Positions 1 to 64,000 of a DNA stretch of 64,000 nt are shown here, piece by piece. The notes under the pieces were generated by a model, which was given only the letters and a program-made list of their open reading frames with translations, made no database searches and was not told the DNA's origin. Source of the stretch: an uncultured Thermoleophilia bacterium (GTDB taxonomy: Bacteria; Actinomycetota; Thermoleophilia; UBA2241). Both the position numbers and the translations under genes were made by a program. The stretch covers positions 103,897 to 167,896 of the forward strand of contig CAVTKL010000013.1 in assembly GCA_963735345.1 (NCBI GenBank), written 5' to 3'. Numbering within the stretch: position 1 is the first letter of the stretch; every line of letters starts with the position of its first letter.

Positions 1-685
1 GCTCGCGCACGTCACGGTCCTCATGCAGCGCCACGAGGACGCTCAGGATCCGGCGACGCAGTTCGAGCGGCACTCGCTTCGACACGGCGATCGGCTGGAT
101 CGTCGAGGGGCCCAGACTGTCGATGATGCGGAGCGATCGGGCCAGCAACGGATCGTCACGCAGCGCGACCCCGAGCACCTGGGAGTCGATGGCGGAGGCG
201 TCGACTTCGCGGTCCGCCACCATGCGGATCGATTCCTCGTGAAAGCCGGCGGCGATGACGCTGCCGAAGAATCCGTGCGTCTCCCCCAACTCGACGAGGT
301 GGTAGCGCGTGATGCCGTAGCCGGACTGTGAATGTGGCTCGTTGTACGCCCAGGATCGACCGCGCAGGTCCAGAAACGAGCTGAACAGGCTGTCTCGGTG
401 GACGATGACGTCCGAGAAGTAGATGGGCTTGTCGCCGTAGCGCTCACCCTCCAGCACCGGCGCCGCGATCGGCACGGCCGGCGATACGCCCTGGCGCTCG
501 AACTCCACGTAGGGAAGGCTGCACACGAAGCAGACTTCGTTCCTGTCTTGCGCGCAGCTCTCGTAGTCGGTCTCGACCACGAGCTCCGTCTCGATCTCCA
601 GGCGACGCCCCACCTCATCGGCGATCGCCTGGTACACGGACAGCATGTTCGGCGCGAGATAGGTGCCGAAGCGCAGTCGGTTCAT
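1..685 (-). CDS. PhnD/SsuA-like ABC substrate-binding protein; runs off the window edge, frameshift near 228
   Basis: Manual translation: MNRLRFGTYLAPN...PIYFSDVIVHRDS..LDLRGRSWAYNEPHSQSGY...GFHEES, then IRMVADREVDASAIDS in another frame. Confidence 0.75.
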   Translation of the reverse strand, partial: MNRLRFGTYLAPNMLSVYQAIADEVGRRLEIETELVVETDYESCAQDRNEVCFVCSLPYVEFERQGVSPAVPIAAPVLEGERYGDKPIYFSDVIVHRDSLFSSFLDLRGRSWAYNEPHSQSGYGITRYHLVELGETHGFFGSVIAAGFHEESIRMVADREVDASAIDSQVLGVALRDDPLLARSLRIIDSLGPSTIQPIAVSKRVPLELRRRILSVLVALHEDRDVRE

Positions 686-756
686 GACTGGAGGAGGTCC
701 ACGACACTCACCCTCACCTTTCGACCGACGGGTCCACGTACGCCTCCGCCGGAGGC

Positions 757-1170
757 TCAGGCGAGCTTCTCGCCGGCATGCGGGCCGGGCCCCATGTCCC
801 ACACCGTATCGACCGCGATGCGTACCACGTACTTCATGGGCGGCAGATGCAGCTGCTCGCTGATGGCCCTGAGCTTCTCATTGACGGAGTCGAACACCTC
901 GCCGTGGTCGATGAGCTCGGCGCGGCCCTTCACCTGCATGGCGATCTTGCGCTCCGGGTCGTGGATTCCCACCGCCACCCTAGGGTCGTGCTCCAGATTC
1001 GCGCGCGTCTTGCGGCTGAACATGTCGGAGAAGTAGAGGTGCTCGTCGTCGAGCAGCGCGCCGCTGCCCTTGATGGAGACGTTGGGCGCGCCGTCTGGGC
1101 CGACAGTGGCGACCCAGACGTTGTGGCCGCCCGCGAGCAGGTCGTGAAGCTCCTTGGGGATGGTGGCCAT
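757..1170 (-). CDS. Pyridoxamine 5'-phosphate oxidase-like FMN-binding protein
   Basis: WVATVGPDGAPNVSIKGS...KTRANLEHDPRVAV; GGAGGA RBS. Confidence 0.85.
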   Translation of the reverse strand: MATIPKELHDLLAGGHNVWVATVGPDGAPNVSIKGSGALLDDEHLYFSDMFSRKTRANLEHDPRVAVGIHDPERKIAMQVKGRAELIDHGEVFDSVNEKLRAISEQLHLPPMKYVVRIAVDTVWDMGPGPHAGEKLA

Positions 1171-1275
1171 GCGTGGTCCTCCTCGCGTCCGATGGTGGTC
1201 TGCTCCCGTTCGACGGCGCAAGCGTCCTGGCGATCATTCCGAGGATCGCTTGTGCCCCCCCGAGTCGTGGTGCCG

Positions 1276-1590
1276 CTACTTGGCCGCCCGTGCGATCGCC
1301 GCCTTGCCGAACTCAACAAGGTCGGCGACCTTCTGCACTGGCGTGATCTTGAAGTCCTGCATGAGGGCGATCGAATTCAGATAGCGTCCGATCGCACCTA
1401 CACTCTCTGCCTCGAGCACCGCAAAGGCGACATGGTCGGGTGCGCCCCACAACAGCGAATGCGCTGTGACATTCGTTTGCTTGCCGACCTCGTCCAGTCT
1501 CTCCATCGAAGCGAGGAGCTCCGGCATCCTCTCCGTGTGATAGGCGGGACAATGGTCCGGGGTGTGCGTCATGGTGACATGGAACAGCAT
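1276..1590 (-). CDS. Small alpha/beta barrel hypothetical protein (GYD/DUF3303-like)
   Basis: MLFHVTMTHTPDHCP...GAPDHVAFAVLEAES; RBS upstream. Confidence 0.6.
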   Translation of the reverse strand: MLFHVTMTHTPDHCPAYHTERMPELLASMERLDEVGKQTNVTAHSLLWGAPDHVAFAVLEAESVGAIGRYLNSIALMQDFKITPVQKVADLVEFGKAAIARAAK

Positions 1591-2058
1591 GGCTCTTCCT
1601 TCCGGGTTCGACACATGACGGTCCGATTTCCTTCGACGCTTGGCTCCTCTTCCGTTCTCTTTCCCCCTCTCTCTGCGCATTCTCCCTGTTCGCGATACCC
1701 ACGAGCCATCTGCAGTAATCGAGACGAGTGTTGACGCACGACAGATTGATGCTCCCGCGAAGTACCGTTCCTGACTTGACGCCAGGTCCTTGAGAAGAGA
1801 GCCCGCCCACCGGCTCACTGCGGTAGATGTCGATCTCCCGTCACTTCGTTCGCGCAGGGTCCACCCGCGGTCTGCGCGCAGCAGCGCACAGCTGACAGCC
1901 GGCACGCCAGTCGCCTCGCCCGGCGTCGGCTACGAACGGAGGCCCGGTTCCGGGGACGATGGTTGGGGAACAACCTAGACGCGCCGTTGCCAAACGGCCG
2001 GCTGCGGTCAGATACAGGAGAAGCCCAGGGTCTCGGGACCCCGCCCAGGAGGCAGCGC

Positions 2059-2775
2059 ATGTCACAGTCACTACTCGCCTTCCCTGTACTTCCAGGGAAG
2101 ACCGACGACGACGCCAAGCTCAGCGCCAACGAGTTCCGGGCCAAGCCCCGCGAGTACGAAGCCTCGCGCCGGCGTGCCGGCATCACGCTCGAACGAGCCT
2201 ACTTGCAGAAGACCCCCATGGGCGATTTCGTGGTCGCCTACATCGAGGCCAGCCTCGACTTCGCCGCCACGGTTCGGCTGATGGCGGAGTCCGACCTCGC
2301 GATCGACGGCTTCTTCGCGCGGACGAGCAGAGAGGTCCACGGTATCGACATGTCGCGGGTGCTTCAGGGCCCGCTGCCGGAGACGGTCGGGGTCTGGTTC
2401 AACCCGCACGTCACGAGCAGGGGCAGGGGCTTGGCCTTCTGCGCGCCGCTAATCCCTGACGCAGTGGCGACGGCGAAGGCCATGCTCGCGCAGGAGCCCA
2501 CCTGGAAGGAGTTCGGTCAATCCCGGCGAGCGAATGACCAGAACATCGAGGTGGCGGGTCTGCTGACCACGCCGCAGGGCCCCATTGGCACCTTCTATCT
2601 CGAGGGCGCCGACCCTGTGGAAGCCATTCGGCGTTTCGCCCTGTCCGAGCGTCCCTACGATCTGAGGTTCAAGGGCTTGTTGAAGAAGATCTTCCTGCCG
2701 ATCGGCGACTTCTCGCAGGCCCTCGCGGGCATCGAGGAGATCTTCGACTCGACGCAAGTCGCCGCGCTCACGTGA
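2059..2775 (+). CDS. Hypothetical protein with two similar halves
   Basis: AGGAGG RBS; halves resemble each other (AFPVLPG..SRR..GI..E.AYLQ.TP.G vs AFCAPLIP..SRR..IEVAGLLTTP.G). Confidence 0.7.
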   Translation: MSQSLLAFPVLPGKTDDDAKLSANEFRAKPREYEASRRRAGITLERAYLQKTPMGDFVVAYIEASLDFAATVRLMAESDLAIDGFFARTSREVHGIDMSRVLQGPLPETVGVWFNPHVTSRGRGLAFCAPLIPDAVATAKAMLAQEPTWKEFGQSRRANDQNIEVAGLLTTPQGPIGTFYLEGADPVEAIRRFALSERPYDLRFKGLLKKIFLPIGDFSQALAGIEEIFDSTQVAALT

Positions 2776-2794
2776 GGGCCAGGGACCGCGGCCG

Positions 2795-4030
2795 TCAGCG
2801 GGGAGGAGACTGCTTCACCCGGACGATCCCCTCCGCGACCAGCGCCGCATCCTCTCCCACCCCGCAGAGCAGCGACGACTTGCGTTTGCGCAAGAAGTGG
2901 ACGCCGACGAAGGAGAGCCCAGGTATCACGGTGCTCGCGCCGTCTCGCTGCAGGGGAAAGCCGAGGTCGTCGAACGCGGCCGGCCATGGCACCCACGAGC
3001 GGTAGTCGGGGCGGAAGCCATTGGCGAAGATGACTGCGCCGAAACCCGCGAGGTCGAGGCGCTCCGGCGCTCGAGCGTCAAACGGACCCGGCTCGCCCGT
3101 CTCCAGGGGCTCGAGGCCGCGTTCCTCCGCCAGCTCCCGGAAGGCGGCCATGAATTCGCGATTGCGTGCGTCTCCCCAAGCCAGGCTCTCTGCAAGGTCC
3201 GGCGCGAACATCGCTCGGCGTCCGGTCGCGCCCAAGAAGTGCCCGGTGAGCGTGACGCCAAGCGCCTGCAGCGTGCGCAGATGGAGGTCATGACCGCCGC
3301 CATGGCCGGTCGCCAAGGGGTTCGAGACGAATCTGGCGGCCGGCGACGCCAGCGACTCGAAGGATTGATCGAAGATTCCCGACTCCATGAGCCACCACAC
3401 GATGTCGTGACCGCCGAGCCGACGCGGGACCCACGGCGCCCGACCACAGGACAGATAGACATCACGACCGGCTTCGTGAAGCTCTTCCGCGACCTGTGCA
3501 CCCGACTGGCCGCTGCCGATGATGAGTACCTTCCCCGGAGGCAGCGCGGCCGGATTGCGGAAGTCCCAGACGTCTATCTGGAAGAGGTCGGCAGGAAGCG
3601 TCGTCGCGCCGGCGGGCCGGTGGGGTCGCTGAAAGGCTCCTGTGGCAAGCACCAGGGACGCGGTCTGCAGGATCCCGGATGACGTCTCGAGGATGAACCC
3701 GCCTCCGTCTCGCGATCGTATCGACTGGACCGCCACGCCCTCCCGTACCGGCGCTGCGAAGTGGTGCGCGTAGCGCTCCAGGTAGGCGACGATCTCGTCG
3801 CGGGCCATGAAGCCATTCGGATCGGTTCCGTCGTAGGGGTAGCCCGGGAGACGGACAGACCAATTCGGCGTGACCAAGCAGAAGCTGTCCCAGAGACGCC
3901 GCCACGTCTCACCGATCTGACCGCGTTCCACAATCACGTGCTCGATCCCCGCTACGCTCAGCTCGTGACCTACGGCCAGACCGGCCTGCCCACCGCCCAC
4001 GATCACTGCTTCCAGGCGATCCATGCGCAT
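2795..4030 (-). CDS. FAD/NAD(P)-dependent oxidoreductase (flavin monooxygenase/TrkA-like)
   Basis: VGGGQAG FAD motif, WRRLWDSF, LATG, second dinucleotide motif IGSGQSGAQ. Confidence 0.85.
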   Translation of the reverse strand: MRMDRLEAVIVGGGQAGLAVGHELSVAGIEHVIVERGQIGETWRRLWDSFCLVTPNWSVRLPGYPYDGTDPNGFMARDEIVAYLERYAHHFAAPVREGVAVQSIRSRDGGGFILETSSGILQTASLVLATGAFQRPHRPAGATTLPADLFQIDVWDFRNPAALPPGKVLIIGSGQSGAQVAEELHEAGRDVYLSCGRAPWVPRRLGGHDIVWWLMESGIFDQSFESLASPAARFVSNPLATGHGGGHDLHLRTLQALGVTLTGHFLGATGRRAMFAPDLAESLAWGDARNREFMAAFRELAEERGLEPLETGEPGPFDARAPERLDLAGFGAVIFANGFRPDYRSWVPWPAAFDDLGFPLQRDGASTVIPGLSFVGVHFLRKRKSSLLCGVGEDAALVAEGIVRVKQSPPR

Positions 4031-4149
4031 GCCCCCTGCGATCCAAGAGATGCCCGGTCCTCGGGCTGTACGTCGGCTATTCCCCTGCGCGGGAGAAAGG
4101 ATGTCCGTTGCCGGCGTTTGCCGAAGAGGCCTGGCATCAACCAGTACCG

Positions 4150-4579
4150 TCATGTCGGAGGGAGAACACGCTCTCCCGGACCTGGACCACTCGTGGCGCG
4201 ACGGCGATCCTCATCATCGCCGAGGCCCGGCTTCCCGATGCGCTCCCACGCGGTGCCTTCTGCCGAGCGCCAGATCTCGCCGCCGACCATGTCGCTCCCC
4301 GAGTACGCCTCGCTGGCGGGGCTGGCGACCGTGCTGAGGTAGAGGTGGTCCCTGAAGCGCGCGCAGGACGGGGCGTACGTGTTGTTCGGATCGGTCAGGC
4401 CCGCCCGTGACGACGCGCGTCCAGTCCTCGGTCTTGCCGGCCGCGGACGCTCCGCCGGCGGTGGCGCCGGCAGCGATGAGGAGGAGGCACGCGAGCCCAA
4501 GCGCCGCGGCGAGCGAGCGCTGCACGCGGACCTGCGCTCTGGGATGGTCCTGCGCGCGAGTATCGACGGACCCCGACAT
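4150..4579 (-). pseudogene. Truncated, frameshifted secreted protein (propeller-like fragment)
   Basis: Signal-like LAAALGLACLLLIAAG, then in another frame FRDHLYLST...GGEIWRSAEGTAWERIGKPGLG, then degenerates. Confidence 0.5.
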
Positions 4580-4712
4580 GCCTGCCCCCATCGCCGCGTG
4601 TCGTTGCGCTCATCCTGGGCCTTCGCGGCCCGCTTCGCCAGGCAGCATGACTGGCGGTGCCCAAAGGGCTCGACCAGAGCGGGCGTCACGTCGCACCAGC
4701 TGCTAGACTCGG

Positions 4713-5273
4713 ATGATGGGATGGATTCGTCATAACCTGCCGAACCTCCTCACCGTCGCCCGACTGTGCTCACTGCCGCTCATCGTCTGGACCTACGGAC
4801 TCTACGCCCCAGACGCAGCATGGCCGACCGCTGCCATCGTCCTGATCGCAGCGCTCAGCGACGTGGCCGACGGCCTCATCGCGCGCCGTCTGCATGTCAC
4901 CAGCCGATTCGGACGCTGGGCCGATCCGATCGTGGACAGGGTGTTCTTCTTCACGATCATCGCGACCCTCTGGTACTACGGGACGCTGCCCTGGATCGCC
5001 GTCCTCCCACTGCTCATTCGTGACGCCCTGATGCTCGCCCTGGCGGTGCCTTTGAACCGGCGCACGGCGGCAGAGCCGCGCCCCTCGCTTCTCGGCAAAG
5101 CGGCGAACTTCATTCTCATCTGCGCGCTGCAATGGTTCATCATCGACGTGCGCGGCATCGGGTGGGCGTTCTTCCTCGTCGGCGCGACGCTCTACGTCGT
5201 CACGGGACTCCAGTACGGGTATCAAGCCATCTCGTCCGTGAGGACCGCGCGCGAGAGTGGATCAGCCTCCTGA
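4713..5273 (+). CDS. CDP-alcohol phosphatidyltransferase (PgsA-like)
   Basis: NLPNLLTVAR; DVADGLIARRLHVTSRFGRWADPIVDR signature. Confidence 0.9.
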   Translation: MMGWIRHNLPNLLTVARLCSLPLIVWTYGLYAPDAAWPTAAIVLIAALSDVADGLIARRLHVTSRFGRWADPIVDRVFFFTIIATLWYYGTLPWIAVLPLLIRDALMLALAVPLNRRTAAEPRPSLLGKAANFILICALQWFIIDVRGIGWAFFLVGATLYVVTGLQYGYQAISSVRTARESGSAS

Positions 5274-5345
5274 CGTCGGACGGCAATGACGGGTCGACCT
5301 CGTCCCACAGGGCGTCCTCCAGGCGCTACCTTCTTCGGCGGGGCG

Positions 5346-6131
5346 TCAACCCGCGGGCGGCGAAGCGATCATCGAGGGCTCGAAGACCGCCGGGAGCGAG
5401 TGCCGCGGCAGATACGCGTTCAGGACCACACGATCAGCTCTGTACTGCATGGTCAGGTGCTCTATCGGTACTCCCGACAGAGTGTAGGTGAGTCGATCGA
5501 CCTGCAGTACGGGGTCTCCCGTCGTGATGTTCAGCAGGCCGGCCATGTGTCTGCTCGCGGCGGCGGCGGAGACGCGCTGCCGAGCCGCGCCCAGGGGTAG
5601 TCCCGCCTGCGTCTCGAGTACCTCGTACGTCGAGTTCGTGAGCAGCCGCTCCACCGCCACGTGATCGGAGACCCAGGCCGGCATGGAGAGGCAGTCGGTG
5701 GCAACCGGCTCATCGTCGCAGAGGTGGACCCGTTCGATCCGCACCACTTTCTGGCCCAGTTCGAGTCCCAGCTGTTCGCGCACCTCATCGGGGGGCAGCG
5801 AGAGCTCCCAGTGTACGGGCTTGAGTGACACCACGAAGCCTTGCGCTGCCATTGCCTCCGGGAAACTACGGAGATCGCTCAGGTCCTGCTCGAACTCGCG
5901 ATGCGTGACGAAGGTCCCTTTGCCCGAACGCCGAGTGAGGCGACCCTCCTGCTCGAGCAGGGCAAGTGCAGCTCTGACTGTCGAGCGGCTCACCCCATAC
6001 TCACGCATGAACTCCGGTTCCGTCGGCAGTCTCCGGCCGGCTTTGAAGCCACCCGCCATGATCTGCGCTCGCAGTTGGTCGGCGATCTGCACGTAGATCG
6101 GTCTCACGGTGTCTCTCTCGATGTGGGTCAT
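5346..6131 (-). CDS. GntR/HutC-family regulator with UTRA domain
   Basis: PIYVQIADQLR...LPTEPEF..YGVSRSTVRAAL..EGRLTRRSGKGTFV; UTRA-like C-terminus. Confidence 0.92.
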   Translation of the reverse strand: MTHIERDTVRPIYVQIADQLRAQIMAGGFKAGRRLPTEPEFMREYGVSRSTVRAALALLEQEGRLTRRSGKGTFVTHREFEQDLSDLRSFPEAMAAQGFVVSLKPVHWELSLPPDEVREQLGLELGQKVVRIERVHLCDDEPVATDCLSMPAWVSDHVAVERLLTNSTYEVLETQAGLPLGAARQRVSAAAASRHMAGLLNITTGDPVLQVDRLTYTLSGVPIEHLTMQYRADRVVLNAYLPRHSLPAVFEPSMIASPPAG

Positions 6132-6195
6132 CTTGTCCTCACGCGACGGGCGCTCCGATTCTCTTCCGCTGTCCCGAGCCGGCCGGTGACGCCGA

Positions 6196-6230
6196 TTGAC
6201 CGCGCCGGTACCGCGATATAGCGTACTATA
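6196..6230 (+). promoter_or_regulatory. Sigma70-type promoter overlapped by a palindrome (putative GntR operator)
   Basis: TTGACC(6196)-17 bp-TAGCGT(6219); inverted repeat TATAG-cgta-CTATA at 6217-6230 in the divergent intergenic region. Confidence 0.55.
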
Positions 6231-6262
6231 ACGTATGCAAAGGACTGCAATCGTATAGGAGC

Positions 6263-7300
6263 GTGGCTGCCATGTCTTCTGTTCGCGTCGTTCTCTTCGG
6301 CCTTGGTCCCATCGGCAAGGCCGTTGGCAAGCTGGTCCTCTCTCGCGGCAACCTTGATCTGGTGGGCGGCATCGACGTGGCCCCCGAGTTGAATGGAGTC
6401 GATCTCGGGGAGTGCCTGGGCGCACAGTCGACCCCCGGCCTTCGAGTCAGCGCCGACGCGGAGGGACTCCTGGCGGACGCGAGGCCGGACGTCGTCCTCC
6501 ACTGCACGCAGTCTGCGGTCGCGCAAGTCGCTCCACAGCTCAAGACGATCATCGCTTCCGGCGCCAACGTCGTCTCCACCTGCGAGGAGTTGGCGTTTCC
6601 CTGGCACTCCGACGGTGCTCTCGTCGCTGATCTCGACAAGTTGGCTCGCGAGAGAGGCGTCTCCGTGCTCGGCACAGGCGTCAACCCCGGGTACGCGATG
6701 GATGTCTTGCCGCTCGTCCTCAGCGCCGCCAGCCAGCGTGTCGATCACGTCAGCGTCGAACGCGTCCAGGATGCGGGACGGCGACGCCTGCCGCTGATGC
6801 TCAAGGTGGGGGTGGGCATCTCGACAGAAGAGTTCGAGAGTCGCCGGGCCACCATCGGCCACATCGGCTTGCCGGAGTCGATGTACCTCGTGGCCGAAGG
6901 CCTCGGCTGGAAGCTCGACCACACTGAGAGGACGCTCGAGCCGGTGATCGCCAGGAAGCCAGCGCAGTTCGGTGGGATCTGCGTCGATACTGGTAAGGTA
7001 CTCGGCGTCCACGAGACCGTGCGAGCCTTCGTCGACCACACAGAGCGCATCGTCCTCGATCTGCGCATGTACGCCGGCGCGGCCGATCCGCACGATGCCG
7101 TGGCGATCACGGGTCTGCCCGATCTGCGCCTGCGCGTCGACGGGCTGCACGGCGACATCGTGACGGCAGCGGTAGCCGTCAATGCCGTCACCGCCGTGCT
7201 GCGCGCCGGACCTGGCCTGCTGACCATGCGTGACGTGCCCCTCGTTTCCGCGTGTGTGGGAGTCTCGCGGAGCAGTCGAGTAGACCGCGAAACGGTCTAA
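6263..7300 (+). CDS. 2,4-diaminopentanoate dehydrogenase / native amine dehydrogenase family protein
   Basis: FGLGPIG Rossmann motif, VVSTCEEL, LGTGVNPG, C-terminal GDIVTAAVAVNAV...PGLLTM. Confidence 0.85.
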   Translation: MAAMSSVRVVLFGLGPIGKAVGKLVLSRGNLDLVGGIDVAPELNGVDLGECLGAQSTPGLRVSADAEGLLADARPDVVLHCTQSAVAQVAPQLKTIIASGANVVSTCEELAFPWHSDGALVADLDKLARERGVSVLGTGVNPGYAMDVLPLVLSAASQRVDHVSVERVQDAGRRRLPLMLKVGVGISTEEFESRRATIGHIGLPESMYLVAEGLGWKLDHTERTLEPVIARKPAQFGGICVDTGKVLGVHETVRAFVDHTERIVLDLRMYAGAADPHDAVAITGLPDLRLRVDGLHGDIVTAAVAVNAVTAVLRAGPGLLTMRDVPLVSACVGVSRSSRVDRETV

Positions 7301-7353
7301 ACTAACTTCAGCGACTGAGCCATCGAGATGAGTCGGGCCACCTGGGAGAGCGC

Positions 7354-8166
7354 ATGAGGGTCTTCGTTTCAGCCGATATGGAGGGTGTCTCGTCGGTTGC
7401 CGGCTGGCCCGACGTCACCCCTGGCTCACCGGACTACGAGAGAGCGCGCCACTGGATGACCCAGGACGTCAATGCCGCTATCCAGGGAGCGCTCGAGGCG
7501 AACGCAGAACGCATTCTCGTCAATGACGGCCACATGCACGGCCGCAACATCCTGCCGGAAGAACTCGATGTCCATGCCGAGCTGATCAGGGGCTACGTCA
7601 AGCCGCTGGGCATGATGGAAGGCATTGACCAAGGCTGGGATGCCGCCCTCTTCATCGGCTATCACACGCGCTTCGGAGTACGGGACGGACTCCTGGGCCA
7701 TACCCTCTCGCACGAGTGTTTTCGTGACGTTCGACTCAACGGCCGGCCGGTCACGGAGGCGGAATTGAATGCCGCGACGGCGGGGTCGTACGGTGTCCCT
7801 GCGGTGTTGTTCTCTGGTGACAGCGCCCTCGAAAGAGAGGTCAAGGCGTTCTTGCCGGCCGCTCGAACGATCGTGGTCAAGACCGGGCTTGAGTATGAGA
7901 CCGCTGTCCTGCTCCATCCACAGCGTGCGCGGCAACGCATAAGGGAGGCTGCTCGTGCCGCCGTGCAAGGAGCAGCCGAAGTCGAGCCTTACCGGGTGCA
8001 CACTCCCTGTGTGGTGGAGGCCGAGTTTCAGAGGGTCGGCGTGGCCACACTGGCCTCATCCGTGCCGACGGTGTGCCGCACTGGCGACCTCACAGTCCGC
8101 TTCGAAACGGCAGGGGTGCCCGAGGCCGCGAGGTTGCTGAAGGTCCTGCTGAAACTGGGAGCCTGA
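7354..8166 (+). CDS. dppA: D-aminopeptidase, peptidase family M55
   Basis: VSADMEG, VNDGH, MMEGI, FIGYH, HT zinc-ligand motifs. Confidence 0.92.
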   Translation: MRVFVSADMEGVSSVAGWPDVTPGSPDYERARHWMTQDVNAAIQGALEANAERILVNDGHMHGRNILPEELDVHAELIRGYVKPLGMMEGIDQGWDAALFIGYHTRFGVRDGLLGHTLSHECFRDVRLNGRPVTEAELNAATAGSYGVPAVLFSGDSALEREVKAFLPAARTIVVKTGLEYETAVLLHPQRARQRIREAARAAVQGAAEVEPYRVHTPCVVEAEFQRVGVATLASSVPTVCRTGDLTVRFETAGVPEAARLLKVLLKLGA

Positions 8167-8187
8167 CACGAGCTTCCATCTCAAGAG

Positions 8188-9630
8188 GTGCTGCGGATCG
8201 GAGCGGAACAGGTGCACGTGAGGGTCGCTCGGCTCAGCGATGACGAGAAGAGGCTGATCTACGAAGAGGCGCTCGCCTTGCTCGAAAGCGTCGGGATCCG
8301 CATGTCCGGATCGAACTCACTCGGGCTTCTCGCTGAGGCGGGCGCGCGAGTCGAGACTCGGACCGGCGTCGTCCGCTTCCCCCCCAGTCTCATCGATGAG
8401 CTGGTTCGCCTGTGCCCGCGCGAGATCACCTTGGCGGGAGCCCGACCAGAACACGATGTGGTCTTGGCAGAAGGGGCGCCGCCGCGCTTCTCGCCCTCCG
8501 GCTGCGCTGCGTTCACCATCGACTATCTGACGGGTGAACGTCGTCCGTCGACGCTCGACGACCTGCACAAGGCTACGGTCCTGCTGGATGAGTCCCCAGA
8601 GGTGGACATCGTCTGGACGACGGTGTCGGCAACCGATATGCCTCTCGAACGGCGCGAGTTGCTTGAGTACTACACCGTTCTGACACAGTCGCAGAAGCAC
8701 GTCACGCTGGTCAACTGCGCCAGCTCCGCCGGCCCACTGCTTCGCATTCTCGAAGTGCTGTGCGGCGACCTCGACCGCTTTCGCAGCCGCCCGCGTGTCT
8801 CCACGCTGTTCACGGTCGCTTCGCCCTTCCAGCTCGATGGACGCCTGCTGGATCTTCACGCCGAGCTGGCAAGGCACGGAGTGCCGGTCGAGATCTACAC
8901 GGTCCCGCTGGCCGGCGCCACAGCGCCGGTGACGCTCGCCGGAACGGTGACCCAAGGCGTGGCCGAGTTCCTTGGCGCTGCTGCGGCGATGCAAGCACTG
9001 GCTCCTGGAGCTCGTCTCATAATGGGCGCCGGTTCGACCGTGCTCGACATGCACACGGGACAGCTGTGCTACGGCACGCTCGAGACGGGCCTCATGAGCG
9101 CCATGTACACCGAGGTCATGCATCAGCTCAGGATCCCATTAGGTTGCCCAAGCCTCGCCACGGACGCCCGGTACCTCGGGCCGCAGAACAGCTTCGAGAA
9201 AGCCCTCAAGTGCTTCGTGACAACGCTTGCGGGGGCAGACCTGCAAAGCGGCATCGGCGCCCTGGATTCGACGAACTCCCTGTACCTTCCTCAGATCGTG
9301 GTTGACACTGAGATCGTCACGATGGTGCGACGTTTGGTGGGAGCCGTGGACGTATCTCCCGAGACGATCATGCGTGAGATCATCGAGCGCGTCGGCATCG
9401 GTGGGAACTTCCTGGGCGAGAAGGAGACGAGGTCGCGCGTCAAGGACGGGGTGCACTTCGCGCCGACCATCGCCACGCACTTGCCATACGGTGCGTGGAA
9501 GGCCCAACGCAAGGATGATGCCGGCGTGGCCGTTGAACGAGTGGAGCGAATGCTCGCCGGCGGCGCCGCACGCGAGCCCTATCTGAGCCGCGAGCAGCGA
9601 CTCGAGCTGGAGGCGATCTGTGTACGCTGA
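8188..9630 (+). CDS. MttB-superfamily methyltransferase, non-pyrrolysine type
   Basis: LAGATAPVTLAGT; SPFQ; Pyl-equivalent site reads PSLATDAR...FEKA; ERVGIGGNFL. Confidence 0.9.
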   Translation: MLRIGAEQVHVRVARLSDDEKRLIYEEALALLESVGIRMSGSNSLGLLAEAGARVETRTGVVRFPPSLIDELVRLCPREITLAGARPEHDVVLAEGAPPRFSPSGCAAFTIDYLTGERRPSTLDDLHKATVLLDESPEVDIVWTTVSATDMPLERRELLEYYTVLTQSQKHVTLVNCASSAGPLLRILEVLCGDLDRFRSRPRVSTLFTVASPFQLDGRLLDLHAELARHGVPVEIYTVPLAGATAPVTLAGTVTQGVAEFLGAAAAMQALAPGARLIMGAGSTVLDMHTGQLCYGTLETGLMSAMYTEVMHQLRIPLGCPSLATDARYLGPQNSFEKALKCFVTTLAGADLQSGIGALDSTNSLYLPQIVVDTEIVTMVRRLVGAVDVSPETIMREIIERVGIGGNFLGEKETRSRVKDGVHFAPTIATHLPYGAWKAQRKDDAGVAVERVERMLAGGAAREPYLSREQRLELEAICVR

Positions 9631-9690
9631 CTCGAAGAGGAGATCCGCCTGCAGCAGCGTCGCTGCGGACACGCCCAAGAGGAGGAGAGA

Positions 9691-11166
9691 GTGAGACGGA
9701 ACGTGCATGCCGGCCGCTTGCGCAGCGGCGGGCTCAGTCTGAATGTCCTCACGCAGGACGAGATAGAGGACATCCATCTCGCGACGCTCGAAGTGCTGGA
9801 GCACACCGGCGTCTTCATGGAGGACGAAGAGGCGCGGGGACTCCTCGCGGCTGCCGGCTGCCGGGTAGATGCGGAGCGAGGGATAGTCAAGATCCCGCCC
9901 CACATGGTTGAAGAGGCCGCCCGCAGTGCCCCCTCCAAGTTGGTGCTCTGCGGTCGCTCGCCGGACAATGACTTCGTCATGGAGGACGGACGCGTGGGCT
10001 TCACGAGCTTCGGCGAAGGCCTGCGAGTAGTCGACCCCTATACCGCGGAACTCCGCGACTCGACCAAGAAAGACGTCGCGGACTGCACGAGGATCATCGA
10101 TGCACTCTCGGACATCGACGTCGTCGAGCGTCCGGTGGGGGCACACGATGTGCCGCAGGAGGCCGTGCCTCTGCACAACGCAGAGGCGATCTTCGCGAAC
10201 ACCACCAAGCACGCCTTCATCGCCCCTCTCACCGGCTACTTGGCGAGGCGAATGCGAGACATGGCGGTCGCCGTTGCCGGTGGCTCCGACAACCTGCGCG
10301 AGCGGCCGATTCTGTCGTACGTGGTCGCGACCATCAGCCCCCTGAAGATCACGCGGGACGTTTGCCAGATCATCATCGAGGGCGCACGGTCGGGTGTGCC
10401 GGTGCTCGTGTGTCCCAACGCCATGGCCGGCGCCACCTCTCCAGTCACCTTGGCCGGCACACTCGTGACCCACAACGCTGAGACGCTCGCCGGCATCACG
10501 CTTTCGCAAATCGCCAAGAAGGGCGCTCCGGTGATCTATGGCTCGTCCACGACCGCCATGGATCTAAGGCTCGCTTCCGCATCCATGGGCACACCGGAAT
10601 GCGCCCTCCTGAGCGCCAGCGCCGTCCATCTCGCTCGCCGCTACCTGCTCCCCAGTTGGGTCGCCGGTACGTAGGCTGACTCCAAAGTGGGCGATGTCCA
10701 GTGCGGGCATGAGAAGACGCTCACAGGCCTGTTGGCTGCGTTGGCAGGTGCCAACCTGATCTACGGCCTGGGGATGCTCGAGTCGGGTATCACGATGGAT
10801 TTCGGCCAGCTCGTGCTCGACAACGAGATCGCTCGCCTCATCAAGTTCACGGTGGCAGGCATCTCCATCAACGACGAGACCCTTGCGGTGGAGGACATCG
10901 CCCGGGTCGGCTCGTTCGGAGACTTCCTCTCGCTGGACTCCACCTACAAGCACATGCGCGAGCAAAGCATGCCAAAGCTGATGGACCGTCGGGTGCGAGA
11001 GGACTGGGCCTCAGCCGGCTCGACGGACGCTCACACGCGCGCCACGGCCGAGGCCCGACGCATACTGGAGACGCACCAGCCCGAGCCGCTGCCCGAGACC
11101 GTGCTCGAGGAGTTGCGTGCGATCATCCACGAGGCTGAGTTCGAACTCGGCGCGGCGGGCGCCTGA
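9691..11166 (+). CDS. mttB: Pyrrolysine-type trimethylamine:corrinoid methyltransferase (491 aa, in-frame TAG at 10672-10674 as codon 328)
   Basis: ORFs 9691-10674 and 10687-11166 share a frame; junction reads LPSWVAGT-TAG-ADSKVGDVQCGHEKT, matching the Pyl site context of MttB; GANLIYGLGMLE. Confidence 0.9.
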
Positions 11167-11323
11167 CAGCAGGGGGACACGACATGCCAGGCCGGACGAG
11201 GCGTACGTCGCCGCTGGGCTCATCCTCGAGCCCGAGGTCCTCGAGCGGGGCGCGCGCCTCTGCGGCCTGCTTCGAACGGCTGCAAAGGGGTGCCTCAGGA
11301 CATAGCTGACTCTCAACGAAGTC

Positions 11324-11530
11324 TCAATCCGCTTGAGAGTCGACATCTCCACTGAGGGGCGCATACGCGAAGTTCTCCGCGAACCTCTTGCACCAGATGA
11401 CCACTGCATGGTAGGCGTTGGGATCGAGATCGGACGGCAGCGAGTACGTTTGATCGCCGCCGCTGCCCTTCAGCGCCCCGGCATCAAGATAGGCCGCCTC
11501 CTCCTGATCGTCCCAAGGAACCGAGGCGCG
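11324..11530 (-). pseudogene. DM13 domain C-terminal fragment
   Basis: YLDAGALKGSGGDQTYSLPSDLDPNAYHAVVIWCKRF; N-terminus absent. Confidence 0.65.
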
Positions 11531-11698
11531 CACCGTGGGTCGGCCGGACTTGGGAGCGGAGGTGAGAGTCATCCGCGAGCGCGACCATAAGGCGAGGTCA
11601 TCCTCGCCAAGTGAAGTGGGCCTTCGAGCGACAACACCGGGAGCCCGAAAGGGATTCACTCAAACAGAGGGAACCCGATGTCAAGGAGGCAGACCGTC

Positions 11699-12208
11699 AT
11701 GAACCTGGGCCTTCGCGATCTCAAGAACGATGACCTTTCGCTGATCGAGCGGTGGCTACACGCGGATCATGTATGCAGTACGTGGGGAGACCCCGAAGCG
11801 AACCTCCAGTCGCTCCGCGACGCACCGCCCGATGGGAGTCGGCGGGCCATCATCGAGGCGGACGGCCTCGAGGTCGGACTCGTTCTGTGGCAGCACCCGA
11901 CGCGCCGGGAACTCGATGAGGCCGGCCTCTGCGACATCCCGGAGAGCGTCATCGACATCGACATCATGATCGGCGAGTTCGAGGCCGTGGGGTTGGGGCT
12001 GGGGTCGACCGCCATACGCCTCGTCGCCGAGACAGCGTTGTCCGACCCGACGGTGCCGTTTCTGATGGCGTGTGCCCGGCTGGACAACCTGGCCTCCCAG
12101 CGGGCATTCGCCAAGGCAGGCTTCCGCAAGGATAGAGAATTCGACGACGTCCCGAACGGGCGCTATGTACTCATGGTGCGTCACCGTCAGGAGGAGCAGA
12201 TCGCATGA
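11699..12208 (+). CDS. GNAT N-acetyltransferase (AAC(6')-Ib-like fold)
   Basis: WLHADHVCSTWG, IDIMIGEFEAVGLGLG, NLASQRAFAKAGF; AAGGAGG RBS. Confidence 0.8.
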   Translation: MNLGLRDLKNDDLSLIERWLHADHVCSTWGDPEANLQSLRDAPPDGSRRAIIEADGLEVGLVLWQHPTRRELDEAGLCDIPESVIDIDIMIGEFEAVGLGLGSTAIRLVAETALSDPTVPFLMACARLDNLASQRAFAKAGFRKDREFDDVPNGRYVLMVRHRQEEQIA

Positions 12209-12990
12209 ACCAGCCTGGCCCCCGCTTCTGGGAGATCTTCTTCGAGCTCTACGAAAGCCTGCCCAGGCAGGGGCCCGGCAATCGCGCCTGCGCCGCCAGG
12301 GCCCTTGGCCTCTGCCGTGACCTACCACGATCCCCCGCGATCCTCGATCTGGGGTGCGGAGTCGGCGGGCAGACCCTGCAACTCGCCGAGCTTCTACCGT
12401 CGAGTTCCATCGTGGCGATCGACAGTCATGCACCGAGCATCGAACGGCTGCAGGCGGCTGTCGCCGAGCGCGGGCTCACGCAGCGCGTCAGCGCGCTCGT
12501 CGGAGACATGGCCCACCCGCGACAGCCGCCCGGGAGTTTCGACCTCATCTGGTCTGAAGGCGCGCTCTACAGCGTCGGGCTGCGGACCGCGCTGCGCGTC
12601 TGTCACGACCTGCTGCGCCCCGGCGGCCACCTCGCGTTCACCGATGGGGTCTGGCTCAAGGAGGACCCGCCTCTCTCGATCAGAACCAGCTTCGACCTGG
12701 ACTACCCGACCATGGGACGGCCGGAGGACGACGCGGCGGCGATACGAGACTGCGGACTCGATCTGGTGGGGCAGTTCACCCTGCCCGATGCAGCGTGGTG
12801 GGACGACTTCTACACTCCCATGGAGACGCGCATCGCTGAGTTGCGTGGCAGATACGCCGACGATGCCAAAGCCTTGGCCGTACTGGACCAACTCGCCGAG
12901 GAGCCCGAGATGCACCGCCGCCATTCCGACTTCTACGCCTATGAGTTCTTCGTGGCACGCCGCCCGCATCCCAGTGGCGCACCGACTTGA
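12205..12990 (+). CDS. Class I SAM-dependent methyltransferase
   Basis: ILDLGCGVG, FDLIWSEGA, LRPGG; ATGA overlap with the upstream gene. Confidence 0.9.
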   Translation: MNQPGPRFWEIFFELYESLPRQGPGNRACAARALGLCRDLPRSPAILDLGCGVGGQTLQLAELLPSSSIVAIDSHAPSIERLQAAVAERGLTQRVSALVGDMAHPRQPPGSFDLIWSEGALYSVGLRTALRVCHDLLRPGGHLAFTDGVWLKEDPPLSIRTSFDLDYPTMGRPEDDAAAIRDCGLDLVGQFTLPDAAWWDDFYTPMETRIAELRGRYADDAKALAVLDQLAEEPEMHRRHSDFYAYEFFVARRPHPSGAPT

Positions 12991-13511
12991 ACGGGGGATC
13001 AGTGAGTCCACTTGCCGGCGACTTGGCAGAGTTGCGCGAGCAACTCGGCAAGGGCTCCGTGCAGAGAGCCTACGCAGCGATCGTCGGCTACATGTCGCGG
13101 CTTCGCGCGCACTTCGCAAGCAGAGAGGGTGAGCGGGCGGTCTCCGGCCTGTATCAGGGATACCTCGACATGACCTACTTCGCGCTGTTCCCGCCCGCGC
13201 TCAGGTCACGCGACCTCAAGATCGCCATCGTGTTCGACTACGAGGCTTTCGCGTTCGAGGTATGGCTGGCCGCCCGCAACCGCAAGGTGCAGCGGCGCTA
13301 CTGGGAGCTTTTCCGTGACAGCGGCTGGTCGGGGTACCACGTCGTCGAACCGGCCGCCGGCGTCGACGCGATCGTCGAGCATCCCGCTGGAAGCGGGTTC
13401 GAACTCGACGACCCTCGGGCGCTCACCGCGAAGATCGAGGCGACGACAGCGGCGTTCCTCGTCGAACTCGAGCGCTTCCTCGAGGCTCACGACCCGAGCC
13501 AGGCGGTCTGA
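12987..13511 (+). CDS. Conserved hypothetical protein
   Basis: YQGYLDMTYF...LKIAIVF...FEVWLAARN; coupled to the upstream gene; start uncertain. Confidence 0.7.
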   Translation: MNGGSVSPLAGDLAELREQLGKGSVQRAYAAIVGYMSRLRAHFASREGERAVSGLYQGYLDMTYFALFPPALRSRDLKIAIVFDYEAFAFEVWLAARNRKVQRRYWELFRDSGWSGYHVVEPAAGVDAIVEHPAGSGFELDDPRALTAKIEATTAAFLVELERFLEAHDPSQAV

Positions 13512-13609
13512 CACGCGCATTCTGAGTCCGCCGCAGAGCCGACGGTCTCGTCGGCGACCGTCGCGCTTGCAGGCTATCCGCGGAGCGTTCGCATGAGGAG
13601 AGGAGGAGC

Positions 13610-14803
13610 ATGGACCCGGACATCCGAGGGCGGGCACTGGGCTGTTGCATGGCGGGTCTCTTCATCCTGATGACGGCCGGTTGTGGGCAAGGCAGACCGG
13701 AATGGGACGACGCGTCGGGCGTGATCATGCGCCCGTCGGTGCATGCGAGCATCCCTGAGGCGATCGAAGCGGCCGAGTCTGCGATCCCTCCCCGGGCCAT
13801 GCAGGGCAGCGGCCTTGCAGGCGCGATGGGCGGCGTTCACCTCAAAGGGCAGCAGGCCGGTTCGTACGGTGTACGCCTTCCTCTGCCCCAGATGGTCGAC
13901 GGGCAGACGCCGGTCTGCTACGCCGTGAACGCCACGCCGGAGACGGCCCTGACGGAGTGCCGGCTGCACGCGCCGGCGCATGGCAACGCATTCATCACGC
14001 TGACGCCGGACGTGAAGGGCGAGCAGGAGGTCCGCATCGACTGGTCGTGCGTCGTGTTGATCGCCGCGAAGTCGCCGGCAGGGACCGGCGCGAGTCCGGA
14101 GCCCTACCGCGCGGCCACCGCGTGTGTTCAGAGCGAGCACCGTCAGATCAAGGAACTGGCGGAGCGGCTCTGGCCGGCCACGGACAGCGCGCGCGACTAC
14201 GCCGCCGCCATCCAGGAGTTCATCCGGGACATGGAGCGCAAAGAGCAGCCGGCAAGCCTCGATGCGTTGGGTATCCTCGAGAGTGGTCAGAACACGATCT
14301 GCACGGCCAACGCCAATCTGGCCTGTGCGCTCATGCGGGCGAGACAGACACCGTGCCGATCCATCGCGACCTTGCCGACCACAGCGCGCCGCCTCGAGAT
14401 GCATCGCATCGTGGAGTACGCGGACAACGGCGCGTGGATCCCGTTCGATCCGAGCGGTGTCTCCGCGGACATCCCCCTGAAGCCCTGGCAGAACATCATC
14501 ATGGCCAAGACCACCCCTCAAGATGAGCAGGCGACGATGAAGCCGCGAGCAGGCGCGATGGTCGGCTGCCCGCTGGGGCATGAGGTCGAGTTCTCACGGC
14601 CGGGCCTGAACCTGTTCGGCAGCGACTTCTTCTGGACGATCGGCGCGCCGCTGGCGGAGTTCGAGGTGACCGACGAAGCCGTCACACTCACGGCAGACGA
14701 GTGGCGACGGTTCCTGGCGGACGGCGTGCTCAGCGCCGGCCAGTTCAAAGCCGCCTCCGCGCGCGATCCCGACGAGTACCTGGAAGCGCTGGACCCCAGG
14801 TGA
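13610..14803 (+). CDS. Transglutaminase-like domain lipoprotein
   Basis: Lipobox-like TAGC; CTANANLACALMRA, MHRIVEY, GAWIPFDPS (Cys-His-Asp). Confidence 0.75.
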   Translation: MDPDIRGRALGCCMAGLFILMTAGCGQGRPEWDDASGVIMRPSVHASIPEAIEAAESAIPPRAMQGSGLAGAMGGVHLKGQQAGSYGVRLPLPQMVDGQTPVCYAVNATPETALTECRLHAPAHGNAFITLTPDVKGEQEVRIDWSCVVLIAAKSPAGTGASPEPYRAATACVQSEHRQIKELAERLWPATDSARDYAAAIQEFIRDMERKEQPASLDALGILESGQNTICTANANLACALMRARQTPCRSIATLPTTARRLEMHRIVEYADNGAWIPFDPSGVSADIPLKPWQNIIMAKTTPQDEQATMKPRAGAMVGCPLGHEVEFSRPGLNLFGSDFFWTIGAPLAEFEVTDEAVTLTADEWRRFLADGVLSAGQFKAASARDPDEYLEALDPR

Positions 14804-14939
14804 TGGGAACCAGAGACTCCACGTCACGGCTCGCGACGCCGCCGCGCCTGACCCCCGCGCAGCTCGACACCCGGAGGTCGGCCGGACGCCGGACCGGCGT
14901 CCGTGGTCGTCGGCCGGCCGGACCGACACGGGATCATGG

Positions 14940-15482
14940 ATGCTGCCCGGCTACGTCATAGCACCCGCCGCGCCTCACCACCTTGCGACGCTTGCCTCCG
15001 TCGAGTTGAGCGCCGCAGCCCGGTTTCGCGGATGGGACGTTCCGGCCGCGGTGTTCGAAGAGGCGACGCCGATCTCGGTCCTCGAGGCCGCGCAGGCCTC
15101 AGGCCACCTCTGGGTCGCGCTCTCTCCGGCCGGCGATTGCGTCGGCTTCGGCCTTGTCGAGCCATCCGGCGAGCGTCTTCATCTCCAGGAGCTTGATGTC
15201 CTGCCGGAGCACGGCGGCGGCGGCCTGGGCAGAGCGCTGGTGAGCAGGATCGAACGCTGGGCCGTCGAGAGCGGCTTCGCCGAGATCACCCTGACGACGT
15301 ACCGCGACGTCCCATGGAACGCGCCCTTCTACGTACGTCTCGGCTTCGAGATCCTCGAGTGCGCAGACCTCGACTCCTACCTGTCGGCGCGCCTTGCGGC
15401 CGAAGCCGAGCGCGGCCTGAGCTCGATGCCGCGCGTCGCCCTGCGCAAACCGATGGGCCGCCGCGCAAGCGCATCGACCTGA
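14940..15482 (+). CDS. GNAT N-acetyltransferase
   Basis: LHLQELDVLPEHGGGGLG, LTTYRDVPWNAPFYVRLGF. Confidence 0.88.
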   Translation: MLPGYVIAPAAPHHLATLASVELSAAARFRGWDVPAAVFEEATPISVLEAAQASGHLWVALSPAGDCVGFGLVEPSGERLHLQELDVLPEHGGGGLGRALVSRIERWAVESGFAEITLTTYRDVPWNAPFYVRLGFEILECADLDSYLSARLAAEAERGLSSMPRVALRKPMGRRASAST

Positions 15483-15688
15483 CTCGCCCAGCGTTCTCGC
15501 GGCAGCCTCAGACCGTACCGAGCTGATCAACCAGCGCTCCGCCCAGCCAGACCCCCGGTGATCGTCTCGGGCCACTGCGCCCGGACTCTCGGTGAAGCGT
15601 CCCAGGCAGAAGGCCATTCGAACGGCGTGTAATTCTCTCTCGATGCGAGCACGGCGACGTCAGGCGTCGATCGTGCTGATGGAACTGC

Positions 15689-15713
15689 GCGCCGCGGCGG
15701 TCACCGCCGCGGC
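15689..15713. terminator. GC-rich hairpin between convergent genes
   Basis: CGCCGCGGCGG-tca-CCGCCGCGGCG. Confidence 0.45.
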
Positions 15714-15717
15714 GGGG

Positions 15718-16443
15718 TCACTCAGGCGATACGTTCACGATCACGGGAAGCTTGCCTCGCCACGCCGCCCACACCCCAGGGTCCGTCGCCAGCTCGCACA
15801 TGAAGCGGGCGACGTTGGCCCTGTTGGTCTCGCCGGGGCGGAACAGGCCGTCCACGAGACCCTCGTGCAGCGCGTACTCCGTGACGTCACCGTCCTTGAG
15901 CGTATCGGGACGGACGACCACCCACTGCGCGCACGGATCGGCAGCCTCGATGACGTCATGGAGGAAATCGGCGGCGCGCTGATTGTCCCTCCCGGGAGGG
16001 ACGAGGCCGCGCTGCATCCAGAGGACGGCCCGCTCGAAGCGCCCGCGCCGCGTATCCAGGCATCCGGGGCGATTCACCGAGACACTGCTCATGAGGATGA
16101 GCTTCACGGGCTGGGCGGGCTGCAGCTCCCGTGTGGCCCGGTACACCCTCGCGATCGACCGGGCGACGAGGTCGCGCGGGGGCCCCAGGATGCCCCCCAA
16201 GCTGATCGTGTGACCGAGGCACGAGACGACGGCGTCGCAGCCCTCGACCTGCTCCCTGAGCTGTGCATCGCTCAGGGAGAGCAGGTCCGCCTCGACGACC
16301 GTCAGCCGCGGGTCGTCCGCGACGCCGGCCGGGAGCCGCTCGGCCGACCGGACCACGGCGCGTACGCTGACACCACGGCCCAGGAGTTGCTGCAGGACGC
16401 GGCCACCCGTGCGCCCGCTGCCGCCCAGGAGCAGAACAGTCAT
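15718..16443 (-). CDS. NAD(P)H-binding atypical SDR
   Basis: LGGSGRTG, CDAVVSCLG, WVVVRP, RANVARFM. Confidence 0.88.
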   Translation of the reverse strand: MTVLLLGGSGRTGGRVLQQLLGRGVSVRAVVRSAERLPAGVADDPRLTVVEADLLSLSDAQLREQVEGCDAVVSCLGHTISLGGILGPPRDLVARSIARVYRATRELQPAQPVKLILMSSVSVNRPGCLDTRRGRFERAVLWMQRGLVPPGRDNQRAADFLHDVIEAADPCAQWVVVRPDTLKDGDVTEYALHEGLVDGLFRPGETNRANVARFMCELATDPGVWAAWRGKLPVIVNVSPE

Positions 16444-16664
16444 GACTTCACCTCCGGGTACTGGAACACGTCATCGAGCGGGACTCCGAACACCCGCGCG
16501 ATCTGAAAGGCCATCTCGAGCGACGGCGAGTAGCGGCCCTGCTCGATGGCGATGATGGTCTGGCGGGTCACGCCGACGCGATCCGCCAGGTCCGCCTGCG
16601 TCATCTCGCCAGCCCCGAAGCGGAGCCCGCGAATGCGGTTGGTGACTCTGGTCGGCTTGCCCAT
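16440..16664 (-). CDS. XRE/Cro-family HTH regulator
   Basis: MTQADLADRVGVTRQTIIAIEQGRYSPSLEMAFQIARVF. Confidence 0.92.
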   Translation of the reverse strand: MGKPTRVTNRIRGLRFGAGEMTQADLADRVGVTRQTIIAIEQGRYSPSLEMAFQIARVFGVPLDDVFQYPEVKS

Positions 16665-16666
16665 CG

Positions 16667-17116
16667 TCAGAATCCCCTGCGGTAGGCGACGAGCTTGACC
16701 ACCGACCCGACCAGCGTCCCGACCACGAACGACAGGTAGAGCGCGCTGGCGATCCAGAAGTACTCGTACTCCAGCATCGTGAGCGCGAGTACACCGACCA
16801 TGCCGACGGAGGAGACGGAGAAGCCGATCCGGTCGCCGCGGCGGCTGATCTGCTTGTCCCGCTCGTCCGTGCCGAGGTCGCCGGAGGCGGACCTGCCGCG
16901 CAGCTCGGCGGAGATGCCGCTGCCGATCCCCGCCAGGATCGAGCCGACGATGGTCAGGACGACCGACGCCACGATGGCGACGATGAGCGGCCACTGGTAG
17001 GAGATGTCGGCCGCCGACACATCGCCGAGCCGGCCCAGCATGATCACGAAGTACGCCACGGGGACCACCACCGTGACCGCCAAGTTGACCCACGTCACTT
17101 TTTCTTCGAACGGCAC
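16667..17116 (-). CDS. Membrane protein (DUF2178-like) paired with the XRE regulator
   Basis: Four hydrophobic segments, DERDKQISRRG; AAGGAGG RBS before GTG. Confidence 0.75.
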   Translation of the reverse strand: MPFEEKVTWVNLAVTVVVPVAYFVIMLGRLGDVSAADISYQWPLIVAIVASVVLTIVGSILAGIGSGISAELRGRSASGDLGTDERDKQISRRGDRIGFSVSSVGMVGVLALTMLEYEYFWIASALYLSFVVGTLVGSVVKLVAYRRGF

Positions 17117-17144
17117 AGCTGCCTCCTTGCCTTGACCCGACGAT

Positions 17145-17207
17145 GTCAGGAATGTTTGACATCTCGTACTGTAAAGGGAAGCAGACACCGTGTCAAGTAT
17201 TGTTTAC
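17145..17207. promoter_or_regulatory. Two XRE-type operator-like boxes
   Basis: GTCAGGAATGTTTGAC and GTCAAGTATTGTTTAC, 16-bp imperfect palindromes upstream of the membrane protein/XRE operon. Confidence 0.55.
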
Positions 17208-17510
17208 TCCGGTTCCGCGATCGGCCTGATGAGCTCCCCGCGTCTACCTGGTTCACGCGATCCGTGTCAGCCAGCGCCGGGGGCGCTCGGAACACGTCCA
17301 GCCGTGCTACGTTCGACGGATCCCGGCTTCCCGTTGTGAGCGTCGCCCATATCAGGAGCCTCGTATGACGGCGGCGCCGTCCTCATCTTGAGCAGCACCC
17401 TTCTATCTGCCTGCCTCGTACCTTGTCCCGAGCGGCATCTCGTCCATCGGCATAGACTGGCAACGGACTTGGGGTCGTCGCGGCACGACGCAGAGGAGGA
17501 ATCGGAGTCC

Positions 17511-18344
17511 ATGCCCGCCGCACTGCTCGCTCTGGGCGCGAGTCTGGCCTACGGCACCTCCGACTTCCTCGCCGGTGTCGAGTCCCGGCGCCGGTCCGTC
17601 TGGTCGGTCACGGCCGTGAGTCAGCCGACCGCTCTGCTCGTCGCCGGGGTGTTCGTCCTCCTGAACTGGAGATCGCCCGGCGGTCTGGACTCCTTCCTGG
17701 TTCCGTTCCTCGGGGGCATCGCGGGAGGGTGCGCCATCGTCGTGTACTACCTGGCGCTCGCACAGGGCACGATGGGCGTCGTGGCGCCGATCGTCTCCGC
17801 GTGCGCGATCGTTCCCGTCGTGGTGGGACTTGCGGGCGGCGAGCGCGCGAGCCCGGTGCAATACGCCGGTATGGCACTTGCTCTCGGCGGCATCGTGCTC
17901 TGCTCGCGCTCCGAGGCCCGCGGCAACGGCGGTGTCGGTCTCCGCAGCGTCCTCTTCGCCGTGCTCGCCGCCGTCGGCTTCGGGGCGATGATGGTCGGTC
18001 TGAGTGCGACCGCCCACCAGGACGTGTCCTGGACGGTGTTTGCCGGGCGCCTCGGCTCTGCGACGGCCGTCTACTCTTATCTTGTCGTCCGCCGGCCGCT
18101 CCTCGACGTGCCCCTCCGCGCCGTTCCCACACTGGCCGCCGTGGGCGTGCTCGGCGTAGTCGCCAATGCCCTCTTCACACTCGCCACCACCGTCGGCTAT
18201 CTGAGCACGGTCGCCGTACTCGCCACCCTCTCTCCCGTCGTGATCGCTGTCTACGCCCGGCTCTTCGCCGGCGAGCGGCTTACGCGGGCGCAACTCGTCG
18301 CAGCCCTCGTCGTGCTTGCGGGCGTCATCTGCCTGACCGTCTGA
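17511..18344 (+). CDS. EamA/DMT-family transporter
   Basis: About 10 TM segments, YGTSDFLAG, ALAQGTMGVVAPI, GERL. Confidence 0.88.
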   Translation: MPAALLALGASLAYGTSDFLAGVESRRRSVWSVTAVSQPTALLVAGVFVLLNWRSPGGLDSFLVPFLGGIAGGCAIVVYYLALAQGTMGVVAPIVSACAIVPVVVGLAGGERASPVQYAGMALALGGIVLCSRSEARGNGGVGLRSVLFAVLAAVGFGAMMVGLSATAHQDVSWTVFAGRLGSATAVYSYLVVRRPLLDVPLRAVPTLAAVGVLGVVANALFTLATTVGYLSTVAVLATLSPVVIAVYARLFAGERLTRAQLVAALVVLAGVICLTV

Positions 18345-18629
18345 GCTCATGTGCCTCGCCCCGCAGCGAATGGCCCCGGCCACGCCGTCTGGGTCTTCTC
18401 CGAGCGCGATCGCGCAGGCGCGGATCAGTTCAGCGTGGCCTCGAGCGTCGCCGATGGCCTCAGCATCGTTCGGGCCGGTGCCGAGGTGGCCGCGGCCAAG
18501 GGCGCGTGGGAGGGGAGCGGCGAGACAGTCGCAGACAACCACGGCGCGACGTCGTCGAACGTGATCGGTCTGCGCATCAACTGAGTCCCTCGACCTGGCG
18601 GGCAGCGCGCACGGCGCCGCGGATCAGCC

Positions 18630-19070
18630 TCAGGTGCCGCCGATGATGGTGAAGGTGCGGGTCACCTTCTTCACCTGGCCGTGCCAGCGCGCCGTGACCA
18701 CGACCTTGACCTCGAAGTCGCCGGCCGAGCCGCAGTCCGTGACGCGACTGGCGGAGGCGAGGCCGTCGGCGTTGGTGGTTCGCCCCTGCGTGCGCGTGCC
18801 CTCCGGCAAGTACCACTTGAAGGTGACTCCGACGCCCTTGATGGCCCTGCCCATCTGGTCCTTGGCGCGGCATCGCATGGTGACCGTGTCGCCGCTGGTC
18901 GCCGTGCCTGGCGTGTTCACGCCGATGCGCATGGTGCGCTCCATCGGTGTCTGCGCGGCGGCAGGTCGCACCGCCACAGCACTGAGGAGCAACGCACAGG
19001 CGACGGCGACGACGCAGAGCGCACCGGTGCGGCTGAGCGAGGCAGGATGTGCGATGGATCGTGCAGCCAT
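18630..19070 (-). CDS. Secreted Ig-like hypothetical protein
   Basis: Signal peptide ending in AAA; KDQMGRAIKGVGVTF, TTNADGLA. Confidence 0.65.
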   Translation of the reverse strand: MAARSIAHPASLSRTGALCVVAVACALLLSAVAVRPAAAQTPMERTMRIGVNTPGTATSGDTVTMRCRAKDQMGRAIKGVGVTFKWYLPEGTRTQGRTTNADGLASASRVTDCGSAGDFEVKVVVTARWHGQVKKVTRTFTIIGGT

Positions 19071-19275
19071 GATCCCCTCCGATGGACATGGGCGTCAGCC
19101 CGCCGATAGGTTCGCCCCAGCTTAGGCGCAATCGCAGGGCGTGTCACCTGTAGTCGGCGTGCTCAACGCGCCGCAGGGCTCCGCCCGCGCGACAGGCCCC
19201 CTTGCCGTGTCTCTGGCACTATCATAGAACACGGTGCGCGATTGGAGCGGCTCACGATCAGGAGGACGACCCGGA

Positions 19276-20268
19276 TTGTCAACGAGTGACGCAGACGGTT
19301 TCGTGGGGCAACCGGTCGTCGAGATCCGCGGCCTGAGTAAGCGCTTCGGGCAGGTCGTCGCCCTGGATGGGTTCGACTTGACGCTGCCGCGAGCCGCGGT
19401 CGGTCTGCTCGGCGCCAACGGAGCCGGCAAGACGACGTTGCTGCGGATCTTGCTCGGACTGACGAACGCCACCGCAGGCACGGCCAGTGTGCTCGGTCTC
19501 GACACCCGATCGCAGGGCGTCAAGATCCGCGAGCATGTCGGGTACATGCCGGAATCCGATGTCCTGCCGACGAGCACGACGGCCGCCGATTTCGTGGGTC
19601 ACATGGCGGAGATGAGCGGCTTGCCCGCCCGTGCGGCTCGCCAGCGGGCTGCAGACGTGCTCTATCAAGTTGGGCTGGACGAAGAGCGCTACCGCTTGAT
19701 CAAGGGTCTGTCCACCGGAATGAAGCAGCGCGTCAAGCTCGCGCAGGCCATCGTGCACGACCCCGGTCTCGTCTGCCTCGATGAACCGACCAACGGCATG
19801 GACCCGCAGGGCCGAGACGACATGCTCGATCTGATCAAGCGGATCCACAGGATGCTCGGCGTCTCGCTGATCGTCTCATCGCACATCCTTGAAGACATCG
19901 AACGCGTCTGCGACTACGTGGTGATCCTCAGCGAGGGCAAGCTCATGCTCGCGCAACCGATCGAAGGCATCGGGACCGAGCAAGGCGATCTGCTCGTGCG
20001 CATCGACGGCGATGTCGACGCCTTCATCCGGCGACTCGCCGGCGCCGGGGTGCACGCGGCTAGGGGCGCAAGCGCCGAACTGACCGCGCGCGACGAGTTG
20101 GTGATCCGCTACGACGGCGACCACGTGTACGACGCGGTGCGCGATGCCGCAGCCGATCTCGGGGTCGCCCTGCGCTCGCTGCGGAAGCCGATGCAGTCGC
20201 TCGAAGACACGTACATCGGCGAGGTCGAACGACCTGTCGAGGCGAGAGGCGCCGATGGCGGCTCCTGA
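19276..20268 (+). CDS. ABC transporter ATP-binding protein
   Basis: GANGAGKTT, LSTGMKQR, CLDEPTNG. Confidence 0.93.
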   Translation: MSTSDADGFVGQPVVEIRGLSKRFGQVVALDGFDLTLPRAAVGLLGANGAGKTTLLRILLGLTNATAGTASVLGLDTRSQGVKIREHVGYMPESDVLPTSTTAADFVGHMAEMSGLPARAARQRAADVLYQVGLDEERYRLIKGLSTGMKQRVKLAQAIVHDPGLVCLDEPTNGMDPQGRDDMLDLIKRIHRMLGVSLIVSSHILEDIERVCDYVVILSEGKLMLAQPIEGIGTEQGDLLVRIDGDVDAFIRRLAGAGVHAARGASAELTARDELVIRYDGDHVYDAVRDAAADLGVALRSLRKPMQSLEDTYIGEVERPVEARGADGGS

Positions 20269-21157
20269 CCCGGCGATGAACCAACCTGCCGCCTTCGGAG
20301 AGGTATACGACCGGGGCTACGGGCACTACGAGGGAGACCGCCTCGGTCGCCCCCAGGCCTTCCGCGCCCTGATCCGCTACTCGATCAGCAGATCGCTCGG
20401 GATCAGGAAGCGCTGGACCGCGAAGGTCCTGCCGATCATTCTCTACACGGTCGCTGCCGGGACCGTGCTCGTCGTGATCGGGGTCGAAGCGTTCCTCGCA
20501 CGCGTGACCGACGAAGTGCTGATGTCGTACGGCGACTTCTTCGGCTTCATCTTCGTGATCGAAGGGATCTTCGTCGCGACGATCGCGCCGGAGATGCTCT
20601 GTCCCGACCGGCGCCAGGATGTCTTGACGCTCTACTTCTCCAGGCCGATCACCCGGCTCGACTACGTTCTGGCCAAACTCACGGCGGCGGCGATCCTCAC
20701 GCTGACGTTGTCGTTCGTCCCGGCGGCGTTCCTCTGGCTCTTCCGCAATCTGCTCGCGGACGCGCCGCTGGTCGCGCTCGCCGACAACGCCGGCGACCTC
20801 GCGAGGATCGCCCTCGCCGGCGGGCTCATCTCGCTCTATCTCGGGGCGATCGGACTGGCGATCTCCTCGTTCACCGGACGGAAGATGATCGCCGTTCCCG
20901 TGATCGTCGTCGGCTACCTGGTGACGGAGGGCCTGGTCAACACGATCGCCTACGCGCTCGGAGAGAACCGGATCGCCGACTGGATCACCTTCCTCAGTCC
21001 GGCGACGATCTCGAACAACCTCGCCTCCTCGCTCTTCCCACCGCAAACCGGCATCGACGGCATTCCGTTCCAGTGGTGGGCGTATGCGGCAGGTATGGCC
21101 GTGACGATCATCATCGCCTGCGCCGTGATGATCTGGCGCTACGTGCCGGAGGATTGA
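20255..21157 (+). CDS. ABC-2 type permease
   Basis: Multiple TM segments, LYFSRPITRLDYVLAK. Confidence 0.88.
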   Translation: MAAPDPAMNQPAAFGEVYDRGYGHYEGDRLGRPQAFRALIRYSISRSLGIRKRWTAKVLPIILYTVAAGTVLVVIGVEAFLARVTDEVLMSYGDFFGFIFVIEGIFVATIAPEMLCPDRRQDVLTLYFSRPITRLDYVLAKLTAAAILTLTLSFVPAAFLWLFRNLLADAPLVALADNAGDLARIALAGGLISLYLGAIGLAISSFTGRKMIAVPVIVVGYLVTEGLVNTIAYALGENRIADWITFLSPATISNNLASSLFPPQTGIDGIPFQWWAYAAGMAVTIIIACAVMIWRYVPED

Positions 21158-21158
21158 G

Positions 21159-22148
21159 ATGAGAGGCAAACCCCCCTCCCCACTCTCCGGCGGAGCGGCG
21201 AAACCGGTCCTTCTCCCCGGCGTCGTGGCGGGGACCAAGCCGACGATCCTCGTTGAAGGCGTCTCCAGATGGTACGGCGACATCGTCGCCGTCTCCGATG
21301 TCTCCTTCGGGATCGCGCCGGGCGTCACCGCCCTGCTGGGGCCCAACGGCGCGGGGAAGTCGACCATCCTGAAGATGATGGCCGGCCTGCTGCGCCCCTC
21401 GAGTGGGACGATCCGAATCCAGGGTCACCCTGCACGAGGCAGTGTCGACCTGTACCGTCACTTCGGCCTCGTGCATGAATCGGAGACGGTCTATCCGTTC
21501 CTGACGGGTCGCGAGTTCGTGCGCTTCAACGCGACCCTCCAGAAGCTGACGAACGCCGACCAGGCGACCGACAGGGCGCTTGCGACCGTCGAGATGACCG
21601 CCGCGGCGGATCGCAGAGTCGGCGGGTACTCGAAAGGCATGCGGCAGCGGATCAAGGTCGCGGGGGCGCTGGTGCACGATCCGGATGTCCTGCTCATGGA
21701 CGAGCCACTGAACGGCATGGACCCCGCCCAGCGCGCTCAGATGATAGATCTGATCCGCGCCCTCGGGCGCACGAAGACGATCCTGGTCTCCTCTCACGTC
21801 CTGGCCGAGGTCGAGCGCTTCGCCGACAACATCATCGTCATCGTGAACGGCAAGCTCGCCGCCGCCGGGGACTACCGCGTCATTCGCGACAAGATCGACG
21901 GGCACGATCACACCGTCCGGATCCGTTCGGACGACCCGCGCCGGCTCGCGGCCACGCTCATCGGGCACCCCGCCACGCGTTCGGTCAAGGTCGAGCGCGA
22001 ATGCCGCATCCTGGCGGAGACGAGCGACGCCCGCGCCTTCTACAAGGCCCTGCCCGGCTTGGCGCAACAGGCGAACGTCCGCCTCTACGAGGTCCAGGCC
22101 GGCGACGAGTCACTGCAGTCGGTGTTCGCGTATCTGGTGGAGAGATAG
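21159..22148 (+). CDS. ABC transporter ATP-binding protein
   Basis: GPNGAGKST, YSKGMRQR, LMDEPLNG. Confidence 0.93.
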   Translation: MRGKPPSPLSGGAAKPVLLPGVVAGTKPTILVEGVSRWYGDIVAVSDVSFGIAPGVTALLGPNGAGKSTILKMMAGLLRPSSGTIRIQGHPARGSVDLYRHFGLVHESETVYPFLTGREFVRFNATLQKLTNADQATDRALATVEMTAAADRRVGGYSKGMRQRIKVAGALVHDPDVLLMDEPLNGMDPAQRAQMIDLIRALGRTKTILVSSHVLAEVERFADNIIVIVNGKLAAAGDYRVIRDKIDGHDHTVRIRSDDPRRLAATLIGHPATRSVKVERECRILAETSDARAFYKALPGLAQQANVRLYEVQAGDESLQSVFAYLVER

Positions 22149-22154
22149 CGGGCG

Positions 22155-22913
22155 GTGAGACCCATGAACGTCATCCGGCAGCACTTCCCCGTCATCTGGC
22201 TCACGATCAGGCAGTTCCTGGGGGGCAAGGCCATACGCGTCGTCATCGGGCTCGCGCTGATCCCGGTCGTCTTCGGTCTGATCTACCTCATTCAGCCGAA
22301 TCGGGAGCGACCCGTCCTCTTCCTGGGCAACACGGTCTTCCTCGAGTTGATGATCCCGACGCTCCTGCCGCTCACCGTCCTGGTGCTGGCGACGAGTGCC
22401 TTCGGCAACGATATCGAGGACCGCACACTCCCCTACCTCACCCTCAAGCCGGTCAGCCGGTCCCGGATCGTGATTGAGAAGCTGGCCGGCAGCGTGCTGG
22501 TCTCGGGGCCGATCGTCGTGCTCGGCCTCACCATGACCTACCTGGTGGTGATGCGCGGTGACTCCGGCGCGCATCTGCAACTGCTCTGGGCGATGATCGT
22601 CGCTTCGCTCGTCACCACGATCACCTACTCCGCGATCTTCATGCTCGTCAGTCTGCTGATCTCCCGCGCGCTGGTGGCCGCCCTCATCTACCTCTTCGTG
22701 TGGGAGTCGATCCTGGGACGCTTCGTGCCCGGCCTGCGGTACGTCAGCATCCGGCACTTCGTCGCCTCGATCTTCGCTGCCGTCGCGGACGATCCCCGCT
22801 TCCCGCTCAACGACGCGACGGGTCTGGCCGCCGCGGTCGCGACCTTGACGATCGCCTCGGTCATCGCGGTCGCCCTCGCGGTCTGGCGCCTGCGGACGAT
22901 GAATCTGAGCTAA
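22155..22913 (+). CDS. ABC-2 type permease
   Basis: DIEDRTLPYLTLKPVSRSRIVIEK; multiple TM segments. Confidence 0.88.
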   Translation: MRPMNVIRQHFPVIWLTIRQFLGGKAIRVVIGLALIPVVFGLIYLIQPNRERPVLFLGNTVFLELMIPTLLPLTVLVLATSAFGNDIEDRTLPYLTLKPVSRSRIVIEKLAGSVLVSGPIVVLGLTMTYLVVMRGDSGAHLQLLWAMIVASLVTTITYSAIFMLVSLLISRALVAALIYLFVWESILGRFVPGLRYVSIRHFVASIFAAVADDPRFPLNDATGLAAAVATLTIASVIAVALAVWRLRTMNLS

Positions 22914-22941
22914 CCACAGGGCCGACTGCCTGAGCAGTTCC

Positions 22942-23330
22942 ATGAGGAACGCGACACCTACGAGAAGGCCGAGGATCGCGCCCTGGCGCCGTGCGCGCGA
23001 CGCCTTCGCGGGGACGACGATCAGGAAGAACAGCAGGCCTGCGACCGCGGCCGGCACGAAGACGGTCATCAAGGCCAGAACCACCTCCGCCGTCTTGGCG
23101 GTGTCCTTGATGTTGAACCCCAGGGCCTCAAGCAGACGCAGTGTCGTCTGCAGGCCGAAGATCACGACGCGCCCGGGCAGGATACGAACCAGCAACTCGA
23201 AGAGCGCGAACGCAGCGTTCGACAGGCCGATGAGCGCACCGAGCGCGAGGAGTCCGAGCAGGGCCGCCGCAAGCAGGGCGCCCGCGGCGAGGCCGGTGAG
23301 GCTACGGCTGGCCGCGCCTGACTTCATCAC
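22942..23330 (-). pseudogene. Truncated diverged copy of the 5' end of the molybdopterin oxidoreductase gene (37960-38348)
   Basis: About 390 bp near-identical to 37960-38348 with scattered substitutions; ends abruptly. Confidence 0.85.
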
Positions 23331-23347
23331 GGCATTGGGTTCGCAGC

Positions 23348-24580
23348 CTACTGGGGCAGTCGTGCCAGATGCGTCGCCAGCGAGGGGCCGTGAGGCTTGA
23401 GCCGTAGCTTGCGCCGCAAGTTCTTTCTGTGGAAGGCGACTGTCGTCGCCGAGATGCACAACGCCGCAGCTATCTCACCCGAGCTCTTGCCCGCCCTGAT
23501 CAGATTGGCGATCTCACGTTCTCTCAGGGTGAGCTGTACCTCAGGGCCGGCCAGAGCGTCCAGAGACTGGGTGAAAGGACGGATGAGCTCTCGCAGGTTC
23601 TGCAGCGCCGCGTCCGCGTAGATTGCCTCAGGAGCGGCGGCCAGCTGCCGCCGCAGCCGTTCCAGGAGGGGTACGATCATCGTCTCCGCATTGGCCACGA
23701 TGGTACGCTCGAGCTCGACGCGATCGTGGTTGCGCTGGTTGAGGATGACCCTTAAAGCCGTGTTGACGTCCTCGAGCGCCGCCGCCTGGTGACGAAGCGA
23801 CTCCTCGGAGGCCTCAAGAGCTCTCTGCAGGGTCTTGTGCTCGGTGAGATCGGTGCCGAGGGCAAAGCACGTACGCTGTCCTCGGAAGACGCAGGCGAGG
23901 AGCGTCACGGTCATGGCCTTGAGCGAGTCGCCGATCAGCAGTTCCAGGTCGAGAGTCTTGACGGACGCGCCGCTCGCCAGGGCCGACCTGACGCCCGCTG
24001 CTGCATCCTTTCCCCATACCGCCGCCACATTCTGGCCGAGTAGCCTCGCCCTGCTGGTCGTCAGGAGTCTGAGCCCGGCGGAGTTGGCGTCCAGGAAGCG
24101 ACCGTTCTCGGCGATGTGGTACGCGGGGTTCACCGCCTGCGCGAACAGTGCGTGATACAGCTCTGCGGCTTCGTGCTGCGCCCGTTCGGTCTCTTGCTCG
24201 TGGGTGATGTCGCGAATGGCGCCGACCATATGCGCGGGGCGTCCCTCCTCATCTCTGAGAGTGACGCCGCGATCGCGAACCAGAATGTAGCTGCCATCGC
24301 CGCGACGCATGCGATAGTCGCCCTCGTAGACTCCGCCCTTGAGGGCGGCACGCTGGTTGCTCAGGAGGACCTTCTCGCCGTCTTCCGGATGCAGGCGTTC
24401 CAACCAGCCGTCGAAGGTCCTGGGCAGCTCGCCGGGTCTCAGCCTCAGCAGCACATCCATCTGGGCAGACATCTCCATGCGGCCGGTCAGAAAGTGCCAG
24501 TCGTAGTATGCGTCGAACACGGCGTCGACGAAGGCCCGCAGGCGCATGTCGCTGAAGGCCAGATCAGGCTGATCGCGCAT
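23348..24580 (-). CDS. PAS-PAS-LuxR transcriptional regulator
   Basis: WLERLHPED, YRMRRGDGSY PAS motifs; LTLREREIANLIRAGKSSGEIA...TVAFHRKNLRRKL. Confidence 0.9.
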   Translation of the reverse strand: MRDQPDLAFSDMRLRAFVDAVFDAYYDWHFLTGRMEMSAQMDVLLRLRPGELPRTFDGWLERLHPEDGEKVLLSNQRAALKGGVYEGDYRMRRGDGSYILVRDRGVTLRDEEGRPAHMVGAIRDITHEQETERAQHEAAELYHALFAQAVNPAYHIAENGRFLDANSAGLRLLTTSRARLLGQNVAAVWGKDAAAGVRSALASGASVKTLDLELLIGDSLKAMTVTLLACVFRGQRTCFALGTDLTEHKTLQRALEASEESLRHQAAALEDVNTALRVILNQRNHDRVELERTIVANAETMIVPLLERLRRQLAAAPEAIYADAALQNLRELIRPFTQSLDALAGPEVQLTLREREIANLIRAGKSSGEIAAALCISATTVAFHRKNLRRKLRLKPHGPSLATHLARLPQ

Positions 24581-24815
24581 GATGCCCTCTCTCTCTGCCG
24601 TAGCGGAGGGAATCGCCCACTCCTCAGCACTGAGTGGCATTAACTCTCTTTGCGCCCTCATTATACTCTTCTTCCCGTCGTCGAGGTCTGTGCTTCAATG
24701 CATGTTGAGGAAGAGACGGACCGGGGAGTGCGCGGTCGTCCTGGCCGTGACACGAGCGTGTTCGTCTGCGGCAGGTATGGGCAGATCGGATTTGTCCTTT
24801 GAACCGGGGAGGCAT

Positions 24816-25217
24816 GTGGCTACGAAGACGAAGCTCCAGGATGGGGGGTGTCTCTGCCATCTGGATCAGTCTGCCCCGCGTGGGCGCGTCATCGAATCGC
24901 GCGTCACCGGCCCACAGTCACCCATCATGTTCGCGGTCGGCGACATCCTGGGTGTGGGTCATCGCGACCGCCAGTGGACCACGTACGTGTGGGTCACAGA
25001 TCAGAGCGGACACGCCGGCTGGGTGCCAGATACCTACCTCGTCATGACGGGCGAGCATGAGGCGGTGGCGATCCGCGACTACGACGCCACCGAACTCACG
25101 ATCATCAAGGACGAACTCGTGGACATGCTCGAGGAGGCGGGTGGGTGGACGCGCTGCCGGAACGCCCACGGCATCGACGGCTGGGTGCCGAGCGAGAACA
25201 TCAGAATCCTGGTCTGA
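24816..25217 (+). CDS. Tandem SH3-like domain protein
   Basis: GWVPDTYL, AIRDYDATELTI, GGWTRCRN..GIDGWVP. Confidence 0.75.
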   Translation: MATKTKLQDGGCLCHLDQSAPRGRVIESRVTGPQSPIMFAVGDILGVGHRDRQWTTYVWVTDQSGHAGWVPDTYLVMTGEHEAVAIRDYDATELTIIKDELVDMLEEAGGWTRCRNAHGIDGWVPSENIRILV

Positions 25218-25262
25218 AGAAGCAGACAGGCAACGAGCGAAACCCAACCAAGGAGGTACTAC

Positions 25263-26249
25263 ATGGCGAAGACACTCGAATCTATGAAGAGCGTTTCCAT
25301 CGAGGACATCGACAAGTATTTCGCTACGGCGAAGATCATCAAGGACTTCATGCTGAAGGACGGCTACAAGCCGACCTTCTTCCAGAACAACCAGGTCCTT
25401 GCCACCGTGTGGGAGCGTCCCTCGCTGCGCACCCGCGTCTCCTTCGAGACCGGCTTCCAGGCGCTCGGCGGCGGCGTCATCACCCTGAAGGCGTATCCGG
25501 CGAATGCCGCGGATATCATCTTCAAGGAAGACGTCCGCGACCAGGCCAACGTGCTCGAGAGCATGTGCGACCTCGTCATGGCGCGCACCTACAGCCACGA
25601 CACCATCACCAAGCTCGGCGCCGCGATGAGCATCCCGCTGATCAACGGCATGAGCGACATGGCTCACCCCGTCCAGCAGCTCACCGACCTGTTCACGACT
25701 CTCGAGCAGAAGGGCAAGCTCAAGGGCCTCAAGGTCGCCTACATGGGCGAGGGCACCGGCAACACCGCGCAGGACTGGCTCATCGCCGCCGCGAGCTGCG
25801 GCATGAACTTCACGATGGCGACCCCGGACTACTCCAAGCACAAGCTGCTCCAGGACCTGCATTTCGGCATGCCGGATCAGACCTGGGTAGACGAGGCCAA
25901 GAAGCGCGCCGCCATCACCGGCGCGACGATCACCTTCACCAACGATCCCGTCGCGGCCGCCAAGGACGCGGATGTCATCTACACCGACAGCTGGATCGCC
26001 TACGACGTGCCGGAAGAGAAGGCTCAGGCCAACGAGATCCGCGAGATCTTCCTGCCGTACCAGGTCAACGCTGAGCTCCTCAAGTTGGCCCCGAACGCGA
26101 TCGTCATGCACTGCCAGCCGATGTACCGCGGCTTCGAGATCACCGAAGAGGTCACCTCGAGCCCGCAGTGCGTCGTGTCCGCGCAGGCCGAGAACCGCTA
26201 CCATCTGCAGAAGGGCGTGATGGTCGAGCTTCTCAAGCCGGGCGTCTGA
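25263..26249 (+). CDS. Carbamoyltransferase (OTC family, divergent acceptor site)
   Basis: PSLRTRVSFE, MART, INGMSDMAHPVQ, MHCQP, QAENR; AAGGAGG RBS. Confidence 0.9.
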   Translation: MAKTLESMKSVSIEDIDKYFATAKIIKDFMLKDGYKPTFFQNNQVLATVWERPSLRTRVSFETGFQALGGGVITLKAYPANAADIIFKEDVRDQANVLESMCDLVMARTYSHDTITKLGAAMSIPLINGMSDMAHPVQQLTDLFTTLEQKGKLKGLKVAYMGEGTGNTAQDWLIAAASCGMNFTMATPDYSKHKLLQDLHFGMPDQTWVDEAKKRAAITGATITFTNDPVAAAKDADVIYTDSWIAYDVPEEKAQANEIREIFLPYQVNAELLKLAPNAIVMHCQPMYRGFEITEEVTSSPQCVVSAQAENRYHLQKGVMVELLKPGV

Positions 26250-26286
26250 CAACACTGACCAGTCAACGGAATCGGAGGACGAATAC

Positions 26287-27249
26287 GTGAAACTAGTCGT
26301 AGCTCTTGGCGGCAACGCCATCAAGCAGGCCCACGAGGCGGGCACCGCGGAAGAGCAGTTCGCGAACTGCGAGGTCACCGCGGAAGCGCTCGCCAAGATC
26401 GTCAGCGAGTTCAAGGACGGCGACTGGCTCGCCATCACGCACGGCAACGGTCCGCAGTCGGGTAACCTCGACGTGCAGCAGGTCGCCGGCAAGGAGAAGG
26501 TCCCGGCGCAGCCGCTCGACGTCGTCGGCGCCATGACCCAGGGCCAGATCGGCTACATGTTCATGAACACGATGGAGAAGCACCTCAAGGCGCACGGCGT
26601 CGACAAGGACGTCATCGCCGTCGTCAACCAGGTCATCGTGGACCCGGCCGATCCCGAGTTCGTGGGCGAGAACGCCTCCAAGCCGGTCGGCAACTTCTTC
26701 AGCGAAGAAGAGGCCAAGGCTCTGAAGGCCGCGCACCCCGACTACGTGGTCAAGCACGTCAAGCCGAGTGCGGAGAAGGGTTGGCGCCGTACGGTGCCGT
26801 CCCCGCTTCCGGCGGCCAACGCCGAGGCGCGCGCCCTCAAGAAGATCCTCGACGCCGGCATCATCGTCATCGCCTCCGGCGGCGGCGGCATCCCGGTCAT
26901 GGAAGATGCGGAAGGCAACTACCAGGGCCTCGAAGCCGTCATCGACAAGGACCGCGCGGGTGAGGTCATGGCCATCACCCTCGGCGCCGACACCTTCATG
27001 GTGCTCACCGACGTCGAGAACGCGATCCTCAACTTCGGCAAGGACAACGCCACGCCGGTCGGCAACGTGTCCGTCGCGGACATGAAGAAGCACGCCGCTG
27101 AGGGTCATTTCATGGCCGGCAGCATGGGCCCGAAGGTCGCCTCGGCAATGAAGTTCATCGAGGACGGCGGCCAGCGGGCCATCATCACCTCGCTGAGCAA
27201 GTCCGTGGACGCGCTGGCGGGCAAGTGCGGGACCATCATCACCAAGTAA
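26287..27249 (+). CDS. arcC: Carbamate kinase
   Basis: VALGGNAI, THGNGPQ, TQGQIGY, KPVG, RRTVPSP, GGGGIPV, EAVIDKD, GSMGPKV. Confidence 0.96.
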   Translation: MKLVVALGGNAIKQAHEAGTAEEQFANCEVTAEALAKIVSEFKDGDWLAITHGNGPQSGNLDVQQVAGKEKVPAQPLDVVGAMTQGQIGYMFMNTMEKHLKAHGVDKDVIAVVNQVIVDPADPEFVGENASKPVGNFFSEEEAKALKAAHPDYVVKHVKPSAEKGWRRTVPSPLPAANAEARALKKILDAGIIVIASGGGGIPVMEDAEGNYQGLEAVIDKDRAGEVMAITLGADTFMVLTDVENAILNFGKDNATPVGNVSVADMKKHAAEGHFMAGSMGPKVASAMKFIEDGGQRAIITSLSKSVDALAGKCGTIITK

Positions 27250-27269
27250 GAGCGTGAATCAGGAGGTGA

Positions 27270-27289
27270 GGGGGGGCGTCCGCCCCCCC
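27270..27289 (+). terminator. Hairpin after arcC
   Basis: GGGGGGGCG-tc-CGCCCCCCC. Confidence 0.5.
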
Positions 27290-27803
27290 GATCCTCCGCC
27301 CCAAGGCCACCCGAAGGGGAAGGCCGCGAGAGGGGCGAGTTCATCGCGTCGCGCATCTCCGCTCCCACGGTTGTGACCTCCTTCCGGAGGGCGGCGGCTC
27401 TTCATGGCGGCACAACCCGGCTCACACCAGCACCCAGAGCTGCCCAGAGGGTGCCCTGTCGTCGTGGTGTCGGAGCACTGCGATCTGCCGATGAAGGCGC
27501 TCCCATGCGACTCGTCTGGCGGCGGCTCATGGGCGACCGCCGCCTGCCAACGCCTTGATCGCGGAGAACTCCAGATCAAGCCGGAGCCATAGATGCTCCT
27601 CGACAAGGCCGACGCCGCCCGGCCCATCTAGTCCGCCCCGATGTACGAGCGGCCCTGAGAGTCGCTTCCCTCGTGCACTCGCCGTCCGGCAGGCGCGCCG
27701 GGGCGTGAACCGCGAGGGCGAGGGAAGCTTCTGAGGCGCGACGCGCTTTCGTCGTCGACGGCGAGCACGCGACGTGGCGTGAGTCCAGCCGACGGATCGA
27801 GCA

Positions 27804-27967
27804 GACGGGCCCGACCGGTATGATGGACCGTGGAGCACTGCGGGCCGACAGCTGATGCATGGGCGGCACGCTCAGAAGGGCCCGACAGCCGGGTCTCGCC
27901 TCATTCGTGGCGCTCCCGCACCGTCGTCGAGCTGAGGAATCCCGTGTCGATGATCCACTCCTTCCAG
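27804..27967. repeat. Dispersed intergenic repeat, copy 1
   Basis: GGCCCGACnGGTATGATGGACCGTGGAGCA...TCCCGTGTCGAyGATCCACT shared with 39884-40047. Confidence 0.75.
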
Positions 27968-28031
27968 CGCTCCTCGATCAGAGGGACCACCCTCCGCCGG
28001 GTCTCGCCGCCGGATTGACCGGCGCCTGCAG

Positions 28032-28790
28032 ATGTCCGTCACCGACTTCCTGATCATCCTGCTCGCCGGCATGGGCGCCGGGACCGTCAACACCGTCGTC
28101 GGCTCCGGCTCGCTCATCACGTTCCCCACGCTCATAGCGCTCGGCTACCCGCCCCTGCTGGCCAACGTGTCCAACAACGTCGGCCTCGTGCCCGGCTCGA
28201 TGTCGGGTGTCCACGGCTACCGCCGCGAGTTGATCGGCCAACGGACGCGCTTGCGGCGGCTGGCGCCCGCGTCGACTCTCGGTGCGCTGACCGGAGCGGC
28301 GCTCTTGCTGGTGCTGCCGAGCAGCTTGTTCGACAAGGTCGTCATCGTCCTCATCAGCATCGCGCTCGTGCTCGTCGTGGTGCAACCGACACTGTCGCGG
28401 CGGATCGCCGCCCGGCGAGCAGCACGTCCCGGCAGCCACCACGACGCAACGCTGGGCGTGCAGGTGCTGGTGGCGCTGGCCGGCGTGTACGGCGGCTACT
28501 TCGGCGCCGCGCAAGGCATCCTCCTCATCTCGATCCTCGGGATCATGATCGACGACCACCTCCAGCGCCTCAACGCCTGCAAGAACGTGCTGGCCGGCAC
28601 CGTCAACGCGGTGGCCGCGGTCGTCTTCATCTTCGCCACCGACGTCGACTGGAAGGTGGTCGCAGCCATCGCCGTGGGCTCCACCATCGGGGGCCAGATC
28701 GGCGCACGGTACGGCCGCCGGCTCAATCCCGTGGCGCTGCGCGGCCTCATCGTGGTCGTCGGCCTCATCGCGGTCATCCGCCTGCTCTGA
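28032..28790 (+). CDS. Sulfite exporter TauE/SafE (TSUP) family protein
   Basis: AGTVNTVVGSGSLITFP; GVYGGYFGAAQG; NACKNVL. Confidence 0.9.
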   Translation: MSVTDFLIILLAGMGAGTVNTVVGSGSLITFPTLIALGYPPLLANVSNNVGLVPGSMSGVHGYRRELIGQRTRLRRLAPASTLGALTGAALLLVLPSSLFDKVVIVLISIALVLVVVQPTLSRRIAARRAARPGSHHDATLGVQVLVALAGVYGGYFGAAQGILLISILGIMIDDHLQRLNACKNVLAGTVNAVAAVVFIFATDVDWKVVAAIAVGSTIGGQIGARYGRRLNPVALRGLIVVVGLIAVIRLL

Positions 28791-28880
28791 CGCGTTGGTG
28801 GGGCGCGACCCGTCTGCGAGACGCTGGCCGGAGGGTCCTTGGCGACCCCCCGCGGCCGCGAACGATATGATGTGGCCAGG

Positions 28881-30164
28881 ATGCGCCCCGACGAGTCCAG
28901 CACCATCATCCTGAACAGCCGGCTCCGCTCCCCTGGGCCGATGCCCAGCCGCCGCGAGCGCCTCGTCTTCGCCTTGGCCGTCGGGATCATCGCGCTGCAT
29001 GTGTTCATCGACGCCTTTGTCGCTATGGAGCCGGGCGTCGCGCGCTCAGATCACATCATCACTTCAGCCCTTCCGATAGCCGTCTGCGCCTTCGCGATCT
29101 GGCTCTATCCGCGGCTACGGGCGGGAGCGCGCGCGACCATGGCGATCGTCCTCGGCATCCTGGCGCTGTTCGGCGCTGAGGTATCCGTCGGCCACGCGCT
29201 CGCCGCGGGCCCGACGGGCGACGATTGGACCGGCCTGCTGCTCTCGCCCGCGGGACTCGTGCTGGGCGGTCTCGGAGTCCTGCTGCTCTGGCGCTCCCGC
29301 AAGTCAAATGGCCGCAGGCTTCGCCGTCGCGTATTCATCGCCGTCCTCTCGGTGGTGGTCGCCTTCGAACTGGTCCTTCCGGTCGGCGTCGCGATCATCG
29401 CCACGCACCGGGCGCGTGTCCCGGTCGACGTCGTGGACTTTGACCGGCCCTCGGAGGAGATCACCCTTACAGACAAGGATGGCCTCAAACTGGCCGCCAC
29501 CTACGTGCCGTCTGCGAACGGCGCCGTCGTCGTCACCTTCCCGCGAGAATGGACGGCGCGCCAGGCGCAGATGCTCGCCCGCCGCGGCTTCGGGGTGCTC
29601 ATGCTGGACCCGCGTGGCTACGGAGCCAGTGAGGGCGACCCCAACGCTTTCGGCTGGGGCTCCACGCAGGACCTCGATGCCGCCGTGGCCTATCTTCAGA
29701 CCCGCGCCGACGTGAAGGACGGGCGCATCGGTGGTCTCGGCCTTTCTGTGGGTGGAGAGCAGATGATCGAGGCTGCGGCGACGAACGACGGTCTCCGGGC
29801 CGTGGTCTCCGAGGGTGCGGGCGAGCGATCCGTGCGAGAGACCCTGCTCTACGGGTGGCGCGGACTGCCGTCCCTGCCAAACGCCGCCGTGCAGACGGCG
29901 GCGGTCGCCGCCTTGAGCGGCCACGCACCTCCACCGTCTCTGCCTGCTCTTGTATCAGAGATCGCGCCGCGACCCATCCTGCTCATCTACGCCGGCAGAG
30001 GCGGCGGAGGCGAGGAGCTGCAGCCCGAGTTCTTCGCCGCCGCCGCACAGCCCAAGACCCTCTGGTCGATCCCCGAGGCAAGCCACACGGCGGGCATCGC
30101 CGTCCGCCCCGAGGAGTACGAGCAGCGCGTCATTGGCTTCTTCGAGGATGCGCTCCTCCGGTAG
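28881..30164 (+). CDS. Membrane-anchored alpha/beta hydrolase
   Basis: N-terminal TM segments; DPRGYGASEG, GLSVGG nucleophile elbow, ASHT. Confidence 0.85.
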   Translation: MRPDESSTIILNSRLRSPGPMPSRRERLVFALAVGIIALHVFIDAFVAMEPGVARSDHIITSALPIAVCAFAIWLYPRLRAGARATMAIVLGILALFGAEVSVGHALAAGPTGDDWTGLLLSPAGLVLGGLGVLLLWRSRKSNGRRLRRRVFIAVLSVVVAFELVLPVGVAIIATHRARVPVDVVDFDRPSEEITLTDKDGLKLAATYVPSANGAVVVTFPREWTARQAQMLARRGFGVLMLDPRGYGASEGDPNAFGWGSTQDLDAAVAYLQTRADVKDGRIGGLGLSVGGEQMIEAAATNDGLRAVVSEGAGERSVRETLLYGWRGLPSLPNAAVQTAAVAALSGHAPPPSLPALVSEIAPRPILLIYAGRGGGGEELQPEFFAAAAQPKTLWSIPEASHTAGIAVRPEEYEQRVIGFFEDALLR

Positions 30165-30343
30165 TCCCGAGAAGGCGGCGTAGCCCTCGGTGATCGCCAT
30201 TCCTACCTGGGGCTGCTCTCTAGCCTGTGACGGGGCCGGGCCCCACGAAACGGCAACTGAGCGACATGAGCGTGCATCACCTCATCCGTGCCTACGGTCG
30301 CGGCGGGGAGGATCGACGCGCGACTCAGAAGAGCATCGACGGG

Positions 30344-30571
30344 CTAGACTCCGGCACGTCGCCGCCCGACGGCGAAGTACGCAATCGGCCCAACAATGTT
30401 GACGAATGCCAGTGCGGTCCACATGCGCTTGGATCCGTTGATCTGATCCGCTGATCGACGCTTGATGTCGATGAGCGTCGCCACCAGGAGCGCGCCCTCA
30501 ACAGCTCCGGTGACAACGATCAGCCTACGGCTACACCTGCTCAGCTCGCTCCATTTCCTCTTGGCCACCAT
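30344..30571 (-). CDS. Small membrane protein (PLDc N-terminal-like)
   Basis: LIDIKRRSADQINGSKRMW...VNIVGPIAYFAVGRR. Confidence 0.8.
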   Translation of the reverse strand: MVAKRKWSELSRCSRRLIVVTGAVEGALLVATLIDIKRRSADQINGSKRMWTALAFVNIVGPIAYFAVGRRRAGV

Positions 30572-30747
30572 GACAACTCCGTGTGTCGCATGACAGGGAT
30601 CCCCACCGGCCTCCACTCTACATCAGCGGACCTCCAGGATCCGACCCCTGGAAGTGACGCGCGGCCGTCGTGCAGGGCAGCGAGCACGAGGGACACTGCT
30701 CCGCTGCTGCCGGTCCGAAGGCGCCGCCCGCCAACGCCCCCACATCG

Positions 30748-31176
30748 CTACCGATCGAGCTTCTCGATTCGCGCTTCGTGCCGCCCCCCGTCGAACGCGG
30801 TGGACAACCAGACTTCGACGATCGCCAGCGCTTCCTGCTCCGAGAGGAGGCGCTGGCCGAGCGAGATCATGTTCGCGTCGTTATGAGCGCGAGCGAGTCT
30901 CGCGGACTCCTGGTTCCAGACCACGGCGCAGCGTACCCCGCGCAGGCGGTTGGCCGCCATGGCTTCGCCGTTGCCGGAACCTCCGAACACGATCCCTCGT
31001 TCGCACTCCCCGCGCGTGACCGCGAGCGCCGCGGGACGCACGAAGTCGGGGTAGTCGACCGGCTCCTCGGAGTCGGTGCCGAAATCGACCGCATCGTGAC
31101 CTATCTGACGAAGGTACTGCGCCACTGCTGACTTGTAGCGAAAGCCTGCGTGGTCGGAGGCAAGGGCGATGCGCAT
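30748..31176 (-). CDS. rpiB: Ribose-5-phosphate isomerase B
   Basis: MRIALASDHAG, VDYPDF, GSGNG, ARAHNDANM, FDGGRH..RI. Confidence 0.95.
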   Translation of the reverse strand: MRIALASDHAGFRYKSAVAQYLRQIGHDAVDFGTDSEEPVDYPDFVRPAALAVTRGECERGIVFGGSGNGEAMAANRLRGVRCAVVWNQESARLARAHNDANMISLGQRLLSEQEALAIVEVWLSTAFDGGRHEARIEKLDR

Positions 31177-31261
31177 CACGTCACTCCATGGTCGCCGAGC
31201 ATCACCGTGGTCGCTCGCCGTGTCCGGGAGCGGGCCGTGCGCCTCAGGAATCCTTGGGACC

Positions 31262-32194
31262 CTACTGCCGCTGCAGCCATTTGGCGACAGCGACACCGGC
31301 TCTCGCCCCATCCCCGGCGGCGATGATCACCTGCTTGCCGAGTTGGTCCGTCACATCGCCGGCGGCGAACACGCCCGGGTACCCCGTCATGAGATTGCGG
31401 TCGACCTCTATCTCCCCTGTTCCGTTCACTGGTACAAGACCGCCGGTGAGGTCTTTGGCCGGGATCGAGCCGGTCTCGATGAACACCGCATCGACCGGCA
31501 CAGTCACCTCTCGATCGGCGCCGTCCCGCAGCACGACGGCGGTGACGCGCTCTTCTCCTTCGATGCTTGTCACGTGAGACTCCATGCGCAACTCCACATG
31601 GGCGTCGTCGGCAAGCTTGGCGAGCAGCGTCGGCGACGCTCTCAGCCGTTGCTGCTCGCTGACCAGGACGACGTCAGCGTCGAGCGCGGCGAGCTGAAGC
31701 GCGGCCTCGGCCGCGGACTCACCGGGGCCGACGACGGCGACCGGCCGGCCGCGGAAGAACGCCGCGTCACAGGTGGCGCAGTAGCTGACGCCGCGGCCGA
31801 GCAGTTCCTTCTCGCCGAGCACGGCCAGACGCGCCGGAGCACGCCCCGTAGCGATGATCACCGCGCGTCCAGTCGCCTGGAGCCCCTCGCGTGTGTGGAC
31901 CTCGAAGCGCTCGCCGCCGGGCACAAGGGCGTCGGCATGCCTGCCTGGGAAGACATCGATGTCGAAGTTGTCCACGTGACTTCCGAAGTGATGTGCCAAC
32001 TCGCGCCCGGAGATGAGTCCGAATCCGAGGTAGTTGTCGATCTGGCTGGCCCATTGCGCCTGGCCGCCGACCTCGCCCGTGATCACTGCCGTGGTCAGGC
32101 CTTGACGCGCGGTGTAGACGGCGGCCGCCAGTCCGGCCGGGCCGCCTCCGATGATGACCACGTCGTAGAGATCCCTTGGTTGCTTCTCCGCCAT
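31262..32194 (-). CDS. Thioredoxin reductase/AhpF-like disulfide oxidoreductase
   Basis: IGGGPAG, GGQ, GRGVSYCATCD, GVFAAGD. Confidence 0.9.
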   Translation of the reverse strand: MAEKQPRDLYDVVIIGGGPAGLAAAVYTARQGLTTAVITGEVGGQAQWASQIDNYLGFGLISGRELAHHFGSHVDNFDIDVFPGRHADALVPGGERFEVHTREGLQATGRAVIIATGRAPARLAVLGEKELLGRGVSYCATCDAAFFRGRPVAVVGPGESAAEAALQLAALDADVVLVSEQQRLRASPTLLAKLADDAHVELRMESHVTSIEGEERVTAVVLRDGADREVTVPVDAVFIETGSIPAKDLTGGLVPVNGTGEIEVDRNLMTGYPGVFAAGDVTDQLGKQVIIAAGDGARAGVAVAKWLQRQ

Positions 32195-32327
32195 CAGTTT
32201 CCTTCGCCACGTCGAGTGCGGAACTGCGCACACCGGCAGGATGCCCGCAGGGATGACGCAGTACACCTGCGTACGCGAGTGCGTGGCCGGGAATACTCGT
32301 GGCTACGCCAACGATCCGGGAGAGACC

Positions 32328-32804
32328 ATGACACTCACCGTCACATCCGCGTCCTTTGCCGACGGGAGCTCGATCCCGAGAACGTACACCTGTGAGGGCG
32401 ACGACGTCTCGCCGCCCCTGAGTTGGGACGGGGTCCCGGACGATGCGCGCAGCTTGGTCCTCATCGTCGACGACCCCGACTCACCCGACCCGGAGGCCCC
32501 CAGGCGGACGTGGGCGCATTGGGTCCTCTACAACATCCCGGTGGCCACGACGGGCCTGCCCGAGGCCGTACAGCCGAAGATGCTGCCCGCCGGCGCGGAG
32601 GAGGGGCTCAACGATTGGAGACGCACAGGCTATGGCGGGCCCTGCCCGGCCATCGGCCGCCACCGCTACGTCCACAAGCTCTACGCTCTCGACACGGAAC
32701 TCGCAGGACTACGGGAGCCCACGAAGGCCGAGGTCGAGGCCGCGATGGACGGCCATGTCCTTGCACAGGCGCAACTCATTGGGACGTATCGGAAGATCAG
32801 CTAG
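32328..32804 (+). CDS. YbhB/YbcL (PEBP) family protein
   Basis: YTCEGDDVSPPL, DDPD, HWVLYNIP, GYGGPCP..GRHRY. Confidence 0.93.
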   Translation: MTLTVTSASFADGSSIPRTYTCEGDDVSPPLSWDGVPDDARSLVLIVDDPDSPDPEAPRRTWAHWVLYNIPVATTGLPEAVQPKMLPAGAEEGLNDWRRTGYGGPCPAIGRHRYVHKLYALDTELAGLREPTKAEVEAAMDGHVLAQAQLIGTYRKIS

Positions 32805-33353
32805 CCCGGAGTGTGGGGCCACTGAGCTCACGCCCCCCGCGCAGACCTCGCCTCAACAGCACCCGTTGGCTGATTCAGAACCGCGCCGGGCCTTGTGTCG
32901 AGCATCACGGCCGTCGGCTCTCGCAGGGCCCAGGGATTCTGCGTCGTCGCCCGCTCTCCCCAAATGATCGCGTCGGCGACGAGGCGGCCCGGCAGATGCC
33001 GGCAGATACAGCGGATGGTAGGTGGCGGCCGGCAGGCCGGCCACAGCGTAGCGGCCATGGCTCGGCAACACCTACGCCGAGATCCTCGCCCAGACGGTGA
33101 GCGCTTCATCGCAGTACGGTCCGGAGATCCTCCTGAGGTTCCTGAGCGGGACTCAACGCACGGCAGGCCCCTGCAACTGAACACGAGGAAGCTGGCTTGG
33201 CGGAATCCCTTGAGGATCTGTTTGCGGCCGTCTCGTCGGACAGGTCGCTTCGGTCGCTCCCAGAGCACAGCGCGACAGGGCCGCCAAGAGGGAGCGCAGG
33301 CCATCTCGACGCCGGAGACCGCCGAGAGCCCGGCGCCGTGTGGCGTTGCCGGC

Positions 33354-34355
33354 CTACTCTTGAGTCGCCCCTTCTTTGCCCCTCAGTCGCTTCGTCACAA
33401 ACGGGAAGGGATACAGGACGACGACGACGGCGATGAGGACGCCGACGATGTTGTAGACGAGGCGCATGAAGGCCAGTTCCTTGCCGCTGTCCAGATCGTT
33501 CAGGCTGTAGAGGATCAGAATGGTCGCGGTATAGAACAGCGGCATCTGGCCGATCCTCGCCTTCTTGTACAGGCCGTTGAGCACCGCAAAGAGAACGCCA
33601 ATGAGCACCAGTGCTGTGATCGATTCGATTCTCACCAGCAGGAAGCCCGCGATGAGCGCTCCCCCGACGGTACCGATCGCTCGGGCCCAAGCTCGTCCCT
33701 TGGACATCGTCGGATCAAAACGAACGATGCTGCCGACGGCACTCACTGCCCAGCCTATCTTCGCGAACTCGAAGATGAAGGAGACGGCCAGGGCAAGGGA
33801 TGTGCCGATGCCCATGCGAAACCCCTGTTCGGCAAGCTCCGCATTCGTGGGATCGTGCTTGGGCTTTGGAGGCATCATCGGCTTCCAGACCGGCAGCATG
33901 GACACGAGCGTCGCCCACGCCATGACCAGGGCGAAGGCCAAGAAGTTCGCGGCCGCCTTCTCCGGGCTGCCGGTGTTGAGACCCGCCGTGTAGATCATGA
34001 CGATCGACAGCGCGAGGGGGCCGCCGATACGCCAGCTGGTCAGGAAGCTCAGGTTGAGGGCGGCGAAGAACGTGAAGACGACGGCGAGCCAGGGTATCGG
34101 CGCGACGGTGCCGCCCATCAGGTAGAACCCCATCCCCAGCGCGATCAGGATCGAGCCCATGATGAGCCGGCCGCTGATCCGATTCGGCAACAAGAGGGAG
34201 CTGAAGAAGAAGCCGCCCTGACCGAGGGCGACGATGTAGGTCATCTGGCCGATCAGCACGGCGACGAGCATCGGCAGCATGCAGAGCAGCGCCCGCAGGC
34301 CTTCTGACCAGCTCAGGTTTGACGTCACACGTGAAACGAGTCCGGGTTTGTCCAT
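33354..34355 (-). CDS. FUSC-like membrane protein
   Basis: EGLRALL, RAIGTVGG, RLVYNIVG; many TM segments. Confidence 0.75.
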   Translation of the reverse strand: MDKPGLVSRVTSNLSWSEGLRALLCMLPMLVAVLIGQMTYIVALGQGGFFFSSLLLPNRISGRLIMGSILIALGMGFYLMGGTVAPIPWLAVVFTFFAALNLSFLTSWRIGGPLALSIVMIYTAGLNTGSPEKAAANFLAFALVMAWATLVSMLPVWKPMMPPKPKHDPTNAELAEQGFRMGIGTSLALAVSFIFEFAKIGWAVSAVGSIVRFDPTMSKGRAWARAIGTVGGALIAGFLLVRIESITALVLIGVLFAVLNGLYKKARIGQMPLFYTATILILYSLNDLDSGKELAFMRLVYNIVGVLIAVVVVLYPFPFVTKRLRGKEGATQE

Positions 34356-34561
34356 ACTCCCAAGTGGTAGGGTCCCTGCGGGACCTGACGGAGTCCAGCC
34401 GCTCGAAGGGGCTCCAACCTATGTGCATGCGCGCACTCGGTCAAGCGCAAATGGGCCTGCAAAGAGCGTGACCGCGATCCTGCCGGCTTCGCCGTGCTCC
34501 TTCTCGGCCCGCTCGGCGTAGCAGGAGATGGCACCTCCCGACTCCCTCGCGGCCCGTGGTC

Positions 34562-36388
34562 CTATCGAACGGCCAGGCCGCCCTGGCCGGTCTTACTCTG
34601 CGTATTGCCGGCCAGGTCCGCGGCGTAGACCTTCCACGTGTAGCTGCCGCGGGGCAGGGTGCAGAGGTAGCGATAGCTGATGTTCGCGTTGGTGTTCCGG
34701 AGACCCAGCGCGAGCGTCCTCTTCAACGCGGCGCCCTTGTAGATCTTGACGGTCACCCTCGCCTGCGGGGAGATGGTGTCCGCGACGCGCAGGCGCAACG
34801 TGGCCGTCTTGCCTCTCTGCACGACGGCGTCGGCCAGCACCTTCGTCGTAGGCCGCGTGCCGTCGATGCGCACGGTCACGGTCCGGGTCGACTCGGTGTT
34901 GCCGACCACGTCGGACGAGCGGACCTCATAGACAGAGGCGCCCGGACGACTGACCTGGAACGGGCTCATGTAGCTCGACCAGTCCGAGGCGCCGGCGAGC
35001 CTGTACCGCGTCCACGCGACGCCGGAGTACGCGTCGGTCGCGCGCAGCGTGAGGGTGACCGCGGTCTTGTTCCAGCCGGCGGCATTGGGCGCCGGAGAGA
35101 CCGTCGATCCCGTGACGGGCGCGCCGACGTCGTACGCGTAGGCCGCACCTTGGAAAGCCGCGGCTCCGACGGTCTCGAAGGGCGCCCCCACCAGCGCCGT
35201 GTCGCCGTCGAGCGCCACGCACCACGCGAACCCGTCGTTCCGGAGATCGGTCGTGATCTCGCGCTGGAAGAGCCAGTCTCCCCCGGCGCGCGCGAAGATG
35301 TAGGCCGCGCCGTATGCCCAGTCGCTCGTCTTCCTGCCGCTGGTCGCCGCAATGACGGCCGTCCCTCCGTCGAGAGCGACGCAGCTCCCGAAGAAGTCCT
35401 GCGGTCGGCCCTCTGGAGAGACCATCTTCGCCTCCTGTGCCCATACCGTTCCGGAGCGCGCGAACACGTAGGCGGAGCCGAGCTGATACCCCCCTCCCCC
35501 GTCGGCGCCGATGAGCGCCGCGTCGCCGTCGAGCGCGACTGAGGCGCCGAAACGGTCGACGGCGGCGCCGTCCGCGGCGATCAGATGAGCCTGTTCGCTC
35601 CAGGCGCCTCCCGCCCGGCTGAAGACATAGGCAGATCCCTGGGCGACGTTGCTCCCGACGGTATCGCTGGAGGCTCCGAGGAGCGCCGTGTCGCCCTCGA
35701 TCGCCAGCGAAGAACCGAATCGGTCGCCGACGACCTGATCGGAGGCCAGGAGCCGCGCCTGCTGCTGCCAGCTGCCACCGCTCCGAATGAAGACGTAGGC
35801 GGGATTGCGGCGCGTCTCGCCCATCAGCGGGTAGAACGTCCCGACGAGCGCCGTGTCGCCGTCGACCGCCACCCTCTCTCCGAAGCGATCCGCAGGGGCG
35901 CCGTCCGCGGCGCTCAGCTTGGCCTGTTGCGTCCAGCTACCGCCGGAGCGCACGAAGACGTAGGCGGCGCCCTGCTCGGCGTTGGCGCCGCTGGCGCCGA
36001 CGACGGCCATGTCGCCATCGAGACTCACCGACCGTCCCGAACCAGTCGCTCGGCATACCGTCGGCGGCCGTCAGCTTCGCCTGCTGCGTCCAGCCGCCGC
36101 CCGCGCGCGACGAAGACGTACACCGCTCCCCGGCCCTCGTCCGACGCCGGCGGCGCCGAGGATGGCGGTCGTCCCGTCGACGTCGAGTGAGCTGCCGAAG
36201 GTGTCCTGGGCCATCCCCTCGGCCGCGGTCAATCGTGCCTGTGCGGACGGCGACGGCGCCAGGACTCCCCGGAGGACCTGGCCGGATTCGTCTCGCGCGG
36301 CGGCCGAGGCGACCCGGACGGAGGTCCCTGCGGCCAACAGGAACGCCAGCAGCAGCAGGGTGGCAGGGATGATACGCACGGCTCTCAT
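34562..36388 (-). CDS. Secreted FG-GAP repeat protein with C-terminal Ig-like domains (apparent frameshifts near 36025 and 36135)
   Basis: Repeats of FGxSVALDGDTALVGA...GAAYVF..SGGSW.QQAKL; PNAAGWNKT; signal peptide. Confidence 0.85.
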
Positions 36389-36644
36389 GACGCCCTCCTC
36401 GCACGCGCCGCCCAGTCTGGGCGGCCATGACTGTGTATCCCAGAATAGTCCGCGAACTTTCGGACGACAACGGTCTGAAGGCACAAGGCGCACCCGTCCC
36501 GATCCCCTCCTTCACCTCGCGTGCCCTACGGCACCCGGACCGACAAGCGCCCCTGACCGAGGTCCGCGACGAGCCTCCCGTCATCCGACCAGGCCACACC
36601 GGTGATCATTCCGGCGGAGACACGGGACAGGTCCGCATCGCCCA

Positions 36645-38348
36645 TCAACGTTGTAGGATGTCGACCGTCTCCGTGTCGATGCCGGTCGTGCCGGCAGGGA
36701 ACGCCGGGTTTGCGTCTGTCGTCTGCAGGCTTCCCTGGCCGTCGTAGGCGCGCACCGCGAACACATGTCGGCCTTCCTGCCAGGGCCACTCGTAGCGCCA
36801 GATCACCCAGGTCAGCTGCGAGAGTGGCTGGCGCAGTTGGGCCGGTTCCCACGGTCCGCCATCCACCTGCACCTCGACTTTCGAGATGCCGCGCGACCCT
36901 GCGTCGGCGATGCCGCCGACGGGCACGTACGTGCGCCCGTCTCGGGCGATGAGGGCGGCCGTGTCCACCGTATCGATCACCGAGGTCGTGCGCACTTGAG
37001 CCCGCTCGTCCCAGCCGCGCCCGACCCAATAGCCGGGGGTGAAGTCCGCCACAAGGGCGATCTCCGTGATCCACTTGGGCTGCTTCATCCCGTACGTGTC
37101 CGGGACGTACACGCGCAGCGGAAAGCCGTGGGCCGGGGTCAGCGGCCGGCCATTCCAGGAGTGCGCCAGAATGATGCGCGGATCGGATCGGATCGCGGCA
37201 AGTTCGATGGTCTCGTCGTAGCCGTCATCGGACAGCACGCGCACGGAGCGTGCCGCGGGCAGAGGCTGCGCAGCGGCGAGGACGTCTCGCAGGGAGGGGC
37301 CGCTCCACAGCGTCGTGCCGATGAGCGGCCCCCCGATCGGGTTCTCGACACATGCCAGCGTGACGAACTGATCGCGGGAGACGAAGCGCTGCGTGAGGTC
37401 GTTGTACGCGAGAGCCATTGGCTGCGCGACCAGCCCGCTGATCCGCAGTCGCCATGTGTCGCCATCGATCTGTCTCGGCGTCAGGTTGATGTCCACACGG
37501 AAGTGATCAAGTACGGGTGTGTACTCGGAGCGTGTGCCGGGAACGGGCTTCACGGGTGACGCGGCGTTAGGGAAGGGGATCGGTGCCTTGACCACTGGGG
37601 ACACGCGTGGACCGCCCTCGACGCGCAGGACCTGGGCCACTTCGGCGCCTATCACCACCAGCGTCGCGACGAGACCGCCCATGCGGATGATGAAATGGCG
37701 GCGGTCGAGTCGCACGACGTCGACCTTCTGCTCGGCGCCTTGCGTCGCCGGGGCTTCCGGGATGCGTGCTGCGCTATCAGACGCGCCGGCCGGGCAGGAA
37801 GGCGCCGGCGCGGACACAGGATAGGCAGCCACATACAGCCGGCCCAGCGCCCATCCCCACGCCACGCAGACGCCGAGGATCCAGACCGCACCCACGATGA
37901 CCCAGACAGCGCCCCCTGCGGCGGTCGGGGAGACCTGACGGCCCTCCAAGCTCACCACGATGAGGAACGCGACACCTACGAGAAGGCCGAGGATCGCGCC
38001 CTGGCGCCGTGCGCGCGACGCCTTCGCGGGGACGACGATCAGGAAGAACAGCAGGCCTGCGACCGCGGCTGGCACGAAGACGCTCATCAGGGCCAGAGCC
38101 ACCTCCGCCGTCTTGGCGGTGTCCTTGATGTTGAACCCCAGGACCTCAAGCAGACGCAGTGTCGTCTGCAGGCCGAAGATCACGACGCGCCCGGGCAGGA
38201 CACGCACCAGCAACTCGAAGAGCGCGAACGCAGCGTTCGGCAGGCCGATGAGCGCACCGAGCAGGAGGAGTCCGAGCAGGGCCGCCGCAAGCAGGGCGCC
38301 CGCGGCGAGGCCGGTGAGGCTACGGCTGGCTGCGCCTGTCTTGGTCAC
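36645..38348 (-). CDS. Membrane-bound molybdopterin oxidoreductase (sulfite oxidase family)
   Basis: TLACVENPIGG, HGFPLRVYVP..YGMKQPKW, GYWVGRGW, ISKVEV, VRAYDG. Confidence 0.9.
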   Translation of the reverse strand: MTKTGAASRSLTGLAAGALLAAALLGLLLLGALIGLPNAAFALFELLVRVLPGRVVIFGLQTTLRLLEVLGFNIKDTAKTAEVALALMSVFVPAAVAGLLFFLIVVPAKASRARRQGAILGLLVGVAFLIVVSLEGRQVSPTAAGGAVWVIVGAVWILGVCVAWGWALGRLYVAAYPVSAPAPSCPAGASDSAARIPEAPATQGAEQKVDVVRLDRRHFIIRMGGLVATLVVIGAEVAQVLRVEGGPRVSPVVKAPIPFPNAASPVKPVPGTRSEYTPVLDHFRVDINLTPRQIDGDTWRLRISGLVAQPMALAYNDLTQRFVSRDQFVTLACVENPIGGPLIGTTLWSGPSLRDVLAAAQPLPAARSVRVLSDDGYDETIELAAIRSDPRIILAHSWNGRPLTPAHGFPLRVYVPDTYGMKQPKWITEIALVADFTPGYWVGRGWDERAQVRTTSVIDTVDTAALIARDGRTYVPVGGIADAGSRGISKVEVQVDGGPWEPAQLRQPLSQLTWVIWRYEWPWQEGRHVFAVRAYDGQGSLQTTDANPAFPAGTTGIDTETVDILQR

Positions 38349-38672
38349 CACCACAGGCCGCTGACGACGCACCAAGCTGGGGCGGTTGCCAGCACGGCGA
38401 TGATCACGCCGATGATGAGCAGCGCCACCGCCCGACGCAATGTGGGACGCAACTGCAGCACAGCAGTCCTCCAAGTAGGCGACAGCAGCAGGATACCCCA
38501 CCGAGCGCGCACTCTATCGGTCGGGACGCCAGCGCTCGTCTTGAGGTGCGGACGTCGCCGGAGGAATCGACGAGGCTCCATCCCAGAACGAACTCGCGCT
38601 CTGGATGAAGCAGACGAGAGCTCCGACGAAGCCGAGTCCGGTCTTCTCTCCTCGCCTCCCTGGTTCGTCACG

Positions 38673-39113
38673 CTACGCGCAGTACACTCGCACGGTGTCG
38701 CCGTTCTCGGTATCCACGTTGACCTCTGTCTCGCGCAGCGCCCCGATGAGCTCGTCGATGTCCTCAGGCTTGAAGTTGTTGAAGTCGACGGACATGCCGT
38801 GCTGGGTCATCGTCTCGTTGATCTTGTCCATCGCCAGCGGAGGGATGAGCGACGTGAGCTTGAGCCCTGAGCGCACGAGCACGATGGGGATCTTCACGTT
38901 CACGTTGTCGCGGTTCGCCGCGAGCACCTTGACGTAGAGGTACTTCGGAAGCGCCGCGATCAGGGGTTCGGGGTCGCCCTTGATGGCCGACTCGGCTGAT
39001 CCCGCGGCGGAACCCTTGCGCGCGTCGAGTGCGTCGAGCAGGCGCTCGGCCTCCTCGGCGGTGATCTTGCCTGCAGCGAGCAGATCCAAGATCCGGCTGC
39101 GGTCTTCACTCAT
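38673..39113 (-). CDS. SHOCT-like domain protein
   Basis: MSEDRSRILDLLAAGKITAEEAERLLDAL; VNVKIP. Confidence 0.75.
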   Translation of the reverse strand: MSEDRSRILDLLAAGKITAEEAERLLDALDARKGSAAGSAESAIKGDPEPLIAALPKYLYVKVLAANRDNVNVKIPIVLVRSGLKLTSLIPPLAMDKINETMTQHGMSVDFNNFKPEDIDELIGALRETEVNVDTENGDTVRVYCA

Positions 39114-39126
39114 CGTGGACACCCCC

Positions 39127-39408
39127 TCATTGGACCGTCAGGTCGACGGCCGTCTTCTGGTTGCTGAAGCGGATGACCATCCCGCGCGTCTCGCCGATCG
39201 CCTCGAACGAGCGGACCAGCAGGACGGTGTAGTGGTGGTAGCGTCGGCCGAGAAGGAGCAGCACGGCATCGACGACGATCGTCGGCACGAGCGCCAGAAG
39301 ACCGAGCGCGAGGGCGAAGGGCCACAGGAGGAACACCGGCAGCCAGAGGTGGACCGGTCGACGCGACGACGCGACGGTGAGATCGACGATCATCGGCGGG
39401 ACCCTCAT
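39127..39408 (-). CDS. Small membrane protein
   Basis: LWLPVFLLWP hydrophobic stretch; coupled to the DUF2089-like gene. Confidence 0.65.
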   Translation of the reverse strand: MRVPPMIVDLTVASSRRPVHLWLPVFLLWPFALALGLLALVPTIVVDAVLLLLGRRYHHYTVLLVRSFEAIGETRGMVIRFSNQKTAVDLTVQ

Positions 39409-39788
39409 CGCCTGAGCCTCGCGGCCGCCTCGTCCGCAGTGATCTCGCCGCGCTCGAGCAGACCGAGGGCGTCGTCGCCCTCCGAGGAGGTGACCTCGAC
39501 CAGCTGCAGCTGCTCGACGATGCGATTGAGCCGGTTCTTGACCGTCGGGTAGCTGACGCCAAACGCCCTCTCCATGTCCTTGATCGAGCCGTGGCTGCGG
39601 ACGAACTCGCTCACGAACACCTGGTCGTTGTAGCGCAACCGGGCCAGAGGCGGCAGCTCGAACTCCCCTTCGATGGAGATGCCGGAGTCCATCCGTACCC
39701 TGGTCACCACGAAGTGACGGTGTTCGGTAAGGTCGGTGAGCTCGTGCCAGTCATTCGTCATGAAGTACTCCGTGTCATTGATTCTCAT
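39405..39788 (-). CDS. DUF2089-like HTH protein
   Basis: FVRSHGSIKDMERAFGVSYPTVKNRL; C-terminal LERGEITADEA; TTGACT-17-TAGTAT just upstream suggests a leaderless or short-leader mRNA. Confidence 0.85.
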   Translation of the reverse strand: MRINDTEYFMTNDWHELTDLTEHRHFVVTRVRMDSGISIEGEFELPPLARLRYNDQVFVSEFVRSHGSIKDMERAFGVSYPTVKNRLNRIVEQLQLVEVTSSEGDDALGLLERGEITADEAAARLRR

Positions 39789-39883
39789 GACGTATACTAG
39801 GTCACCATGTAAAGAAAGTCAAGATTCTCATTACAAAACTCAATCCACGCCCGAGGACACTCTGAGGCCTCCGCACGCTGACC

Positions 39884-40047
39884 GACAGGCCCGACGGGTA
39901 TGATGGACCGTGGAGCATTGCGGGTCGGTAGCTGAGGCACGGGGCGGCACGCGCAGAGGAGCCGCCCAGGCAAGACTCGTCTCGTCCGTGTTGCCCCGCC
40001 GTCGGCGAGCCGAGGAGGTCCCGTGTCGACGATCCACTGCGTCCAGC
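39884..40047. repeat. Dispersed intergenic repeat, copy 2
   Basis: Homologous to 27804-27967. Confidence 0.75.
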
Positions 40048-40050
40048 TGC

Positions 40051-40523
40051 AAGCGGGGCCATCACCCAAACGAGAGGGCCTGAGGGCAGAGGAGTGAGCA
40101 ACTTGGGCGATGCAGACTGGCCGTCGGAGCGGGAGTTGAAGGTCACTGCGGTCCTCTACGCGCGCCTCGGCGCCGGCGCGCACTTGAGAGAGACCGGCCG
40201 ACTCGCGGACAGGATCGGCGGGATGCACAACTCCATTCCCATGAACCTGGTCCTTCGAGAGCGCGGAACCGACCCGACGCTGACCGCGGAGGAGCGACTG
40301 GTGTACGACGCCATCGTTCGGGAGCATCGTCTGCCCGGCGGTGCCGTCCGCCTCATCGGCGAATCCTCGCCGGATGAGGTGCCCGACGCGCCCCAGGTCG
40401 GCGAGGAGTTCCCCGCCGAACTGCGGACCTTCGTGGATGAGGAGACGTGGACGGTCGCCAAGATGATGCCCGAGTGGCCGCACGAGTACCTCGTCAGGGA
40501 CCGTGTTGACGAGGGGCTGTTCG
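40051..40523 (+). pseudogene. Truncated diverged copy of 43954-44427
   Basis: About 470 bp near-identical; covers the vWA gene tail and the start of the next gene ([13 protein letters not shown]...MPEWPHEY). Confidence 0.85.
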
Positions 40524-41030
40524 GCACGATCGCCCACCAGATCGCGTCGCCGCCGGTGGTGATGTTCGCCCCCGCCACTCTGCTCTCGGTCTGCACCACC
40601 AGCACGCTGGCCACCGATATCACGGTCATGGCCAAGACCAGGGTGACGAACCCGGCGTACTGGCCGCGGTTGGCCAGCACGTCCTTCGCGAGTCCGCCTT
40701 GGCCCTCGCTCCTGAACAGGCGCAGGACACGGGTCAAGCGGCTGAGACGGGCGAGCCGCAGCAGCGCCGTGATGCTGAGTACGCGAAAGCTTGGGATCGA
40801 GCCGAGCAGATCGAGCCAGCCGCGTCCGTGAAAGAAGTAGGCGCCGGGCGATGAGGCGCGCTTCATGCGCAGCCCGAAGTCGAAGAGGAACACCAGGCAG
40901 ATGACGAAGTCGTAGATCTCGAGCAGCGTAACGGTAGCCGGCGCCATCCACGGCAGGAGCAGCGCTACCATGTTGAGCAACGACAGCACGGTGAGCAGCA
41001 GGATGAACAGCTCATAGGAGTTGCTCAACT
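40524..41030 (-). pseudogene. Voltage-gated ion channel fragment (S1-S5; selectivity filter missing)
   Basis: YELFILLLTVLS, GWLDLLGSIP, LRLARLSRLTRVLR (S4), ANITTGGDAIWWAIV then breaks. Confidence 0.8.
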
Positions 41031-41623
41031 CGACGCTCCCAAGAAAGACGATCTCGCTGTCGGACGCCCAGGTTGGATGCCCACCTTGGCTGGCCACCTG
41101 CCTGAGTCCCGTGCCGTCCGCGTTGACCACCGAGAAACCGTCGCCGTTTGGCTCCGCGAAAGCAATCTGGGTGCCGTCGGGTGACCATGCTGGCTGGACG
41201 CCGCGAACCGAACCCCTGGTCAGTTGCACCTTCCCGGAGCCATCCGCGTTCATCACCCATATCTTCGGGTCAATCGCGCCGCCGCGGGGCAACGGCGTCG
41301 CGACGCAGGGCATGACGCGGCCGACGACCCAGGCGATCTTGCTTCCATCGGGCGACCAGGAGGGGTGCTCCTCCCAGCCGGGGTCGTCAGTCAAGCGCCT
41401 GAGGCCGGTGCCGTCGGTGTTGACAACGTAGATGTCGGAGTCAAGCACGTGGCCCCACCACTCGCTCGAACGCGATGGTGCCCGTCATGGTCGGGGTCGG
41501 CAGGGGTGCTGTCGCCTTGGACGACCCGCTGCTGCCACACGCGGCGAGGGCAAGCGTCGCGAGCGGGATGAACAGTGCGACGGCGAGCGCAGTGAGAGGT
41601 GAAGGTAGTCCACAAGTGCCCAT
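41031..41623 (-). pseudogene. TolB-like (PD40 repeat) lipoprotein fragment, frameshifted
   Basis: LAAC lipobox; IYVVNTDGTGLRRLT, PSWSPDGSKIAW, PAWSPDGTQIAF. Confidence 0.75.
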
Positions 41624-42008
41624 CGCCGGTCCTTCCAGATAGCCCCGGCCCCCGAGAGCCCCATCCCAGACAGTGCGTGCCGCCGCACCGCTCAGGAGTC
41701 TCGTATGAGGTTTTCGTGCCCGCCGGGCGAGGAAGCAAACCGTTCATGCCGCCTGGTGCCGGCATGCCCCAGCCGGTCCCATCCTGACGCACAAACCTGG
41801 GTCGCAGAATGGCTGCAGACGGCCGATTCGGGGGTCTCGTGGAAGGCTCGCAGGCCACGATTCACCTTCGAATCCAGTCCGGAGGGCTCGAGAACAGAGA
41901 CACGCGGTCTGAGCAAGACGCCCAAGGGACGATGAGTCGTTGCAGTTCTTCACGGCCCGTTCTCGCGGGGTGCTCGTGGCGACCGGCCGCAGAGCCTCCT
42001 GAATATAC

Positions 42009-42037
42009 TTGACAGTTACAGTGGCACTGTCTATACT
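42009..42037 (+). promoter_or_regulatory. Near-consensus sigma70 promoter with a palindrome in the spacer
   Basis: TTGACA-17 bp-TATACT; ACAGTG-g-CACTGT at 42018-42030. Confidence 0.75.
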
Positions 42038-42069
42038 GGGGACCGACATGTTCGCCAGGGGAGTCGACG

Positions 42070-44001
42070 ATGACGGGTGCGTACTACAGCCTTGCGGAGT
42101 TGAGCGAACGCGCTGAGGTTCCTGAGCGGACCGTGCGCTACTACATCCAGAAGAAGCTCATCCCGGGGCCCCTCGGCAGGGGCCGCAAGAGCCGCTACAG
42201 CGATGACCACCTGGAACGGCTCCGCGAGATCCGGCAGTTGCGGGCTCTCGGCATTCCGCTGGACATCATCGAAGTACACATGGAGGAGTACGAACCGGAA
42301 GCGCCGATGGCACAGGCCTCCGGTGGGACGCCGTCGGACCGTCTCTCGGATGCGCCACCACCCCCCGGTGACCGAGGCCCCTCCGAACTGACTCCGCAAC
42401 GCGACGTCATCGCCGGCCCCATGCCGGCCTGCGAGCTAGAAGGACCGTCACGCGCGAGCGCCGCCCTCGACTACATCGCCAGGGTGCGGGCGGCCACCGC
42501 GTCTGCCGCCCGCACAGCCCTCCTCACCGCGTCCCGGACGCAGCTCCCGGACGCGGCCGTCGCACGACGCGATCAGCACTCCCAGCTGGGAGCGCATAAG
42601 CATCACCCCGGACATCGAGCTTCACGTCAGGAGCTCTGTGCCACGAAGCCAGAGGCGCGCCCTCGAGCAGTTGCTCGAGAAAGCGAAGGAACTGTTCGCG
42701 GAGGAGTCACCATGAGTCTTGAATTCAGAGCCGATCGTAGCCTCATCCGCGCTCACGGCGAGAGCACGCGCTACCTGCTGGCGCGCATCGAAGCGCCGGC
42801 CTCGCCGCAGCGTTCGGCAAGGCTGCCGGTCAGCATCGCCTTCGTCCTCGACCGCTCAGGCTCCATGGACGGCGAGAAGATCCACCTGGCGCGTGAGGCC
42901 GTCCTTGCTGCCATCCGCGGCCTGCGCGACCATGACCGCTTCAGCGTCGTCGTCTACGACAACGAGGTAGATCTCCTCGTGCCGTCGACCGCGGCGACCC
43001 CCGCGGCCCGGCGTGAGGCCGAGACCATTGTGCGCCGGGTCGAAGCCCGCGGCATGACCGACCTCGCCGGAGGCTGGTTCGCCGGCTGTGAACAGCTCGC
43101 CGAGGGGCTCCACGCCGACACCGTAGGACGCTGCCTGCTGCTCACGGACGGACTCGCCAACGTCGGTATCACCGACCACGACGAGCTCGTGGGCCACGCG
43201 CGCGAGCTGGCGGCGCGCGGCATCGCCACGACGACCTTCGGCGTCGGGCGCGACTTCGACGAACGCCTGCTTGCAGACATGGCACGCGCCGGGCGAGGCA
43301 ACTACTACTACATCGAGAGCGCCACGCAGATCCCCGACTTCATCGCCAGCGAGGTCGGCGAGGCCATGGAGGTCGTCGCCCGCGACGTGCGCCTCGACGT
43401 CGAGGCTCCGGCGGACGTGCGGGTCAACCCGCTGAACGACCTGGAGACGACGCGTGACGGCCATCGAGTCACGATCGACATCGGCACCCTCGTCTCCCGA
43501 CAGGTGCTCGACGTCGTCCTCAAGGTCGATTTCCCGCGCGGATTGGAGGGCGCGGAGCAGTTCCTGGCCGGCGCTCTCCACGACCTTGACGGCGTGCTTG
43601 CGGGTGCCGCGGCGAATTCGGTGTTCGCCTACGCCTCCCATGCGCGGAACGGTGCGCAAGGGCGCGACCCGGTAGTCGACCGCGAAGTCGCCGCGCTGTA
43701 TGCGGCGAGAGCCCGAGCCCAAGCCTTGGACCTCAATGCCGAGGGCCGCTACGTAGAGGCGCAGGCGGTCCTCCAGGCGACGGCCCGTCGCATCGCTGCG
43801 TACGCCGCCGGTGATGCCGTCCTGCAGGGAATCGTCAGGGAACTCGAGAGCGTGGGTGAGAGCTACGGCGGCCTGATGTCCCCGGATGTGAGGAAGACGC
43901 AGCACATGGAATGGAACAGTGCGATGCGCAGCCGCGATCTGAGTGGCAAGGCGAAGCGGGGCCATCGACCCAAACGAGAGGGCCTGAGGGCAGAGGAGTG
44001 A
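42070..44001 (+). CDS. MerR-type HTH plus vWA domain protein (possible internal start at ~42712)
   Basis: [29 protein letters not shown]; [30 protein letters not shown]; GGAGGAG before the internal ATG. Confidence 0.85.
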
Positions 44002-45718
44002 GCAACTTGGGCGATGCGGACTGGCCGTCGGAGCGGGAGTTGAAGGTCACTGCGGTCCTCTACGTGCGCCTCGGCGCCGTCGCGCACTTGAGAGAGACCG
44101 GTCGACTCGCGGACAGGATCGGCGGGATGCACAACTGCATTCCCATGAACCTGGTCCTTCGCGAGCGCGGCACCGACCCGACGCTGACCGCGGAGGAGCG
44201 ACTGGTGTACGACGCCATCGTCCGGGAGCATCGTCTGCCCGGCGGCGCCGTCCGCCTCGTCGGCGAATCCCCGCCGGATGAGGTGCCCGACGCGCCCCAG
44301 GTCGGCGAGGTGTTCCCCGCCGAACTGCGGACCTTCGTGGATGAGGAGACGTGGACGTTCGCCAGGACGATGCCCGAATGGCCGCACGAGTACATCGTCA
44401 GGGACCATGTCGACGAGGAGCTGTTCGAGTGCCTGGTCGAGCACATCCGCGCCCACGGCTACGAGGGGCGCTTCTACCAGAGGGTCATCACCTACTACGA
44501 AGAGGCGGGTCTGGTGTACTGGACGATGGGCGCGCCGCTTCCCGAGACCATCATCATCAACCGGTGCAGGAAAGAAGACACCTACGAAGAGCGTCTGAAG
44601 CGTGGCACGCTTCCGGAGTCGCGGGTGAGAACGCGCCGCGACGTGGCAGACACCGTGGGAGACGACCTGGCACTTCTTCTGAGGGCCGCGAGCTTCTCGG
44701 CCGAGCGGCATCGGCACCAGAAGCGCAAGGGCCATGATCCGCCGCCCTACATCAACCATCCGCTCGAAGTGGCCAGCCTCCTCGCCAACGTCGGGGGCAT
44801 CTCGGACGTGACGACCCTCGTCGCGGCACTTCTGCACGACACGGTCGAGGACACGTCCGCGACGGCCGAGGAACTGGAGCGCGACTTCGGACGCGAAGTC
44901 CGGCTGCTCGTCGAGGAGGTGACGGACGACAAGCAGCTGGAGAGGGCCGAGCGCAAGCGCCTGCAGATCGAACATACTCCGGCCCTGTCCATCGCCGCCA
45001 AGCAGATCAAGCTCGGCGACAAGATCTGCAACACTGCAGGATGTCGTCGAGCATCCGCCGACCGACTGGTCGCTCCAGCGCCGGTGTGACTACCTCGACT
45101 GGGCTGAGCTTGTCGTCGCCGGCTGCCGCGGTGCGAACGGAGCCCTCGAACGGCATTTCGACGACGTGCTGTCCAAGGGACGCGAGACCCTGGCACGCGA
45201 GGCCTGGCGTCTGGACATTGATGCCGAAGTGGATCGGCTCTTCGACGATTCCTCTCTTCCCGCCGACGGACAGCCGGTCGCGGTCATCATCTCGGGCGGC
45301 GTCTGCGCAGGCAAGACCACCGTCCGCAAGGAGAGGCTTCTCGACCGGCTACGTGCTCATCGACGCCGCCGACATCTTCCTCAGCCTGAGCAGTGGTGAG
45401 ATCCTTCCGTTTCCGGAAGCATTCCGGGAGCCGATGGATCTCATCGGAGGGCTGGTCGCCAAGCGCGCCCTCGCCGAACGACGCAACATCGTCACGGAGA
45501 TCATCGGGGCTGAGGCCGAGCCGGTCCAGCAGCTTATCGACGCACTGCGGAGCATCGGCTACCGCGTCCAAGGTGTGGTCGTCGACTGTGACGTCGAGGA
45601 AGCGGTGCGGCGCAACGCCTCGCGCGACGACGACGACATATCCGCCTACCACGCCCAGCCGTTTCAGCGCGTCTGGATCATCGACGCCTGCACCGAGCTG
45701 GCGGACGCCGACGGATAG
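43998..45718 (+). CDS. Multidomain protein: two unknown domains, Mesh1-like HD hydrolase, zeta-toxin-like P-loop kinase (frameshifts near 45032 and 45337)
   Basis: HRHQKRK...[10 protein letters not shown]...[11 protein letters not shown]...VTDDK...KLGDKICN; then [21 protein letters not shown]. Confidence 0.7.
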
Positions 45719-45871
45719 GCGCGCAAGCATGTCGACGCTCTGACTCCTCGTCCATGTCCAGCTTGGCAGCGGCCGATCCCCGGGCTCACCTTGTCAACGA
45801 ACTGGCAGCCCCTACATGAAGGCCGGGTCCGTCAATGGATCGCCTTCGTCGCTTCGATCGCAGTCGGGCAC

Positions 45872-46033
45872 CTACTTCTTGAGCGCAAGCGCTGCGCCGC
45901 AGCAGGAGAGCGGCTCCGAGCACGAGCAGGCACCCTCTGCGCTCTCCGCGCAAGACTTGAGCACCTGGATCTCGAACCCGCAGGCTGCGCAGACATAGAC
46001 CTCGCCGCTCTTCGTGTCATTACACGCTGGCAT
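45872..46033 (-). CDS. Small Cys-rich metal-binding protein (desulforedoxin/metallothionein-like)
   Basis: MPACNDTKSGEVYVCAACGFEIQVLKSC...CSC..PLSCCG; 8 Cys in 53 aa. Confidence 0.7.
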   Translation of the reverse strand: MPACNDTKSGEVYVCAACGFEIQVLKSCAESAEGACSCSEPLSCCGAALALKK

Positions 46034-46528
46034 CTCCCACACGTCCTTTCCGGCGCTCCCGCGATACCCGGCCGAGCGGCCGGCACCCGGTTGATTCCCG
46101 CGATGGCGAAGGGTCAAGCGGGACAGCCATCACGCGCGGCCGGTGCCGCATCAGTGACGCGGCCAGTCGGCCGCAGCTGCCAGTCGCACCAGCCGAACGC
46201 TCGGCCATTCCGGCGGCTACTGAGCGGGTCTTGGAGCACCCAACATCCCTGCATATGCGCGTAGGGAGCTGGCGGGCAGGAGGCCGCCCGCGCAGGTGAG
46301 CGCGACGGCCTCACCGGCAAGCCAGACGCCGACGTGGTAGGCGCCCGTTGGATCGACCTGCTACCCCGACGACTGCAGTTCAGGGCCCAAGAGGGCTGCT
46401 CGAGGGCAAGGAGCAAGCACTCCTTTGAGTTCTCCAGGAGACTGGCGACGGAGGAAGCACCGGCCGCCCGCACGAGGGCAGGAGATGCCCTGCTCGGTCG
46501 GATCGCCGAGAGACTGCCGCTCTTCAGT

Positions 46529-47263
46529 TCATCTGAGGCTGAACGGCGGGTAGCGGTCCGTGACCAGCAGGAACGCATAGGCCTCCACCCTAAGCGCCCA
46601 TCTGCCGACCCCGACCACATAGTCGAAAAGCGGGCGCGGATAATGCCCGGTGAAGAGGATGGCGAACCAGGCAATGACGACCGCCAAGACCGCGATGAGC
46701 CCAAGCACTACGAGCACAATGTAGTGCGGGATCGCCAAGAGCCATTTCACCAACGGCAGCCAGCGGTTGAGGCCCCGCTCGGCGTCGGGGTAGTCGATCT
46801 CGAGATGCACCGACTGCTCGTCGACGGTCGAGGGATAGCGATCGGTGAGCAAGACGAGGTAGGCAAGGACCCGCGCCCCGAAGCGCGCGAATTCTCGTGC
46901 AAAATCAAACCACCAGCGCGGGTAGCGCTGGCGAAACAGGATCATGAGCATCGTCGCGCCAAAGAGACCAGCGGCGATCCCGCCGCTGGTCCTCGTGACC
47001 TCGGACACCGTTTGGCCCGTCTGCGTCACGACCCTCACGGTAGAGGTCGAGGTCGCCGAGAGCAGCGACAGAATGAAGTAGATCGGGATGATCCAGACCA
47101 GCCGGAAGAACGTCGTGAGCCGGTCGAGCTTCTCGGGGTAGTCGATGGCCAGGCGCGCTGCGTAGGGCTCATGCGGCGGTGGCTCGGATGGCGGCCGGGA
47201 CCCCGGTGGTGGTGGTTGCTCCGGCGGTGGAGACGACTGGATCGGTTCATCCGGCGCGGACAT
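46529..47263 (-). CDS. DUF4389-like membrane protein
   Basis: Duplicated ILF..RYPR...RV.AY..L.TDRYP unit. Confidence 0.85.
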   Translation of the reverse strand: MSAPDEPIQSSPPPEQPPPPGSRPPSEPPPHEPYAARLAIDYPEKLDRLTTFFRLVWIIPIYFILSLLSATSTSTVRVVTQTGQTVSEVTRTSGGIAAGLFGATMLMILFRQRYPRWWFDFAREFARFGARVLAYLVLLTDRYPSTVDEQSVHLEIDYPDAERGLNRWLPLVKWLLAIPHYIVLVVLGLIAVLAVVIAWFAILFTGHYPRPLFDYVVGVGRWALRVEAYAFLLVTDRYPPFSLR

Positions 47264-47451
47264 GTCGTCCCCCTCTCATGATCCGGCGCGCCTCTCGCCC
47301 CGCGGACGCCGCCGTGACTCTGTGCCTAGGGTTAGAGTTGCCCCTTCCGTTCGAATCCGAATCGGCGCCCAGGCCTCGACATCATGTTGCCGTTAGCTCC
47401 ACGCATATGTTTCCCAACGGCACAGGTTCGTGTGACCAGTGTGTAGGCCGC

Positions 47452-47760
47452 TCAGCCCTTGCTGGCGTCCTGGATCTCCCCGACCGTCTCCTCGCTGGGC
47501 AGGCCGCTCGACAAGGTCACGACCATGACTGTTGGCCCGAACGACCTCGCTGCGTCAAACGCCGCTCGCGCGGCGGCGAAGACCGCGTCCTCCTCCCCCG
47601 GCGCGAAGGTGCTGAGGCGGCCGACCGTGACCTCGACGCCTTCCTTGGCGGCGGCTTGCACGGCTGCTTCGATCGCAGGGTGCAGGTGCTCTTGGCGCAG
47701 GGGGTAGACGGAGAACTGCAGGCCGACCTGGCTCTCGCTTGCCGACTTGTGCGCGATCAT
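47452..47760 (-). CDS. YkoF/thiamine-binding-like protein
   Basis: QFSVYPLRQEHLHPAI...VGRLST..GEEDAVF. Confidence 0.7.
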   Translation of the reverse strand: MIAHKSASESQVGLQFSVYPLRQEHLHPAIEAAVQAAAKEGVEVTVGRLSTFAPGEEDAVFAAARAAFDAARSFGPTVMVVTLSSGLPSEETVGEIQDASKG

Positions 47761-47803
47761 CGTTCGGCTCGGCGCGAAGTCATCCGCAGGGGTTCCATCT
47801 CGT

Positions 47804-48388
47804 TCATCCTCTCCCCTCGGCGCCGAAGGTCTTGCCGAGCGAGTAGGCGCGGCCGACCAGCGCGCCGAGGACGAAGTACGCCCCGGTCTCGGGTGCGAAG
47901 GCGAGCGGATCGAGCTTGCCCACGTCGATGTGCCCATCCTCATCGAGGCAGGCCTCGTCGATCTTGACGTCCTTGACCTCGCCGATGAACTGGGTGTGCA
48001 GGCCGAGCTCGTGCACCGCAACGACCGCGCACTCGACGACGAGCGGGAACTCCGCCACGTAGGGGGCATCGACGAGCTCGGAGCTCACCGGAGTGAGTCC
48101 CGTCACGGCGAACTTGTCCGCCTTGCGCCCCGAGACCAGACCGAAGTAGTCGGCGGCGGCGGCCTGCTCGCCACTCGGCAGGCTGATCGTGAAAGCCTTG
48201 CGCGCGATGATGTTGCCGTGCGTCGCGGTCGCAGCCCGCAAGGACACGGAGACGCAGGGCGGCTTCGAGCAGGCGATACCGCCCCAGGCTGCGGTCATCA
48301 CGTTGGGCCGCCCGTCTGCGTGGTAGCTGCCGACGACGAGCACTGGGGTCGGGTAGAGCAGGGTCTTGGCGCCAAGCGACTGCTTCAC
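47804..48388 (-). CDS. Flavin reductase/flavoredoxin
   Basis: YPTPVLVVG, NVMTAAWGG, DYFGLVSG..DKF, ECAV...HTQFIGEV. Confidence 0.9.
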   Translation of the reverse strand: MKQSLGAKTLLYPTPVLVVGSYHADGRPNVMTAAWGGIACSKPPCVSVSLRAATATHGNIIARKAFTISLPSGEQAAAADYFGLVSGRKADKFAVTGLTPVSSELVDAPYVAEFPLVVECAVVAVHELGLHTQFIGEVKDVKIDEACLDEDGHIDVGKLDPLAFAPETGAYFVLGALVGRAYSLGKTFGAEGRG

Positions 48389-48764
48389 GTCGGCTCCTCT
48401 CTGACTGACTCTCATTCCAAGGCGAACGCCTGCCATGCTCCGGTGTTCACGACGGCGGGTCAACTCAAGCTCCAGAACATTGCAGGTGGTGTGTGCACGA
48501 TCTGGCCACGATTGGGGTCGAGCGGGTGCCGGGGTCATCTGACCTCCCGCGATCGCTCGGCCTTCTTGTGGGTCGTCTCTCGAGCGAGGACTGGCGCCGG
48601 CTGAGGACCTCAGCGGTGTAACACGGCTGCCGGAGCCACAGTGGAAAGGATGCACCGGGAACCGCGCGCGCGGTCCAGAGCTTCTGGACGTGCAATGGGC
48701 GCAGCTCGGCCAAGCTCAGACCGCCGTGCTCCAGGATGAGATGGCATCTGGAAGCAGAACATGC

Positions 48765-48940
48765 TGGTGGACCGCACCAGGATCGAACTGGTGACCTCCG
48801 TTGTGCATCGCGCCAACTAACGTGTTAGCAGGTGCCAGCCAGTGCCGCTAGGTGGTTTCCTGAGCGCGGAGAACAAGGCCGGAGTGTCACAAAGTGGCTC
48901 CGAGGACCGCGCAGTGACACTGCGCTCGTTTGCCGCTCTC
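48765..48940 (-). mobile_element. att-like site: tRNA-Ala 3' half (48765-48807) plus conserved arm
   Basis: TGGTGGACCGCACCAGGATCGAACTGGTGACCTCCG identical to the tRNA 3' end; adjacent CTAACGTGTTAGCAGG arm shared with 50450-50570. Confidence 0.85.
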
Positions 48941-49069
48941 TCTGGCGCGGTCGAGCACGGGCCGCGCAGGTCATCCGTTGCGACTGGTCGCTTATGCGGA
49001 TCGCCGTCAAGGCCGATGAAGACCGCAGCGTCTCGCTTCTGCAGATGAACGGCGTGAAGGAGGGAATCG

Positions 49070-49312
49070 ATGGACTGTCCGAAGTGCGCCCAGGCGATGG
49101 AGAGCGGCTGGTTGGCGATGTACAACCCGACGCCGGTGGTCAACTACGTCGCGTGGCAAGAGACCAAGCCCGGCTACGTTCGCATGACACGACCGGAAGG
49201 ATCGGAGAAGGTGATCGTGCCGAAGGCCGGCGGACATGGCTGTCCCCAGGCTCAGCTGTGTCGCAGCTGCAAGACCGTGGTCTTCTCGTACGCCGAGGAT
49301 CAGCTCGACTAG
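49070..49312 (+). CDS. Small zinc-ribbon protein
   Basis: MDCPKCAQAMESG...CRSCKTVVFSY; AAGGAGG RBS. Confidence 0.8.
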   Translation: MDCPKCAQAMESGWLAMYNPTPVVNYVAWQETKPGYVRMTRPEGSEKVIVPKAGGHGCPQAQLCRSCKTVVFSYAEDQLD

Positions 49313-49396
49313 ACAGGATCAGACGAGACAGGGCGGGTGCGTCTCAGAAGCTCCGCAGGCCTTCCGGCGCCCCGCGGGCGACAGCGACATGCCCTC

Positions 49397-49954
49397 CTAC
49401 CTCGCCGAGCCTTCGTGAAGCGGGCGCTTTCGCGGTGGCGACCTTCTGCGGGGTCTCGCTTCAGCGTTGAGCGTGCCACGTATCAGCTGCATCTCCATGT
49501 CTACTGCCTTGACCCCCACCCAGGAATCGAGAGCGAGGATCACGCAGGCATAGAGGAGGAAGCCGACCCCGATCAGCGTGAGGACGATGGGCGCCCATGC
49601 GGAGTGAGGGAGCCACACTGCGACGACAGCGAAGAACACGCTCGACAGGACGAGCATGACGATGGCGAAGAAGAGGGAAGACAGAGCCCGCTGGAGCAGG
49701 CGCGAGCGTCGCGTTGCACGGGCGACATCCTCGACCAGCAGCGCCAGCTCGCCCTGTCGGTCGGCGGGCTGGCACTCCCCACCCAGCCTGGACATCGCGG
49801 CAGCGATATCTCGCGTGCGCTCGATCACATTGGCCAGCAGGGTGGATGTGGCCCCAACCAGGCCAGAGCAGGCCAAGATGAGGATCGCAGGAGCAATCAG
49901 TGCGGAGAGCACGCGCAGAGCGCTGTGCAGATTCGGTATGTCTTCCAGCAACAC
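49397..49954 (-). CDS. DUF2721-like membrane protein
   Basis: LIAPAILILACSGL...VIERTR...RRSRLLQRAL; start uncertain. Confidence 0.75.
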   Translation of the reverse strand: MLLEDIPNLHSALRVLSALIAPAILILACSGLVGATSTLLANVIERTRDIAAAMSRLGGECQPADRQGELALLVEDVARATRRSRLLQRALSSLFFAIVMLVLSSVFFAVVAVWLPHSAWAPIVLTLIGVGFLLYACVILALDSWVGVKAVDMEMQLIRGTLNAEARPRRRSPPRKRPLHEGSAR

Positions 49955-50396
49955 GCACAACCCCGATTCGTTGGCGCCCTTGTCGGTGCCCTTCTTCCGC
50001 TCCACCGGCCGAGCACCGACCAAGCCGAGTTTCCACCACCGGGAGACGAACGACGACGTGTGGCGAGACACGTCACATGCGCAGTCTGGCTGTGTTCCCT
50101 GTTAAGAACCTGAGCGCCGCCTGAAGTCCTGCGAGGAATCCGCTCCGTCTCGGTCAGCGGCACAGGGGCCAAACCATCATTCGGCGGACAGGAAGAATGC
50201 CAATCCGGCGGTCACCGCAGGTCGCCACCGTCCATCTGGTCCCATCCGACCCCGTCCCGTCCCATCCAGACACACCGATTCGGGTCGAGGGACGTGACAC
50301 CCCGTTCGTTTGCAGAATGTTTGCACGAGGCCATCTCGGCGACTTCCCTGGAATTCTCAGAACGCACAAAACCCCTGCACGTAAGCGTACAATGGC

Positions 50397-50570
50397 TGGT
50401 GGACCGCACCAGGATCGAACTGGTGACCTCCGTCCGTGCAAAGGCGTCCACTAACGTGTTAGCAGGCACCGCGACGTGCCGCTGAGTGCCATCCTAAGCG
50501 TGGAATTCAGGGCCGGAGTATCGGCGAGTGATAATGAGGACCGCGGAGTGACGCTGCGTTCGTTTGCCGG
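50397..50570 (-). mobile_element. att-like site: tRNA-Ala 3' half (50397-50446) plus conserved arm
   Basis: About 50 bp match to the tRNA from CCA through the anticodon arm, with a 1-nt insertion; arm homologous to 48815-48940. Confidence 0.85.
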
Positions 50571-50619
50571 ACGTTGGCCGAGGGGCCGGACTCGCTCAGG
50601 CCGCCCTCTGGCCGCACGC

Positions 50620-50955
50620 CTACCGCGGCCGCCGCGTCCGATGGCGCAACAGCGCCCCGATGATCATGCCCAAGACCAGCCCGAGGATGGCGGAGCCCAT
50701 CACCAGCCACACCAGAGAGACGGACGAACTGCCGAACACCCAGCCGACCGTGACGGCGCCGGTGTTGGCGACAACCAGCGCGATTAGGATGACAAGGAGG
50801 ATGACCGCCACCGCGACGTAGGCATAGAGCAGCGTCCGATGCGCTCCCCGGGCGAAGCGCTGACCGCCCGATTCCGCGTCGTCGCGGACGACGTAGGTTT
50901 GAGGCGCCGCTTGCGCAGAGCCCGGCTCTTCAGGCTGCCGTTCGCTGGGATCCAT
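50620..50955 (-). CDS. LapA-like small membrane protein
   Basis: LIALVVANTGAVTVGWVFG..SVSLVWLV...LGLVLG. Confidence 0.75.
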   Translation of the reverse strand: MDPSERQPEEPGSAQAAPQTYVVRDDAESGGQRFARGAHRTLLYAYVAVAVILLVILIALVVANTGAVTVGWVFGSSSVSLVWLVMGSAILGLVLGMIIGALLRHRTRRPR

Positions 50956-51272
50956 GAGGGCGTCGGCCTCCGTTGCGGTAAGCGAGTGTGCGTTGGTTGC
51001 AGTGTCGTATGCCCATGGCTCGATGGCGCGAACCCTCAACAAGCGAGCATCGTACCAATCGTTCGAGGTCAGCTGAACTAGGAACGGTTCGCACCGAGTC
51101 CATACAGAGCGCAACGGGGATACGAGGACGGTGCCGGTGGCCTCTCGGTGGTCAGCGGGATTCGGCGTCGCCAGTCATGCGATGAGGAGCACCGGAGAGG
51201 GCCCTGAAGGAAGCCGACGGTCCTTGCCCGGCAGTCTGACGCGATCCTCGGGATCGCCCGGCGCGTGGCCTT

Positions 51273-51431
51273 CTACTTCCCCGTGAGCTTGTCCTTGGCC
51301 TTGTCGATCGCATCCTTGGCCTTGCCGGCCGCCTCGTCGATCTTGCCTTCGCGCTTCAGTTTGTCATCGTCGGTCAGGTCGCCGACGGCCTGCTTCACCT
51401 TGCCTTTGGCCCTATCTGCTTTGCCGTCCAC
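51273..51431 (-). CDS. csbD: CsbD family stress protein
   Basis: MDGKADRAKGKVKQAVGDLTDDDKLKREGKIDEAAGKAKDAIDKAKDKLTGK; AGGAG RBS; below the ORF-track cutoff. Confidence 0.9.
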   Translation of the reverse strand: MDGKADRAKGKVKQAVGDLTDDDKLKREGKIDEAAGKAKDAIDKAKDKLTGK

Positions 51432-51551
51432 GTGGGCTCCTCTCGCGCGGAGAGTAGATACGGATGCGCAGCCAAACTCGAGCGCGTCCTGTGTGGAGAC
51501 GATTTCGTCCTCGATGCCCCGACGCCCGACCCCGGAGGGGAGATACGCCCC

Positions 51552-51623
51552 CTACGCGAGCATCCTCCACACCACTACTGCAAGGATGATGATCACCAGA
51601 ACCATCAGAATCGTCCGGAGCAT
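51552..51623 (-). CDS. 23-aa single-TM peptide
   Basis: MLRTILMVLVIIILAVVVWRMLA*, GAAGGG upstream. Confidence 0.5.
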   Translation of the reverse strand: MLRTILMVLVIIILAVVVWRMLA

Positions 51624-51717
51624 CGCAGCACCCTTCGATTGACATGACTCCGCATCAGAGCGCGAAGATGATGTGAACTGGTTCTCTCCCACGGTCTCTC
51701 GTGGCAAACCTCAACGG

Positions 51718-51793
51718 TGGTGGACCGCACCAGGATCGAACTGGTGACCTCCGCCGTGCAAAGGCGGCGCTCTCCCATCTGAGCTAGCGGCCC
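51718..51793 (-). tRNA. tRNA-Ala (TGC)
   Basis: GGGCCGCTAGCTCAGATGGGAGAGCGCCGCCTTTGCACGGCGGAGGTCACCAGTTCGATCCTGGTGCGGTCCACCA; G3:U70 pair, encoded CCA, TATACT upstream. Confidence 0.97.
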
Positions 51794-51874
51794 ACGGGGG
51801 AGTCAGTATACCGCGTCGCGGCGGGCGTGACCCCGGACCCGCGATGCTGGCGCGTCACGGCGGCGTCAGATGCC

Positions 51875-52246
51875 TCACATCGCGCCGGCGTCGCTCTTTT
51901 CGGCCGCCGTCTTGGCGCGCCACGGCAAGCGGCCGTAGATCTCGATCTCCAGCGAGAAGCTGAGGAACGTCCGGATGAGGACGATCACGCCGAGCACAGC
52001 CACGTTCTCCAGGGTCGGATCGACCGCCACAGTGCGGATGAGGTCGGCGGCGACCAGGACCTCGAGGCCGAGGAGGATGCTCTGGCCGAAGTGCTTGCGC
52101 ACCATCGCGTAGACGCCTCTGCTCTGGCCGCGCAGCGTGTCGCGCAAGGCGCGTGCAAAGCCGACGAAGAACCCGACGATGATGATGGTGACCCCCACGA
52201 CCTCCAGGCCGCGTGAGGCGTAGTCCATGAGTTGCCTGAAATCCAT
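51875..52246 (-). CDS. DUF1622 membrane protein
   Basis: ILLGLEVLVAADLIRT...IVLIRTFLSFSLEIEI. Confidence 0.9.
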   Translation of the reverse strand: MDFRQLMDYASRGLEVVGVTIIIVGFFVGFARALRDTLRGQSRGVYAMVRKHFGQSILLGLEVLVAADLIRTVAVDPTLENVAVLGVIVLIRTFLSFSLEIEIYGRLPWRAKTAAEKSDAGAM

Positions 52247-52337
52247 GCCCCACTCATTCGGCGGCACGCTGCGGGAACCTGTCTGACGACGGACTTCGTA
52301 GACAACCGGCGCCCGCTCGGATAGCGTTTGTTCCGCC

Positions 52338-53790
52338 ATGCACATTCCCGCCCTCTACGTCTTCCTTGCCCTGTTCCTCGTCTACTGGCTCGGCCTCATC
52401 GTGCTGCTCATCGGCGACGAGCGCGAACCCTCGCTCACGCTCGTCTGGTTGCTCGTCCTCGTCTTCCTGCCGGTCGTCGGCGTGGTCCTGTACATCCTCG
52501 GGGGTCGCGACTGGCGCGTCGTCGCCAAGCGCAAGGGCTGGACGCAAGCGCTGCACGCCCAGCGCGTCGAGGGGATGCGGGTGGTGTACGAGCGCAACGA
52601 GGCCGCCTCCGAGCGCTTCGCGCGCGAGTGGCGCGGCACGACCGCCGACAAGGTCAAGCGCGCCATTAGCGCCAAGGAAGTCGCCAAGGTCCTGCCGGCG
52701 AGTTCCCTCGAGCTGTTCGTGACAGGCGCCGACAAGTTCGCCAGCCTGAAGAAGGATCTGAGAGAGGCACAGCGCTTCATCCATCTGCAGTACTTCATCT
52801 GGGAGCAGGACACGCTCACCGCCGAGATCACGGCCATCCTCCTGGAGAGACTCGCGGCCGGCGTCGAGGTGCGCATCACCTACGACTGGATCGGTTCCAT
52901 CAGGTTCGGCAAGCGCGAGTTGAAGCAGCTCGCCGGCGCCGGGGCCCAGGTGCACGCCGACCTCGCCGACATCCTGCGCGCCAACTACCGCAACCACCGC
53001 AAGATCGTCGTCATCGACGGCGACGTGGGCTACACGGGCGGCATGAACATGGCCCAGGAGTACATCGATGGCGCCCCCCGCTTCGCCGCCTGGCGCGACA
53101 CCCACGTGCGCATCACTGGGCAGGCAGTCGCCGATCTGCAGAAGCTGTTCGCCTCGCGCTGGTACGAGTACCGGCGCCTCCCCGAGAGCCTCTTCGATGA
53201 GAGCGTTCATGCCGGCACCGGATCCCTGCTGCATCGAGGAGGGAGTGCTCGTCGAGATTGCCTCGCAGGGCGTCGAGGACTACTGGGACATGGCGCGGCG
53301 CGCCCACCTCGTGGCCATCGCGCAGGCCGAGCGCACCGTCTACATCCAGTCGCCCTACTTCGTGCCCGACTACAGCGTCTACGACGAGCTCCTCAACGCG
53401 GCCCTCTCGGGCATCGAGGTGCGCCTCATGATCACCGGCGTGGTGGACAGGCGCATCCCGTTCTGGGCGGCGCACACCTATTTCAAGAGGCTCCTGGAAG
53501 CCGGCGGCCACATCCACCTCTACATGGACGGCTTCTTCCACCCCAAGACCATCGTCATCGACGGCGACCTCGCGGCGGTCGGCACCATGAACATGGACAA
53601 CCGCAGCCTCAAGCTGCACAAGGAGCTCATGCTCTGGGTCTTCGACAAGCCGTTCGCGCAGCAGGTCCAGGACTCGTTCCTCGTCGACCTCGAGCACTGC
53701 CGGGAGCTGACGATCGATGACGTGCGGGAGATAGGCCGCCTGACGCGCTTCCGCAATCAGGCGGCCCGGCTGCTTTCAGAGGCGCTCTAG
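52338..53790 (+). CDS. cls: Cardiolipin synthase (frameshift near 53200)
   Basis: Two HKD motifs, [11 protein letters not shown] and HPKTIVIDG, in different frames; IQSPYFVP. Confidence 0.9.
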
Positions 53791-53804
53791 CGGCGGCCGT
53801 CGCC

Positions 53805-54119
53805 TCAGCGGCGCGCCGCCAGCACCGGGTGCGCCCGCAACATGCGCGGGCCGCTGTAGCGCATCACCACGCGCACCCGCTCGCGCATCTCCGGCGCGTA
53901 GCAGTGCGTCGGGCACTGCACGCAGGTCGGCTTCTCGTGGCCGTAGCGACACTGCGCGAGGCGCAGGCGCGCGTAGGCGAGCAGCGCGGCGCAGTCTGGG
54001 CAGAGCCCATCCTCGCCGCGCTCCGACTCGACGTGATGGTCGCGGCAGTACATGCCGACCATCACGGCAATGGTCCGCTCTTCGCGCGCAAGACGCCTTG
54101 GGGGTCGGTCGCTGCTCAT
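53805..54119 (-). CDS. YgbA/nitrous oxide-stimulated promoter family protein
   Basis: [18 protein letters not shown]...LCPDC...[12 protein letters not shown]...[12 protein letters not shown]. Confidence 0.88.
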
Positions 54120-54214
54120 GGCACGCTCACGGTACCCGATACCCGCCGTCTGACTCCAGACGACGGCGTCCGCGCAACGCTGCCCCCAGCCGCCTCCGGG
54201 GTACAGTTGCCCTC

Positions 54215-55622
<1,408 letters not shown>

Positions 55623-55663
55623 CGACCTCGGCCGCGCGACGAACGGCCGCTCAGCCGGCGCCC

Positions 55664-57119
55664 CTACAGGTTCGTCAGACTCTGCGACACGGACTGCTCG
55701 AGCACGGCGCGGGCCGCGAGATGCAGCTCACGCTCGTGCTCGCGGCCCACCGAGAACACACGGTAGAGGTGCGCCTTGGCCGGCACGAACTCGAGGATCC
55801 CACTGAGCAGCTGCTCCTCGATCTCGCGGCTCACCGGGTCGTAGACGGCGATGCGCTTGGGGCCCGTCAGGGGGTTCAGCGGCCGCGGGTCCTGCGAAGC
55901 GATGTCGACGACGAACTCGATGTCCTTGAGCCCGGCCGGCAGCCGTTCGATGATGGCGGCGCGGAACTCGTCCTTGGTGACGTCCCGCGTCGCCGGCAAC
56001 GGTTGCTGCCGTTCCACGTGATGCTCGTAGACCATGCTGTACTTCACGTGGCGATGGATGATGGACTGCCACTGTTCGGCCAGCGCGCGCTTCTCACTGG
56101 TCAGCGGCTCCCCGAGCCAGTCCTCCACGGTGCTGAAGAGCGACCACTCGCTGAGCCGCCGATACGCCGCGGGATCGTCTACCGGGCTTTGGGGCAAGCA
56201 CCAGCTCCAGGGTCGGCCGGAAGATCTCGCGCAGGTGCAGGTCGATGGCGTGGCCGACGCGGTGGAAGTAGACGTTCTCGTACATGTAGAAGCGCGCGTT
56301 GAGAAAGGCGCGCAGGGTGCTCAGGGCGCGCTTGTGGAACGTGAGGCCTTCGTCGGTGCAGAAGGTGTAGTAGATGAGCCGGTCGATGTCCACAGGGCCG
56401 ATGGAGACGCCGCACATGTAGGCGTCGCGACGCACGTAGTCCATGTTGTCGACCGTGACCGCGCCGGAGAGGGCGCGGTGCAGCAGGCGCACCCAGCGCG
56501 GGATGGGGCTGCTCGAGGCCGTGCCGCGGCGGGCAGCCTGCGCCCCGCCGTCCGCCGCGCCTCTCCCGTCCGCCGCGCCCCCCTCCTCGGCGCGCACCAG
56601 GAAGGCGACGTGCCAGGGGTCCACGGCCTCGCCCGCGGCGAACGGGCCGGAGGGACTCCGGCCCAGCTCCGTCAGGAGGCCGCCCAGCTCGTTGACGATG
56701 AGGTACTGCGAGATCTGCTCGTGATCGAGGCCAAAGACGGGCTGGAGGTACTCCTCGTCGCAGAAGTGGCTGAAGGGGCCGTGGCCGAGGTCGTGTAGCA
56801 GGCCGGCGAGGCGCAGCGTCTCCTCGACCAGCGGCAGCGACGGCGTGCCCGGCTCGGCCTCGGCCAGCGTGGGGTACATCTGGCGGGCGAGCTTCCCGGC
56901 CAGATGCATGGTGCCGAGACTGTGGGCGAAGCGGCTGTGCTCGGCCGCCGGGAAGACCCACCAGGAGCTTTGCAGCTGGTGAATGCGCTTGAGGCGCTGC
57001 ACCCAGGGGCTGTCGATGACGTCGGCCTCCGCGATCTCGCCGGCCCGCGAGAGCGTGATCTGCAGATAGCCGTAGAGCGGGTCGGCGATGAGGTGGACGT
57101 CGTCGTAGGGGAGTCTCAT
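55664..57119 (-). CDS. HD-domain phosphohydrolase (SAMHD1/dNTPase-like; frameshift near 56185)
   Basis: [47 protein letters not shown]. Confidence 0.9.
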
Positions 57120-57253
57120 GCCTTGAACCCTAACGCCCGCCCCGGACGGCGGCAAGGCGCCCACGAGCGGAGGGCGGTGGGAGCGCGGGCGATGGGGAGG
57201 CGGCGAGACGCCGACGGTGTGTCCCTCCGCGCCGCCTCGGGTAGATTGCCGGC

Positions 57254-58120
57254 ATGATCGACCTGCACACGCACACCACCTTCTCGGACGGCACGTTCAC
57301 TCCGGCGCAGCTCGTGGCGGCGGCCGTGGCGATGGGCCTGTCGGCCGTCGCCGTCACCGATCACGACACGGTGGACGGGCTGCCGGAGGCGCTGGCCGCA
57401 GGCGAGCGCCTGGGCTTCAGGGTCGTCCCGGGCGTCGAGATCAATCTCGAGCACGAGCGCGTGACGATGGACATGCTCGGCTACTTCCTCGGCGGCCCGC
57501 CGAGCGCCGCGCTCGAGGAGCAGCTCGCGGAGCTGCGCGGCTACCGCGACGAGCGCAACGCGCGCATGGTCGAGCGGCTGGCCGGACTCGGCTTGCCGCT
57601 CGACCCAGACGATTTGGCGGAGGCGGCCGGTGACGGCGCCGTCGGCCGCCCGCACATCGGCCTCGCCCTGATGCGCCGCGGCTATGTGGACTCCGTCGCG
57701 GAGGCCTTTCGCCTCTACCTGCGCCGCGGCGCTCCCGCCTGGGTGGACAGGCGCCGGCTCTCGCTGCACGCCGCCGTGCGCCTGCTCAGCGACTGCGGCG
57801 GCCTGGCGGTGCTGGCCCATCCCGGCCTCATCCGCGTCGACCTCGGCGGCGCCGGCAGCCTCGCCGGGCTCGTCCGCGAGGCGGCCGCGGCGGGCATCGC
57901 CGGCCTCGAGTGCTACCACCCCTCGCACGACGAGGAGACCATCGCGACCTGTCTCGCGCTGGCGGCGCGACACGACCTCGTGGTCACCGGGGGCTCCGAC
58001 TTCCACGGCGCGATCAAGCCCGACGTCCATCTCGGTGTCGGCCCGGGAGGCATGGCCTTCCCCGACGAGATGCTCGCCGCGCTCACGGCGCGAGCCGGCC
58101 CCTGCGGCGCTCCGCGCTGA
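57254..58120 (+). CDS. PHP-domain phosphoesterase (YciV/TrpH-like)
   Basis: DLHTHTTFSDG, TDHD, GVEI, AHP, TGGSDFHG. Confidence 0.92.
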   Translation: MIDLHTHTTFSDGTFTPAQLVAAAVAMGLSAVAVTDHDTVDGLPEALAAGERLGFRVVPGVEINLEHERVTMDMLGYFLGGPPSAALEEQLAELRGYRDERNARMVERLAGLGLPLDPDDLAEAAGDGAVGRPHIGLALMRRGYVDSVAEAFRLYLRRGAPAWVDRRRLSLHAAVRLLSDCGGLAVLAHPGLIRVDLGGAGSLAGLVREAAAAGIAGLECYHPSHDEETIATCLALAARHDLVVTGGSDFHGAIKPDVHLGVGPGGMAFPDEMLAALTARAGPCGAPR

Positions 58121-58147
58121 TCGCCACTGGCGCGTTGCGCCGGCTCT

Positions 58148-58177
58148 TGCCGGTACATCCCCCCGGGGGTATATAAT
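58148..58177 (+). promoter_or_regulatory. Promoter with a CsoR-type operator
   Basis: TTGCCG-18-TATAAT; C6-G5-TATA tract in the spacer; ATG 7 nt after the -10 (leaderless-like). Confidence 0.75.
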
Positions 58178-58183
58178 CGGCCG

Positions 58184-58471
58184 ATGGAGCATCTCCCCCA
58201 GGAAGACGCCGCGCGTCTCATCAACCGTCTACGCCGCGTCGAAGGCCAGTCCCGGGGTCTGCAGCGCATGATCGAGGAAGGCCGCTCGTGCGACGAGGTC
58301 TTCACGCAGCTGGCGGCCACCAAGGCCGCCCTCGACCGCGTCGGCGTCCTGCTCATCTCATTGAAGATGCGCGAGTGCATGGTGGACGATGCTCGCCTTG
58401 CGAGCGCCACCCAAGAAGCCGTGGAGAAGGCGCTCGACGCGTTCCTCAAATACTCCCGATGCGTGAGGTAG
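58184..58471 (+). CDS. CsoR/RcnR-family repressor
   Basis: RLRRVEGQSRGLQRMIEEGRSCDEVFTQLAA. Confidence 0.92.
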   Translation: MEHLPQEDAARLINRLRRVEGQSRGLQRMIEEGRSCDEVFTQLAATKAALDRVGVLLISLKMRECMVDDARLASATQEAVEKALDAFLKYSRCVR

Positions 58472-58477
58472 CCCCCG

Positions 58478-59068
58478 ATGGCTGAGAAGTTCGATGCAAA
58501 GCATGCTGCCAAGCTCGAGGACCCGGACCGTTTGGTAGAGATGCCGCCGGCCCGGCTGATCGAGCTGCTCGAGCTCACCGGCGCCGAGACCGTCGTCGAC
58601 TTCGGCGCCGGCACGGGCATGTACTCGCTCCCCATCGCCGAGGCGCTGCCGAACGGCGAGCTCATCGCCGTCGACGAGCAGGAGGTGCTGCTCGACCTTC
58701 TGCGCGACAAGCTGGCGGCCCATCCTGCGGCGGGCCGCCTGCGCCTCGTCGTCACCGCCGACGGGCGCGTGCCGCTGCCCGACGGCGTCGCCGACCGCCT
58801 CATCACGATCAACGTCCTTCACCACATCAACGACGATCCGGCCGCCATGGCCGAGATGCTCCGCCTGATCGCCCCGGGCGGACTTGTCGTCTGCGCCGAG
58901 TTCGCGCGCATGGAGCGCCCCGTCGGGCCGCCCAACGATCATCTGCTGGCGCTCGACGACCTGCGCGCCACGCTCACCGGCCTGGGGCTGCGCGAGCGCG
59001 CCGTCTACGCGCCAGGCGAGGTGGCCTTGTACCACAACGTGGTGGTCGCGGAGAAGCCTCCGGCATGA
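58478..59068 (+). CDS. Class I SAM-dependent methyltransferase
   Basis: VVDFGAGTG, VLHHI, PGG, GPP. Confidence 0.85.
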   Translation: MAEKFDAKHAAKLEDPDRLVEMPPARLIELLELTGAETVVDFGAGTGMYSLPIAEALPNGELIAVDEQEVLLDLLRDKLAAHPAAGRLRLVVTADGRVPLPDGVADRLITINVLHHINDDPAAMAEMLRLIAPGGLVVCAEFARMERPVGPPNDHLLALDDLRATLTGLGLRERAVYAPGEVALYHNVVVAEKPPA

Positions 59069-60228
59069 GTGATGTGCCACGGGCCACGCGCCACGGCGGC
59101 CCCGCGCTCGTCAGCCACGTCCGTGCCGTCCACGGCCCTGGTCTGGCCGCCAGCCTTGAGCGCCTCGTCGAGCCTTTCGGCGGCTGGGCGGCCATCGTGG
59201 CCCCCGGCCAGCGCGTCGCCGTCAAGGTGAACCTCCTGCGCGGCGCACCTCCCGAGGCCGCCGTGTGCACCCACCCGGAGACCCTGCGCTGCGTGCTGCG
59301 CGCGCTCAAGGCGCAGGGCGCAGTCCCCTTTGTCGCCGACAGCCCCGGCGGTCTCAACGGACCGGCCAAGGTCGCGCGCGCCTACAAGCTCAGCGGCATG
59401 ACCGACGTGTGCCTCGAGGAACAGGTGCCCATCGTCGACATCGAGGACGACCGCACGGTGCTCATGGTGCCGAGCGGGCGGCTGTTCCGCAGCTTCCCGC
59501 TCGGACGCGCCTTCGCCGACGCCGACGCCATCATCCAGGTCGGCGTGCTCAAGACGCATCAGCTCATGCGCCTCACGGGCGGCGTCAAGCTGACGTACGG
59601 CTGCATCCCCGGCCTGGCCAAGGCCCAGCTCCATGTCCGCGCCCAGCGCCGCGAGGACTTCGCCGACATGCTGCTCGACCTGCACCTCGCCGTGCGCCCG
59701 CGCTTCACGGTGATCGACGGCATCGTCGCCATGGAGGGGCAGGGACCCAGCAGCGGCAAACCCCGCGCGTTGGGTTCCCTGTTCGCCGCGGAGGACTGCA
59801 ACGCCCTCGACGCGGCCCTCGCCGATCGCACCGCCCATCCGCGGCACTCGGTCTACACGCTGGCGGCCGCCGAGCGCCGCGGCGTGATCGACCTGGAGCA
59901 TCCCTACAGCTTGGCCGGCGACCCGATCCGCCGAGAAGCCGGGTTCAAGCCGGCCGGCCGCGATCTGCAGGGGCTCTTCCCACCCTCCCTGCATCGCGCC
60001 ACCCGCAACGTGGTCACGGCGCGCCCTCGTCTCGTCGACTCAGCTGCCTGCATCGAGTGCGGCGAGTGCGCCGCGATCTGCGGCGCCGAGGCCATCCAGC
60101 TCGACCCCAAGCCCGTGTTCGACGACGCTCTCTGCGTGCGCTGTTACGCCTGCGCGGAGGTCTGCCCCACCCGCGCCCTCGACGCCGTGTCGCCGCCTCT
60201 GGTCCGCCTGTTCGCGGGTCGCCACTGA
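59065..60228 (+). CDS. DUF362 protein with a 2x[4Fe-4S] domain
   Basis: VKVNLL, THP, LKTH...TGGVK, DGIVAMEGQGP; CIECGECAAIC, CVRCYACAEVCP. Confidence 0.9.
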   Translation: MSDVPRATRHGGPALVSHVRAVHGPGLAASLERLVEPFGGWAAIVAPGQRVAVKVNLLRGAPPEAAVCTHPETLRCVLRALKAQGAVPFVADSPGGLNGPAKVARAYKLSGMTDVCLEEQVPIVDIEDDRTVLMVPSGRLFRSFPLGRAFADADAIIQVGVLKTHQLMRLTGGVKLTYGCIPGLAKAQLHVRAQRREDFADMLLDLHLAVRPRFTVIDGIVAMEGQGPSSGKPRALGSLFAAEDCNALDAALADRTAHPRHSVYTLAAAERRGVIDLEHPYSLAGDPIRREAGFKPAGRDLQGLFPPSLHRATRNVVTARPRLVDSAACIECGECAAICGAEAIQLDPKPVFDDALCVRCYACAEVCPTRALDAVSPPLVRLFAGRH

Positions 60229-60235
60229 GGCACTC

Positions 60236-61090
60236 TCAGCCGGTGGCCTCCACATGGAAGACCACGATCTCGGGCCGGCAGAAAGCGCGGAAGGGGAGGA
60301 AGCTCGTGCCCACTCCCCTGGTGATGTAGAGGGGCCGGCCGCCGTCTTCGTGGAAGCCCTCGACGAAACGGGCGCCGAGGTCGCTGAGCGGGACGCTGCC
60401 ACCCGGGAACGGCATGCGGATCTGCCCGCCGTGCGTATCGCCGGCGAACGCCATGTGGAAGTCGCCGGGCGCCGCCTGCAGGGCCACCTCGGCATGATGC
60501 GTGAGCAGCAGACGCAGCACGTTGGGCCGGCGATCGAGTCCCGCGAGTACAGCCGGCAGATCGTCGTGACCGCCGCTGCTGTCGTCGACCCCGCCGATCT
60601 GGATGCGCGCCGCAGCGTGATCGACGTTCGCTACCTCATTGACGAGGAGCCGCACGCCGCACTCCGTGACGACGGCCGGGTCGATGGCGCGCACGAGCGG
60701 CGCCTTGCTGTCGCCGTGGTCGTGGTTCCCCAGCACGGCGAAGACGCCGAGCGGCGCCCGCAGACGCCGGAGCTCATGCTGGAGCGCGGCCGTGCCGAAG
60801 AGCCCACCGGAGAAATCGCCCGTGATGAGGATGAGATCCGGGGCGGCCGCCACCGTGAGATCGACCGCCTTGCGCATGGCGCGCACGTTGAGGCTCGGAG
60901 CGAAGCCGGCGTGGAAGTCCGAGAGCTGCACGATGGTGAGGCCATCGAGGTCCGCCGCGCCGGCCGGCGCCCGCAGGCGCCGGTCCACGCGGCGGACCCA
61001 CTGCGCCTCGTGCAGAAGATACGCGGTGCCGACAGCGGCGGCCGCGCCGAGCGCGGCCGCCCCCAGACGGATGCTCCGGGCTCGGTTCAG
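60236..61090 (-). CDS. Metallophosphoesterase (YkuE-like); start uncertain
   Basis: LSDFH, TGD, LGNHD, GDTHGGQ, ITRGVG. Confidence 0.88.
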   Translation of the reverse strand: MNRARSIRLGAAALGAAAAVGTAYLLHEAQWVRRVDRRLRAPAGAADLDGLTIVQLSDFHAGFAPSLNVRAMRKAVDLTVAAAPDLILITGDFSGGLFGTAALQHELRRLRAPLGVFAVLGNHDHGDSKAPLVRAIDPAVVTECGVRLLVNEVANVDHAAARIQIGGVDDSSGGHDDLPAVLAGLDRRPNVLRLLLTHHAEVALQAAPGDFHMAFAGDTHGGQIRMPFPGGSVPLSDLGARFVEGFHEDGGRPLYITRGVGTSFLPFRAFCRPEIVVFHVEATG

Positions 61091-61458
61091 ACCGGCGCGG
61101 AGGAGTCGCTCGGCGCCTCGTCGGCCGTGGCGTCGGAGACCACATCGGCCACGGCGTCGGAGACCTGATCGGCCGTGTCCTCGGAGGCCAGATCGTCCGC
61201 CTCGTCCATCTGATGCTTCAGCCGCGCCCGCGTCTCCTCGATCTTGCGCTTCAGAGCCGCCGACTGGTCGGCCGCCTTGCTCTTGCCCGTGCCGTACGCG
61301 CCCTTGAGGCGGTCCGTCTGGGGGCCCAGATTGTCCTTGGCGCCGTAGACCTGCGCGCGAGTCTCCTTGCCGCTGCGCGGCGCCAGCAGGAGCGCGGCGA
61401 GAGCGCCGGTGATCGCGCCCAGAATGAAGCCTCCACGCAGTCCGCTCTTCTTGGTCAT
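61087..61458 (-). CDS. YtxH domain protein
   Basis: FILGAITGALAALLLAPRSGKETR. Confidence 0.85.
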   Translation of the reverse strand: MTKKSGLRGGFILGAITGALAALLLAPRSGKETRAQVYGAKDNLGPQTDRLKGAYGTGKSKAADQSAALKRKIEETRARLKHQMDEADDLASEDTADQVSDAVADVVSDATADEAPSDSSAPV

Positions 61459-61529
61459 GCTCACTGTCGTACCTCCACTTGATGAAATGACGTCCTCTGA
61501 CAACACACTTGGCGCCGCGGCGTCCGCGG

Positions 61530-62195
61530 CTAGAGCAATCGCGTTCCGTTGATCACCAGTCCGAACGAGCAGCCGAGGAACTCGGCCGCCCGACGACACA
61601 TGACCATGCGCTCGAGGAAGATCTCGAAGTAGTGCATCAGCCGGATGATCGTCGTATCGATCTCGAGCTCCAGCGTGATGGATTTCACCTCCCCGTCGAC
61701 GTGCAAGAAAGAGCGCGTGGTCGCCGTGTTGACGCGGTCGTGCATGTCGGTGGTATCGGGCTCGATGCGCCGCACGCGGCTGCGATGCACATCCGACTTG
61801 TCGCCGAGGATGACGGCCGCAGCCATGGCGCTCACCGCCTGGCCGTACTCCTCCTCGTGGTTGCCGATCGCGCACATGACCTCGGCGAACTCCTCGGGCG
61901 GCATGCCCAGACGATCAAGGATGTGCCGCGCGTTGAGGGCGGCGGCGATGCCGTGGTCGAGGCGGCTGATGCCGTTGCCGATGTCGTGAAGGTAGCCGGC
62001 GATGGCCGCCAGCTCGGCGTCACGCTGTGCGTAGCCCAGCCGCAGCAACACGTTGGAGGCCGTGGCCGCGACCAGAGCAGCATGACGGGTGCCGTGCTCG
62101 GTGTAGCCGAGGACGGCAAGGTTGTCGTTCGCCTTGGCGATGAAGACCTGCACCTCGTGATCGCGGCGCACGTCATCCAGCGTCACGGCCATCAT
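61530..62195 (-). CDS. HD-domain protein
   Basis: GYTEHGTRHA, YLHDIGN, AIGNHEE, LGDKSDVHRSRVR. Confidence 0.88.
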   Translation of the reverse strand: MMAVTLDDVRRDHEVQVFIAKANDNLAVLGYTEHGTRHAALVAATASNVLLRLGYAQRDAELAAIAGYLHDIGNGISRLDHGIAAALNARHILDRLGMPPEEFAEVMCAIGNHEEEYGQAVSAMAAAVILGDKSDVHRSRVRRIEPDTTDMHDRVNTATTRSFLHVDGEVKSITLELEIDTTIIRLMHYFEIFLERMVMCRRAAEFLGCSFGLVINGTRLL

Positions 62196-63190
62196 CTCAC
62201 CTCGAAACCGACGAGAGAGCGGTCCGGTGCGGCGTCGCACACCACGACCCGGTCGACGATGGCCGCCGACGGGCCCACGCTGCACCAGTCGAGCAGGGCG
62301 TCGACAACGGCCGCGTCGCCCTCTATGTGCAGCGCGACGGTGCCGTCGGCCCTGTTCCCGACCCAGCCGCGCAGGCCCAGGCGCAAGCCCTCGGCGCGCG
62401 CCATGGCGCGGTAGTACACGCCCTGCACACGACCGCTGACGCGCGCCTCCACGGCCTTCGTCGCAGCCGCCTCACCGCCGGCGCCCCCGGACTCGAGCGG
62501 AGCGCTCTCGCGGGACGCCGGTCCGCCGCTGCCGGAGCCGGGCTCCGCGCTCGCCAGAAGAGGCACGAAACGGCAGGCGACGCCGGGCTGGCGGGTGATG
62601 CTGTCCGCCTTGCGCTCGAAGACCGTCAGCGTCTGCTCGAGGTGGGTCTGCCCGATGGGGATCACCAAGCGGCCTCCGTCGGCCAGCTGCTCGATCAACG
62701 CCGGCGGGGCCTTCTCGGCGGCGGCCGCGACGAGGATGCGGTCGAAGGGCGCCTCCTGCGACCAGCCGCGCGTGCCGTCGCCGATGGCGATGTGGATGTT
62801 GTCGTAGGCCAGGCGGGCGAGCACCGCGCGAGCTCGCTCCGCCAGCGGAGCAAGCCGCTCGATCGCGTAGATCTCGCCCGCCAGCTCGGCGAGCACGGCC
62901 GTCTGGTACCCGCTCCCGCAGCCGATCTCCAGCACGCGACTGCGCACGTTGACGCGCAGCAGTTCGGTCATCAGGGCGACCATGTAGGGCTGCGAGATGG
63001 TCTGCCCGTACCCGATGGACAGCGGCGCATCGACGTAGGCCTTGTCCTCCAGCGCATCGGGCACGAAGAGATGGCGCGGCGCCGAGCGCAAGGCGTCGAG
63101 CACATCGCCGTCGCGGATGCCGCGCGCGGCGATCTGATCGTCCACCATGCGCGCCCGTCGCGCCGCTTGATCGTCGGCCATCTGCGTCAC
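62192..63190 (-). CDS. pcm: Protein-L-isoaspartate O-methyltransferase fused to acylphosphatase
   Basis: GQTISQPYMVA, LEIGCGSGY, FVPLL; then VSGRVQGVYYR...GWVGNRADGTV. Confidence 0.88.
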   Translation of the reverse strand: MTQMADDQAARRARMVDDQIAARGIRDGDVLDALRSAPRHLFVPDALEDKAYVDAPLSIGYGQTISQPYMVALMTELLRVNVRSRVLEIGCGSGYQTAVLAELAGEIYAIERLAPLAERARAVLARLAYDNIHIAIGDGTRGWSQEAPFDRILVAAAAEKAPPALIEQLADGGRLVIPIGQTHLEQTLTVFERKADSITRQPGVACRFVPLLASAEPGSGSGGPASRESAPLESGGAGGEAAATKAVEARVSGRVQGVYYRAMARAEGLRLGLRGWVGNRADGTVALHIEGDAAVVDALLDWCSVGPSAAIVDRVVVCDAAPDRSLVGFEVR

Positions 63191-63804
63191 CCTTCGTCTC
63201 GCGGCGTCTCCACGGCCGGCCTCTTTCCCAAGACGCTCCTGCGCTGCATCCTACGGTACTTGGCGCGCCGCAGGTAGCGTGTACGCCAGTAGACCGCGGT
63301 CGTGAAGGCCGCCGCGAGGTAACCGAAGGGCGAGAACACCAGCGTCAGCATGGTGGTCGCGAACGACGCGAGATCCTCCCACGTGCTCATCAGGACCAGC
63401 GCCGCATCGCTGGCGACGGTCTTGGGCCGCGAGCCCTGCTTGGTGTAGAGCGCGAACCACGCCAGAGCCGCGGCCGCGGCCCCGCCAATGGCGATACCCC
63501 ACCAGCCGAAGGGGATGGTCGAGGCGCCGGCGATGCCCCCCATGACGACGCGATACGGTATCGTGAGGCGACCCTGGACACGCTCGAAGGTGGGGATCTT
63601 GTCGAGCCCTGATTCGACGATCGCCAGCACGATGAAGATGACGATGACCTGCCAGTAGCCGAGGAAGGCGAAGACGGGGTTGAGCGTCGTCCCCGCATGC
63701 AGGTGATGCATCATCCCGATCACGGCGAGGGTGAGCGACGGGCGTATGCCGGCGGAGGTGCCTAATCCGGCGACACGTCCCCCGGCGAACAGGAGCTCGA
63801 TCAC
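63187..63804 (-). CDS. DUF4126-like membrane protein
   Basis: GLGTSAGIR, LAIVESGLDKIP, STWED. Confidence 0.75.
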   Translation of the reverse strand: MIELLFAGGRVAGLGTSAGIRPSLTLAVIGMMHHLHAGTTLNPVFAFLGYWQVIVIFIVLAIVESGLDKIPTFERVQGRLTIPYRVVMGGIAGASTIPFGWWGIAIGGAAAAALAWFALYTKQGSRPKTVASDAALVLMSTWEDLASFATTMLTLVFSPFGYLAAAFTTAVYWRTRYLRRAKYRRMQRRSVLGKRPAVETPRDEG

Positions 63805-63859
63805 GGCACTCCCTTCGTTTCGGGGATTCTACCCGGCGTGCCCGCGCCGTCGCCAGAGC

Positions 63860-64000
63860 TCAGCGAACACCCTCGTAGGCCGCGCGGCCCTGCTCGTACA
63901 GGTCGCCGCCGTAGCAGTCGTTCACGACGACCGCCGGGAACTCGCTGACCTCCAGACGAGCCAGTGCCTCGGCCCCCAGCTCGGGATAGGCGATCACCTC
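63860..64000 (-). CDS. Fe-S fumarate/tartrate hydro-lyase beta subunit, C-terminal end
   Basis: EVIAYPELGAEALARLEVSEFPAVVVNDCYGGDLYEQG. Confidence 0.85.
   Translation of the reverse strand, partial: EVIAYPELGAEALARLEVSEFPAVVVNDCYGGDLYEQGRAAYEGVR

Follow-up and report, generated by a model that had tools for sequence, protein, structure and literature searches.

The 64-kb stretch of DNA analysed here (the window) comes from an uncultured Thermoleophilia bacterium. Near its start, a minus-strand HutC/UTRA-type GntR regulator faces four co-oriented plus-strand genes, an order that we confirmed. The features are:

5346..6131, minus strand: GntR regulator, HutC-type (winged HTH plus UTRA effector domain; PF00392, PF07702)
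6132..6271, no strand: divergent intergenic region with imperfect palindrome (sequence reading, pattern search)
6272..7300, plus strand: NAD(P)-dependent amine dehydrogenase of the native-AmDH family with G1-type signature, first operon gene (PF19328)
7354..8166, plus strand: M55 (DppA-like) metallopeptidase (PF04951)
8188..9630, plus strand: MttB_A, non-pyrrolysine MttB-superfamily methyltransferase (PF06253)
9691..11166, plus strand: MttB_O, pyrrolysine-type MttB, a single frame through the TAG at 10672-10674 (TIGR02369)
10672..10771, plus strand: PYLIS_3-like region directly 3' of the UAG (Rfam RF02510)

Gene calls and Pfam matches bear out the initial annotation's picture of four closely spaced, co-oriented genes with a divergent UTRA GntR. 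The spacing within the four-gene block is 53, 21 and 60 nt, and no transporter, corrinoid or activase gene was found within the operon. Short environmental contigs from four runs, one of which may be the source sample, are 90-99% identical to the window and span every gene junction and the TAG, so the gene order is not an assembly artefact.

The regulator combines an N-terminal winged helix (PF00392, 74 bits) with a C-terminal UTRA domain (PF07702, 104 bits), the architecture of the HutC/FarR subfamily. Its best NCBIfam matches, the Rv0792c family and HutC, are both under cut-off. The coding sequence is 5346-6131 on the minus strand, with the N-terminus MTHIERD; a 359-aa open reading frame to 6425 is over-extended. 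Within an AT-rich patch of the 140-bp intergenic region, GCGTACTATAACGTATGC (6221-6238) is an imperfect palindrome (6 of 9 pairs) and a candidate operator. A palindrome over the promoter had been proposed. The imperfect repeat is present, but the pattern by itself is not significant, because a search with it, which gave one match in the window, also gave at least one match in 24 of 100 shuffles. A repeat finder did not report it, it is absent from 151 other fetched loci, and no sigma-70-like promoter or terminator was scored at the locus.

The first operon gene starts at ATG 6272 after an AGGAG, with an alternative GTG at 6263. Its product belongs to the DAP_DH_C family (PF19328, 112 bits) and aligns with PDB 7xdu (206 bits) and with AmDH4 (6g1h/6g1m, 178 bits). 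In the alignment to 6g1h it has the active-site signature E-R-Q-R-H at P3/P9/P10/P12/P15; P136, F138, V139 and L140 served to verify the numbering offset, and the supplementary table of PMC11164908 (CfusAmDH row) supplied the distance from P9 to P12. Glu at P3, Arg at P9, Arg at P12 and His at P15 place the enzyme in group G1 of the native amine dehydrogenases (AmDHs), a placement made by sequence alignment and not by the structure-based pipeline of the authors of PMC11164908. E-R-x-R-H is common to all 80 best dehydrogenase homologue loci. That paper presents G1 as a native AmDH group with no assigned substrate, reads its signature as pointing to a carboxylate-bearing amine (section 7) and reports native AmDH family members that take methylamine as amine donor. 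The earlier label, a DAPDH-like dehydrogenase, stands at the level of the family; the signature is, however, that of a G1-type enzyme and not that of Ord. We rejected a true 2,4-diaminopentanoate dehydrogenase (Ord, G2), for which the NF040740 score is 264.6 bits against a cut-off of 400 and P12 is Arg, not Phe. An ornithine-pathway role was also rejected: the enzyme is G1-type, and contig C4 of this genome carries the true G2 Ord (signature ERNFH) as a gene of its own.

The peptidase matches PF04951 with 312 bits (positions 1-263 of 264) and NF058634 with 194 bits, under the equivalog cut-off of 430. It aligns end to end with Bacillus subtilis DppA (1hi9), and D8, E10, H60, H104 and E133, which we take to be the zinc ligands of DppA, are identical. 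We assign it to family M55 as a DppA-like enzyme with putative D-aminopeptidase activity. Among 401 Thermoleophilia genomes, its nearest relatives are at most 40% identical, apart from the one in G057, a different species of the same genus.

MttB_A matches PF06253 with 238.7 bits and TIGR02369 with 305.8 bits, below the cut-off of 525. Alignments that include 7xcl and 9yce agree with the earlier reading of Ala at its pyrrolysine-equivalent site, and this column holds Ala, Ser or Gly across its clade. Its dN/dS is 0.13-0.17. It is closer to pyrrolysine-type MttB (159.6 bits) than to MtgB (133.7 bits), by a slight margin. In D. hafniense MtgB, residues Y97, R312, H348 and F356 bind glycine betaine (PMC13080624). 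Mapped by hand from the 9yce alignment, where the chain number is the native number minus 2, these residues become G, G, S and T in MttB_A. By analogy with MtgB-type enzymes (PMC13080624, PMC8604678, PMC12155760), MttB_A should use a quaternary amine as methyl donor for a Co(I) corrinoid protein.

The second methyltransferase, MttB_O, appears to be a genuine pyrrolysine-type MttB. Read through its one in-frame TAG, it scores 700.5 bits against TIGR02369, above the equivalog cut-off of 525. The TAG noted in the initial annotation is codon 328 (10672-10674) and falls exactly at Pyl334 of Methanosarcina barkeri MttB (7xcl/7xcm). It is kept in all three MttB_O orthologues, with a post-TAG dN/dS of 0.16-0.26, and no ribosome-binding site precedes the GTG at 10687, just past the TAG. 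PYLIS_3 (RF02510) matches 10672-10771 at full model length with 67.4 bits (gathering score 38, E 1.5e-12), although this model spans coding sequence and the match may partly reflect protein conservation. In the MttB phylogeny, MttB_O forms its own clade, apart from other pyrrolysine-type MttBs. Gly110 and Tyr364, fully conserved in MttB according to PMC9842639, are kept. The equivalent of Met249, which in the same paper moves to open the trimethylamine pocket, is Asn in all three clade members, giving CP[N]AMA; the motif is LS[M]AMA in Methanosarcina and in 20 of 20 other Thermoleophilia pyrrolysine-type MttBs. This substitution is not unique to the clade: the Met249 equivalent is absent in 14 of 53 representatives of pyrrolysine-truncated MttBs, one of which has Asn.

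MttB_O depends on pyrrolysine, which the host genus decodes. PylS scores above its cut-off in 47 of the 54 genomes of the genus, and PylB and PylD do so in all five tested. In this assembly (93% complete), we found no pylS, pylB, pylD or tRNA-Pyl, and the position that pylB-pylD occupies in G057 is covered without a break and lacks both genes (C6, around 387,987-388,193). These absences would fit a strain that has lost pyrrolysine decoding, in which translation of MttB_O stops at codon 328 and the operon no longer works as a whole. However, the genes next to pylS and tRNA-Pyl in G057 (tldD-pmbA-gltX-cysS-rlmB) lie here on contig C2. Because C2 ends inside tldD, and the neighbouring amidase gene is missing as well, the pylS locus evidently lies in a gap of the assembly. 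In four other genus genomes, pylB and pylD lie 3-7 kb from pylS. Three mttB genes and at least two mtbB genes of this genome also retain a TAG, and purifying selection acts on MttB_O downstream of the TAG, though this reflects long-term rather than recent history. Decay of this kind is therefore very improbable.

The initial annotation had pointed out that no corrinoid protein gene is adjacent. None occurs anywhere in the window; about 93 kb separate the operon from the nearest one. For this genome such an absence is normal, because 16 of its 21 MttB loci have no corrinoid gene within 3 kb. Elsewhere the genome encodes nine corrinoid proteins, two RamA-type activases and, adjoining one of these, one pterin-binding methyltransferase.

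The neighbourhood proved to be conserved outside this genome, as the earlier proposal needed. G057 has the dehydrogenase, DppA, MttB_A and MttB_O genes in the same order (protein identities of 76, 81, 79 and 82%), and its TAG falls at the same codon. The sequences flanking the G057 block are found on three separate contigs in this genome, which means that the four genes remained linked although their genomic context was altered. All four are under purifying selection (dN/dS 0.13-0.23). The regulator and palindrome are not conserved with the block, and no GntR counterpart was found beside the cluster in G057. The full block is present in 2 of 89 family genomes and a DppA orthologue in 2 of 401 class genomes; no MttB occurs within 1.5 kb of any of 28 other DppA loci. 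Among the best 80 dehydrogenase loci from about 185,000 species, DppA and MttB stand alongside only at the G057 locus. Among the family genomes and these dehydrogenase loci, we did not find the four-gene block beyond the two species.

A metagenome contig (L137) encodes MttB_A (82%), followed directly by MttB_O (86%, with TAG) and then by an MttC-type corrinoid protein. It lacks the peptidase and dehydrogenase; a glutamine-synthetase-like gene lies upstream instead, and an rve-type transposase adjoins the pair. Members of the MttB_A and MttB_O clades thus occur in strict tandem in three of three cases, and the pair appears to be the core of the block. Since L137 keeps the pair alone, its link to the other two genes may be recent or loose.

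The rarity of the set bears on a less integrated explanation, in which an ordinary trimethylamine MttB_O and an ordinary quaternary-amine MttB_A were shuffled within a genome that has more than 20 such genes, and the peptidase and dehydrogenase, made adjacent by recent rearrangement, have an unrelated role in peptide or amino-acid metabolism. MttB genes are abundant here (21-24 MttB-family loci in this genome, up to about 40 matches per genome in the genus), the four-gene set is confined to two species, and L137 has both a pair without the other genes and a neighbouring transposase. MttB_O itself retains Gly110, pyrrolysine and Tyr364 and scores above the equivalog cut-off for the trimethylamine enzyme. 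Chance assembly is harder to reconcile with a block that is intact across about 20% protein divergence with both flanks different, with spacing of 21-60 nt, or with the invariant tandem. MttB_O also branches as a clade of its own and has an altered pocket residue, and trimethylamine is already provided for in this genome by a canonical mtbB-mttB-mttC-mttC cluster (L150). We regard this explanation as possible but doubtful.

The invariant tandem might instead reflect a mixed oligomer of MttB_A and MttB_O, for example mixed dimers within an MttB hexamer, that handles both quaternary and tertiary amines. M. barkeri MttB is described in PMC9842639 as a trimer of tightly packed dimers, in which a paralogue could fill the partner position. 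The two proteins are, however, only about 31% identical, and all listed solved family members were deposited as homo-oligomers. We consider such a heteromer improbable.

With a probability of roughly 40%, we favour one lineage-restricted operon for the catabolism of a methylated amine, whose skeleton is probably carboxylate-bearing, repressed in this genome by the divergent HutC-type GntR. We infer the substrate class, step order, co-transcription and regulation. The M55 peptidase would cleave an amide or peptide bond to release the methylated compound. MttB_A would then move one methyl group from the quaternary ammonium to a Co(I) corrinoid protein, and MttB_O, using pyrrolysine for activation, would remove the next one from the tertiary amine so formed (or from trimethylamine). 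Finally, the G1-type dehydrogenase would oxidatively remove the remaining (methyl)amino group to leave a carbonyl compound. Genes elsewhere in the genome would provide, in trans, the corrinoid protein, a RamA-type activase and the methyl-corrinoid:tetrahydrofolate methyltransferase.

A stricter version of the operon reading makes the substituted tertiary amine released by MttB_A, not trimethylamine, the natural substrate of MttB_O, so that all four enzymes form one stepwise pathway (quaternary to tertiary to N-methyl, then to carbonyl plus methylamine). Although unlikely, it suggests candidate substrates: diamino or amino acids that are N-trimethylated and amide-linked, for example trimethylornithine, trimethyllysine or an amino-acid betaine. 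If true, this would be the first pathway that strips a quaternary amine stepwise in a soil actinobacterium, and the large G1 amine-dehydrogenase group would for the first time be placed in a physiological context.

Stepwise demethylation combined with hydrolysis and deamination was already part of the initial annotation. Paralogous modules favour it indirectly, by analogy, but the full set is very rare and the GntR is not conserved. In genus g18, all seven loci of the sister clade of MttB_A (L138-L144) lie beside Opp-type ABC importer genes and an omega-aminotransferase. A CocE/NonD (S15) hydrolase occurs at five of the seven, and at L148 and L152. More distant MttB_A paralogues also neighbour importer, CocE/NonD hydrolase and omega-aminotransferase genes. 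The pyrrolysine genes beside the MttB_A-like gene in g18 form the canonical TetR-mtbB-mttB-mttC cassette; because this also stands alone (L150), its position there could be simple cassette insertion.

Several known systems can be set beside the operon. MttB_O aligns at full length (399.7 bits) with M. barkeri MttB of the MttB/MttC system (PDB 7XCL, 7XCM, 7XCN; PMC9842639). It differs in being bacterial (Thermoleophilia), in having Asn for Met249 and Ala for the residue after pyrrolysine, in having no adjacent mttC in the window, and in its tandem with a non-pyrrolysine MttB in an operon shared with a peptidase and an amine dehydrogenase. The non-pyrrolysine quaternary-amine methyltransferases comprise MtgB (glycine betaine; 2QNE, 9YCE), MtpB, MtcB, MtyB and MthB (phosphocholine). 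MttB_A shares with the MtgB type the PF06253 fold family, the lack of pyrrolysine and a small residue in its place, but the neighbours of its clade are hydrolases and amine-removing enzymes instead of mtgC/mtgA-type partners.

The peptidase resembles the B. subtilis D-aminopeptidase DppA (MEROPS M55; PDB 1HI9; full-length alignment, 144 bits), but has no neighbouring dipeptide ABC transporter. The dehydrogenase has the fold and catalytic Glu of the native AmDH family (DAP_DH_C; G2 comprises Ord and AmDH4, PDB 6G1H, 6G1M) and keeps the Arg at P9 and His at P15 of groups G1 and G2. It differs from true Ord in having Arg, not Phe, at P12 and in lacking an ornithine-fermentation context.

The closest parallel in organization is the same-family module of CocE/NonD, MttB, omega-aminotransferase, type II GAPDH, PGK and malate-racemase-like genes (L148, L152, L145, L146), itself uncharacterised and used here as a comparison, not an anchor. 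Its g18 version has a pyrrolysine-type MttB downstream of the non-pyrrolysine gene, with the TetR-mtbB-mttB-mttC cassette inserted. The hydrolases (S15 versus M55) and amine removers (aminotransferase versus dehydrogenase) are non-homologous, and the operon in the window lacks the importer and GAPDH/PGK/racemase genes. Nevertheless, both draw on the same non-pyrrolysine MttB superclade and share the logic of a hydrolase, a demethylase and an amine-removing enzyme.

The candidate methylated-amine genes form a compact block with one divergent regulator:

5346-6131, minus strand: GntR regulator with a UTRA domain; the CDS begins MTHIERD
6272-7300, plus strand: DAP_DH_C-family dehydrogenase (Ord-like); the ATG at 6272 is preceded by AGGAG
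7354-8166, plus strand: M55 DppA-like peptidase
8188-9630, plus strand: MttB_A, a non-Pyl MttB
9691-11166, plus strand: MttB_O, a Pyl-type MttB with a single TAG interruption at 10672-10674

Gene calls and intergenic gaps of 53, 21, and 60 nt confirm the arrangement proposed in the initial annotation, four closely spaced, co-oriented genes divergent from a UTRA-type GntR; a 140-bp divergent region separates the two. A GntR reading frame extending to 6425 was rejected as over-extended, the true CDS being the one with the MTHIERD start. A strong GAGGAGG lies ahead of the last gene, MttB_O. None of the genes in the putative operon encodes a transporter, corrinoid protein, or activase, in agreement with the earlier remark that no corrinoid gene is adjacent. 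The neighbors outside the operon are unrelated (flavin monooxygenase-like, CDP-alcohol phosphatidyltransferase, GNAT, SAM methyltransferase, and DUF7000). The promoter palindrome described previously (an imperfect repeat at 6221-6238, a candidate operator) can be found by hand, but it is statistically not distinctive and occurs in no other fetched locus. The repeat finder reported no operator-like site, only a GC-rich overlap at 6171-6190; the promoter scan found no sigma-70-like site, and the two terminator-like matches from the terminator scan were not above shuffle expectation. Sediment, soil, wetland, and groundwater metagenomes contain, at low depth, DNA nearly identical to the operon region, and short contigs of this DNA span all operon junctions. 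Elsewhere in the window (25263-27249), an ornithine/aspartate carbamoyltransferase-family gene is followed by an amino-acid (carbamate) kinase-family gene, a pair that may belong to a pathway of the arginine deiminase type.

Judging from sequence, the most likely interpretation, to which we assign a probability of about 0.42, is a lineage-restricted operon for an amide-released methylated amine, with successive demethylation and then amine removal by a group G1 dehydrogenase. The gene set is conserved in another genome, one of the points on which the initial annotation had staked its proposal. Specifically, a second species of the genus (G057) has all four genes in identical order, with 76, 81, 79, and 82% protein identity, and its MttB_O orthologue has the same layout of 327 codons, TAG, and 159 codons. 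The G057 block has no GntR, and its upstream gene is co-oriented. Both flanks map to other contigs of the genome that holds the window (G000), so the block stayed together through a change of surroundings. dN/dS is 0.13-0.23 across all four genes. The operon could instead be a decaying remnant, which we consider very improbable.

Beyond the genus pair, a metagenome contig (L137) encodes MttB_A (82%) and, immediately after it, MttB_O (86%, with TAG). Downstream of this pair are genes for a corrinoid protein and an rve transposase, upstream are a glutamine-synthetase-like gene and an ABC ATPase gene, and the contig is without the peptidase and dehydrogenase. The searches made here gave no further case. 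Of the 53 other genus genomes, only one has an orthologue of the dehydrogenase. Among the best 80 dehydrogenase loci from ~185,000 species, only that of G057 adjoins DppA and MttB. Similarly, DppA at >40% identity was found only in G057 among 401 Thermoleophilia genomes (a tally that takes in one unpublished genome, G355), and 0 of 28 other DppA loci have an MttB within 1.5 kb. In a search of 89 family genomes, matches to MttB_A at >=79% and to MttB_O at 82% came from G057 alone. An MttB from another genome (G314, 68% identity) was rejected as a third MttB_O orthologue on its canonical LSMAMA and AGA-Pyl-GDSK motifs, and also on its TetR-mtbB-mttC context. The main rival explanation, that the genes are only loosely adjacent and MttB_O is an ordinary trimethylamine enzyme, is somewhat less probable than the operon reading; the L137 pair bears on its first part from one side and the intact G057 block from the other. 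The direct succession of the two methyltransferases in all three loci also bears on the idea in the initial annotation that they form a heteromer, which we regard as improbable.

In the preferred operon reading, the starting compound would be a methylated amine freed from an amide bond. The peptidase aligns over its full length with B. subtilis DppA, and five DppA positions, which we take to be zinc ligands, are identical in it. The dehydrogenase, which would take off the remaining (methyl)amino group, is nearest to 7xdu and AmDH4 (6g1h, 6g1m) and farther from characterized native amine dehydrogenases. Its active site, mapped with the positions given in section 7, a methods passage, and a supplementary table row of PMC11164908, carries Glu (P3), Arg (both P9 and P12), and His (P15), and this E-R-x-R-H signature is common to all 80 of the closest dehydrogenase loci (best 80). 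In those parts of that paper, Arg at P12 marks group G1 of the native amine dehydrogenases, which comprises >1,400 sequences; its substrate is left unassigned there, docking and genomic context having given the authors no function. The proposal of a DAPDH-like amine dehydrogenase thus holds at the level of family (DAP_DH_C), but an identity as the ornithine-pathway enzyme Ord does not. That candidate was rejected on model score and by comparison with a second homologue in the same genome (contig C4), whose E-R-N-F-H signature is that of true Ord.

Demethylation in successive steps would fall to the non-Pyl and Pyl methyltransferases. MttB_A scores 305.8 bits on the Pyl-MttB equivalog model, under the cut-off of 525, and alignment bears out the reported Ala opposite Pyl. 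In the part of PMC13080624 covered, glycine betaine is bound by four residues in MtgB; by hand mapping, these align to Gly, Gly, Ser, and Thr in MttB_A. Because all four are replaced, MttB_A is not of the MtgB type and was rejected as a glycine betaine enzyme. In a quick IQ-TREE phylogeny of 48 sequences (SH-aLRT support), MttB_A and its G057 and L137 orthologues form one clade (100%), the sister of which (99%) consists of seven proteins from a second genus, g18. MttB_O and its two orthologues form a third Pyl-MttB clade next to two canonical ones, both represented in G000.

Read through the TAG, MttB_O scores 700.5 bits on the equivalog model (cut-off 525) and aligns over its whole length with M. 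barkeri MttB, the TAG facing Pyl334. A match to Rfam PYLIS_3 (67.4 bits, gathering score 38) begins at the TAG, and the earlier placement of TAG at the Pyl site is thereby upheld. A split gene encoding two proteins (327 aa and 159 aa) was rejected: the GTG at 10687, a possible start for a separate C-terminal ORF, is without a ribosome-binding site, the TAG is exactly at the Pyl position, and every Pyl-mttB gene of the genus has the same layout. For MttB_O, dN/dS is 0.11-0.14 upstream of the TAG and 0.16-0.26 downstream. Just after the TAG (window 10650-10863), environmental contigs pile up to a summed depth of 22-88, versus about 2-7 outside this interval in three of four runs. This pile-up, together with a dS of about 0.5 after the TAG versus 0.7-1.0 before, suggests that the PYLIS_3 region is conserved among mttB paralogues at the nucleotide level. 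The TAG by itself is not new, as the portion of PMC10805028 covered already reports that Actinobacteriota in peatland express Pyl-mttB and mtbB.

The substrate pocket also bears on the trimethylamine rival. In the relevant passage of PMC9842639, Met249 shifts aside, opening the trimethylamine pocket over cobalt. The motif at this position is LS-M-AMA in 20 of 20 other Thermoleophilia Pyl-MttBs, as in Methanosarcina, and CP-N-AMA in the three proteins of the MttB_O clade, in which the residue following Pyl is Ala or Thr, not Gly. Gly110 and Tyr364 are kept in MttB_O. The case for Met249-to-Asn as a unique hallmark is weakened by a survey of 53 representative MttBs truncated at the Pyl site, in which Met is present in 39 and absent from 14, with Asn in one of the latter. 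The changed residue is at most suggestive. Separately, a Pyl-MttB clade member without TAG (L009:2999-4460; G019 C3:63040-64500) carries Leu in place of Pyl and Ala in place of Tyr364. It lies directly downstream of a TAG-bearing mttB and, from its sequence, looks like a paralogue that lost pyrrolysine.

G000 (2.45 Mb, 14 contigs, 93% complete), a member of an uncultured Thermoleophilia genus, has 24 MttB matches, and there are up to ~40 per genome in the genus. All 24 other genus genomes sampled have MttB matches, several per genome with a single TAG. PylS was above cut-off in 47 of 54 genus genomes, and PylB and PylD in 5 of 5 good genomes tested. In the 93% complete G000 assembly, pylS, pylB, pylD, and tRNA-Pyl were not found. 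In G057, tRNA-Pyl and pylS adjoin an amidase gene and tldD-pmbA-gltX-cysS-rlmB. The latter block is on contig C2 of G000, which breaks off within tldD, and the amidase gene is likewise absent; therefore, the G000 pylS locus falls in an assembly gap. The G057 pylB-pylD genes (L026:9092-11173) are away from pylS, beside tRNA-Ser(tga), and the equivalent G000 site (C6:387,987-388,193) is contiguous and empty, so pyl genes move within the genus. As pylB and pylD are within 3-7 kb of pylS in four other genus genomes, those of G000 may share the same gap. Two small, 98% complete genomes labeled as belonging to the genus (G048 and G049; 1.7-1.8 Mb, 1-2 contigs) have no PylS above cut-off and only 6-9 first-look MttB candidates; within the genus, pyrrolysine use seems to track the size of the methylamine repertoire.

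Factors acting in trans are available in G000, including nine MttC-type corrinoid genes and two RamA-type activases, one of which adjoins a pterin-binding methyltransferase gene. A corrinoid gene lies within 3 kb of just 5 of the 21 G000 MttB loci, so its absence from the operon is usual for this genome. At C13:18,705-20,730, roughly 83 kb upstream of the window, a gene for an MtmB homologue (312.6 bits, no internal stop) directly follows a corrinoid protein gene and is, by sequence, a putative non-Pyl relative of monomethylamine methyltransferase.

Related modules surround other members of the MttB_A superclade. All seven fetched g18 loci (L138-L144; for example, L138:1264-17351) encode MttB_A-like, TetR, mtbB (TAG), mttB (TAG), and mttC. 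On contigs that extend far enough, these genes are preceded by an Opp-type ABC importer and a CocE/NonD (S15) hydrolase (5 of 7 loci) and followed by an omega-aminotransferase and type II GAPDH. In all seven, the canonical cassette sits between the non-Pyl MttB and the aminotransferase, so that three consecutive methyltransferases, one each of the quaternary, tertiary, and secondary amine types, precede the aminotransferase. The TetR-mtbB-mttB-mttC cassette also occurs alone (L150), so its g18 adjacency may be simple insertion. In farther paralogues, including L148 (G000) and L152 (G057), a CocE/NonD hydrolase or Opp importer precedes MttB, and omega-aminotransferase, type II GAPDH (395 bits, above cut-off), PGK-like, and LarA homologue genes follow, the last nearest to malate racemase (474 bits, cut-off 500). 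This hydrolase-MttB-aminotransferase-GAPDH-PGK-LarA module, located at G000 C11:191,800-200,200 (L148:5823-14182) and also in L152, L145, and L146, appears to be uncharacterized. We infer that a carnitine-like 3-hydroxy-4-trimethylaminobutyrate fits as substrate. Demethylation and transamination would give a glyceraldehyde-3-phosphate look-alike, which would proceed via an acyl phosphate to ATP and D-malate, and the racemase would turn D-malate into L-malate.

If the operon reading is correct, a dedicated non-Pyl/Pyl pair with a changed pocket, linked to a hydrolase and an amine dehydrogenase, would widen the chemistry assigned to pyrrolysine, provide a route to full quaternary-amine consumption in soils and sediments without trimethylamine release, and hint at the kind of substrate used by the G1 native amine dehydrogenases. 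Otherwise, the locus is another rearranged piece of the very large Thermoleophilia methylamine gene repertoire.

The combination of hydrolase, demethylase, and amine-removing enzyme recurs around the MttB_A superclade, so the operon looks like a compact version of these modules. The parts are non-homologous, with M55 replacing S15 and the dehydrogenase replacing the aminotransferase. The gene set is not described in the literature covered on pyrrolysine in Thermoleophilia and soil Actinobacteria and on trimethylamine methyltransferase with D-aminopeptidase. In the papers covered, characterized Pyl-MttB uses trimethylamine, and characterized non-Pyl MttBs each take one methyl from a quaternary amine. 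All parts of the operon belong to known families; what is new is a dedicated Pyl-MttB clade paired with a non-Pyl MttB and linked to an M55 peptidase and a G1 dehydrogenase.

Follow-up and report, generated by a model that had tools for sequence, protein, structure and literature searches.

The locus described here raises two questions: whether an in-frame TAG in a methyltransferase gene of a high-GC bacterium specifies pyrrolysine (Pyl), and whether the host could decode it. Pyrrolysine is best known from methanogens and from a few anaerobic Firmicutes and Deltaproteobacteria. The gene lies in a stretch of 64,000 nucleotides (G000:C13:103897-167896), called the window below. The assembly (G000) comprises 2,451,485 bases in 14 contigs, is estimated at 93.4% completeness and 3.1% contamination, and has a GC content of 68% overall (66-69% per contig). 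By protein, the nearest named relatives were metagenome-assembled genomes (MAGs) of Thermoleophilia bacteria, at 82% and 68% identity. An initial, sequence-only reading of the window had supposed a probably actinobacterial host, and the GC content and these relatives bear that supposition out. No rRNA was found in the window with Rfam, and no tRNA-Ile in the whole assembly with ARAGORN; a lone tRNA-Ala(TGC) is located at window positions 51721-51793 (reverse strand).

The interrupted frame and its active site

The frame occupies window positions 9691-11166 on the forward strand and contains 491 codons, from a GTG start at 9691 to a TGA stop at 11164-11166. Its sole internal stop is the TAG at 10672-10674 (codon 328), in the context SWVAGT*ADSKVGDVQCGHEKT, where the asterisk marks the stop. 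The ORF list (table 11) splits the frame into 9691-10674 and 10687-11166. Direct reading and that list both agree with the earlier claim of one 491-codon frame broken by a single TAG. The two parts were matched to consecutive portions of the 500-position Pfam MTTB profile (PF06253), namely 30-337 for the N-terminal half and 341-496 for the C-terminal half; when read through the TAG, the gene scored 317.5 bits against this profile, as a full-length family sequence. A database record (P0003) is identical to the 327-residue fragment encoded before the TAG. A promoter and terminator scan of window positions 7000-12000 yielded nothing exceeding the expectation from shuffles. The coordinates of all features are collected in Table 1.

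Table 1. Features of the mttB locus, in window coordinates.
Feature	Position	Strand	Evidence
2,4-Diaminopentanoate-dehydrogenase-like (DAPDH-like) gene	6263-7300	+	Pfam
D-aminopeptidase M55 gene	7354-8166	+	Pfam
Non-Pyl MttB-family gene, no stop, Ala at the Pyl column	8188-9630	+	Pfam MTTB 1e-70; alignment A1
Shine-Dalgarno-like GGAGG	9681-9685	+	5 nt before the GTG start, read from the sequence
mttB codons 1-327	9691-10671	+	Pfam MTTB 1.3e-58; gene callers' truncated protein
TAG, codon 328, putative pyrrolysine codon	10672-10674	+	On X/K334 of PDB 7xcl/7xcm
Rfam RF02510 PYLIS_3 match ("pyrrolysine insertion sequence mttB")	10672-10771	+	67.4 bits (gathering 38), model 1-100
mttB codons 329-491 and TGA	10675-11166	+	Pfam MTTB 7.3e-29
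Possible hairpin GUUGGC-AGGN-GCCAAC, perfect 6-bp stem	10740-10755	+	MFE fold

When all PDB sequences were searched, the best match was MttB of Methanosarcina barkeri (7xcm, E 1.5e-118; 7xcl, 9.5e-118; residues 3-484). Codon 328 was aligned on residue 334 (X in 7xcl, K in 7xcm); the placement of the TAG on the Pyl column, as first proposed, is thereby confirmed. In the portion of the structural report that was available (PMC9842639, describing 7XCL, 7XCM and 7XCN), Pyl334 is the catalytic pyrrolysine, Gly110 and Tyr364 are 100% conserved among Pyl-MttBs, and Gly372 and Thr111 are corrinoid contacts. Met249 is described in the same portion as lining the trimethylamine site and shifting from where trimethylamine would sit, but it is not stated there to be defining. 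By alignment, the equivalents in the window protein are G108 (Gly110), Y358 (Tyr364), G366 (Gly372), E109 (Thr111) and N243 (Met249). G108, Y358 and G366 were kept in 9/9 aligned genus homologs, as in M. barkeri. Thr111, by contrast, is Glu in all aligned genus copies (9/9), and Met249 is Asn in the window gene and its ortholog only. The window gene also differs from that of M. barkeri in having a bacterial host of 68% GC and neither mttC nor mttP beside it. The non-Pyl MttB proteins (glycine betaine methyltransferase, PDB 2QNE and 9YCE) have the same Pfam family and length as the window mttB. Their matches to the window protein (E ~5e-65), however, are far below the 1e-118 obtained for M. barkeri MttB, and the non-Pyl superfamily carries a sense codon at the Pyl column, where the window gene has TAG.

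The Asn at Met249 sets the window gene and its ortholog apart. In these two, the pocket segment NVLSMAMAGGSS is replaced by LVCPNAMAGATS; the other 11 of the 13 aligned genus homologs have N[VI][LV]SMAMAGGSS or a close variant with Met at position 249, like M. barkeri. The residue after Pyl is Ala in the same two genes and Gly in the other aligned genus homologs. Among the N-terminal fragments within the best 120 database matches, Asn was found in 3/76 (the window's own included) and Met in 70/76. The window gene belongs to a four-gene block (window 6282-11152) that is collinear with the ortholog locus (L024 6584-11462) at 77.6% DNA identity, and the non-Pyl MttB gene of this block stands in tandem, 60 nt upstream. 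Pfam searches of the neighbours revealed no corrinoid-protein gene, and the window mttB would therefore need one of the 14 B12-binding proteins matched elsewhere in the genome. Both the Asn and this missing neighbour were counted against the best explanation given below. It is conceivable, if unlikely, that the window mttB represents a rare, conserved Pyl-MttB subtype that may demethylate a tertiary amine other than trimethylamine. If true, the changed substrate would make it the first new-substrate Pyl enzyme since the three methylamine methyltransferases.

Amber codons across the genome and the genus

There were 25 MTTB-family matches in the genome, of which three contained exactly one TAG and the rest were stop-free. 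In the three TAG-bearing mttB genes, the TAG is embedded in the motif SWVAG[TA]*[AG]D[ST]K. Three Dimeth_Pyl (mtbB) matches were also detected, each with one TAG; the frames of all six TAG genes are open, with exactly one TAG apiece. On contig C11, a TetR-type regulator, mtbB(TAG), mttB(TAG), two corrinoid proteins and an ABC transporter follow one another. The two corrinoid proteins are of the two-domain MttC type (B12-binding and B12-binding_2) and are encoded directly 3' of the mtbB-mttB pair. Many of the MTTB and B12-binding matches cluster at C11:115-195 kb and C11:331-369 kb, and methylated amines appear to be a speciality of the organism. One MtmB-family match in the genome is stop-free (L045, G000:C13:19381-20730); it lies outside the window, directly follows a corrinoid gene (C13:18975-19313) and is a non-Pyl homolog of monomethylamine methyltransferase. 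The title of a 2026 paper (PMC13044021) links non-Pyl MtmB homologs to the use of tetramethylammonium and choline.

TAG-bearing mttB genes were found in 51/54 genomes of the genus (237 matches at E 1e-100 or better, up to 15 per genome). All 150 of the 237 matches that were listed carry an internal TAG, and in 145 of them a single TAG is the sole stop. At E 1e-100, no Pyl-type mttB match was obtained in congeners G048, G049 and G065; two of these are small genomes (1.7-1.8 Mb) of 98% completeness. The Pyl column was TAG in 8/8 aligned homologs of the selection analysis, and the first three columns of alignment A2 were TAG in 12/12 sequences. Judged by such comparisons, chance is not a plausible source of the TAG at codon 328. 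The earlier view that an artefactual stop was unlikely gained support from the position of the TAG on the Pyl334 column and its recurrence in the two paralogs and in all 150 listed congeneric matches. Values of dN/dS were calculated by the Nei-Gojobori method with a custom script. In the comparison with the ortholog (L024, 82% identity), the 327 codons that precede the TAG gave a dN/dS of 0.14 and the 163 codons that follow it a dN/dS of 0.25. For seven further homologs, the post-TAG value was 0.27-0.46, with dS near saturation for the paralogs. The frame 3' of the TAG is under purifying selection.

The best 120 database matches consisted of 76 N-terminal fragments and 44 full-length sequences. 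Such genes are thus routinely recorded in annotation as 327-residue fragments. Ten of the 44 full-length matches (P0004, P0005, P0007, P0012, P0015, P0021, P0032, P0075, P0086 and P0099) were aligned; they were 46-59% identical to the window protein and had L, A, W, V or I at the Pyl column. The records of some full-length homologs name Actinomycetes, Thermoleophilia, Thermodesulfobacteriota, Desulfitobacteriaceae, Bacillota and Dehalobacterium. The sense-codon homologs may be descendants of Pyl-MttBs that swapped Pyl out, or the reverse may hold.

The use of TAG as an ordinary stop was assessed in 1364 long, non-overlapping ORFs, which were picked by length and a GC3 heuristic rather than by a gene caller. 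They ended in TGA (71%), TAG (24%, 327 ORFs) or TAA (5%). After all three codons, the next in-frame stop was equally distant, with no excess of back-up stops. With about 24% of genes ending in TAG, the codon is not reassigned across the genome; since it is still a common stop, its decoding must either compete with termination or be under regulation. In another Pyl bacterium, expression of the pyl cassette is reportedly induced by substrate.

The PYLIS_3 match in the window mttB begins at the TAG. The same model also matched the other two mttB genes of the genome and ten congener loci, and PYLIS_2 matched all three mtbB genes of the genome. The start of the match was mapped to the TAG for the window mttB and the contig C11 mtbB; the other four TAG genes have one PYLIS match each. 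The 100-nt PYLIS_3 region folded no better than shuffles (z -1.05; 31/200 shuffles fold as well), and the PYLIS_3 model has only 8 base pairs. For these reasons, the match is read as a conserved coding-sequence signature and not as a demonstrated RNA element. Twelve sequences of the region were 90% identical per column, i.e. too alike for covariation. The candidate hairpin lies 67 nt after the TAG. Its stem bases were invariant in the 12/12 sequences, and its sole variable base is in the loop; there was no covariation. Codons that are rare in this genome occur in the hairpin: TTG in 12/13 and GCA in 13/13 homologs, compared to genome usages of 6% and 4.8%, respectively. Over-used codons were also noted two codons before the TAG (GGT) and four codons after it (AAA).

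Three other accounts of the codon were weighed. The TAG could terminate translation, with the C-terminal 159 residues made separately from GTG 10687, and a GTG-started ORF (10687-11166) is indeed present. However, an invariant Asp (D330) and a nearly invariant Lys (K332) fall within the four codons between the TAG and this first possible restart codon, which argues against two separate polypeptides. There is also no GGAGG-like site ahead of 10687, and the solved M. barkeri enzyme has an unbroken chain across residue 334; a split enzyme was accordingly deemed very improbable. A nonsense mutation or sequencing error in a non-Pyl MttB having Leu, Trp, Val, Ala or Ile at the column was considered because the TAG and sense forms are close relatives, as the full-length homologs attest; one base separates TAG from TTG or TGG. 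It was rejected, as next to inconceivable, because the TAG is conserved (in all 150 listed genus homologs, the 82%-identity ortholog and both paralogs), and the closest solved structure is that of a Pyl enzyme. Genome-wide reassignment of TAG to pyrrolysine has reportedly been described in some archaea recently, and the several TAG-containing genes in one genome would fit it. Against it stand the 327/1364 heuristic ORFs that end in TAG without an excess of back-up stops, and the TAG-interrupted genes that were looked for and found were all methylamine methyltransferases. Such a reassignment is highly unlikely here.

Search for pyrrolysine machinery in this genome and its congeners

The sequence-only reading had noted that neither pyl genes nor tRNA-Pyl were present in the window. 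The same held for the rest of the assembly when it was searched with profiles and ARAGORN: no pylSc, pylSn, pylB, pylC or pylD exceeded the profile cut-off in the 93.4%-complete assembly, which was counted against decoding, and no CUA tRNA was present among its 45 tRNAs. In congeners, the machinery was readily detected. PylS_Cterm was over the cut-off in 24/24 sampled congeners (G048, G049 and G065 were left out of the sample) and in 1/16 genomes of other genera of the class. PylSn, PylB and PylD were each over the cut-off in 5/5 congeners tested, and tRNA-Pyl(CUA) was found in 3/3 loci that held at least 8 kb around pylS.

The gene order around the cassette was compared with the ends of contigs. 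In congener G006, the order is gltX, pmbA, tldD, an ArsR-like gene, an amidase gene, pylSc, pylSn, pylT, a GGDEF gene, pylD, pylC and pylB. In the present genome, contig C2 carries x1378, gltX, pmbA and tldD, and its end interrupts tldD at residue 261 (base 41931 of 41933). Contig C7 of the nearest relative (G057), compared with C2 read back from the C2 end, is collinear over 21 kb or more; the stretch with pylSc, pylSn, pylT and pylC just before tldD in G057 has no counterpart in G000. Metagenome contigs were retrieved with the tldD fragment of G000. Of those whose tldD was 77% identical or more and whose upstream flank measured 5 kb or longer, 9/9 had the order pylSc, amidase, tldD. Five of these nine (L059-L063) end within 1 kb beyond pylSc, and a contig start is found no more than 1 kb from at least 4 of 25 pylS genome matches; in this lineage, assemblies seem to have difficulty with the locus or to break at it. 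The pyl machinery of this genome most likely lies in an assembly gap beside the C2 end. The missing genes are read in this manner because PylS was present in 24/24 congeners, C2 breaks inside tldD, and all nine metagenome contigs carry pylSc next to tldD.

Sequence spanning the putative gap was sought. No metagenome contig of the same species was found for it, the best match to the genome's own tldD fragment being 90% identical. Reads of four sequencing runs (X1, X2, X6 and X8) were compared with the G057 pyl locus (L049:9000-20000) at 80% likeness, and no piece bridged tldD to pylS; the pylC-tldD part of L049 was covered only by short pieces of Logan contigs, about 550 bases at most, which came from mixed organisms and were not assignable to this species. 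For the other flank of the gap, the G006 genes beyond pylB and the first 16 kb of G057 C7 gave no collinear match in G000. Some peculiarities of the G057 locus were observed. A retron-type reverse transcriptase gene adjoins pylC and tRNA-Pyl on C7 (L049 10055-12235). The pylC itself was matched in two stretches at 206 bits (cut-off 248); a frameshift or a truncation may be present. Long ORFs are much sparser in the first 9 kb of C7.

In G057, pylB and pylD are found without pylC at a second site (C4:842169-844148), beside a tRNA-Ser(TGA) gene. The matching site in G000 (C6:388026-388182) is contiguous and contains neither gene, which was counted against decoding. A DNA search across the genus showed inserts at the tRNA-Ser site that ranged from about 1.2 kb to more than 20 kb; this is suggestive of an integration hot spot at which part of the pyl cassette was captured. 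In 4/5 congeners, pylB and pylD are within about 8 kb of pylS. In light of the hot spot and these four congeners, the G057 layout looks derived, and the empty G000 site is weak evidence of loss.

These data bear on the alternative that the pyl cassette was lost and that the TAG genes are relics, either undecodable and decaying or dependent on pyrrolysine from outside. The initial reading had held that a complete genome lacking pyl genes would make this an undecodable acquired gene. The assembly does lack them, as far as that part goes, and has an empty tRNA-Ser site where the nearest relative holds pylB and pylD; the consequence does not follow if the lack is an assembly gap, as the congeners and the synteny suggest. 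All six TAG genes are open with exactly one TAG each, the post-TAG dN/dS relative to the ortholog is 0.25 (a value for the window copy only of the six), a contig ends inside tldD just where the locus is missing, PylS is present in 24/24 congeners, and the cargo of the tRNA-Ser site varies across the genus. Relic genes are thus considered improbable. The explanation that we find very probable as a whole is a Pyl-dependent MttB whose UAG is decoded with the organism's own pyl cassette, situated in unassembled DNA beyond C2.

Proposed function, host and significance

The window gene is a genuine pyrrolysine-type trimethylamine methyltransferase gene, mttB, and is most likely decoded, as judged from its sequence and those of its relatives. 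It would encode a pyrrolysine-dependent methylamine:corrinoid methyltransferase of the MttB (trimethylamine) type. UAG codon 328 would be read as pyrrolysine by tRNA-Pyl(CUA) charged by a split PylSn+PylSc synthetase, with pyrrolysine supplied by PylB, PylC and PylD; this decoding would probably compete with ordinary termination, TAG being a common stop. The pyrroline ring of Pyl328, aided by Tyr358 and the backbone of Gly108, would bind and activate the methylamine, after which an MttC-type protein, whose gene lies elsewhere in the genome, would receive the methyl group on its Co(I) corrinoid. The substrate is presumed to be trimethylamine or a close tertiary amine.

It had been proposed at the outset that the organism uses the 22nd amino acid and that such use is uncommon outside methanogens and a few bacterial groups. 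The use of pyrrolysine is supported; its rarity was overstated, because Pyl-type mttB of Actinobacteriota and PylRS in two Actinobacteria have already been published. Thermoleophilia is a class of Actinomycetota, and we take the genus RBG-16-64-13 to be placed in it. According to the available portion of a study of Stordalen Mire (PMC10805028), Actinobacteriota MAGs express Pyl-type mttB and mtbB, the genes were recognised by their truncation at the amber codon, and RBG-16-64-13 is among the most active methylotrophs. These MAGs thus share both phylum and gene types (mttB and mtbB) with the present case; the term "pylS" has zero occurrences in the text of PMC10805028, and the portion available contains no pyl-gene analysis. 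In the available portion of PMC9630628, 81 bacterial genomes with PylRS are counted, including "two Actinobacteria", which likewise share the phylum of the window host. The split systems of Firmicutes and Deltaproteobacteria treated in that portion (PMC9630628) resemble those of the congeners, in which pylSn and pylSc are also separate and occur with pylT(CUA) and pylBCD within about 8 kb; the window host differs in belonging to Actinomycetota and in having its cassette missing from the assembly. A literature search for Thermoleophilia with pyrrolysine or trimethylamine, judged by title and abstract and with most subscription journals outside its reach, returned nothing that looked relevant. 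Pyl-type mttB in Actinobacteria is already known; the present analysis contributes one more member, the extent of the trait across the genus and the layout of the cassette.

Near-identical pieces of the gene region were detected in soil, wetland, groundwater and freshwater-sediment data (word shares of at most 0.42 per run). With TAG-bearing mttB in 51/54 species genomes, a genus of high-GC Thermoleophilia carries pyrrolysine genes widely. This suggests that bacteria form a widespread sink for tri- and dimethylamine, one that would be in competition with methylotrophic methanogens, and it offers a natural case of probable Pyl decoding in a genome where TAG ends about a quarter of the genes.
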